From the IMG/VR virus record IMGVR_UViG_3300004241_000028, positions 1 through 37,134 of that record: 37,134 nucleotides of DNA; one strand, 5' to 3'. Both the position numbers and the translations under genes were made by a program. Below, one piece after another: positions 1 through 37,134 of the stretch. The notes beneath the pieces were generated by a model. The model was not told where the DNA came from. It saw nothing but the letters and a program-made list of their open reading frames with translations, and did not search any database. Source of the stretch: a virus. Lineage: Duplodnaviria; Caudoviricetes. How positions within the stretch are numbered: the first letter of the stretch is position 1; each line of letters starts with the position of its first letter.

Positions 1-1085
1 CGGCACACCTCGCCGAAGTGCCGCGCCGTGTTCGCGTCCATGTAGCCGTAGTCGTTGGTCTGTGAATCGCACACAAGCCATTTCTCATAGCAGTATACGA
101 GGTCGACAGCCCGGTACTTCTCGAATCCGACCTGCGAGCTGGTCAGGAAGTACCATACCGGCTGTCCGATGGCCTTTGACGCCTGAAGGTCATATACCAT
201 CGTCCGGTCGGGAAGTCGTACCCATAGATGTTCGTGCCCCGCGTGGAGCCGAGATTCAAGAACGACGGCCGCAAGTTCGGCGGCGGTGTACTGCAAGAGG
301 ATCGTATCGATCTCGCGGGTACTTAACTTCTGCGTGCTGCCGAGTACGCCGAAGTATATCCCCGGCGCCTCGTTCCGGCCCGAGCCGATGAACGCGATGT
401 ACTCCGCGAAGATGGCCGCCGCATAGGTTCCAACCGCTCCCTTTTGGAGTTGCGCTCCGTTTATGCGGCTGAACGGAAATCCTGTCCCGCCGACGTTCTG
501 GAAGAACTCGATAGTGTACCGGTTGACCGCGCATATTTCGTTGCGGAGTTTCAGCACGGTCACGATTGGATCGGGGTCAACTTCCGAGCTTCCATACTTG
601 AGCGGGTCCACGCTGAACGGGTTGGCAAGGTCGGTCACGACAAGGAATTCGCCGTCGGTCGTCATGAAGTAGCCGTCTACCCATACGACTGACAGCGCCG
701 TGCCAAGATCAGCATCAACTACCTGCTGGAGCAGTACACCGTTCCAGTAGTACAAACGGCCGCCTGACGTTATCGCCAGCCGATCGAACGAATACGCGAA
801 TGAGCACTGACCGCCCGCTCCAACGTCGCCGAGCACCGTCTCGACTCCGAGCGCGTTGACGCTGACGAGCTTTGTACCCATGACGCGATACAAGACGTCG
901 TTCCAGTTTATGCCGCCGCGCGATGTTCCCGCGCTTGCCCCAAGGCTGATGGCACCTTCAGCCGGCCTCAGATATCCCGCGCTGATTCCCGTCTCTTTCG
1001 GCACGGGTACCATATTGACAGGGTATGAGGTTCGGAAGTCTGCGGCGTCGTCGGTGAAGATTCCGCTCAGGATGGGGACTTGCAT
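1..1085 (-). CDS. Tail hub / packaged-DNA stabilization protein (P22 gp10-like), 5' part; runs off the window start and is absent from the ORF track
   Basis: Manual translation from ATG 1085: MQVPILSGIFTDDAADFRTSYPVNMVPVPKETGISAGYLRPAEG..., resembling the P22 gp10 N-terminus; reads ...ARHFGEVC at the window edge. Confidence 0.88.
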   Translation of the reverse strand, partial: MQVPILSGIFTDDAADFRTSYPVNMVPVPKETGISAGYLRPAEGAISLGASAGTSRGGINWNDVLYRVMGTKLVSVNALGVETVLGDVGAGGQCSFAYSFDRLAITSGGRLYYWNGVLLQQVVDADLGTALSVVWVDGYFMTTDGEFLVVTDLANPFSVDPLKYGSSEVDPDPIVTVLKLRNEICAVNRYTIEFFQNVGGTGFPFSRINGAQLQKGAVGTYAAAIFAEYIAFIGSGRNEAPGIYFGVLGSTQKLSTREIDTILLQYTAAELAAVVLESRLHAGHEHLWVRLPDRTMVYDLQASKAIGQPVWYFLTSSQVGFEKYRAVDLVYCYEKWLVCDSQTNDYGYMDANTARHFGEVC

Positions 1086-1086
1086 C

Positions 1087-1644
1087 TTACGGGAGTACCT
1101 GGAACACGATGTCGAATGCAATGTTCCCGACCGATGCGACCGCGCCCTGGATGACACGGATGCCGGTTCCGGGCTGGACTTTCAGGCGGCCATTAATTCC
1201 CGGCTGTGCGCCTTCAACCATGTTGCTGCGGAAGTACGTCGGCAGGGCGGTTTCCTCGGTGAATATGGAATTGAATCCGAGTACCGCACCCGCTGTCGCC
1301 CCGCCACCAGGTGCGAGCCTCCCGGATATTCCTACACGCAAGGGAGCCTGTGCCGTGTCCATGCGAGTGAAGATCATTTCCGTGAGCGTTGCGCTGTCAA
1401 GCGTGGCCGCCGTGCCTCCCGTACCGATAGCCGTGGTCCGGGTCAGGTACAAGTCTACCGCGAGCGTCCCGACGACGGCTACGGCACCGGAGGCGATAGG
1501 CACGACGCTACCGATCTCAATGGTTTTGTCAGATCCGTTCCAGAGGTCGAAATAGACCTTGTTGGCTCCGGCGGCGGCGGGCGGTACGAAGAGCTTGAAC
1601 AGCTGGCCTTCGGGGTCCATTTTATCGGTTTTCATGGTCAACAT
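1087..1644 (-). CDS. Hypothetical virion-associated protein (Gly/Ala/Thr-rich, beta-rich)
   Basis: 185 aa ORF, GAGG RBS, tightly packed in the structural operon. Confidence 0.65.
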   Translation of the reverse strand: MLTMKTDKMDPEGQLFKLFVPPAAAGANKVYFDLWNGSDKTIEIGSVVPIASGAVAVVGTLAVDLYLTRTTAIGTGGTAATLDSATLTEMIFTRMDTAQAPLRVGISGRLAPGGGATAGAVLGFNSIFTEETALPTYFRSNMVEGAQPGINGRLKVQPGTGIRVIQGAVASVGNIAFDIVFQVLP

Positions 1645-1657
1645 GGTTATGGCCTCC

Positions 1658-2119
1658 TTAGCCTATTCGATACCAGATATTGAGCGTGGCGTCGTATTTG
1701 AGCGTGAAAAACTTGTCTGCGGCATCGAGTAGCAGAGTTTCCACTACTCCCACCGTCGCACCGTTTCCGGCAATCGTCAACGCGGCAATGGCCTGAGTGC
1801 AGTTGCAGATGAATAGCTGCTTGTCGCGGAGGCTACCCATAGCCGGGAGGGTTATTGTCAATGTAGCAAGCCCGCCCGCCGGGGTGATGATGAGATGCGT
1901 GTTTTCGTCGTCGTCGTTGACAAGGACGTTCCCTCCAGCGAGAGGGGCGCTGTACTGCGTGTTTGCTTCCAGCATCCCCGATACCGTGTTCGCCTGAATC
2001 CACGCGAGGAGGTCGGACAGCGAGAAGCGGCGCGAGTCGCCTTTGGCCGGATCGTAGACCGGTAGGCTTTGGCTTGCTCCCGGAGCCGTGGCGGTCAACT
2101 GATTGATCTGTATACCCAT
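1658..2119 (-). CDS. Hypothetical virion structural protein
   Basis: 153 aa, GGAGG RBS, between gp4-like and gp10-like genes; ends in the LKYD..LNIWYRIG beta motif common in phage structural proteins. Confidence 0.7.
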   Translation of the reverse strand: MGIQINQLTATAPGASQSLPVYDPAKGDSRRFSLSDLLAWIQANTVSGMLEANTQYSAPLAGGNVLVNDDDENTHLIITPAGGLATLTITLPAMGSLRDKQLFICNCTQAIAALTIAGNGATVGVVETLLLDAADKFFTLKYDATLNIWYRIG

Positions 2120-2130
2120 GCTCGGGCCTC

Positions 2131-2601
2131 CTAATTGAAATCGAGAGTAGTATCAGGCCCGGCCACAAGGTCATCGGTCGGCTCGGGAAGGAACGGATCG
2201 TCAAAGGATTTATTGCCAGCACCAGCGGGCATGGCGGGAAGTTTCATCTCGGCGGGCATCGAAGCGCGGGCAAGGATCGTGTTCAGTGCGTGCCGTGCCG
2301 TAACTTTCGTTTCGATGTTCACCTGCTTGCCGTATGACGGGGCCATACGAAGCGCGAGGTTGGTAATCACGGCTTCCCATGCGGCGTCTGGCAGGTTCGA
2401 GTCGTCGTCGATGTCGGAACCGGAAGGATCGTCCGGTACGGGATATCCAAGGCGCAAGCCTCGCGTATTCCATTCGGCCATCATCGAGTCCAGTCGGCGC
2501 AAGGCGAGCTCGCGCTGTTCAGGCAACAGGTCGAACGCATACGACGCCAGCCCTATCTCGGCCATCGCCGCTTCTACGAGCTGGCGCTTCGTGTAGCTCA
2601 T
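2131..2601 (-). CDS. Head-to-tail adaptor (P22 gp4-like)
   Basis: TKRQLVEAAMAEIG, ALRRLDSMMAEW..GLRLGY, NLALRMAPSYG and MPAGAGNK motifs of the P22 gp4 family; position. Confidence 0.9.
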   Translation of the reverse strand: MSYTKRQLVEAAMAEIGLASYAFDLLPEQRELALRRLDSMMAEWNTRGLRLGYPVPDDPSGSDIDDDSNLPDAAWEAVITNLALRMAPSYGKQVNIETKVTARHALNTILARASMPAEMKLPAMPAGAGNKSFDDPFLPEPTDDLVAGPDTTLDFN

Positions 2602-2897
2602 TTATCTACCTTGGCGGGGCGTCCGCGCTTAGGCAATCCGGTTATACCGGGTGTTGCCTCGCTTTCCATTCCTGCCGTTGGGTATGGTAATTCATGGCGC
2701 TGAGACTGGAACCTGTCAACGTCGAGCGCTTCCTTGGCTACGGTCATCGCTTCGAGCGCTTCGGGTATGCTATCGCAGTATCCGGCGTCAAGCGCGGCCT
2801 GATGTTCTTTTCCATTCTGCACGGCTTCATAGTCGTATGTCCCGCCGTTGCACTTGTTCGCGCCGGGGCAGATAAAAACCAATCTCGGATATTCCAT
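2598..2897 (-). CDS. Hypothetical protein with C-terminal KRGRP motif
   Basis: 99 aa, AGGGG RBS, ATGA overlap with the gp4-like gene; typical small gene before gp4. Confidence 0.7.
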   Translation of the reverse strand: MEYPRLVFICPGANKCNGGTYDYEAVQNGKEHQAALDAGYCDSIPEALEAMTVAKEALDVDRFQSQRHELPYPTAGMESEATPGITGLPKRGRPAKVDK

Positions 2898-2909
2898 GTG
2901 TTCCCCTTG

Positions 2910-2934
2910 AAAATGGGCGGGATTGCTCCCGCCC
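2910..2934 (-). terminator. Probable intrinsic terminator after the decoration-like genes
   Basis: Minus strand GGGCGGGA-GCAA-TCCCGCCC followed by ATTTT. Confidence 0.6.
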
Positions 2935-2940
2935 TGATTG

Positions 2941-3573
2941 CTATGCGAGTCGATAGGTCACGAACGTATCGGCCGCCGTCTTGCGGGTCCGGTACATGGC
3001 AGTATTCGCCGGAGCACCGTTCGCGGATACCACGATAGGCGCTCCGATAATGGTATGATCCGCTCCAGCCTGAAGGATGGTGATGGTGTCGGCGGCGGCG
3101 GCGCTGGCGTTTATGAGCGCCCAGTCTACCGACTCGTCAACGGCCATCTCAAGCGCGGAGTCAAGAGTCGCTCCGGCGGGCAGCGTATAGTTCTGAGTCG
3201 CGCCGGCGGCATGGGTACCGACTATCAGCCCCGAGAGAAGCCCGGCTGGCGTGATGTTCGCCGTTACCGTCATCGCCGTCGGAGTTGACTGCCTGCGCTG
3301 GCCGACGTTTTCGAGAATCACCGCCGTGACTCCGGTAGCGTAGAGCGCTTCGGCTTCGCCAGCCTCGATACCGATGGTCGCTCCAGCGGCGAACACGGCG
3401 GATCGATACTCGGTATCGGCTGGAACCTCGGCCAGAAGGTCCCACTCTTCGACGAGGTTGGGCGCTCCGGCGAGGTTGTAGACCTTGATGGACTCCCGCG
3501 AATACGTGGCTATCCGGTCGCCAGCATCCACGAGAACCCTTGCAAGCCCATAGGGAGGGACATAGATAGACAT
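2941..3573 (-). CDS. Putative capsid decoration/minor head protein, paralog 2 (start MSIYVPPYG)
   Basis: Full-length similarity to 3585..4190; ATG 3573 preceded by GGGGAGG; directly downstream of coat. Confidence 0.75.
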   Translation of the reverse strand: MSIYVPPYGLARVLVDAGDRIATYSRESIKVYNLAGAPNLVEEWDLLAEVPADTEYRSAVFAAGATIGIEAGEAEALYATGVTAVILENVGQRRQSTPTAMTVTANITPAGLLSGLIVGTHAAGATQNYTLPAGATLDSALEMAVDESVDWALINASAAAADTITILQAGADHTIIGAPIVVSANGAPANTAMYRTRKTAADTFVTYRLA

Positions 3574-3584
3574 GGTTCCCTCCC

Positions 3585-4190
3585 CTAGCCGAGCCGGCTG
3601 GTTACAAACGTATTCGCTGCGGTCTTGCGGGTCCTGAACACGGCGGACGAGGTGAGCGCCACGACGCCCGAGCCTTCGAGGGTATGGGTAGCGGCGGCGG
3701 TCACAGTGAAGGCATTCGCGCCTCCGGTATTGATCACGGCCCACTCGAAGGACTCGTCGATATCCATGTCGAGCGCGGCGTCCATGACGGTTCCGGTGTC
3801 AACCGTGGCGACGACGGCACCGGCTCCCGTGGCCGAGGTCACGATACCAGTGGCCATGAGAAGCGCGGTCAGCGTTCCGGTCGCGTTAAGCGTGCCGGGG
3901 GCGGGCTGTGCGCGGCGACCGATGTTCTCGGTGATGACGGCGGTCACTCCGGCGGCATAGAACACGTCGGCGGGACCGGCTTCGATGCGAAGCACGGCAC
4001 CCGTGGCGAACGCCGCAGAGCGATATTCGGTATTGGCCGCTACGGCCTGGAGCAGGCTGAACGTGGCCGGGAAGTTGGGAACTCCAAGGCGCTGGTACAC
4101 CTTTACCGGGGCGCGGGACCATACCGCCACGCGGTCGGCGGCGGCTACGGTCAGCTCGATAAGCCCGTTTGCAGGAAGTCTATTGGACAT
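3585..4190 (-). CDS. Putative capsid decoration/minor head protein, paralog 1
   Basis: 201 aa Ala/Thr-rich, AAGGAG RBS, first gene after coat. Confidence 0.75.
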   Translation of the reverse strand: MSNRLPANGLIELTVAAADRVAVWSRAPVKVYQRLGVPNFPATFSLLQAVAANTEYRSAAFATGAVLRIEAGPADVFYAAGVTAVITENIGRRAQPAPGTLNATGTLTALLMATGIVTSATGAGAVVATVDTGTVMDAALDMDIDESFEWAVINTGGANAFTVTAAATHTLEGSGVVALTSSAVFRTRKTAANTFVTSRLG

Positions 4191-4215
4191 GGCTCAGTCT
4201 CCTTGCTTGTAAGCA

Positions 4216-4235
4216 GGGCGGGTTTTACCCCGCCC
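4216..4235 (-). terminator. GC hairpin after the coat gene (partial terminator or mRNA stabiliser)
   Basis: Minus strand GGGCGGG-GTAAAA-CCCGCCC just after the coat stop; weak U tract. Confidence 0.5.
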
Positions 4236-4241
4236 CGTTGG

Positions 4242-5501
4242 TTAGAACAGGATGATTCCGTTCATCTCAGGCTGCTTGTTCACAACGCCGTACAGCGTGT
4301 CGAGCCTGTATTTCGTGCGCATCGTGTTGATGTCATACTGTTTCTGCATGACAAGTTCGATGCCCTGGTCCGTGGTCGCACGCATGACGGAGGCGCCGGA
4401 GTCGGACGGAACCGCATAGCGGCCGGGAAGGATCTCGATGGACTCTTTGTGCCAGAACGGGTTGGCCGCGCGAATCGCGGTGTTCAGCCATACGATGGCC
4501 GAGTTGGCCGCCGGGGTCCGCACAAAGCAATTCTGGTACTGGAGTTCGGGATCGGTGCCGCCCTGGCCCGATATGATCGGGGGACAGATGACGGCGGTGT
4601 TCGCTGCGCCTACGCTGATGATGCGGAAGGTCTTGAGCACGCCAGTGGGCTGCTTGGTGATGTGATGCACTGATTCAACAGTAGCGATGGTAAAGCAATC
4701 GCCAGCAACAACGTTGGCGTTCGCGGAGAACGTGACGGTCTGGAATCTGTTGTCAACGTTGGCGCGTTCGCCGGTTGCGGCCACGTTGGTAGCCTGCGGA
4801 ACGTATACGTTGCCACCGCCCGCGAGCGTTGAGATGGTGATAGCGCCACCAGCCGCCGCGAGAAGGCGAACGGAGTAGTCGAGCTTGAACGTATCGAAGG
4901 ACGCGATGCGGCCGACGTAGGCACGCTCGTAGGCGGTCAGGGACTTGCCTATCGGAGAGTCGGCGCGGTTGGCGAGGTTGGCGGCCATGCCGTTGTAATC
5001 GCGGGTTGAGAGCGCGAGGTAGCGGTCATAGTCGGGGATGCCCTGCTCGTTCATCACGGCTTCGATGGCGGCCACGTCGGTGAATCCGGTAGCGGCGGCA
5101 GCGATGGCCACGACGAGCGAACCCTGAAGGGCGGCCACGTCCATGACGGAGCGGTTGATGTCAGATGCAAGTTTCTGCCGGGCAGCTTCGCCGAGCCTGT
5201 TCTCCTGGAGGGCGTCGCGCATCTCGGTAGCCGTCATCACCCACGGGACCGACTTCGAGAAGCCGATGGTCGCGGGGACGGAGAGCTGCGTGCTGTCCTT
5301 GAAGTTCAATGTCTGGTCGGTGCCGTCGAAGCTCTGCGCGATGTATGGCTCTGGCCGCCAGATGACGTTCCCCGCCCGCTCCATCATGCTCTGGTCGGTG
5401 TTGTATACCGCCACGTTGCGGGAGAGTACGAGCGCGTCCTGGAATCCTTCAAGGATATCCTCGAACGCTACCCTTTCCTCTTTGCTGAATTCGTTAGCCA
5501 T
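4242..5501 (-). CDS. Major capsid protein (P22 gp5-like coat)
   Basis: 419 aa; MANEFSKEERVAFEDILEGF, VIWRPEPY and C-terminal YRLDTLYGV..QPEMNGI typical of the P22 coat family. Confidence 0.93.
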   Translation of the reverse strand: MANEFSKEERVAFEDILEGFQDALVLSRNVAVYNTDQSMMERAGNVIWRPEPYIAQSFDGTDQTLNFKDSTQLSVPATIGFSKSVPWVMTATEMRDALQENRLGEAARQKLASDINRSVMDVAALQGSLVVAIAAAATGFTDVAAIEAVMNEQGIPDYDRYLALSTRDYNGMAANLANRADSPIGKSLTAYERAYVGRIASFDTFKLDYSVRLLAAAGGAITISTLAGGGNVYVPQATNVAATGERANVDNRFQTVTFSANANVVAGDCFTIATVESVHHITKQPTGVLKTFRIISVGAANTAVICPPIISGQGGTDPELQYQNCFVRTPAANSAIVWLNTAIRAANPFWHKESIEILPGRYAVPSDSGASVMRATTDQGIELVMQKQYDINTMRTKYRLDTLYGVVNKQPEMNGIILF

Positions 5502-5640
5502 GGTAAAACCTCAAAAAGCAAGATTAGAAGCGCCTCCAACGGAGGTCCATTCACATCTCACCCTTTGAGGCCGGGCGGTTGGCATTGTATCCTGCCGGTT
5601 ACGGTCGGCGTGCCGGTTCAATCAAAAACAAAACAGGTCA
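5502..5640 (-). ncRNA. Candidate structured 5' leader of the coat gene
   Basis: Three hairpins; loop CCTCAAA (5564-5570) is complementary to TTTGAGG at the coat SD (5509-5515). Confidence 0.45.
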
Positions 5641-5647
5641 ATACCAA

Positions 5648-5676
5648 AGCATATCCCGATATCATGTCATTGTCAA
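5648..5676 (-). promoter_or_regulatory. Sigma70-type promoter for the coat gene
   Basis: TTGACA-17 nt-TATGCT on the minus strand. Confidence 0.7.
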
Positions 5677-6485
5677 GACTTGGATTTAGACCTCTTGTAC
5701 GCCACGACTTTGCTGAAATCGCCGGTCTTGCTGGCTTCCTCGCGGAGCCGTTCGAGAGTGCTGTCGATGGTTCCCGATGGGCGCGAGTTGCCTGATATGC
5801 GGCCCTCCGGCTGTGTCGCCGGTTTCCTTGTCGATACTTTCAACTGGTCCTCCAGCTTTGCTATGGCGAACGCGAACTTGACCGGGTCCTTGATCGCGCT
5901 GATTTCCTTGGCCTTCGCCTCGTTCTTCCCGAGCGCGTAGATAAGCAGCGCCGGATCTGCCGCGCCGTGGACGATGATGCCCTGCTGCGTCTGGTCGAGC
6001 ACTTCCTTGACGGACGCCTCGGCCTCGTCGAAGTCGTCGGCCTTGAACGTGGCCTTGGCTTCCTGATAGGCTTCAAGCTTTTCGGCCCATGACTTCTCGG
6101 CCTTATCCGCCTCTGCCTTGGCCTGCGCTGCCTTCTCGTCTGCCTTGCGCTTCCGCTCGTACCACGAGGCTACTGCCGCCTCGTATTTGTCGGTATCGTA
6201 GTCAAGCGCCTGTAGCGTCGGCTTGGCACCGACTTCCGGCTCTTTCTGCGCGACCTCTTTTTCCTCGAGCCTCTTGCGCGTTTCCCGGAGTTCCTTTTCG
6301 AGCTCGCGGTTCCGCTCCCGCACTTTCTTCACCCATACCGGCGCGGGCTGATTCTCTTCCGGTTCCGGCGCGGCCTCGTCGCCGATGGTCACGATAATCT
6401 GTTCCTTCGGCTCTTCCTGCGTTGCGGTCCTTTCCTCGGCGGCGGCTTCGGCTACCGGCTCGACCTTCTTCTCTTCGTCTGCCAT
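5673..6485 (-). CDS. Scaffolding protein
   Basis: 270 aa, charged coiled-coil, immediately upstream of coat, basic C-terminal helix (coat-binding-like). Confidence 0.85.
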   Translation of the reverse strand: MADEEKKVEPVAEAAAEERTATQEEPKEQIIVTIGDEAAPEPEENQPAPVWVKKVRERNRELEKELRETRKRLEEKEVAQKEPEVGAKPTLQALDYDTDKYEAAVASWYERKRKADEKAAQAKAEADKAEKSWAEKLEAYQEAKATFKADDFDEAEASVKEVLDQTQQGIIVHGAADPALLIYALGKNEAKAKEISAIKDPVKFAFAIAKLEDQLKVSTRKPATQPEGRISGNSRPSGTIDSTLERLREEASKTGDFSKVVAYKRSKSKS

Positions 6486-6529
6486 GATGTGTCCCCTTCT
6501 CCGTGGATATCAAGCGCCCACGGGATGCG

Positions 6530-7228
6530 CTAGAATGACGATATAAGCATCAGGATATCGGCCTCTTCCTTGTCCCGGTCCCTGATTGCCCGGTGCGATT
6601 TAAGCCGCGCAGACTGGCCAGGTGTCAACGCCGTCTGCATTCCCATAACCACGTAATCCGGTCGCCGCTCCATCTTTCGCAACGGCTTGGCCGGTTCGAT
6701 CCTTGCACTCGCCGATACCGTTACGCGCTGGACAGGTGCCGGAGCCTCTTGCCGTCCCTTCGTCTTGATCGCGTAGATCGGCGGGTAGTACAACCATGCG
6801 CCGCGCGGCCCGTTCAGTACTCTCGGATTCGCTCCCGGAGTGAACTCGGCGACAATCGCTTGACTCGGTGCAGGTAAAGATTCTACTATAATGCAATCAA
6901 TAGCCGTCTGTAAAGTCGATGACTGCGACGGAGTTGGCAACGTCTCCGCGACGGATACCGGAATCGAAGTTCCGGCCGCTGCCGCTTGCGTCGGGGTTGG
7001 CATTGTCTCGGCGATTGTTACCGCAATGCTTGTCCCGGCGGTCGCGGATTGCGAAGGCGCTGGCATTGATTCAGCAACGGTGATAGAAAATCCAGCGGGA
7101 GGAGCGGCCGCAACGGTTAGATACTCACCGGCAATATAAAGCTGAAGCGGCGTTGACAGGGTTTCAACCTGCCTGCGCCGCCTTGTGACTAGCTTTAATG
7201 CTCTGCCGCCTAATAGACTAGTTTTCAT
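6530..7228 (-). CDS. Hypothetical protein with four 21-aa Thr/Ala/Pro repeats
   Basis: ITVAESMPAPSQSATAGTSIA / VTIAETMPTPTQAAAAGTSIP / VSVAETLPTPSQSSTLQTAID / CIIVESLPAPSQ; ATGA overlap with the upstream gene. Confidence 0.7.
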   Translation of the reverse strand: MKTSLLGGRALKLVTRRRRQVETLSTPLQLYIAGEYLTVAAAPPAGFSITVAESMPAPSQSATAGTSIAVTIAETMPTPTQAAAAGTSIPVSVAETLPTPSQSSTLQTAIDCIIVESLPAPSQAIVAEFTPGANPRVLNGPRGAWLYYPPIYAIKTKGRQEAPAPVQRVTVSASARIEPAKPLRKMERRPDYVVMGMQTALTPGQSARLKSHRAIRDRDKEEADILMLISSF

Positions 7229-8013
7229 CCGTTAGCTATTTCAATTTCCCATGCGGGGAGCGCGGACGCGGTGCTGTCAGGCTGGACGAATATTCCGAGC
7301 GCAGAGTCCGCGAATACTTCCGGCATCCCCGTGCCGTACAAGTCGCGTTGCTCCGAGTACCCCGCGAACGGGATACGCATATAGTGCAAGGGGCGGACGA
7401 TCAGGACATTGAACGTGCCTACGGTTGAAATAGTAGACGTAACGCCGGTAATAGACTTGACGCCTGAACCGTTCGCCAATGGCAAACGGAGACACCGCCC
7501 AATGATAGGGGCAACACCGGTTGCTATTGTGCCGGTTGTCTGCGCGGCGTTATTGCCGTCAACGTAGGTCACGGCTATCGTCTGGCTTCCGGTCATGGCC
7601 GTGACTTGCTCAAGCCATATCTCGCACCCGGTGAAGTCCGTCCCTCCGGGAACGCGCCCGGATATATCCACCGTGGTAAGTCCTGACACGTTCGCATTGT
7701 ATGCGAATGTACCGAGCTTCAAGAGGAAATCCACGAGGATTAACCGGCCGGATACGGAGTAGTATCCACCTATGCGCGAGATATAGCCCTTCGTACCGGT
7801 GAATGCGTTTATCACGGGATAGCCGGTCATAGCGTCAGTCTGCTTGACTCCGACCGTGGCATCCGTTCCCGCGAGGGTAGTTGTTCCGGCACTTCCTGCA
7901 AGATGCCCGACCGATGTCACTTGCTGGGCTACGGCGGTAATGGTCGCGGTCTTGGCGTGGAGTATGAGCTGTTTAGGTGCGCCTATGTATCCGTCCAAAG
8001 TTGTAATTGCCAT
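7225..8013 (-). CDS. Hypothetical Thr/Gly-rich beta-structured protein, likely virion-associated
   Basis: 262 aa ORF, tightly coupled to both neighbours. Confidence 0.7.
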   Translation of the reverse strand: MAITTLDGYIGAPKQLILHAKTATITAVAQQVTSVGHLAGSAGTTTLAGTDATVGVKQTDAMTGYPVINAFTGTKGYISRIGGYYSVSGRLILVDFLLKLGTFAYNANVSGLTTVDISGRVPGGTDFTGCEIWLEQVTAMTGSQTIAVTYVDGNNAAQTTGTIATGVAPIIGRCLRLPLANGSGVKSITGVTSTISTVGTFNVLIVRPLHYMRIPFAGYSEQRDLYGTGMPEVFADSALGIFVQPDSTASALPAWEIEIANG

Positions 8014-8016
8014 GGG

Positions 8017-8430
8017 TTAGCCTAGACTTTCCTGATGCGTGAAACCGGTGCAGGTTATCTCGCCGAACTGCGTGATTGACGTGTTCGGCATTTCAAGGTC
8101 AAACCCGCCGCCCGTGACTCCGCATGTCCCGTCGCCCATCGGGGTTGTTCCGTCAGCCTTGATCAGCCGATAGAACTGCGCGATGCCGGTGTTGTCCGCG
8201 CTTGCGTCTTTCGTTATCGCGTTGGCCGTTATCAATCCAGCAACCGCGGCCCCAAATGCCGGGTTGCCGAACGTCAATTCCCCGAGCAGAGTCTGCGCCC
8301 CTATTGCCGTGTTCGCTGTCGCCGGTTTCGCGCCGTTGTAGATTCGGATGATACCCGCGTTCATGGCCGTGGCGAAGGCGTTCGCCTTCACGTTGGCCGC
8401 TTCGGTCGCTACCTTGATTTCATGCGCCAT
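8017..8430 (-). CDS. Hypothetical structural protein resembling phage minor tail/fibre proteins
   Basis: IRIYNGAKPATAN..LLGELTF..PAF..A.NTGIAQFYRL..DG pattern recalled from minor-tail-type proteins; overlaps the portal stop. Confidence 0.65.
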   Translation of the reverse strand: MAHEIKVATEAANVKANAFATAMNAGIIRIYNGAKPATANTAIGAQTLLGELTFGNPAFGAAVAGLITANAITKDASADNTGIAQFYRLIKADGTTPMGDGTCGVTGGGFDLEMPNTSITQFGEITCTGFTHQESLG

Positions 8431-10648
8431 TGCGTCCACCCTTCACGATCTCGGCGGCCATCATCTCGCCATCCGGCCCGCGCTCGATCTTGTGTATCCG
8501 CGTCGTCTGTTCCCCGTCGTTGTGGATATGCACGGTGATCGGCGGGATTTTCGGCGCGGCATCGTTGACAGCTATATGCTGTTCCATCGTCCGCATCTTT
8601 TCCTGCATGTCCATCGCCAGCCGCGTGCTTTCTGTCTCGGTCTTTCCCAATGCGGCCACGGCCTGCGCTTCCTTGAGCTTGATGTTCGCCTCGGTCTCAA
8701 GAGTCTGCGCCTTCTTGAGCTCCACGTTCGCCACCGTCTCAAGTACCTCGGTCCGCGCTTTTGTCGCCTTGGCCTGAGCCTCTTCCGCCATCGCCTCAAG
8801 CGCCTGATCCTGCGGAGTCTTTTCCCCAGCCTTGGCCTGAAGCATCTGCGCCTCTTCCTCGGTCGGCTCGACGGCGCCCATGTTGACAAGCTTCTTTCGG
8901 AAATAGTCGCGGACCTCGCCGATGCCCTCGCCCGTCATGTTCATGATCGCCATGGCCTGCAATACCTGCATGGTCTCCGGGTCGTTCGCCGATACCTGCA
9001 TGAGTCCGATCAGGCTGCGGACGGTTGCCTCGCGCCTCGATGCACTCGACGGGCCAACGTCCACGGCAACGTCGAACGATGCCCTGGATAGGTCGTTCTC
9101 GTACACGACGGCCCCGGACTCGTCGGCGTTCGGCCGCATCAGCTCGACCTTGCCGGTATCATCAGCGGGTGATAGCGTTTTCATCGTCCGGCCTGATTCG
9201 ACGTATACGTCCTTGGCCATCGAGAGCCATATCTCCCCGACGCGCCGGATCGCCTTGGCAAAGTTGGAAACGTAGATGAACGTCTGCATGTCCATGCGCG
9301 TCTGGATCATCTCGACGGCTTTACCGGAGATGTTCGATACCATCTTGTCAGCTTCGCCCTGGTTGCCGAGGATTGACTGCATATCGGCTTCGGTAAGCTG
9401 GAGCAAGGCGGCCATAGCCGGCGGTATCTGCGGCGGCTGGGTATAGGCGAGCGGGCCCGCTGGCATCGGGTTTCCGCTTGCGTCGGTTATGGCGTTGACA
9501 AGCAAATAGGGGTAATTCTTGAGATTGTCCTCGCTCCACATGACCGAGTGCCCGGCCATCTGTTCGGGCGTGAATATAGGTTTTTGGATGGACGAGAGCG
9601 CCGAGAGCTCGCCGAGCTTAGAAAGCTGCATGTTCTTGAGCCGCTGCGCGTCCTTGGCAAGCCGGACGTGGCCCATGCACCGCTCGATGTTGTCAACGAA
9701 CCAGCGCTTGCCGTAGACGGGAACAACGGGGATGCACTTCCCGGCGATCAATCCGCAATCCTCCAGGATCTTATTCCCGGACAGGATGTACTTGTGCACG
9801 CGCTTGGATTTAACCTTCTTGCGCCGTGACTCGACGTACCCGGTCGCGGCCAGTTCAGCGGCTAGTTCCTCTTCTTCGTCGAGCTCCGATTGCAAGTGTT
9901 TTACCTCGTCGCCGGTCGCCACTGATTCGAATGTCACGGCGTAGTCAGTTTCCTCATCGATTTCGTAGTACTCCGCGACGAATACCATGTCCGGCGTAAA
10001 CCAGTCGAATTCGGCCTGCTCGATTTCCTTGCCGAGCGACGACGGGCTGTCGTTGTACATTTCCGTGTATGCTTCCGGCGTCATCGAGTACAGGACATAG
10101 CAGCACTTCGCGTCGGCCTTGTCCTGGCGCTTGGCGTCGAGGTCGAAGAATACTGAACTGTCGGCGTCGTATATCGGCTCTATCTTGATGCGCTGGCGCT
10201 CATCGTCCGGGTCTTCGTCATCCTCGTAGCAGGTGCGAAGTCTCAAGGCTCCGAATCCTCCGCCCACCGCTTCCTCGAATGCGTTGTCGTAGGCTTCTTC
10301 CGCCCCTGAATCGTGTTCATCGGCACGGAAAAGGCCGTTGCAGGCGTCGGACAGCTTGTCGTCTTTCGTCCCGTCCTTCGGCACGAAGTCCACCGTGATG
10401 CGGTTGTTCCGGTATTCGTTGATGATGCGGATGACGGCAAGATGGACCTTGTTGACCTCGAACTTGGGCTTGTTCTCGAACTGTTCGCCGAGTGCGCCTT
10501 CCCATTGTGCACCTGCCAGCGAGTAGAACCGGCGATCCTGAAGGCATTGAAGGCGCTCGTCTTTTAGCGCCGTCTGGATGCGATCGAACTCGGTCAAGGC
10601 ACGGTAGTGTACCTTTCCCAGCCTCTCGGCGTTAGATGGTCTCGGCAT
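8420..10648 (-). CDS. Portal protein (P22 gp1-like)
   Basis: 742 aa; DRRFY..G.QW, IPVVPVYGKRWFVDNIERCMGHVRLAKDAQRL.N, SNISGKAV, FDVAVDVGPS..SRREAT; C-terminal coiled-coil barrel. Confidence 0.95.
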   Translation of the reverse strand: MPRPSNAERLGKVHYRALTEFDRIQTALKDERLQCLQDRRFYSLAGAQWEGALGEQFENKPKFEVNKVHLAVIRIINEYRNNRITVDFVPKDGTKDDKLSDACNGLFRADEHDSGAEEAYDNAFEEAVGGGFGALRLRTCYEDDEDPDDERQRIKIEPIYDADSSVFFDLDAKRQDKADAKCCYVLYSMTPEAYTEMYNDSPSSLGKEIEQAEFDWFTPDMVFVAEYYEIDEETDYAVTFESVATGDEVKHLQSELDEEEELAAELAATGYVESRRKKVKSKRVHKYILSGNKILEDCGLIAGKCIPVVPVYGKRWFVDNIERCMGHVRLAKDAQRLKNMQLSKLGELSALSSIQKPIFTPEQMAGHSVMWSEDNLKNYPYLLVNAITDASGNPMPAGPLAYTQPPQIPPAMAALLQLTEADMQSILGNQGEADKMVSNISGKAVEMIQTRMDMQTFIYVSNFAKAIRRVGEIWLSMAKDVYVESGRTMKTLSPADDTGKVELMRPNADESGAVVYENDLSRASFDVAVDVGPSSASRREATVRSLIGLMQVSANDPETMQVLQAMAIMNMTGEGIGEVRDYFRKKLVNMGAVEPTEEEAQMLQAKAGEKTPQDQALEAMAEEAQAKATKARTEVLETVANVELKKAQTLETEANIKLKEAQAVAALGKTETESTRLAMDMQEKMRTMEQHIAVNDAAPKIPPITVHIHNDGEQTTRIHKIERGPDGEMMAAEIVKGGRNGA

Positions 10649-10832
10649 CGCTTCCCCCTTCGATCACGACATCGATGGCCGCGCGGAGCTCCTCAAGGTC
10701 GACCCGGTTGTACCTTCGCCCAAACGCCTCGGCCAGCCCGGTCCACGTCCAGTCCGTCGCGTCGTTCAGGTTGTCGAATGCCGACTGCGCCCGATGGTTG
10801 AAGTTGGGATCGGTTACGACTTCATCGTTCAT
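10632..10832 (-). CDS. Small hypothetical protein between terL and portal
   Basis: 66 aa, GGAGG RBS, overlaps the portal start. Confidence 0.6.
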   Translation of the reverse strand: MNDEVVTDPNFNHRAQSAFDNLNDATDWTWTGLAEAFGRRYNRVDLEELRAAIDVVIEGGSDAETI

Positions 10833-10850
10833 GGCAAGCCTCCAGTATTT

Positions 10851-12176
10851 TCACCATCGATTCACTACCGGCAACGGCGCGACATTCTGCACCGGCTTCG
10901 TAGACCTAATCATGCCTGGGAATATCTCGGCCAGTCCCCAGATAAGCGCGTCAGCCCGGTTCGGACTCTTCACGCCAGTATACCCGGTTGTGGAAAATCC
11001 CGATAGCTCGTCCTCAAGCTGCACGAACCGTCCGACGTGGCGAACCTTACCGGCTTCGTATAAAGCGCTGAACGGTTCGGCCCTCTGTGCCTTGCCACGG
11101 CTGGCCGTGACTGCCTTGAACGGAGTCCGCGGCCGCGCCACTTGGATAGTCTGCTGAACCATCGCGCCTCCGAAGTTCGTCTCCCCCACGATGCAATCTG
11201 CATTATGCCGATCAAATGCCGTTGTTGCAATACGTCCCCACGTCGCCGGGCCTGCCTTGACGGTCAGGTCTTCGAGGACATAGGCGTTGCCATCCGTGCC
11301 AAGCGCCACCACGGAAATCCCTATTTCGTCATTGTCCGCGTTGTCAACGTCACCTGAACCGCTCGGGTCTACGGCTACCACGATGCGCACATAGTCCGGC
11401 GTAACTCCGTCGATGACGCGCCACTTCTCGATTGAGTCATCGGGGAATAGCTGGTTGGGCGTCGCGTCTCCGAACCGGCCTTCCAAGAATCTGACGCGCA
11501 TCCGGGCTGGTAGGTTCTCCAGCTGGTCGATGTACTCTTTCGACAGGTTTTCGATATTGTCGCGCGGATTCATGAAAAACGCGGCATAGTCGTCAGGGTT
11601 TCGGAGCGTTATGCGAGTCTCAGGGTCCACCTTCTCGATGAACATTCGATACGACCAATGGGATTTATTCGGCGGGTTCTCGTCGTAGTAGGCGCGAAGC
11701 CGGAGCGGAACCGGCGGGCGTCCGTCGATCTTCTGTTCGGCTTTTTGAGCGAGACGGGTACATGCCAGCGATACGGACGCGTGCGGTATCTGGCTGATCT
11801 CGTTGAAAAATAACGTCGAGAATTCCATGCCCAGGATCTTCTCGGTGCGTTCCTTGTCATCGAGTCCGGCGAACCAGATTTCAGAATTACCGGGAAGCGT
11901 GATATATCGCTCCTGATTGTGCGGGACGTATTGAATATCTGGAAACGCTAGCCGCATCACTTTGGGGAACGTGTCGAGGTAGATCGAGGCGATAAGGTGA
12001 TTGAGCCGGAAGCGGAATATCGCATGACGGGAGTTAGGAGCCTTCAATGCACGCATGACCATGTTACGAACGAGTAGAAAAGTTTTACCGCTCCGCGACC
12101 CCCCCACGGCCAAGAAGTGCGTGGCGTCACCGGACACGACCTGCTGCGCTTCTTCCTGCCGGGGGGTGAACTTCAT
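10851..12176 (-). CDS. terL: Terminase large subunit (start MKFTPRQ)
   Basis: Walker A GGSRSGKT, Walker B-like LFFNE, NPP motif, RNaseH-type VAVDPS and C-terminal SPNRADAL; ATGA overlap with terS. Confidence 0.95.
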   Translation of the reverse strand: MKFTPRQEEAQQVVSGDATHFLAVGGSRSGKTFLLVRNMVMRALKAPNSRHAIFRFRLNHLIASIYLDTFPKVMRLAFPDIQYVPHNQERYITLPGNSEIWFAGLDDKERTEKILGMEFSTLFFNEISQIPHASVSLACTRLAQKAEQKIDGRPPVPLRLRAYYDENPPNKSHWSYRMFIEKVDPETRITLRNPDDYAAFFMNPRDNIENLSKEYIDQLENLPARMRVRFLEGRFGDATPNQLFPDDSIEKWRVIDGVTPDYVRIVVAVDPSGSGDVDNADNDEIGISVVALGTDGNAYVLEDLTVKAGPATWGRIATTAFDRHNADCIVGETNFGGAMVQQTIQVARPRTPFKAVTASRGKAQRAEPFSALYEAGKVRHVGRFVQLEDELSGFSTTGYTGVKSPNRADALIWGLAEIFPGMIRSTKPVQNVAPLPVVNRW

Positions 12177-12655
12177 AGCTTTTCGTCTACTGGAGTTGCG
12201 ACGATATGGACGTTCCCGCTGTGCTCGACTTCCTGCTTGTCGCGCCATTTCGCGGGCCGGCGGTTCTTGAGCCAGAATATCTGCGCGGTTACGTCAGGGG
12301 CGACATGTTCTTCATACGGCGCATAGACAGGCTCTTCTGCGTTAGCCGGCATGAATATCTTCACGGCGTTCTTGTTCACGTATCCGGTCGCCCGCTCGTA
12401 CAAGGATCGCTCAACTGTATCGTCCGGCTCTTCCTTGCCTGCCTTTAGGGATGCTAGAAACTCGGGGTAGTCTTTTTTCCAGTTGGTTATTGTCGCTACT
12501 GATATTCCCATCTTTTCGGCTATTTGGGCATCGGTCCATCCAAGTCGGGCGTATGCTTCGGCGACCATGCAATACTCGGGTTTATACTTTGACGGCCTTC
12601 CCCCTGCGTGTTTAGCCGGTGCCGATTTCTCTGTCTTCGCTTTCCGTGTTGACAT
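12173..12655 (-). CDS. terS: Terminase small subunit
   Basis: GGRPSKY, HTH (TDAQIAEKMGISVATITNW), PDVTAQIFWLKNRRP..WRDK; directly upstream of terL. Confidence 0.9.
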   Translation of the reverse strand: MSTRKAKTEKSAPAKHAGGRPSKYKPEYCMVAEAYARLGWTDAQIAEKMGISVATITNWKKDYPEFLASLKAGKEEPDDTVERSLYERATGYVNKNAVKIFMPANAEEPVYAPYEEHVAPDVTAQIFWLKNRRPAKWRDKQEVEHSGNVHIVATPVDEKL

Positions 12656-12662
12656 GGATTAT

Positions 12663-12691
12663 ATGTTACACCGATACGGGCGGAGATTCAA
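12663..12691 (-). promoter_or_regulatory. Possible promoter giving a leaderless terS mRNA
   Basis: TTGAAT-17 nt-TAACAT; the ATG lies 7 nt after the -10 box and there is no SD. Confidence 0.45.
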
Positions 12692-13253
12692 GGGCTGATT
12701 TCTTGAGCGTTTCAATCTTGGCTTGCAGTATCCGGCGCTGTTCTGAGGATGCGGCCCTGCGCTCCTTGTCCGGCTGGAACCACAAGCCGTGCGCCTTCCC
12801 GCGGCCGTATCCGTTGTTTCGGAACTGGTTCAGGTAACGCTCATACCATTCGGTCTTCATGCCAGCGGCCATTGTTTCCTGTGCATGTGTCGTCCATGCG
12901 TACTGAAATCCGCAAGCGGGGCAACGGTCGTGTATTCCGAAGTCGAGCTGCTGGTCGTCGGTCGGGCACGGCGAATACTTGAACGTCTCTCCGCAACAGT
13001 CGCACGTCACCTTTTCGTCGCGGATGAATACCGACTGCCGATACGACGCGCCTATCCTTGCGCACGCCTCTTTGATGTCGGCTACGGTGATCGCCGTGTT
13101 CGCCCCGCGCTCCTCGGTTATCGCGGTGTAGACGTTCTCCCGGTCAGGCTCCGGTATGTTCTCGCAGAACCGCTTTAGCTGGGCCGTTCTCTCTGGCGAG
13201 TACTGGCTCTTGTAGTAGTCCATGAGCTTTGATACGAGCGCATCGCTTGTCAT
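12666..13253 (-). CDS. Replication-associated protein, possible helicase loader/inhibitor with Zn-finger
   Basis: Follows the initiator with ATGA overlap; ITVADIKEAC resembles loader-type motifs; CxxC pairs (CDCC, CPAC). Confidence 0.5.
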   Translation of the reverse strand: MTSDALVSKLMDYYKSQYSPERTAQLKRFCENIPEPDRENVYTAITEERGANTAITVADIKEACARIGASYRQSVFIRDEKVTCDCCGETFKYSPCPTDDQQLDFGIHDRCPACGFQYAWTTHAQETMAAGMKTEWYERYLNQFRNNGYGRGKAHGLWFQPDKERRAASSEQRRILQAKIETLKKSALESPPVSV

Positions 13254-14140
13254 GCTTCTTCTCCCATTTCGTGTCCGAATACCTGGAGATACGACGCGCG
13301 CGTCTCCGCTTCCTGCTGTTCGATGAATGATAATCGTTTTTTGAAATCATCGGGGTTGAAATTGGCCGGTAGAAACTTCTCAAGGTGTTTTGAGAAGAAC
13401 GCTTCTACGCCTATCTTTTGCGTCCAGTAGTACGTCCCTGGAGGTGCATCGTATATCGCCTTCAAGTTTTCAAGCGCCTGTAGAACGTCTTTTGAGTGTA
13501 TGCCTTTCAGGTGCGGTCGAACCTGAACGCTCCATTTTTGCGAGAATGCCCAGAGGCTGGCGGGCTGGTAGACGTGAGCACCTAGCGCCTCCCATGCGGC
13601 ATAGACCACCTTTGGGTATGCTCCTGGTTCCTGCTGTTCCTCTTCCGGTTCAGGTTCAGGAATTGGGGCGTGCGCATCTTCGGGAGAATCTTGCGGGATA
13701 TCAGGAGAGTAAGAGGTACACGTGTCTTCTTTCCTTTCCTCACCTAAACTAACCTTACCTAACCTAGCCTCGGTCAACACTTTGTGTACGGGTTGTATAC
13801 ATGTTGTATACGATCCGTTCTCATCAATGGATAATGCGGCTTTTTCCGTCTTGTATTTCGTCTCATGGTACCGATCTTTTGCGATGTAATTATGTATACG
13901 CCAATGCTTTATGACGATGACACCTGACTCGAATGGGATGATAAACTTCTTGGCCGATAACACTTTTAGGTCATCGTCCTTGCACCCGACATTGCGCATT
14001 ATAGACTTTGGATTGTTTATGAATCCGTCATCATCGGCGCGCATTGATAGCTGAAAATAAAGAAGTTGTGTCGATTGCGGCATGTCAAGAAAAGCATCGC
14101 TGTCGATTATTGTCCTCGCAAACATCCGGCGTTCGGCCAT
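13250..14140 (-). CDS. Phage replication initiator (replisome organizer, N-terminal domain)
   Basis: MAERRMFARTIIDSDAFLDMPQSTQLLYFQLSMRADDDGFI...VIVIKHWRIHNYI is the typical replisome-organizer N-terminus. Confidence 0.88.
   Translation of the reverse strand: MAERRMFARTIIDSDAFLDMPQSTQLLYFQLSMRADDDGFINNPKSIMRNVGCKDDDLKVLSAKKFIIPFESGVIVIKHWRIHNYIAKDRYHETKYKTEKAALSIDENGSYTTCIQPVHKVLTEARLGKVSLGEERKEDTCTSYSPDIPQDSPEDAHAPIPEPEPEEEQQEPGAYPKVVYAAWEALGAHVYQPASLWAFSQKWSVQVRPHLKGIHSKDVLQALENLKAIYDAPPGTYYWTQKIGVEAFFSKHLEKFLPANFNPDDFKKRLSFIEQQEAETRASYLQVFGHEMGEEA
13742..13812. repeat. Putative replication origin inside the initiator gene
   Basis: 11-nt-period TTGTGTAC/TTGTATAC/TTGTATAC at 13782, 13793, 13804, next to 5-nt-period ACCTA-type repeats at 13742-13770. 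Confidence 0.6.
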
Positions 14141-14142
14141 AG

Positions 14143-14298
14143 CTAAGCCTTCCCCATTTGATTAAAAATATACCTGCCGGACTTCTTGTCGGCATACCTA
14201 AAAGCCCGGTCGCGGGGCCAGAATAGACCCTTGTCCATATATGCCTCTTGCCATATCTGTACGGCTTGATCCCGTATCTTTTCCTCTTTTCCCGTCAT
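14143..14298 (-). CDS. Small hypothetical protein, 51 aa (not in ORF track)
   Basis: MTGKEEKIRDQAVQIWQEAYMDKGLFWPRDRAFRYADKKSGRYIFNQMGKA; ATGA overlap upstream, fills the gap to the initiator. Confidence 0.55.
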   Translation of the reverse strand: MTGKEEKIRDQAVQIWQEAYMDKGLFWPRDRAFRYADKKSGRYIFNQMGKA

Positions 14299-14474
14299 GG
14301 CTTCTCGGCCCCCGCCGTATATTCTCGCTCTATTTGGACGGTGCTAAATACGATAGCCGACACTCCGTTGCCGTCGTCTCCAGTCAATCCGTCCATGTAT
14401 ATATAGCCGCGCCGTCTCATCATCCACCCGAATGTGCGCCAGATAATTGATTCATACCAATGAAGCGTTTTCAT
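14295..14474 (-). CDS. Small hypothetical protein (start MKTLHWYES)
   Basis: GAGG RBS, ATGA overlaps at both ends. Confidence 0.55.
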   Translation of the reverse strand: MKTLHWYESIIWRTFGWMMRRRGYIYMDGLTGDDGNGVSAIVFSTVQIEREYTAGAEKP

Positions 14475-14656
14475 ATGAAATCCTCTAAAGCCTTTTTTAG
14501 CGCCATTGTCCGCTTGCATACGTCTATAGAATCGCAAGAAAACGTGTTCTTGCATCCATCGCAAAGATGGTTGACAAGGTTTCTTGACGCTTCAAGTAAT
14601 GGGACTATTGATTGCTTGAATTGGTGATCGAGGCTAAAATAATCATCTTCGTCCAT
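14471..14656 (-). CDS. Small hypothetical protein, Cys-containing (start MDEDDYF)
   Basis: Coupled to the antirepressor stop; AT-richer than flanks. Confidence 0.55.
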   Translation of the reverse strand: MDEDDYFSLDHQFKQSIVPLLEASRNLVNHLCDGCKNTFSCDSIDVCKRTMALKKALEDFI

Positions 14657-14658
14657 GG

Positions 14659-15273
14659 CTATTCGTCCTTCCACTTCTCGATGTTCGGCACAACCACCGT
14701 GCGCCATTTCTCCAACTGACATACGCGGACGACGGCTTGCGGGTATATGGCGTCGGTGTATCGGTCGCGCGTCTCGACTAGGGCGAGAATGTCGGCGTCA
14801 AGCGCGTCCTGCGAAGACAAGTCTTTCGAGGTAAGATAGCCACGCTCTCGCAGATACGGGAATACCTCGGTCTTAGGATGCACTCCGAAATGCTTCGCGC
14901 ACTGGGTAATGCTCATAGTCTTTTCTGAGCGCATCATGGCATCATGCGATTCTGCTTTAGGCCCTGCAATTGCTAGCGCCGTCTCCAGCTCCTTGACCTT
15001 GCTCGCGTGGTACTGGATTACTTGCAAGGTCATGCGCTCGATGTCTAGCGAGGTAACGGCGGCTACAACTTCGGTTGTAGGTACCATCCTGCGCTTTATC
15101 TCTGTAACCTGTTCCTCGTCGAGATATGTCATTATCCCGTTTTTTATATTTTCAGGGTACATCTCTCTAACGTGTTTTTTGATAGCCTCAGGAGTAACGC
15201 CTAGCGCTTCAGCTACCTGACGTATTGTCATAAGGTTCGAAAAATACCCGGCTACAGATTTTACTTCGTTCAT
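14659..15273 (-). CDS. Phage antirepressor-like protein (N-terminal HTH plus C-terminal KilAC/ANT-like domain)
   Basis: MTIRQVAEALGV HTH; A.PKAE.HD..M.SE..MSITQCAK.FGV....F.YLRERGYL typical of the antirepressor C-terminus. Confidence 0.8.
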   Translation of the reverse strand: MNEVKSVAGYFSNLMTIRQVAEALGVTPEAIKKHVREMYPENIKNGIMTYLDEEQVTEIKRRMVPTTEVVAAVTSLDIERMTLQVIQYHASKVKELETALAIAGPKAESHDAMMRSEKTMSITQCAKHFGVHPKTEVFPYLRERGYLTSKDLSSQDALDADILALVETRDRYTDAIYPQAVVRVCQLEKWRTVVVPNIEKWKDE

Positions 15274-15289
15274 GGTTAAACCGCCTTAA

Positions 15290-15373
15290 TAAAAAAAGCG
15301 CTTAGTGCTTTCCCCTCGCTGGTAAGGCGATGTCCGGTGTATAGGCACCGTAGGGTCAGCACTAAACGCTCTT
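15290..15373 (-). ncRNA. C4-like antisense RNA (cloverleaf)
   Basis: Outer stem AGCGTTTAGTGCT/AGCACTAAGCGCT plus U-tract; inner CCCT/GGGG; arms CGGTG-CCTATA-CACCG and TCGC-CTTACCA-GCGA; directly upstream of the antirepressor. Confidence 0.75.
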
Positions 15374-15378
15374 GTAAT

Positions 15379-15422
15379 ATCATCCCCTATAGGACGACTG
15401 TCAAGGTTTACCACGCCTTGAC
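15379..15422 (-). promoter_or_regulatory. C4 target site (a1/b1-like tandem hairpins)
   Basis: GTCAAGG-CGTGGTAAA-CCTTGAC and GTCGTCC-TATAGG-GGATGAT; TGGTAA and TATAGG are the exact complements of the two C4 loops. Confidence 0.72.
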
Positions 15423-15428
15423 GGTTAC

Positions 15429-15458
15429 ATTCTAGCATATATCGGCTATGTCGTGCAA
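15429..15458 (-). promoter_or_regulatory. Promoter of the C4-antirepressor-replication unit
   Basis: TTGCAC-18 nt-TAGAAT with an extended TGn -10. Confidence 0.6.
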
Positions 15459-15460
15459 GA

Positions 15461-15664
15461 TCATATTTTGTTACCCAAAGCGATAAACACTTCTTGTGTC
15501 GTGCCATCCGGCAAGTTAATTATACCTACGAATACCGGGTGTTTCTCGTGCCAAGCCTTCATACACTGCTCGTTGAATTCTTCTCTGAACTTCTTGGCCG
15601 CGCACGTATCGCATGGCACTTCAATCTTGACAATCTTTTCCCATTGCCACCATTTACGCTTCAT
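15461..15664 (-). CDS. Small hypothetical protein (start MKRKWWQW)
   Basis: GGAGG RBS; CxxC. Confidence 0.55.
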   Translation of the reverse strand: MKRKWWQWEKIVKIEVPCDTCAAKKFREEFNEQCMKAWHEKHPVFVGIINLPDGTTQEVFIALGNKI

Positions 15665-15851
15665 TCTTTCCTCCATGTTCCCACCCTAGCCGCGCCTCAA
15701 GATATCCGACCGACTCCGCGCCACAAGCCTCGCACCGTAGCACCTGGACTGGACGGCCATCGCGCCAGTCCTCGTCCGTCTCGCGCCAAATGTGCCCGCC
15801 GCCGGTTGTGCATCGGTCGGCGGGAATGGTTTCAAAACGGGATTGACTCAT
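15654..15851 (-). CDS. Small hypothetical Zn-binding protein (start MSQSRFE)
   Basis: C..H..CEAC pattern; overlaps both neighbours; the longer ORF call overlaps the SSB-like gene. Confidence 0.45.
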   Translation of the reverse strand: MSQSRFETIPADRCTTGGGHIWRETDEDWRDGRPVQVLRCEACGAESVGYLEARLGWEHGGKNEA

Positions 15852-16179
15852 CTTCAAAGTCAAGTGCGCTTGCCGCCGGCCTGTTCGCCGATCCGTCCGG
15901 GGTATAGGGAGACTGCCGGCGCGGCTCTTCCTTGCCCACCCGTGGCGTGTCCTGCTGCCCGTCTTTCGGCTCGAACATCGAGACAAGGCTCGTGTTCCCC
16001 TTGCTCCCGTCGAACGGTATCCCCGCCGGGTTGAACGAGCGATCCAGGAGGATGAACTTCCCGCCGTCGTCCTTGACAAGTACTACCCCGATGTTTTGGT
16101 ACCGACTCTTTTCCGTTCCCGTCGAGTCGGTATAGTGGCCGACTACCACCGCGAGGTCATACGCTTTTCTGGTTGCCAT
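15832..16179 (-). CDS. Putative single-stranded DNA-binding protein (phage type)
   Basis: Beta-rich N-terminus, disordered linker, acidic C-terminal tip FEDESIPF. Confidence 0.65.
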   Translation of the reverse strand: MATRKAYDLAVVVGHYTDSTGTEKSRYQNIGVVLVKDDGGKFILLDRSFNPAGIPFDGSKGNTSLVSMFEPKDGQQDTPRVGKEEPRRQSPYTPDGSANRPAASALDFEDESIPF

Positions 16180-16191
16180 GTTATTCCTTCC

Positions 16192-16362
16192 CTATGCCCA
16201 GATCTTGATAAATAAAGTCACAATCAATGTTCCCGTTGACAATAAAAACACTGAGCCAACAACAGTGTTAGTACCTCCATTTTCATCTATGATTTTCACC
16301 AATAAAAGACTGACGAGCATGGTTAGTGCCGACGTGAAAAATATCTTGTCTATTAAGTCCAC
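16192..16362 (-). CDS. Small two-TM membrane protein (GTG start)
   Basis: AGGGG RBS before GTG 16362; two hydrophobic helices; AT-rich. Confidence 0.55.
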   Translation of the reverse strand: MDLIDKIFFTSALTMLVSLLLVKIIDENGGTNTVVGSVFLLSTGTLIVTLFIKIWA

Positions 16363-16373
16363 ATTATCCCCTT

Positions 16374-16616
16374 TCAATCCACAATAGCCCCGGCAATGCT
16401 CGCGCCGGGATGATAATAGTATCTTGACGTTTGGTTGTCGATACATCGGAATTCGGCCCCGGACAGCTCGGAGTATATCCGCGCATATTCGAGCAAGGTG
16501 GCTGGATATGTCTTGCGCCCGGTAGCCTTCGCCATGTCCTGGAACAGTTCCCACCCGGATATGAAGCCAGCGGGGTGATCGTCAAGGTAGGCAAAGAGGG
16601 CTTGACGGATGCTCAT
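16374..16616 (-). CDS. Hypothetical protein, possible winged helix
   Basis: ATGA overlap with the upstream gene; helical pattern followed by a beta hairpin. Confidence 0.6.
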   Translation of the reverse strand: MSIRQALFAYLDDHPAGFISGWELFQDMAKATGRKTYPATLLEYARIYSELSGAEFRCIDNQTSRYYYHPGASIAGAIVD

Positions 16617-17035
16617 GCCCAATCCTTTTTATGCGCCCGACCCTTCGGAACATAGATAGGGTCTATGGCCTTTTTACGCTTGAATCCAGCCGCCTTGTTC
16701 GCCTTTGCCCGTTCCTCCCGGAGCCTCTTTTCCATCGCGTCCATGTCTTTTTTGAGCTTCCGCGCTGCGTCCGCTTCAAGCCTTCGGCGCTCGGCCTTGG
16801 CTTCACGGGCCGCCTCCCTCGCTGCCTGCTCCGCTTCGATGGCGTCAAGCTCCTCGACGGTCAAGTCGTCGGAATAACCTCTCGATACCGATGGAGCGAC
16901 GGCATATTCGGGCGAGGTTATGCAGAGCCACGCGGGGCGGGAAGGGATAGGATCGTTGCGTTTTTCCCGTTCCCGGATGCTTGCCGTAGGCGCTATCACC
17001 TCCTGCGGCACCTCGTTAGCAACGCCCCAGTTCAT
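16613..17035 (-). CDS. Hypothetical coiled-coil protein
   Basis: 140 aa, AAGGA RBS, ATGA overlaps. Confidence 0.6.
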   Translation of the reverse strand: MNWGVANEVPQEVIAPTASIREREKRNDPIPSRPAWLCITSPEYAVAPSVSRGYSDDLTVEELDAIEAEQAAREAAREAKAERRRLEADAARKLKKDMDAMEKRLREERAKANKAAGFKRKKAIDPIYVPKGRAHKKDWA

Positions 17036-17235
17036 GGCTCGTATTCCTTCATGATCTCATAGACCGCCACTCCCTGCTCGATGCGGGCCAGCTTGCTCAG
17101 GGCCACCCGCGGCCACCTCGTCAGGAAGTCGTCGACCATGATCTCCGCTATCGCCCGGTTGCTGGTCGAATGGGACTCCTTGATAGTGCGATCCTCGTAG
17201 CCGTCGATGGTGAACTTCGGGGATGCCATTACCAT
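17032..17235 (-). CDS. Hypothetical protein
   Basis: 67 aa, coupled to neighbours. Confidence 0.55.
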   Translation of the reverse strand: MVMASPKFTIDGYEDRTIKESHSTSNRAIAEIMVDDFLTRWPRVALSKLARIEQGVAVYEIMKEYEP

Positions 17236-17360
17236 TCCCCCTTGCGGCGGGCTTCGGCTTCGTCCTCGCGTCGCATCTCCGCACGGGCCAGGATTTCAGC
17301 CTCGTCCTCTGATTCAGACGGGTAATCGATGTCCGGCGGGTTCAGGTAGTTCTCTGTCAT
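17229..17360 (-). CDS. Small acidic first gene of the leftward arm, 43 aa (not in ORF track)
   Basis: MTENYLNPPDIDYPSESEDEAEILARAEMRREDEAEARRKGEW; GGAGGA RBS just after the promoter. Confidence 0.6.
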   Translation of the reverse strand: MTENYLNPPDIDYPSESEDEAEILARAEMRREDEAEARRKGEW

Positions 17361-17378
17361 ATCGTCCTCCATGCACAT

Positions 17379-17407
17379 ACTCTATACCCTCATTGTCATG
17401 GCGTCAA
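17379..17407 (-). promoter_or_regulatory. Leftward promoter of the divergent control region
   Basis: TTGACG-17 nt-TAGAGT. Confidence 0.65.
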
Positions 17408-17508
17408 GCATTATATTGCAATATATTCATGTATAGTAGTCTGTATAGTATAAATCGTAAAAATAATCGAAAAATCGTCTTTTTATTGCATTTTAATGAT
17501 TTTACCCC

Positions 17509-17537
17509 TTGCATTGCTATGCGCTTAGGTATATACT
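17509..17537 (+). promoter_or_regulatory. Rightward early promoter with an AT-rich upstream (UP-like) tract
   Basis: TTGCAT-17 nt-TATACT. Confidence 0.7.
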
Positions 17538-17570
17538 CTTATTATCACGATGAGAGATAGGAGATACAAC

Positions 17571-17741
17571 ATGCAGGACATTATCAGGAACGTAAACGGA
17601 AAGATGCCGATGGTAGTGATAGCCGAGCGCGAGATTGACGGACAGCTTTACTATCAGGTAAAGGGAGTAAATCCGGCGAATCTGAACGAAACGGCACCCG
17701 GCGAGTTCGCGGTTCTAGCGGCCAACACGGTAAAATACTGA
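17571..17741 (+). CDS. Small early protein (start MQDIIRNV)
   Basis: AGGAG RBS before ATG 17571. Confidence 0.65.
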   Translation: MQDIIRNVNGKMPMVVIAEREIDGQLYYQVKGVNPANLNETAPGEFAVLAANTVKY

Positions 17742-17746
17742 ACACC

Positions 17747-17768
17747 GGCGGGGCTTCGGCCCCGCTTT
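17747..17768 (+). terminator. cUUCGg hairpin after the first early gene
   Basis: GGCGGGGC-TTCG-GCCCCGCT followed by a short T tract. Confidence 0.55.
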
Positions 17769-17783
17769 GAAAGGATGGAAAGC

Positions 17784-17969
17784 ATGAACGTAGACAAGGC
17801 GATTAACTTTTGGATGCGCGGGATTGATTGGTGCGTGGCAAAATGCGGCAAGAAATGGGTATTGCTCGATTGCTTTGGCAACTTCCCGCTTTTCAATACA
17901 AAGAAGGCGGCATATGAAGCGGCCACGGCGTTCGTGATGCTGAAGCAAGAGGAAAGGATGGAAGCATGA
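17784..17969 (+). CDS. Small early protein
   Basis: ORF with AGGATGG upstream; ATGA overlap downstream. Confidence 0.6.
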   Translation: MNVDKAINFWMRGIDWCVAKCGKKWVLLDCFGNFPLFNTKKAAYEAATAFVMLKQEERMEA

Positions 17970-18118
17970 ACGATGAATCAAAGGCGGCCGCGATCCTTGG
18001 CCGCAAAGGCGGATTGGTCAAGAGCGAGCGCAAGGCAAAGTCAAGCGCGGAGAATGGCAAAAAAGGCGGACGGCCGCGCAAGGTCGTTGACAATCAGGCA
18101 AAGGAAGGGCAAGTATGA
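17966..18118 (+). CDS. Small basic KGG/GRP-motif protein, 50 aa (not in ORF track)
   Basis: MNDESKAAAILGRKGGLVKSERKAKSSAENGKKGGRPRKVVDNQAKEGQV; ATGA overlaps at both ends. Confidence 0.7.
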   Translation: MNDESKAAAILGRKGGLVKSERKAKSSAENGKKGGRPRKVVDNQAKEGQV

Positions 18119-18225
18119 ACGCGATAATGCGACGATCCGGCAACTGGTACGTCAAGAGCATCGGGCTATGGCACTTTGCCGGGAGCCTGGCAAAGGCGTT
18201 GGAATACGCGGGGAGGATGAAATGA
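18115..18225 (+). CDS. Small hypothetical protein, 36 aa
   Basis: MNAIMRRSGNWYVKSIGLWHFAGSLAKALEYAGRMK; ATGA overlaps at both ends. Confidence 0.55.
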   Translation: MNAIMRRSGNWYVKSIGLWHFAGSLAKALEYAGRMK

Positions 18226-18518
18226 TAGATAAAACTGGAGGGCCTGCGTTTCCGGCATTTATAAGCGGGCATACTGCGGTTGATTTAGTCAACTTTAATT
18301 CCACAAGCGGATTATCACTCCGCGATTATTTCGCGGTGCATGCTTCTGATGCTGATATCGATGCGGTTCTTGACGAAAAGGGCAAAGTTGGATTTAAGGT
18401 ATGGCGGTCTCAGGCTCGTTATATTTTTGCCGACGCCATGCTATATGCCAGAAACTGCGAAGGTGGCGGGATTGATGGGATGACGTCCGACTACATGATA
18501 GAGGAGCGTGCAAAATGA
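18222..18518 (+). CDS. Conserved phage hypothetical protein (GGPAFP...SLRDYFA...ADAML family)
   Basis: Real start at MIDKTGGPAFP after GGAGG; motif common in phage early regions. Confidence 0.75.
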   Translation: MIDKTGGPAFPAFISGHTAVDLVNFNSTSGLSLRDYFAVHASDADIDAVLDEKGKVGFKVWRSQARYIFADAMLYARNCEGGGIDGMTSDYMIEERAK

Positions 18519-18694
18519 GCTTAACTCATATAGAACTTATTGGTTCCGATAAAAATGATTCTATTACAATTCTAGTCAATAGAAAATCAGGAGTTTATTC
18601 CATAGCTTCAAAAGGTGAGTTTTTTGGAATGATAAAACGCTTAAACGTTTGTGATCATGATGACGACTGGGAGGATAGCCATGATATCACTTGA
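18515..18694 (+). CDS. AT-rich small hypothetical protein, 59 aa
   Basis: MSLTHIELIGSDKND...; GAGGAG RBS; ATGA overlap. Confidence 0.5.
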   Translation: MSLTHIELIGSDKNDSITILVNRKSGVYSIASKGEFFGMIKRLNVCDHDDDWEDSHDIT

Positions 18695-18745
18695 ATACGC
18701 GGGGAGCCTCAAGCGGGCCGTGGAAATGGCGGGGAGGGTGCAAAT

Positions 18746-19036
18746 ATGAGCGAGCATACCAAAGGGCCGTGGACTGATTACGGATATTCTACTGGCGATA
18801 TTTATGGCACATGGCCAGACGATGGAAGTTACCATCAACCTATTATTGAGTGTGACAGCGGAGTATATGGCCCATATGGAGCTGATCGTTCGCTAATTTT
18901 ATCCGCGCCGGATATGTACGAGGCGCTGAAAGAGGCGTTGGCAGTTATCAGACATGATGGGCATGAAACTGGCGTAGAGCGCGATGCTTACGACCTCATC
19001 GAGATGGCAATAGCAAAAGCGGAGGGGAAATCATGA
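18746..19036 (+). CDS. Conserved phage hypothetical protein (HTKGPW...LI..APDMYEAL family)
   Basis: Motif pattern; GGAGG RBS. Confidence 0.75.
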   Translation: MSEHTKGPWTDYGYSTGDIYGTWPDDGSYHQPIIECDSGVYGPYGADRSLILSAPDMYEALKEALAVIRHDGHETGVERDAYDLIEMAIAKAEGKS

Positions 19037-19191
19037 GCACCTGCATATACTACCGCCATGGCCGATGCGACAATGCACAGCGATGCCAGTACAAGCTGCT
19101 CGCCAAGGACGGGGCTAGACAGTGCCAGAAATCAGGAGACCTGCCCGATATGGACAAGTCAAGCGAGCACTTCAAAAAGGTTGAGGATTGA
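19033..19191 (+). CDS. Small Cys-rich protein, 52 aa (not in ORF track)
   Basis: MSTCIYYRHGRCDNAQRCQYKLL..RQC; GGAGG RBS; ATGA overlap; ends at the terminator. Confidence 0.55.
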   Translation: MSTCIYYRHGRCDNAQRCQYKLLAKDGARQCQKSGDLPDMDKSSEHFKKVED

Positions 19192-19194
19192 AAC

Positions 19195-19220
19195 AAGGCC
19201 CGGCGTTGACCGGGCTTTTA
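19195..19220. terminator. Bidirectional intrinsic terminator between the early arm and the lysis island
   Basis: AAGGCCCGG-CGTTGA-CCGGGCTTTT at a convergence point. Confidence 0.7.
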
Positions 19221-19221
19221 T

Positions 19222-19290
19222 ATTCCCCCTGCCGGGATCGAACCGGCTGCCCCTGCGTCGATATGACTGGCATGATGCACGGCGGGGGCA
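19222..19290 (-). other. tRNA-like element (intact T-arm, non-canonical remainder)
   Basis: GCCGG-TTCGATC-CCGGC followed by AGGGGGA, which can pair with a 5' GCCCCCG; no canonical anticodon arm or CCA. Confidence 0.4.
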
Positions 19291-19294
19291 TGGT

Positions 19295-19588
19295 TCAGAC
19301 TTTGATCTTGATAATCTTAATCTTGAGCATCCACGCTATCGCAATCTCGATCCGTGCACCGCGTGACCATATCCACCCCGGAAGGGCCGCCACGGCCTCG
19401 CATTTGAGCATAGCGGGGATATCTTCGAGCATATAGTCAATCCACTTCTTGCCGGGATGGTACGGTGATACGTCGAATGGGGATACCGGGTCGAAGCCTA
19501 GCCCTTGGATGATTATTCCCGCCTTGTCGAACGCTTCCCGGTTGAAGTCTTTACGCCCGGTGATCGGGCCGGAGATGTAGATTTTCAA
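19295..19588 (-). CDS. DUF4406 / nucleoside deoxyribosyltransferase-like protein
   Basis: KIYISGPITG..N..AF, W.DYM..DI..MLKCEAVAALPGW..SRGARIE..IA. Confidence 0.85.
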   Translation of the reverse strand: MKIYISGPITGRKDFNREAFDKAGIIIQGLGFDPVSPFDVSPYHPGKKWIDYMLEDIPAMLKCEAVAALPGWIWSRGARIEIAIAWMLKIKIIKIKV

Positions 19589-19598
19589 TTGATACCTT

Positions 19599-20009
19599 TC
19601 AATGGTTCCCAGCTGTTCCTGTTTTCTTTTCGTATGATCGCATTCCCGAAAGCCCGAGTATTCCCGTGATAACCGGCCAAAGGTCTGACATATCGGCCTC
19701 GACTATCGGAATTCCGAATGCCTTGAGGATCGGGTTGACAAGATAAATCATCGCCACTACTACCACACCGAGCCAACCGAATGCGGGACGCCACCCCGCG
19801 ACGAAGAAGCTCGCGCTTGACGCCTCGACCTTGTTTATCTCGGCCTGTGCGTTTCTGGCAGCATTCTCGAACTCGACCATCTTCAGTTCAAGTTCTGCCT
19901 TTTTCTCGGCGCTGATGTCTCCGGTGATCGCAGAGCGCATGTCGCCAGCGAACTTGCCCGCGCCGGAAAATATCTCCCCTATTCCCTTCAGGTCTATGCC
20001 TACTCCCAT
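19599..20009 (-). CDS. Holin (3TM / GTA-type holin family)
   Basis: EINKVEA.S.SFFVAGWRPAFGW, TM helices, GILGLSGMRSYEK. Confidence 0.85.
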   Translation of the reverse strand: MGVGIDLKGIGEIFSGAGKFAGDMRSAITGDISAEKKAELELKMVEFENAARNAQAEINKVEASSASFFVAGWRPAFGWLGVVVVAMIYLVNPILKAFGIPIVEADMSDLWPVITGILGLSGMRSYEKKTGTAGNH

Positions 20010-20018
20010 GGTTTCCCC

Positions 20019-20477
20019 CTATGCTTCATACGCGATCATAACGCAGTTCCCATACCCCGGATCGTTCTCCATGATCTTGACGACCTTCCCCGGCATGGAA
20101 CGATTCCAGTATATTCGGAAGTGCTCGGCCGTCTGGTGGCGATCCTCCGGCACGAGGTCAAAGGCGCAGTGAATCTTGTTATAGATTTTGAAGTATTCGA
20201 TATCGGCGTAGAACGTGGTTATGAAACAATCGACTCGGAATAGCTCCTTGTCGATGAAAAGTACAAGCTGCTTTGCCGATGGCCGGGGGCTTCCGTTCGC
20301 CACGTCGTCAAGGGTATACCGGCCCTTCTGCTCTTCCTCAACAACGTCAAGGTGGAGATGCGCCCCGGACCCGCTCCCGGTGTTCCCCATGACGCCGATA
20401 ATGTCGCCGCGGTGGATAATCTGGCCCGGACGTAGCGTCGTCTCCGCAAGGTGGGCCAAGCGGGATGTATAAATCAT
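20019..20477 (-). CDS. Endolysin, M23 family peptidase, circularly permuted
   Basis: AHL...GQII.RGDIIG.MGNTG.G.GAHLH at the N-terminus; ITTFY...HCAFD...GKVV...GYGNCVMI at the C-terminus; adjacent to the holin. Confidence 0.85.
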   Translation of the reverse strand: MIYTSRLAHLAETTLRPGQIIHRGDIIGVMGNTGSGSGAHLHLDVVEEEQKGRYTLDDVANGSPRPSAKQLVLFIDKELFRVDCFITTFYADIEYFKIYNKIHCAFDLVPEDRHQTAEHFRIYWNRSMPGKVVKIMENDPGYGNCVMIAYEA

Positions 20478-20791
20478 GTCTCTATCCTTGCCCGACCGAG
20501 TAGGAAATCGTCATATCGTATTTTTGCGTCTCGGGTTGTCTTTAGTGCCGCGTCTACGTTTCCATTGCAAATACCTTTTTGTGCTTCCAGGATGGCGATA
20601 AGCGCCTGCGTCTGCGGGCCTTGCATCTCCATAAGCGCGTTGACGGCTGGAACCATCTGCTCGATTGCCTGCGATTCAGGGGATCGGATTGTAACCCGCT
20701 TTCGTACCGCCGTTGCCATAAGCCCGTATATTCCTGTCACGATAAGCCCGATCAATACTCCAAGCGCTATGCTTATCAATCCAGAATCCAT
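20474..20791 (-). CDS. Single-TM lysis-cassette protein (antiholin, holin-like or i-spanin-like)
   Basis: N-terminal TM helix then helical soluble domain; first gene of the lysis island, ATGA overlap with the endolysin. Confidence 0.65.
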   Translation of the reverse strand: MDSGLISIALGVLIGLIVTGIYGLMATAVRKRVTIRSPESQAIEQMVPAVNALMEMQGPQTQALIAILEAQKGICNGNVDAALKTTRDAKIRYDDFLLGRARIET

Positions 20792-20823
20792 GCAGGCACC
20801 CCCAATAGTATCGTACTCGCTCT

Positions 20824-20852
20824 AATATACTCCCGATGGTACCGTCGCGCAA
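20824..20852 (-). promoter_or_regulatory. Promoter for the lysis island
   Basis: TTGCGC-17 nt-TATATT. Confidence 0.5.
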
Positions 20853-20867
20853 TATGCTATTTAGGGC

Positions 20868-20896
20868 TTGCAATGTAATCAAGATTGTGATAATGT
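20868..20896 (+). promoter_or_regulatory. Rightward promoter for the RHH operon
   Basis: TTGCAA-17 nt-TAATGT with TGn extension. Confidence 0.5.
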
Positions 20897-20970
20897 AATG
20901 GCCTCTGATTTCTAACATACCCGCGCATGGTCGTTGGCCCTCTGCGCGGGAACTTTTGAAAGGGGATACC

Positions 20971-21153
20971 ATGGGAACAGTTACGAAAAGCGATAGCGGA
21001 GAGAAGCTCGTCGAGAGGATCGTGGTCCTGACCACCGTCGACCAGAAGGCCCGGTTTGTGGCCATGTGCGGCTTGCGTGGGATCAATCCGAGCGAGCACG
21101 TGCGCGGGCTCATCGAGGCCGACATAGCGGCGTTCAAGGCCAAGAAGAAGTAG
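20971..21153 (+). CDS. Ribbon-helix-helix (Arc/CopG-like) regulator
   Basis: Beta strand RIVVLTT, helix DQKARFVAMCGLRG, INPSEHVRGLIE; AGGGG RBS before ATG 20971. Confidence 0.7.
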   Translation: MGTVTKSDSGEKLVERIVVLTTVDQKARFVAMCGLRGINPSEHVRGLIEADIAAFKAKKK

Positions 21154-21159
21154 CCGACG

Positions 21160-21450
21160 ATGGTCAAGGACAGACTCGAAGATCAGGCCGAGCATCCCCG
21201 CGACCATGCGGCGGATGCCCTGGCCGTTGACGTTTTTGCTCTGGACATGAAGCGCAAGCTCGCGGCGAACGTCCATAAAAAGCACTGGGACGAGGTTCCC
21301 ATGATCTACCTTTATCAGCGGATGCTCGAAGAAGAGGAAGAGCTTTATACCGAGCTCAAGGAAGGCAATGTCCAGTCGATCATCGACGAAGCCGCCGACG
21401 TTGCCAACTTCGCCATGATGTTGGCAGACCGTGCCCGCCGTGGCCTTTGA
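21160..21450 (+). CDS. MazG-like all-alpha nucleotide pyrophosphohydrolase-type protein
   Basis: RMLEEEEEL...DEAADVANFAMML. Confidence 0.7.
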   Translation: MVKDRLEDQAEHPRDHAADALAVDVFALDMKRKLAANVHKKHWDEVPMIYLYQRMLEEEEELYTELKEGNVQSIIDEAADVANFAMMLADRARRGL

Positions 21451-21811
21451 CGATCCGCTCGAAGCGGCGATACAGATACAGCTCGTCGAATATCTTTCGC
21501 TCGTGGCCCCGCAAAGGGGCTTTTTGGTCTTCGCCGTTCCAAACGAGGGCATGGGCAAGGCTCAATCAGGCGCCGGAATGGGCCGCATGATGAAGCTGCG
21601 CCGCATGGGTCTACGTTCAGGCGTTGCCGACCTTGTTATCGTCAAGGATGGCCGCACCTACTTCCTTGAGATGAAGCGGCGCAATGGGAAGCAATCGGTG
21701 AACCAGTTATATTTTGAGGCCGACGCGATCCGGGCGGGGGCAGAATACGCCGTGGCGCATAGCTTCGACGAGGCGGTTAACGTCCTGAAATCATGGCTAA
21801 TAATCGCTTGA
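21431..21811 (+). CDS. VRR-NUC domain nuclease (Holliday junction resolvase-like)
   Basis: E..IQ, FAVPNEG, GLRSGVADL, FLEMK..GKQS.NQ. Confidence 0.88.
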   Translation: MPAVAFDDPLEAAIQIQLVEYLSLVAPQRGFLVFAVPNEGMGKAQSGAGMGRMMKLRRMGLRSGVADLVIVKDGRTYFLEMKRRNGKQSVNQLYFEADAIRAGAEYAVAHSFDEAVNVLKSWLIIA

Positions 21812-21835
21812 CATTGCATTACAATGGTATATAAT
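21808..21835 (+). promoter_or_regulatory. Sigma70-type promoter with consensus boxes
   Basis: TTGACA-16 nt-TATAAT, then AAGGAG RBS. Confidence 0.75.
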
Positions 21836-21852
21836 GATGGCAAGGAGCGAAT

Positions 21853-22296
21853 ATGATAGTCAACATCCTGATTCTTGCTGTAGCGGCGATCTTCTCCGCC
21901 TACGTAATCTACTCGGCCTGTCGCAAGTACATTGGCCGCAACCCGCAAGCCCCGAGCGCATGGACACGGCTCAAGGCGTGGTGGCCCGGTTTCGTCAAGC
22001 GGAACATAAACGACGATGATCCGTATGATGATGAAAGCCACGCGGCGACGAGATACAGGCATGGCGATTATATTGACTGGGCAACCATACCGGATAAATA
22101 TAAAGTAGTCGTACTTCAAGGACCGGGGTGGTATGCTGGTGAAGGCGCGGCGCGCATGTTTCAGGATATGACGCTTGTTTCTTGCGCCGATGATGATATG
22201 TGGGACGGGACGGGCGGGGATGACGTACCAGATGATGCCATCATCGGCCCGCTTCCCCCGTGGCGCGAATCGCTCCGCAAGAGGCCCGGGAAATGA
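21853..22296 (+). CDS. Membrane-anchored hypothetical protein
   Basis: N-terminal TM; C-terminal IDW..IPD.Y...PWRESLRKRP pattern. Confidence 0.65.
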   Translation: MIVNILILAVAAIFSAYVIYSACRKYIGRNPQAPSAWTRLKAWWPGFVKRNINDDDPYDDESHAATRYRHGDYIDWATIPDKYKVVVLQGPGWYAGEGAARMFQDMTLVSCADDDMWDGTGGDDVPDDAIIGPLPPWRESLRKRPGK

Positions 22297-22766
22297 AGCC
22301 CCTTGCCCTGTTGTTGCTTCTCGCCTGTATCCCTATTCACGCCGAGCAAGCCCGGTCGTTTTCAATCTACGACGCGGCGGTGTTGGGCACGGACATACCG
22401 GCCGAGCTGTTCCGGGCGCTTGCCATGGCCGAGAGCGGAGAGCGAGACAGCGCGACAGGCGACGACGGGGCGAGCATCGGGCGGTTCCAGCTTAACGAAA
22501 GGTTCAGGACCGAGCGGGTCAGGCTATACGGGGAGTACGATCCACGCGACCCGATACAGGCCGGGCGCGTTGCGGCGCAGATACTACAGGCGCATTACGA
22601 GCGGTTCCATTCGTGGCCGCTTGCTCTGACCGCCTACAACGCCGGGGCCGGTTACACGATCAAGCACGGTATACGATGGGCCTACGTGGATCGGGTCCAG
22701 ATGATGCTTGAACGCATAGGATCGCGGTTCCAGATTATCACATGTGCACGGGGAATAATCATATGA
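22293..22766 (+). CDS. Lytic transglycosylase (SLT) with signal peptide (start MKPLALLLL)
   Basis: ALAMAES catalytic Glu, IGRFQL, ALTAYNAG, YV..V; hydrophobic signal ending IHA|EQ. Confidence 0.85.
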   Translation: MKPLALLLLLACIPIHAEQARSFSIYDAAVLGTDIPAELFRALAMAESGERDSATGDDGASIGRFQLNERFRTERVRLYGEYDPRDPIQAGRVAAQILQAHYERFHSWPLALTAYNAGAGYTIKHGIRWAYVDRVQMMLERIGSRFQIITCARGIII

Positions 22767-23014
22767 GCAAGAGCCGCAAGAAAACCGCTGCGATCCTGTA
22801 CCCGCCTGACGTTTCCGAGCGGCCGCAAGAATACTGTCACGGCAAGCTCTGCCTGTCGGAACGCGAAGCCCACGCGAGGATCAATGGCACCAAGCGGCGG
22901 CAACATAGCAACTCGTCGAAGATGATCCCGAAGCGTGTCTATCTCTGCCCCGATTGCGGATGCTACCACTTGACTCACTTGGCAAAGTATGACGAGCCGT
23001 ATGATTACGATTGA
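22763..23014 (+). CDS. Small Zn-binding phage protein
   Basis: C.GK..LSE.EA...RVYLCPDCGCYHLT motif; ATGA overlap. Confidence 0.7.
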   Translation: MSKSRKKTAAILYPPDVSERPQEYCHGKLCLSEREAHARINGTKRRQHSNSSKMIPKRVYLCPDCGCYHLTHLAKYDEPYDYD

Positions 23015-23039
23015 CGGCTTTATGATATTGTAATACAAT
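23011..23039 (+). promoter_or_regulatory. Promoter for the helicase-methyltransferase gene
   Basis: TTGACG-17 nt-TACAAT; AAGGAG RBS. Confidence 0.7.
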
Positions 23040-23058
23040 CACGCTACAAGGAGATTAT

Positions 23059-25626
23059 ATGCTACAGATTCAGCTTCCCGATTACATAGACTTTTTGAAG
23101 TCTAAAATCAAGATCGCGCCTGATACCGGCATAGAGTTCAAGCCGGAGGATGTCAACCCGATCCTCAAGCCGCACGAGCGCGACAGCGTGCTATGGATGA
23201 CAAAGGGCGGACAGCGTGCGCTTTTTTCCAGCTTCGGACTTGGCAAGAGCCTTACGCAACTTGAAGCCTTGCGCCTCCTGATGTCAAGGTCGGAAGGGAA
23301 GGCGCTCATCGTCGCACCGCTCAACGTGGTCCCCGAGTTTATCAATGATTCCATGTTCCGGGGCCCATCGTTTGAGAAGGAAGCGGCGCGGCAGGGCCTT
23401 GACCTTGACAAGCTCCGCATTGACTTTGGCGTTCCCATCGAATACGTCAGGACGCAATCGGAGGCAGAGGCGTCTCCGTGCCGCATCGTGATAACGAACT
23501 ATGAGCGGGTCCGCGACGGCGATATCAACCCGGCATGGTTCACGGCTGTCACACTGGATGAGGCGTCAGTACTCCGCTCTTACGGATCAAAGACGTATCA
23601 GGAGTTCTTGCCTAAGTTCCAGCAGGTCCGGTACAAGTTCGTTGCCACAGCTACCCCGTCGCCTAACAAGTACAAGGAGCTTATCCACTATGCGGGCTTC
23701 CTTGGCATCATGGACACCGGGCAGGCACTTACCCGGTTCTTCCACCGCGATTCGACGCAAGCCAACAACCTGACCTTGTATCCGCACAAAGAGAAGGAAT
23801 TCTGGTTCTGGATTTCAACATGGGCGCTGTTCATAACGAAGCCTTCCGACCTTGGATACGACGATGCCGGCTACGACTTGCCCCCGCTGAACGTCATCTA
23901 TCACATGGTCAACGTCGATCACGCGACGGCCGGAATTGAGGACGACGGGCAGGTGAAGATGTTCAGGGACGCCGCGCTCGGGCTCCGCGACGCATCGAAG
24001 GAGAAGCGCGACAGCATCGGTTCCCGCATCGACAAGATGCTCGCTATCATTGAGGACGCTCCGGCCGATCATTTCATCATCTGGCACGACCTGGAGGACG
24101 AGCGCCGGGCTATCAAGAGGGCAGTACCGGAAGCTGCGGAGGTCTACGGCTCGCAGGATTACGAGAAGAATACCGAGATAACCAAAGCCTTCAAGGACGG
24201 CACCGTCAAGTATCTGGCCACTAAGCCGGACATGAGCGCCCAGGGCGGTAACATGCAGTACCATTGCCACAAGTGCATATTCCTTGGCATCGGGTACAAG
24301 TTCAATGATTTCATACAGGCGATCCACCGCATTTATCGGTTTATGCAGGATTATCCGGTCGAGGTGCATATCATCTACGCCGAGAGCGAGCAGGCTATCC
24401 TTGAAACGCTAAAGGCGAAGTGGGAGCAGCATAACTACCTCGTCGGGGAGATGACAAAGATTATCCGCGAGAATGGCCTTGCGTCAACAAACGTCCTAGA
24501 CAAGCTGTCGCGGACGATCAGCTTCAACCGCGAGGAAGTAAAGGGCCAGTATTACACTTCCATACTGAATGACAATTGCCTTGAGGTTCCAGGATGGGCG
24601 GACAATTCCATCGACCTTATCCATACCTCTATTCCATTCTCCAACCATTACGAGTACACGCCGACGTACAACGATTTCGGGCACAACGAGGATAACCGTA
24701 AGTTTTTCGAGCAGATGGACTACTTAACCCCGCACCTCTTGCGCATCCTGAAGCCGGGCCGCGTCTGCGCCGTTCACGTCAAGGACAGGATCCTGTTCGG
24801 CAACGCCACGGGTACGGGAATGCCGACCGTTGACCGATTCAGCGACGCGACCGCGGACCACTTCGAGCGCCACGGCTTTATGTTCATGGGCCGCATTACC
24901 ATCGACACGGACGTGGTTCGAGAGAATAATCAGACGTACCGGCTCGGCTGGACAGAGCAGTGCAAGGATGGGACCAAGATGGGCGTCGGCTGCCCGGAGT
25001 ACATCCTCCTGTTCCGCAAGCTCCCGAGCGACCTGTCGCGCGCCTACGCCGATGATCCGGTTGTCCACGACAAGATGGACTATACCCGCGCCCATTGGCA
25101 GATTGACGCCCATTCGCATTGGAAGTCATCGGGCGACAGGCTCTTGATGCTGGAAGAACTACGGGCTACGGAAGTATCCGAGCTTCAAGCCAAGTATCGC
25201 CAATTTTCACGCGAGAATCCGTACAACTACCGCGATCACGTCAAGCTCGCGGATGACCTCGAAGAGGATGGAAAGCTCCCGGCTTCGTTCATGGTTGTCG
25301 CTCCCGGATCGGAAAGCCAGTGGATATGGGACGACGTGAACCGGATGCGGACGCTGAACGGCGATCAGGCGCGGAAAGAGCTTACAATGCATATCTGCCC
25401 GCTACAGTTCGATATTGTCGAGCGCATCATTGAGAGGTTTTCAAACAAGGGCGAGCTGGTATTCGATCCATTCGCAGGGCTTTCAACCGTGCCGTACATG
25501 GCCGTGAAGATGGGCCGTCGCGGGATAGGAACAGAGCTTAATCCTGAATCGTGGCATGACGGTCTTGTATATCTGAAGGCGGCGGACATGGAAGTCTCGG
25601 CCCCGACCTTGTTTGATTTCAGTTGA
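23059..25626 (+). CDS. SNF2-like helicase fused to an N4/N6 (beta-class) DNA methyltransferase
   Basis: FGLGKS, LDEAS, TATPSPN, QAIHRIYRF; then DLIHTSIPF (motif IV), RILKPGR, HICPLQ, VFDPFAG (motif I). Confidence 0.9.
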   Translation: MLQIQLPDYIDFLKSKIKIAPDTGIEFKPEDVNPILKPHERDSVLWMTKGGQRALFSSFGLGKSLTQLEALRLLMSRSEGKALIVAPLNVVPEFINDSMFRGPSFEKEAARQGLDLDKLRIDFGVPIEYVRTQSEAEASPCRIVITNYERVRDGDINPAWFTAVTLDEASVLRSYGSKTYQEFLPKFQQVRYKFVATATPSPNKYKELIHYAGFLGIMDTGQALTRFFHRDSTQANNLTLYPHKEKEFWFWISTWALFITKPSDLGYDDAGYDLPPLNVIYHMVNVDHATAGIEDDGQVKMFRDAALGLRDASKEKRDSIGSRIDKMLAIIEDAPADHFIIWHDLEDERRAIKRAVPEAAEVYGSQDYEKNTEITKAFKDGTVKYLATKPDMSAQGGNMQYHCHKCIFLGIGYKFNDFIQAIHRIYRFMQDYPVEVHIIYAESEQAILETLKAKWEQHNYLVGEMTKIIRENGLASTNVLDKLSRTISFNREEVKGQYYTSILNDNCLEVPGWADNSIDLIHTSIPFSNHYEYTPTYNDFGHNEDNRKFFEQMDYLTPHLLRILKPGRVCAVHVKDRILFGNATGTGMPTVDRFSDATADHFERHGFMFMGRITIDTDVVRENNQTYRLGWTEQCKDGTKMGVGCPEYILLFRKLPSDLSRAYADDPVVHDKMDYTRAHWQIDAHSHWKSSGDRLLMLEELRATEVSELQAKYRQFSRENPYNYRDHVKLADDLEEDGKLPASFMVVAPGSESQWIWDDVNRMRTLNGDQARKELTMHICPLQFDIVERIIERFSNKGELVFDPFAGLSTVPYMAVKMGRRGIGTELNPESWHDGLVYLKAADMEVSAPTLFDFS

Positions 25627-25632
25627 CATTGT

Positions 25633-25673
25633 TGCAATGCCCGCTTGCAATATGTCGGGCATTGCATTACAAT
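25633..25673 (+). promoter_or_regulatory. recT promoter embedded in an 11-bp inverted repeat
   Basis: TTGCAA(25645)-17 nt-TACAAT; TGCAATGCCCG(25633)/CGGGCATTGCA(25656). Confidence 0.65.
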
Positions 25674-25690
25674 CTATACAGGAGGACAAT

Positions 25691-26698
25691 ATGGGAAACG
25701 AGAACGGCCTAATCGCAATCGTCAATAGCGATTACGTCAAACAGCGGTTTACGGAGGTCATGGGCGAGCGGTCGGCGGCGTTCCTTGCGTCGATCCTGAA
25801 CGCCACCAGGACGAACCCGGCGCTCAAGGATTGCACCCCGCAGTCGGTAATCGCGTCGGCAATGGTGGCGGCTACGCTTGATCTGCCTATTGACGGGAGC
25901 CTTGGATTCTCGGCGCTCGTGCCGTACCGCAACAAGGGCCAGATGGAGGCGCAGTTCCAGATCATGACGAAGGGCTTCGTGCAGTTAGCGCTTCGCACCG
26001 GCCAGTACAAGGCTATTAATGTCGGGCCGGTATTCGCCGACGAGTACCATGGCGAGAATCCGATAACCGGCGAGGTGGACATCCGGCCCGTCGTCGGAGG
26101 GATACGAGAGCAGACCGACATATCGCTGGCCGTCGGGTATGTGTGCTACTTCAACCTCGTGAACGGGTACGAGAAGGTAGCCTATTGGTCGATGGATCGC
26201 ATCCTGGCCCACGGCAAGCGGTACTCCAAGAGCTTCGGAAATGAATACGGCCTATGGAAGACGAACCTTCCCGCGATGGCCGCCAAGACGGTACTCAAGA
26301 ATACCCTGTCCCGCTGGGGCATCCTGTCCACGACGATGCAGATGGCAGTAAAGTTCGATCAGGCTGTAGCCCGCGACTACTCCAAGGGCCCGGCGGAGAT
26401 CGAGGCGAACTACGTGGACAGCATCGAAGGTGAAGAGATCCCACCGGACACCCGCGACCCTGAAGATATCCTGGCCCCGCCCGCCGAGACTGCTCCGGTT
26501 CCAGCCGAGAAGCCCGCCGGGAAGAAGGCCGGGAAGCTCGCCGACATCAAGCTGGCGCTGATCGACTACAGCGAATTCGACGAGACGCCGGAGGCCATCA
26601 GGACCGAGATCGACAAGGCGCTCAAGAGCCACCCGGAAGATTCAGTCATCCTCGGGGCGCTGCTGGCCAAGGTTCAGGCGGCGGTTGACCGCAAGTAA
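25691..26698 (+). CDS. recT: RecT family single-strand annealing protein
   Basis: AATLDLPID.SLGFS.LVPY, AQFQIM.KG.VQLALRTGQYK.IN, H.KRYSKSF, MA.KTVLK..LS.WGILS; AGGAGG RBS before ATG 25691. Confidence 0.92.
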   Translation: MGNENGLIAIVNSDYVKQRFTEVMGERSAAFLASILNATRTNPALKDCTPQSVIASAMVAATLDLPIDGSLGFSALVPYRNKGQMEAQFQIMTKGFVQLALRTGQYKAINVGPVFADEYHGENPITGEVDIRPVVGGIREQTDISLAVGYVCYFNLVNGYEKVAYWSMDRILAHGKRYSKSFGNEYGLWKTNLPAMAAKTVLKNTLSRWGILSTTMQMAVKFDQAVARDYSKGPAEIEANYVDSIEGEEIPPDTRDPEDILAPPAETAPVPAEKPAGKKAGKLADIKLALIDYSEFDETPEAIRTEIDKALKSHPEDSVILGALLAKVQAAVDRK

Positions 26699-26723
26699 CA
26701 ATCAGGCCCGGAGCGATTCGGGC

Positions 26724-26751
26724 TTGACTTATTGCCATATGGTATTATAAT
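26724..26751 (+). promoter_or_regulatory. Promoter downstream of recT
   Basis: TTGACT-16 nt-TATAAT, preceded by a GCCCG/CGGGC hairpin. Confidence 0.6.
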
Positions 26752-26778
26752 AGCTTTATCTTGATTCAAGGGGGATTT

Positions 26779-27447
26779 ATGGACAATTTCGACAAGGAAG
26801 CGGAAGTAGTGGCGCTGTCGCTACGGAGCAAAGTGGACGCTCTGGAAGTCGTCGATCAGGGAAGCTACGACCTGGCCAACGCGATCAATAAACAGGCGTA
26901 TGAAGGGCGCAAGGCGTTTCATACGTGGTTCGATCCCATCGACGAGGCGAGCAAGCGCCAGCGTCAGGCCACCATCGCGCAGGGCAAGAAGATCGACGAC
27001 CCGTTCGACTACGTTATCAAGGTAACGGGATCGAAGGCCGCCACGTGGATGCGTGCCGAGAAGGCGAAAGCGGACGAGGTGCGGAGGATCGCGGAGGAAG
27101 CGGCACGGCGCGAGGCTGAAGAGGCGCAGATACGCGCCGCCGAATCATTGCAGGCAGAGGGCTTATCGGCGGCAGCGGAAGCCGTCCTTGACGCTCCCGT
27201 CGTGACTCCGAAGGTCGAGGTCGCCATGCCGGAGAAATCCGACGGCGTGTCATACCGTGACGTATGGAGCGCGGAAGTAACGTGCCTGTCCGAGCTGGTC
27301 AAGGCCGTTGCCGCTGGTACCGCTCCGCTGAACGCAATTCAGGCGAACGAATCCTATCTCGGCCAGTGGGCGCGGATGTCCAAGGGCACCGAGTCACTCC
27401 CAGGCGTTAAAGTCCAGAATACGCCGATTCAGACGAGGAGAGTTTAA
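26779..27447 (+). CDS. Coiled-coil recombination-module protein (Gam/Gp157-like position)
   Basis: Long helical region, C-terminal GVSYR..W.AEV...LPGVKV; lies between recT and the exonuclease. Confidence 0.65.
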   Translation: MDNFDKEAEVVALSLRSKVDALEVVDQGSYDLANAINKQAYEGRKAFHTWFDPIDEASKRQRQATIAQGKKIDDPFDYVIKVTGSKAATWMRAEKAKADEVRRIAEEAARREAEEAQIRAAESLQAEGLSAAAEAVLDAPVVTPKVEVAMPEKSDGVSYRDVWSAEVTCLSELVKAVAAGTAPLNAIQANESYLGQWARMSKGTESLPGVKVQNTPIQTRRV

Positions 27448-27665
27448 TGATAATTGATACACTATCATATAGCGATATGGAGCCGTGTGTTATATGCGGC
27501 AAGAATCTAGGGAAGAAAAGGCCAGTTGCTCAAATGGTAATGGACGAAGGCAATGACAATATCGAAGTTTTATTTGCCCATAATGATTGCCTACATTCTA
27601 TTATGGATGGTGATATGGGTATTAAGGTTTCAGATTTGAAACACAAAAGGACTATAAAGAAATGA
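27447..27665 (+). CDS. AT-rich small Zn-binding hypothetical protein
   Basis: CVIC...HNDC; overlaps both neighbours. Confidence 0.6.
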   Translation: MIIDTLSYSDMEPCVICGKNLGKKRPVAQMVMDEGNDNIEVLFAHNDCLHSIMDGDMGIKVSDLKHKRTIKK

Positions 27666-28249
27666 CCTTCAACCCCGACCTCCACGAATACAGCGAGGAC
27701 GACGGTACACCTATTCCGTCCGTGACTCAAGTGCTCAAGGCGGCCGGGGTTATTGACGACCGATGGTTTACCGCCGAGTCAAGGGACAAGGGCAGCGCGG
27801 CTCATAAGCTCTGCGAGCGGTACGCGGTGGGCCACCGTGAGGACAAGCATGGCCGCCCGTTGCGCGATCTTCCCTATGTCAATGCCTTCGCGCAGTGGGT
27901 AGACGACTATCACCCGTGGGCTATCGATACCGAGTGCATGATCTACCACCGGCTCCACGGTATAGCCTACGCTGGCACGTTCGACCTTCGGGCATTGATC
28001 GACGGCAAGCGCGTATTGATCGACCTAAAAACAGGGGCCAAGTCTAAGACCCACGCTGTCCAGCTCGCTGCCTACTCCATGGCTAGGATGGTTGACAAGT
28101 CGGGGAGGGTTACAGACAATTTCGTCAACCCCGACAAGTGCGCAACGCTGTACCTCAAGGCGGACGGATCGTACAAATACAATCCAATCCCCGGCGCAAG
28201 GCTCGTCGAGGCGATACGGGAGTTCAAGGAGTATTTATGCGTGAAATAA
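27662..28249 (+). CDS. PD-(D/E)XK exonuclease (RecB/Cas4-like), likely RecT partner
   Basis: PSVTQVL, G.AAH, YAGTFDL, LIDLKTG, QLAAY. Confidence 0.88.
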   Translation: MTFNPDLHEYSEDDGTPIPSVTQVLKAAGVIDDRWFTAESRDKGSAAHKLCERYAVGHREDKHGRPLRDLPYVNAFAQWVDDYHPWAIDTECMIYHRLHGIAYAGTFDLRALIDGKRVLIDLKTGAKSKTHAVQLAAYSMARMVDKSGRVTDNFVNPDKCATLYLKADGSYKYNPIPGARLVEAIREFKEYLCVK

Positions 28250-28698
28250 AGTTCAGGGCTTGGGATGCTGTTTTGAATATTTATGGAGAAGTAATAAGAC
28301 TTGAAAAACCTGATAGTGAAATTGATAAAGCATACTATAGACATACTGGAAGGGTGTCTCTTATCAATCTAAAAAACGATCAAGATTGCGGCTCGTGGGG
28401 CCGGTGGCTTGAAAAAGTAGTTCTCGAACAATTCACCGGCCTCCTCGACAAGAACGGCAAGGAGATTTACGAGGGGGATATAGTTAAATATAAAATAGGG
28501 TATAAAATCAGTGATCCAGATGAAATACCCGAGGATATTGTGGACACAATATCGACCGTAATATATAAAGATGGTGAGTTTTCCCCGCGTTGTCATGGAT
28601 TTTATCCAGATGATTATTGGTATGGATACAAATATTATGACATGGAAGTAATCGGCAACATCCACGAGAACCCGGAGCTATTGGAGGGGAAAAAATGA
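28237..28698 (+). CDS. yopX: YopX family protein
   Basis: MREIKFRAWD...QFTGLLDKNGKEIYEGDIV...EVIGNIHENPELL; AAGGAG RBS before ATG 28237. Confidence 0.92.
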   Translation: MREIKFRAWDAVLNIYGEVIRLEKPDSEIDKAYYRHTGRVSLINLKNDQDCGSWGRWLEKVVLEQFTGLLDKNGKEIYEGDIVKYKIGYKISDPDEIPEDIVDTISTVIYKDGEFSPRCHGFYPDDYWYGYKYYDMEVIGNIHENPELLEGKK

Positions 28699-28886
28699 AA
28701 ATCTGCGCGATGGTAGACCGCTCGGCTGGAAATGAATCAGTCGGCGAGATGTGGACGGAGACGGCGGTATTCGATGATCAAGCGACGCTGGCCGACGTCT
28801 TCGCATGGACTCGCGATACTAGTAGCGCATGGCCAAATTACCGCGTCAATGTCAGGCTGGCCGTTCTTCAAGAGCCGAAGGGGTGA
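28695..28886 (+). CDS. Small hypothetical protein
   Basis: GGAGG RBS, ATGA overlap. Confidence 0.6.
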   Translation: MKICAMVDRSAGNESVGEMWTETAVFDDQATLADVFAWTRDTSSAWPNYRVNVRLAVLQEPKG

Positions 28887-28888
28887 AT

Positions 28889-29077
28889 ATGGGCATAACA
28901 CGAATGAAAGTAACCGGACGTAAAGGTATGGGCAATATCACGCTATCGATAGGAAATGATGGGAAACAGACTATTCATGCTACCGGGAAGATGGCCGACA
29001 TGATAGCTCGCGGCATGGCGCGCGATCTTGACATAGAGAAGATCGAAGCGCCGCAAGATATCACCAATGGAGATTAA
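28889..29077 (+). CDS. Small hypothetical protein (start MGITRMKV)
   Basis: AGGGG RBS; coupled to neighbours. Confidence 0.55.
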   Translation: MGITRMKVTGRKGMGNITLSIGNDGKQTIHATGKMADMIARGMARDLDIEKIEAPQDITNGD

Positions 29078-29252
29078 ACTACCGCCCGAACTTGACTCGG
29101 CCATGGTCGAAGAGATCGCCATGAAGCCCGGAATGGACAAGCGAAGCTACGTTTTGCAGGCGATTCGGCACCAGATAGCGGCGGACCGTGGATACCGGGA
29201 AAGGGCCGACAGGAAGCGCTCGGAACGCCCGGCGTCTACTTTTACGGATTAG
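29067..29252 (+). CDS. Second ribbon-helix-helix (CopG-like) protein
   Basis: MEIKLPPEL strand, helix, GMDKRSYVLQAIR. Confidence 0.6.
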   Translation: MEIKLPPELDSAMVEEIAMKPGMDKRSYVLQAIRHQIAADRGYRERADRKRSERPASTFTD

Positions 29253-29300
29253 CCGTATACCATAGATTGCTATCGATTGTTATCGATATAGCGAGCCAAT

Positions 29301-29340
29301 AGAAACGGCCCTACCTATTGCAAGGCGGGCCGTTTTCTTT
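29301..29340. terminator. Bidirectional terminator where the plus arm meets the tail arm
   Basis: AAACGGCCC...GGGCCGTTTTCTTT. Confidence 0.7.
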
Positions 29341-29355
29341 ATTCTATCGGGATGA

Positions 29356-29967
29356 CTACGGGTAGAGCATTCCCGCCACGAGGTACGTCGTTCCACCGTC
29401 GGCCATCACCTGCAATTCGTAGATGGCCTTGCGGGACAAGTATTCCTCTTCAGTTGCCGGATGTTCCTCGTACTTGATCGATCCGTCGAAGACGTAGACA
29501 AGATACAGGGCGTACTCCTCGTATGCTGGCCGGTCATCGATGATGACTACCGGAGGAGGAGGCACGCGGTCAACGTACAGGACTCCACCGTCGGCTATAG
29601 CCTGAATACGCCATATTTCGCGCCGGTCCGCTATGTCGGATCGAGGCCAGTCGAGATATTCCTTGATGATGTCATGGGTATCAGGCGCGGCAATGTAAGC
29701 ATCGGCCGGAGGAGCTTCCTCGATAGGCACGATCTCCTCGCCCTCGATGACAAAAAGCTGGTCATCGGTATGCGCAAGGTTGTATTCCTCCGCATAGTCG
29801 GCATAACTCTGGATCGTGGTGACGGCCTTCGACCTTGCCACGGTTCCTTCCTGAACTATTTCCCATGCGGAGTTGTACAGGCGGACGTTCGGCACGTCCA
29901 TGGGAACCTGCGAGCACGAGGCTAGAACGACGGCCAGCAGGATCATGATTATCGATTTACGGTTCAT
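29356..29967 (-). CDS. Lipoprotein (start MNRKSII), candidate superinfection exclusion
   Basis: Basic n-region, hydrophobic h-region, lipobox VLAS|C; GAGGAGG RBS; last gene after the tail fibre. Confidence 0.8.
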   Translation of the reverse strand: MNRKSIIMILLAVVLASCSQVPMDVPNVRLYNSAWEIVQEGTVARSKAVTTIQSYADYAEEYNLAHTDDQLFVIEGEEIVPIEEAPPADAYIAAPDTHDIIKEYLDWPRSDIADRREIWRIQAIADGGVLYVDRVPPPPVVIIDDRPAYEEYALYLVYVFDGSIKYEEHPATEEEYLSRKAIYELQVMADGGTTYLVAGMLYP

Positions 29968-30142
29968 CTGTGACCTCCTCGGGTACAGGGAAAGTATACG
30001 GCACTTCCCCATTGTACGCAACCCACGCGCCGCCACGGTTGGCCGCTTCGAGTTCGTACAGCGGCCAGTCGCGGGCCATTTCGTCGTCGGTCAATTCGTT
30101 GGCGTGTGCTATCTCGGTCTCATTGTGCAAGCATACAAACAT
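29957..30142 (-). CDS. Small acidic protein after the tail fibre (possible fibre chaperone)
   Basis: AAGGAG RBS; position. Confidence 0.6.
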   Translation of the reverse strand: MFVCLHNETEIAHANELTDDEMARDWPLYELEAANRGGAWVAYNGEVPYTFPVPEEVTDEP

Positions 30143-30152
30143 GGCTTACTCC

Positions 30153-31367
30153 TTACGGTATGTAGACTGCGCCCCAGGTATAGGCGTACTGGCCTGCGGT
30201 GCGGGGGTCCGTGGTTTTGCCGGTGCGGGGGGTGCCGTTGGTGCCGTCGGTGATAGGGTTGCCAACATTTGCCGGCAGTGAATCGGTGGCTCCAGCTCTT
30301 CCCCCGGAACCAACGCGATTATGCCCTACGTTGTTAGCTGATGGCCCTTCTAGCCAGTCGTGCCGGTGAGCTTGCCCTCGATCCATTTTCCTAAACCCGC
30401 CAACAACCTCCCCGCCTGCGTCCCCTGCGGCTACTCCTACAAATCCAGCAATGCGTAAAAGTCTAGCTGTCGTAGCGGCCCCTGCCACTCGGTAGGTGTA
30501 ACACGTCGCCACCTGTGCGCCTGCTGGAGGGTTGACGGAGACGGTCAACGTACGCGCTACTGCATCGGCTCCGGTGATGACGTAATCAACGTTGGCTATC
30601 GTTATCGTCCGCTGTTGCGTAGCGTCGGCATAGGTAGCCCCGTTGAGGAAGTTTGCAATCTCGCCGCCGAGTATGTAGTTTGAAACAATGGCATCATTGA
30701 TGATAAGCGATATGAGCGCGGTATCGCCGACTCCGAAGGTTATCACCGCTCCGGCTACCGTTACGTTGTGGTCGGTTACGCCAAGGACACTCGCGGGCTG
30801 GTTGCGAAGTTCCGTGACAAGGCTCGGCCAATGCGCGGCGAGTATATCTTGGTTGACGTTTCGAGGTACGGCCGGGAATGACGCGCTCGGTGCTTTCAAT
30901 GTCTCGGTCAATACCAGCTCGCCGAGTACGTGACTATTCTGGATGACGAATTCGGTTGTGGCAAGCTGGCCGGTAACGGTCGACAGCGCTGCGGTCGGGG
31001 CGGTAGGGACTCCGGTAAGGGTCGGGCTGGCTATGTCCGCCTTGAGCAGCAATCCATTCTGTACTGCCGTCAATACGTCGATGACGTTCAGGTTCGACAG
31101 AATCACAATGCCATTCTTGTCCCGTACCAGGATCGAGAAATCTCCAGGAGCCGCGTACAAGAATCCCGCCGCACCGTTGCGAGAAGGGTAGCCGCGGGTC
31201 GTGCGGATGTTCGTAGCGGGCATCGTCAACGCTTCGTCCCAATACGCCTGACGCGGATTGGACAGCGGGTTGAGTCCGGCTATACCTAAGTCGATGTAGC
31301 CGTTTTCCAGCGGCAAGCCGTCGGTATCGGTGAATACCGGGAAGGGCGTGTTTACCAGTGTTGCCAT
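30153..31367 (-). CDS. Tail fibre with a P22 tailspike-like head-binding domain
   Basis: PFPVFTD.DG.PL.NGYI..G..G.NP...GYP...FSILVRDKNG head-binding motif; KADIASPTLTGVPTAPTA fibre motif; HRH near the tip. Confidence 0.85.
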   Translation of the reverse strand: MATLVNTPFPVFTDTDGLPLENGYIDLGIAGLNPLSNPRQAYWDEALTMPATNIRTTRGYPSRNGAAGFLYAAPGDFSILVRDKNGIVILSNLNVIDVLTAVQNGLLLKADIASPTLTGVPTAPTAALSTVTGQLATTEFVIQNSHVLGELVLTETLKAPSASFPAVPRNVNQDILAAHWPSLVTELRNQPASVLGVTDHNVTVAGAVITFGVGDTALISLIINDAIVSNYILGGEIANFLNGATYADATQQRTITIANVDYVITGADAVARTLTVSVNPPAGAQVATCYTYRVAGAATTARLLRIAGFVGVAAGDAGGEVVGGFRKMDRGQAHRHDWLEGPSANNVGHNRVGSGGRAGATDSLPANVGNPITDGTNGTPRTGKTTDPRTAGQYAYTWGAVYIP

Positions 31368-31373
31368 GTGTTC

Positions 31374-33758
31374 CTACCTTTCCAGTTCTTTCATTTGGCG
31401 TTTAGCCTGAACCTGATCCCCGACTGCTTCGGCCGCCTTTGCCGTTACCGCTGATAGTATCCATGTATCAAGCTGATCGGTTGCCATAGGCAATTTCACC
31501 GTCTTGGCGAACGACTGGAACGCGCCGGATCGTGCAAGCGCCTTTGCCTGCGCCGGGGTTATTGTGTCGGTTTTTCCGGCGTTGACGATCAAGTCCTGGA
31601 ACTCGCTGCTCCTGAACAGTTTCCCGACGGCTTCCAGTTTTGCCTTTTCTCCGCGTGTCAGAGATTCTACAATCGCGCTTGATATTCCAGCGCCAGTCGA
31701 CGCTCCGAACACTCCACCGCCAAGACCGCTACCGATTGCGGCTCCTCCGGCCGCGACCGCCCCTCGGCCTATTACACTACTGAGCGCCTTCTCAACGAGG
31801 TTCTGCGCCGTCAAGCCTTGCAATAGCGCCTGATTCGCTTTACCTGTTGATAGCACTGCGGCCCTTGCGTCGGTCAATCGTTTCGATACTTCGTACAAGT
31901 CACGGAGTACGGCGTCCGATTCAGGGCCGAGATTCTTGACGACTTGCTTGTATACTTCCTTGTTCGCCCGTAGCCCTTGGTACATCTTGGCGAACTCGGA
32001 GAACCCGAATTGTCCCTTGGTTGCCCCTGCCCCGGAACGCGCGATTGAAGCAAGAGCCGTCGCTGTGACTTCTTTTTTCAGGTCGTCCGGCACCGAGTCC
32101 ATGAGGCGGGTAAACTCTCCCGTTCCGCCCTTGGCCGAAGACGTTATAGCCATCCGCATCTTGTCCGCTATTGAACCGGAAAAGTCCTTGCCGAATAGAT
32201 CGACTATTTTCTTGCCTATCTCTCGCTCTTTGCCGTACATGAGATTGGCGGAAATAAGTTGTTCCTTGAGTTCAGGGCTTCCAATGTTCCCCACAGTGTC
32301 AAGCTGATCCTCGGCAAGCGATCCGTACAGGCGCTTGAGCGCTCCGGCTTCCATGTTGCCATACGGCGAGTCTTTCTTGGCTATCGCCTGCCCGATAAGA
32401 TTCTTTTCGCGCTGTAGCCGGCCATATGTCGTAGTAGGATCGGCCACCATGTCGAGGAGCTTCTTTTCTTGCGGGGACATTCCATCTGCCCCGACTTCAG
32501 TAGCTATATCGGCAAGTAAAGCCTTCGTGCTGTCAAACGTCGCCGGCGTGGATTTCGGGACGGCCGCGTCGATCTCGTCGTATATCACCGTTGCGGCGTC
32601 TTTCAATTCTTTCTTGGCCGCCATGAGCGAATCCTTGACGCGGGCAGACGCAACCGCAGGAGCCGGTGCACCTTCGATGAAGGTCGCCCCAAACTCGTCA
32701 AGCACTTGGTCCGCACGCTCGACGGAATTCTTTACCGTTCCGCGCCACGCGGCTTCTTCCGTGCCTCCTACGATGCTACGGCCAAGCCCTGCGGCAGACC
32801 GTACCTGCTCGTTGTCCGAGAATACATCGGCGGGAAGTTCTATTTCAAGCCTGCGTGCTGCCTCGCGTGCCTGCGGATTTATTGCTGCAAGTTCGGCGAC
32901 TGTTTTCTTGGCAACCTTGTCACCCGATGCGGCTTTGCGGATGACGTTTCCGATATCATCCTCTGATTGAGTCGCGGCTGTTTTTATAGCGGTTGCTGGT
33001 GAAGCGAGGCGGGAGGCTCCGATACCGGCCCCGAGTCCGATGGCCGCCTGTGCAAGAGGACTCGCCCCCTGCTGCTCGGCTACTTTCGAGGCCCCCATTG
33101 AAGCGGCCGATCCTGCAAGGTCGGAGGCGGGATTAAAGGCAAGGGTTCGACCTATGGCGGCTATCTTGGAAGGGTCAGCGGTTGCCGCGAGCGCCGTTGA
33201 AGGCCCGAACGTCGCGCCAAGTTTCACTGGTGCACTCAACGCCGCGCCAGTTCCCAGCCCCGCCGCGCTTGATCCAAGCCCCATGGTCAGCGACTCTAGA
33301 ACTTCCTGCGCCTTCGTCTGCGGATCCTTTACGCCCAACTTTGCGAACATAGCCTCGATGCCTTGGCTCGGCGGTAACTGCTGATATTCTTCAGGTAGTA
33401 TTTTGTTTACTAGCGCGGTCAATGGGTCCCATACCATGGTCGGAAGCGACATTGCGCCTTTGACGAATCCACGCGCGGCGACTCCGGCATTCTGTGGAAG
33501 CTCGGCTATCGCCTGCCCGGCTATCTGTAAAGGCGTGGGTTTCGGAGCTTCTACCGCCGCGCTCGGGGCCTGTCGCGCTGCCGCCGATAGCATGGCCTCT
33601 TCTCCGCTAGGCTGTGCGCTAAACGTTCCGGTCGTCTGGCCGGCCGCTTTCATCTGCTTGTACTGCTCATACAAACGCGGATCGTTTTTCGGCACGTCTT
33701 CGGGGATGCCGGTTATGAGCGTCCCGTCCTTGGCCTTGTAGGTATATGTCCCGCTCAA
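31374..33758 (-). CDS. Large DNA ejection (internal virion) protein, P22 gp16 position
   Basis: 794 aa, Ala/Gly-rich helical, third of three ejection-type genes before the tail fibre. Confidence 0.75.
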   Translation of the reverse strand: MSGTYTYKAKDGTLITGIPEDVPKNDPRLYEQYKQMKAAGQTTGTFSAQPSGEEAMLSAAARQAPSAAVEAPKPTPLQIAGQAIAELPQNAGVAARGFVKGAMSLPTMVWDPLTALVNKILPEEYQQLPPSQGIEAMFAKLGVKDPQTKAQEVLESLTMGLGSSAAGLGTGAALSAPVKLGATFGPSTALAATADPSKIAAIGRTLAFNPASDLAGSAASMGASKVAEQQGASPLAQAAIGLGAGIGASRLASPATAIKTAATQSEDDIGNVIRKAASGDKVAKKTVAELAAINPQAREAARRLEIELPADVFSDNEQVRSAAGLGRSIVGGTEEAAWRGTVKNSVERADQVLDEFGATFIEGAPAPAVASARVKDSLMAAKKELKDAATVIYDEIDAAVPKSTPATFDSTKALLADIATEVGADGMSPQEKKLLDMVADPTTTYGRLQREKNLIGQAIAKKDSPYGNMEAGALKRLYGSLAEDQLDTVGNIGSPELKEQLISANLMYGKEREIGKKIVDLFGKDFSGSIADKMRMAITSSAKGGTGEFTRLMDSVPDDLKKEVTATALASIARSGAGATKGQFGFSEFAKMYQGLRANKEVYKQVVKNLGPESDAVLRDLYEVSKRLTDARAAVLSTGKANQALLQGLTAQNLVEKALSSVIGRGAVAAGGAAIGSGLGGGVFGASTGAGISSAIVESLTRGEKAKLEAVGKLFRSSEFQDLIVNAGKTDTITPAQAKALARSGAFQSFAKTVKLPMATDQLDTWILSAVTAKAAEAVGDQVQAKRQMKELER

Positions 33759-35056
33759 AAGTCACCTCCCACTATCGGCTCTGGGACCGATGCTGTACCG
33801 CCTGACTCCGGCTGATACGATGCTACGCTTTTCGGATATTCACGCTGGAGACCGGCAAGGTCAAGGCTATTGATCTTAACCGCCTCGCCGGGGAACCTTG
33901 AGACTATATACGCTTTGAGCGCCGCTACGTCGTCGATTGGCGCGGATGTAGCTGCCTCCCCTGCTTTCGGTTTATCCTGCGCCATTGTACCGAATACGTT
34001 GTCAGGATTAAGCCCGTAGTTTTTAACTATCGATCTCACGCCTTTGAGCTGATCTTCGGCTTGTTTTTTCGCATTTTCCATGAAGCTTTTTGAAAGTGTA
34101 GCAAATTCGATGCGTTGGCCAGGTGTAAGAATATCTCCTGTAGTTGGCTTTTCTTTCAATACTTTGAGCTGGTCTAGTAAACCTCCGGATTTTGATGCCG
34201 CCTGATAATCCTGCTCTGTAACGATACCAGGACTTAACTGGCGCATGAATGCGTTAACTATTGCCAAGTCTCCTACACCATTTCCCATGTCCGCGCCTGA
34301 TTTAATATTATTAAATGCCGTCTGCGCCGCCAGCATTGAAGCCATGCGAGTATTAACCGTATTGTTGAGCTGTATTTCAATGGAGACTATCTTTTCAGGA
34401 GTAAGCCCGCCGTGAGCTTTCAGGCTGGCAAGATCGTTGCCTATTGCATCGATCTCCGCCTTCGCGTCCGCTCTCGTTGTCTCCCGATATTTCGCGTATG
34501 CGTCCATTGCATCCTTGCCACCGGGCATGCCCGATATGGTAGTCCCGAACGTAACCGCGACCATCCCCGGCCCTTTGTCGCCGGCGTTGAACATTTCGAT
34601 CATCGACTGATACTTTTTGGCGCTGTCCTCGTCCTTCGCGTTCAAGGCCGCATTCCTGCGCTCTTCCAGCAGATTAAGCCCGGCCTTGGGATCGCCGGAA
34701 GTAAGACCTGCGAATATCCGCATGGACTCATTGAGCGCGGTCTGTTGCTGTTCGGTGTCGACCATTCCCCACGTCTTGATTATTCTTTCGCTGTTCGCCG
34801 GATCGAGCATCGCCAGTCTGTTGTAATTCTCCCACGTCGGGATCGCTATGGCCTGTTCGTACAGTCCTTTGATTTCAGCGTCCCGCGCCGACTTCTGCTC
34901 TGCCGCGATTCGCGCATCTTCCGTAGCCTGCTGAGACGCGAGACGCTGATCGCGGAACTGCCCGAGCTGTGCGAGCTGGCCGCCCATCTGGAGCATCTGC
35001 TGTATCGAGTCGGACGGATTGATGAATCCGGCGGTGTAGTTTATCGGAGCTGGCAT
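33755..35056 (-). CDS. DNA ejection protein, P22 gp20 position (start MPAPINY)
   Basis: TGATG coupling to the gp7-like stop; Gln-rich N-terminus; the upstream part of the 672-aa ORF merely overlaps the gp7-like gene. Confidence 0.75.
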   Translation of the reverse strand: MPAPINYTAGFINPSDSIQQMLQMGGQLAQLGQFRDQRLASQQATEDARIAAEQKSARDAEIKGLYEQAIAIPTWENYNRLAMLDPANSERIIKTWGMVDTEQQQTALNESMRIFAGLTSGDPKAGLNLLEERRNAALNAKDEDSAKKYQSMIEMFNAGDKGPGMVAVTFGTTISGMPGGKDAMDAYAKYRETTRADAKAEIDAIGNDLASLKAHGGLTPEKIVSIEIQLNNTVNTRMASMLAAQTAFNNIKSGADMGNGVGDLAIVNAFMRQLSPGIVTEQDYQAASKSGGLLDQLKVLKEKPTTGDILTPGQRIEFATLSKSFMENAKKQAEDQLKGVRSIVKNYGLNPDNVFGTMAQDKPKAGEAATSAPIDDVAALKAYIVSRFPGEAVKINSLDLAGLQREYPKSVASYQPESGGTASVPEPIVGGDF

Positions 35057-35691
35057 CAGAATACCCCCAGTTTGTTCAGGCCGTACAAGCCGGCGTATTG
35101 TGCCGCTGTGTTGAACGGAGCCGCCGCCGCCTGTCCTAGTGCAAGCTGTCCGCCTGCCACCGCTGCGCCCTGCTGCCCGAGAAGGTCGGCAACCTGCGCC
35201 CCGCTCTGTATCCCTGCCGCGCCTACGCCAGCCGCCGAAGCCTGCCCCATTTGGGTAATCCCCCCGAGCCGTCCATACTGCTGATTGATAAGGTTTGAAA
35301 GCATCTGCGGCCTGAACTGTGCAAGTGCGCTTTGCGTATTTCCGCCGCGGAGTCCTCCGGTCGCCGAGCCCTGCTGGAGTATGGCGTTCTCGCCCTGCTG
35401 TGTCATCGCCAGCATTTCCGGGCTTGCGCTTATCCCCTCGATGGCGGCCCTCTGCGCATCGGCACCGTTCAATCCCGCGAGGTCCTGCTGCGCCGTGAGC
35501 GATTGATTGCCAGCCTGAACGTATGGATTGAGAAGCGCCTGCATGGCGTCGAACTGTCGGCGGGTTTCGTCTATGCCACCCTGCGCCGCCTCGGCCTGAG
35601 TATCGGCGGCCTTGTCTGCTGAATATGCGTTTATGACGGATGATACAATAGTCGCCCCGCCTACTATGGCACCTGCTATCAATGCGCTCAT
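35056..35691 (-). CDS. DNA transfer/ejection protein (P22 gp7-like)
   Basis: AQGGIDETRRQFD....L.PYVQAG, ATGGLRGGNTQSALAQ; Gly/Ala/Gln-rich. Confidence 0.85.
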   Translation of the reverse strand: MSALIAGAIVGGATIVSSVINAYSADKAADTQAEAAQGGIDETRRQFDAMQALLNPYVQAGNQSLTAQQDLAGLNGADAQRAAIEGISASPEMLAMTQQGENAILQQGSATGGLRGGNTQSALAQFRPQMLSNLINQQYGRLGGITQMGQASAAGVGAAGIQSGAQVADLLGQQGAAVAGGQLALGQAAAAPFNTAAQYAGLYGLNKLGVF

Positions 35692-36149
35692 GCGGTTGCC
35701 TCCAGTTCGTTCTTCGCCAATATGTCGAGTATATCATCAGGCGGGGGAACAGTGATATGATCCCATAAATCATCAGGCTCGCGCAACTCGTCCGGGTTCG
35801 CGTGGAACGTCGTCACGGTCGTATCTTCGAGCGCCAGCCCGAGCCGCTTCGATCCCGCCTTGCTTGCCGCCATGAATCCGGCTTTTGCTTCTATCGGTTC
35901 GTCATCGGTTGTAATCAATATCCGCCCGGTGCGGACAATGAAGAAGCATTCATCTTTATGAACCGCCCCGGTCAGCATGACGCCCGCCGGGATGGTGATG
36001 CTACGGGCATAGATACCATGCGCGAACTGATGGTCCACCGGCATTTCAACCTGCGGGAGCGTAAGCAGATATTGTTCGATGCGGTAGATAGGCAGGTGAT
36101 TAGGGTTTACGCCTGTCTCGCATTTGGTTGTGACGCTATTTGCTTCCAA
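35688..36149 (-). CDS. Cupin-like protein in the tail operon (probable TTG start)
   Basis: HQFAHGIYARSITIPAGVMLTGAVHK..FFIV..G.ILI cupin pattern; GGGAG RBS 8 nt before TTG 36149. Confidence 0.7.
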   Translation of the reverse strand: MEANSVTTKCETGVNPNHLPIYRIEQYLLTLPQVEMPVDHQFAHGIYARSITIPAGVMLTGAVHKDECFFIVRTGRILITTDDEPIEAKAGFMAASKAGSKRLGLALEDTTVTTFHANPDELREPDDLWDHITVPPPDDILDILAKNELEATA

Positions 36150-36825
36150 TGTTCCTGCTCCCCAAAGTGTCAAGTTGAACATGCAATTGCAACATCGGTA
36201 TCCACGGATTATTGGTCGGTGCCGCTCCGACGGCCGCCACTCTTTTCAAGCGTGCGACCACGTGACTTCCTATCTTGATTGCAGGCGTGAAGCTCGTCAA
36301 GTTCACAATCATCATCGTCTTGCTCGGAGTATTGGCCGGTATCAAGATGTCCGGCGTGGTGAATACTGCTGGCCACGTCCATACGCCATTGACATCGGCA
36401 TATCCGTATTCAAGCTCGAAGCGCACGTATTTATTCGCAACGTCAAGTCCGTTTGTCGTCAGGTGCAAATGCCAGAATACTTCCGAGCCTTCCTTCCAGC
36501 TATGAATCATCTCCTGTGATTCGCATACGTTGTAATCATTCACGGCCCATTGTGGCATGGATATATTGCCATTGATGACCGCAAGCGATGGGATACCGGC
36601 GGCAACCGTCCTGACGATTATCGGAAAGTCGATGTCTACCCACGGATTGACGCCGTATTCCCATTGCTGCGTCGTCGCGTTGTATTGAAGCAAGTCAAGG
36701 TCGCGGCTGTTCCCGAGCAGCACGGTATTGAGCAGGGCGACGAGCTTCTCGAATTCCTTGATGCTCCTGAAATCCTTGAACGCTTCCTGAAGCTGTGGGC
36801 GGGAGAACGATAGTTGTTCGCTCAT
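36136..36825 (-). CDS. Tail protein at the needle (gp26) position with a globular C-terminal domain
   Basis: Directly follows the gp10-like gene (ATGA overlap); short helical N-terminus then beta-rich domain. Confidence 0.6.
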   Translation of the reverse strand: MSEQLSFSRPQLQEAFKDFRSIKEFEKLVALLNTVLLGNSRDLDLLQYNATTQQWEYGVNPWVDIDFPIIVRTVAAGIPSLAVINGNISMPQWAVNDYNVCESQEMIHSWKEGSEVFWHLHLTTNGLDVANKYVRFELEYGYADVNGVWTWPAVFTTPDILIPANTPSKTMMIVNLTSFTPAIKIGSHVVARLKRVAAVGAAPTNNPWIPMLQLHVQLDTLGSRNIGSK

Positions 36826-37134
36826 ACCGTAAGGGGCTCTATCCCCATTTCAAGCCGCGCCACCGAAATCAAGGCCCGGCTGTCGCCAGTGAACCGCTGG
36901 ATGCGCCAGTTTGACAAGTGCCCCTGGTGCCACCACGAAAGCCGGCGGGTACGGTCGCCGAGCATCCCGACCTTGATCGGCCGGTCATGGCTCCACGTCA
37001 TGCCGTCGACAGAATAGCTTGTTGAGATGTATGGATCTTCACCGGCTTCGACGCGCCCGGTCAGGCAGACAAGTTCCAGCATGTTAATCAAAGCCCCGTG
37101 GCCTTCGTTGTACGCGATCCCCGTGCCGAACTCC
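36822..37134 (-). CDS. Tail hub (P22 gp10-like), 3' part continuing from position 1
   Basis: EFGTGIAYNEGHGALINMLELVCLTGRV..STSYSVDG.TWS...RL.WW.QG; joined length about 465 aa. Confidence 0.88.
   Translation of the reverse strand, partial: EFGTGIAYNEGHGALINMLELVCLTGRVEAGEDPYISTSYSVDGMTWSHDRPIKVGMLGDRTRRLSWWHQGHLSNWRIQRFTGDSRALISVARLEMGIEPLTV

Follow-up and report, generated by a model that had tools for sequence, protein, structure and literature searches.

Peptidases of family M23 bind zinc through an H(x)nD motif and the second histidine of an HxH motif, and water is activated by the first histidine of HxH together with His260, as set out in the accessible portion of a review of the family (PMC9662197). 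The InterPro definition cited there has the domain run from Hx3D to HxH. The string "permut" occurs 0 times in that portion, and no permuted M23 peptidase was found in the literature searched (including the accessible part of bioRxiv 10.1101/2025.01.14.632903); supplements, subscription journals and the texts of MEROPS, ECOD and InterPro, where an earlier description could exist, lay outside this scope. For the HABAS or barrel-sandwich hybrid domains, permutation is described between families, not within the M23 peptidases (PMC11515920, in the part available).

The window analyzed here comprises an entire virus record (37,134 bases; CheckV completeness, 100%), in which the portal, coat and tail-accessory genes of a P22-like phage are present. 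At 20019..20477 on its minus strand lies the gene for cpM23, a circularly permuted M23 peptidase and likely endolysin of 152 residues, encoded in one frame and having no hydrophobic segment. Its motifs occur in the order LAHL (H9), GNTG, HLH (H40 and H42), ITTFY (residues 86-90), HCAFD (H103 and D107), GKVV and GYGN (141-144), and the chain ends with AYEA and the stop codon. This single-frame ORF and its motifs, running from 20477 to 20019, had been described in a sequence-only reading of the DNA, and all of them were present in the stated order. The features of PF01551 are there (H(x)nD, HxH and a histidine ca. 30 residues ahead of HxH). However, the canonical progression from Hx3D to HxH is not: HxH precedes HxxxD, by a median of 62 residues in the family, and cpM23 was therefore filed as a permuted variant rather than as a canonical member of M23. 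Residues 1-78 (20244..20477, minus strand) correspond to the canonical second half, with the H9 strand, GNTG, the HxH of H40/H42, and a helical and C-terminal segment; residues 76-152 (20022..20252, minus strand) correspond to the canonical first half, with ITT.Y, the HxxxD of H103/D107, G.V and GYGN.V.I. The former assignment was made with Pfam and VIA, the latter with hhalign and a VIA comparison of a half-model.

In Pfam, the M23 profile matched residues 3-50 of cpM23 to profile positions 45-92 of 96 with 43.6 bits (cut-off, 28.7), and there was no other match. The C-terminal half submitted alone gave no M23 match at E-values up to 10. The expectation that standard M23 profiles would score the protein as two fragments was thus not borne out in Pfam; because only residues 3-50 are recognized, databases label cpM23 as a plain M23 protein. 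A canonical-M23 HMM was built from 38 canonical domains cut from library matches that aligned only to the N-terminal half of the query. Against this HMM, native cpM23 scored 50.4 bits (profile 72-119, residues 3-50) plus 12.4 bits (profile 13-67, residues 88-149), whereas the re-permuted sequence scored 74.7 bits as a single domain, as the sequence-only reading had anticipated. Controls in which the C-terminal half was shuffled (n = 200) had a mean of 51.7 bits, a standard deviation of 1.3, and a maximum of 58.9. Profile-profile comparison in hhalign placed the C-terminal half on canonical columns 24-67 (94.8%). When the family profile was run on PDB sequences, the swap appeared weakly, e.g. 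in Csd3, where residues 214-257 fell on profile 99-150 and 262-309 on profile 5-51.

Structure models were computed with AF2 for full-length cpM23 (pLDDT 95.7, pTM 0.90) and for residues 76-152 alone (pLDDT 95.2); the sequences behind these models are those of the profile tests. With order-dependent aligners, the match to M23 structures covered only ca. residues 1-78 (to 90 for one entry). Using VIA, residues 1-78 of the full model were placed on residues 252-316 of LytM (2b0p; Z 3.2, rmsd 2.5, 65 aligned), and the half-model of 76-152 was placed on 188-251 of the same entry (Z 2.6, rmsd 3.3, 64 aligned). Out of 48,161 chains, 15 matched the C-half model with a Z of at least 2, and every one has the M23/LytM fold; we take CbpA (5gt1), one of the 15, to be of this fold. 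In six entries, LytM and EnvC among them, the two halves of cpM23 abut in swapped order. Given as the range for the C-terminal half followed by that for the N-terminal half, these are 2b0p (188-251/252-316), 4bh5 (298-360/360-419), 8tzl (261-323/323-382), 7qrl (482-544/544-609), 6smk (6-70/70-129) and 2gu1 (202-272/272-327). The Z-scores of the half matches (2.6-3.4) are each weak alone, and Foldseek yielded no match at E ≤ 0.001 for the full model (PDB, BFVD) or the half-model, so the structural weight lies in the abutting pattern and not in the scores. With that reading of the scores, the predicted halves match the LytM β-sheet fold at Z 2.6-3.4, and the proposed likeness to LytM held in the form of the abutting swapped ranges of 2b0p.

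The models and motif spacings also indicate where the chain may have been cut and rejoined. From G143 to H9 across the chain ends, there are 18 residues, including Met1; the corresponding canonical spacing from G to H is 17 in 21 of 23 domains (the 23 of the 38 that were readable by pattern). This spacing places the predicted cut in the hairpin turn and leaves hardly any residue missing, in agreement with the earlier placement of the C-terminus at the β-turn that leads into the first residues. A linker of ca. 40 residues had also been proposed. This region is no plain linker, since the alignment to LytM's canonical C-terminal segment extends to ca. residue 78; the old termini are therefore predicted to be joined near residues 78-86.

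Relatives were collected in two ways. A word search returned 31 proteins of 139-172 residues, and an exhaustive search returned 978 matches, of which the best 150 were listed; all 181 proteins were fetched. The permuted profile was spanned by 147 of these, and removal of five tandem canonical proteins left 142 members with the same swapped order. The rest of the 181 comprised 27 proteins of canonical order and 12 fragments or partial sequences. Re-permutation raised the score by more than 10 bits in 122 of the 142 listed members, and the domain stands alone in 105 of them. A search for longer homologs returned 19 proteins, all in canonical order; fused permuted forms nonetheless exist. Pfam analysis of 39 library matches, mostly the longer ones, identified LysM (6), SH3 (2), SLH (2), CW_7 (1), GH25 (2), NAGPA (8) and S8 (4) domains, and 11 of the 39 carry wall-binding domains. 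The matches obtained in a scan with P0114 were LysM and C-terminal ones. Fusions of the permuted domain to subtilase S8 and/or NAGPA domains, which are unusual partners for a lysin, were observed in P0059, P0102, P0134 and P0137 and in P0058, P0084, P0087, P0097 and P0099. Nine of the 142 members have an N-terminal extension of more than 25 residues, none of them EnvC-like by Pfam (P0035 was outside the scan).

The poor detectability of the C-terminal half, to which Pfam is blind and which scores 15.1 bits by itself on the canonical-M23 HMM, would suit an artefact, i.e. an assembly error, or half of an M23 domain that was truncated and fused to unrelated sequence with a chance resemblance to the first half. 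This explanation is exceedingly improbable. The swapped order is common to the 142 listed relatives; all 15 structural matches of the C-terminal half are to M23 first halves; and contigs from three other studies bridge the junction. These contigs (X2, covering 20062-20818 with 3 differences; X3, 20104-20366; and X4, 20006-20279) have no joint inside the gene, which disposes of the misassembly that the sequence-only reading had set out as a check. Identity over 8,325 bases was also seen with locus L001, which may come from the same source. In all four relatives compared (4/4), third-position changes predominate in the N-terminal and C-terminal halves alike. In effect, the artefact is refuted by the relatives, the structural matches and the bridging contigs. 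Taken with the profile re-permutation, we regard it as practically certain that cpM23 is a real, conserved circular permutation of an M23/LytM peptidase.

The catalytic-motif residues are kept in the swapped order, as had been claimed for the zinc ligands of this protein. In the listed members, H103 and D107 (within HxxxD, 20157..20171, minus strand; both predicted zinc ligands) are present in 142 of 142, H40 in 141 and H42 in 140. The latter two form HxH (20352..20360, minus strand), in which H40 is predicted to activate water and H42 to bind zinc, with roles taken from the accessible part of PMC9662197. H9 (20451..20453, minus strand) lies 31 residues ahead of HxH (the family median is 32) and is likely the equivalent of LytM His260, whose role comes from the same source; it is kept in 131 of 142, the remaining 11 being gaps. 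All five residues occur together in 128. This conservation bears on a different reading, namely that cpM23 folds and binds to the wall or to a partner yet has poor catalytic activity, in the manner of EnvC or SpoIIQ, or that it has a role in the virion instead of in lysis. Degenerate M23 folds are common according to the part of PMC9662197 that was available, and SpoIIQ and EnvC are among the best matches of the half-model. However, degenerate M23 proteins lose the very residues that are retained here, and the gene is set apart from the structural genes of this phage, between two membrane-protein genes. A poor catalyst or a virion protein is accordingly very unlikely.

Those neighbors form the lysis cassette in which we place the permuted peptidase. 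Upstream, at 20474..20791 (minus strand), is a gene for 105 residues with an N-terminal hydrophobic segment; its stop codon overlaps the start of cpM23 (ATGA). It matches phrog_9428 (unknown function; E = 0.0014), a homolog that is 57% identical occupies the equivalent position in the related locus L004, and its product is possibly a holin helper. Starting 9 nt past the cpM23 stop is a holin-family gene of 136 residues (19599..20009, minus strand) that matches GTA_holin_3TM in Pfam (E = 8.2e-14) and the phrog_3427 holin (E = 6.8e-22). Both the coupling to a membrane-protein gene and the adjacent holin had been pointed out earlier, and both were confirmed. The last gene of the four-gene run encodes a DUF4406 protein (19295..19588, minus strand; Pfam E = 5e-19) and is probably not a lysis gene. 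The terminator-like hairpin 3′ of the run (19198..19215, minus strand) is weak because one was found versus 1.9 expected by chance. A search for promoter-like sites was negative. In close relatives, the cpM23 stop is immediately followed by a different small membrane gene with two helices (L062, 1104-1334; the boundary in the window is at 20006), i.e. these relatives exchange the downstream gene directly after that stop.

In being a phage gene whose product lacks an export signal or hydrophobic segment and whose neighbor belongs to a holin family, cpM23 resembles a canonical holin-dependent endolysin. A scan of the 50 ORFs of the window found one other wall enzyme, an SLT lytic transglycosylase (22260..22766, plus strand; Pfam SLT E = 8.3e-13) with a signal-like N-terminus as judged by eye; it had been overlooked in the sequence-only reading. 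The main endolysin might accordingly be this enzyme, with cpM23 being permuted and active but an accessory cutter of cross-links, and some M23 lysin domains do add little to lysis, e.g. that of phage 2638A (PMC9662197, in the part available). We consider this unlikely: cpM23, not the SLT gene, is within the holin cassette, whereas the latter is located outside it, on the opposite strand amid replication and recombination genes, and its family is rare, occurring in 2 of 26 related records and 1 of 9 near-complete ones. Elsewhere in the window, a fusion of a helicase and a DNA methyltransferase (855 residues) was noted at 23059-25626 (plus strand), as was a lipoprotein-like gene without a family match behind the tail fibre (29356-30036, minus strand). 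The latter is 67% identical to a gene located two genes upstream of the cpM23 homolog in locus L010; the cassette of the present phage may formerly have been located behind the tail genes and have since moved.

Genomic context was surveyed at 47 loci (27 viral and 20 metagenomic) after leaving out the phage's own record, 3 duplicates or partial copies, 1 further partial copy, and 14 loci with only the N-terminal half. Where a neighbor was called, a hydrophobic gene was located upstream in 32 of 42 loci and downstream in 33 of 40; these counts include near-duplicates and have no background control. Among 57 neighbors scanned, there were three matches to named holin families, two to "hemolysin" families, and seven (at six loci) weak matches to Rz-like spanins. 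Seven lysin families were screened in relatives, SLT in the 26 records mentioned above and six others in 17 of 27 records, chosen by length or completeness. Amidase_2, Amidase_3, M15_4, Phage_lysozyme and GH25 were found in 0 of the 17 (10 of which are at least 90% complete); GH108 was likewise found in 0 of 17, with a query that matched no control genome either. Among cultured phages, none covered 80% of a query and none carried the whole domain. A scan of genome contigs returned three matches to the N-terminal half only, and the ends of two proviruses had no placeable host genes. Based on this context, i.e. the holin neighbor, the hydrophobic flanking genes, the wall-binding domains of fused relatives and the absence of amidase, lysozyme, M15 and GH25 matches from 10 near-complete genomes, cpM23 is likely the endolysin of the phage, as had been proposed.

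No spanin-like gene was found in the 37,134-base window. In relatives, out-of-frame overlapping gene pairs follow the holin-like gene (L004, 6660-7118/6662-6994; L024, 3875-4336/3880-4260; also L023, L025, L027 and L005). One protein of each pair has a signal-like N-terminus and a C-terminal hydrophobic helix, and the partner has an N-terminal hydrophobic segment or a lipobox. With their weak Rz-like matches, these look like Rz/Rz1-type pairs with reversed anchor topology. An automatic rule for such pairs found 6 of 27 and misses pairs that are visible by eye. Single lipoprotein-like genes that resemble u-spanins by eye, having a long helical middle and a C-terminal hydrophobic helix, were observed at L012 (6678-7196) and L104 (4251-4754), with similar ones in L008, L014 and L017. 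A lipase-like gene was also observed within the lysis cassettes of L104 (3664-4254; Lipase_3 E = 2.3e-7), L008 (6698-7285; E = 0.0047) and L014 (1669-2217; no Lipase_3 match).

A quick tree was calculated from 82 re-permuted and 47 canonical domains, the canonical sample being narrow. A branch with an SH-aLRT value of 98 set all 82 permuted domains apart, with P0177 inside their group; a single origin of the permuted family is suggested by these sequences. Residues 158-299 of P0177 constitute an M23 domain of canonical order that bears the family's loop signature ahead of HxxxD and sits on a long branch within the permuted clade; no relatives of P0177 were found. Circular permutation usually arises via duplication followed by trimming. 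Proteins with canonical M23 domains in tandem are frequent in the library matches; no direct intermediate was found.

The following scheme is proposed. The permuted module would have arisen in an ancestor, with the chain opened at the β-hairpin turn between the GYGN and YAHL strands and the original termini fused near residues 78-86, and would then have been kept under selection, to be fused later in other lineages to LysM, SH3, CW_7, SLH, GH25, NAGPA or S8 domains. The domain would fold as one unit. Mapping the roles described for canonical M23 enzymes to H103, D107, H42, H40 and H9, we infer that the first three would bind zinc and that H40 and H9 would activate water. Made without an export signal, cpM23 would cross the membrane via holin lesions and would cleave the peptide cross-links of peptidoglycan.

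cpM23 would be a natural test of the effects of chain order on the folding, latency and bond specificity of M23 enzymes, and this 17-kDa single domain, with its ends at a new position, would be a natural template for studies of lysin domain fusion. For many uncultured phages in which the common endolysins are absent, it would also put a name to the likely lysis enzyme. As Pfam assigns such proteins to ordinary M23 from half of the domain, annotations conceal the class. That cpM23 is the founder of an undescribed, widespread class of endolysins, serving many uncultured phages of diderm and monoderm hosts as their standard wall hydrolase and often accompanied by spanin pairs of reversed topology, is a tentative proposal toward which we are slightly more skeptical than favorable; under this proposal, the swap would alter the shape of the M23 groove and the points at which the domain can be fused.

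Several candidates for permuted forms outside this family were rejected. Gordonia lysin A, met by tblastn over residues 13-109, is a canonical M23 domain with an amidase, and the plasmid matches H43 and H41 are of canonical order (68 further plasmid records were outside this check). In the Atlas, M23 clusters have viral and Bacillota members, and the Pfam 38 family PF26482 is present in 27% of one cluster; PF26482 was not upheld as a label of the permuted variant, since two proteins of canonical order also carry it.

Among described phage enzymes, the lysin A proteins of Gordonia phages Kenosha and Figliar and the M23 protein of a Leptospira transposable prophage (PMC8705779, in the part available) resemble cpM23 in that the M23 gene adjoins a holin, and spanin-like genes occur in the relatives; unlike cpM23, the Kenosha and Figliar lysins combine an M23 domain of canonical order with an amidase. 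A natural swap of catalytic residues within a superfamily of wall peptidases has a parallel in the circularly permuted NlpC/P60 proteins (YaeF/G6R, LRAT-like; PMC6403190, in the part available), which have the unrelated fold of cysteine peptidases. Likewise similar are the M23B peptidases of PF01551 (LytM, 2b0p; lysostaphin, 4lxc; EnpA, 6smk; the phage 2638A endolysin domain, 6yj1; and ShyA), with which cpM23 shares HxxxD, HxH and the upstream histidine and to which its two halves align both in profile comparisons and as predicted structures. In contrast to these enzymes, the halves of cpM23 are reversed, its chain ends at the GYGN/YAHL hairpin, it has neither prodomain nor signal peptide, and it features an extra helical segment at ca. 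residues 50-78 and the family-specific W124.
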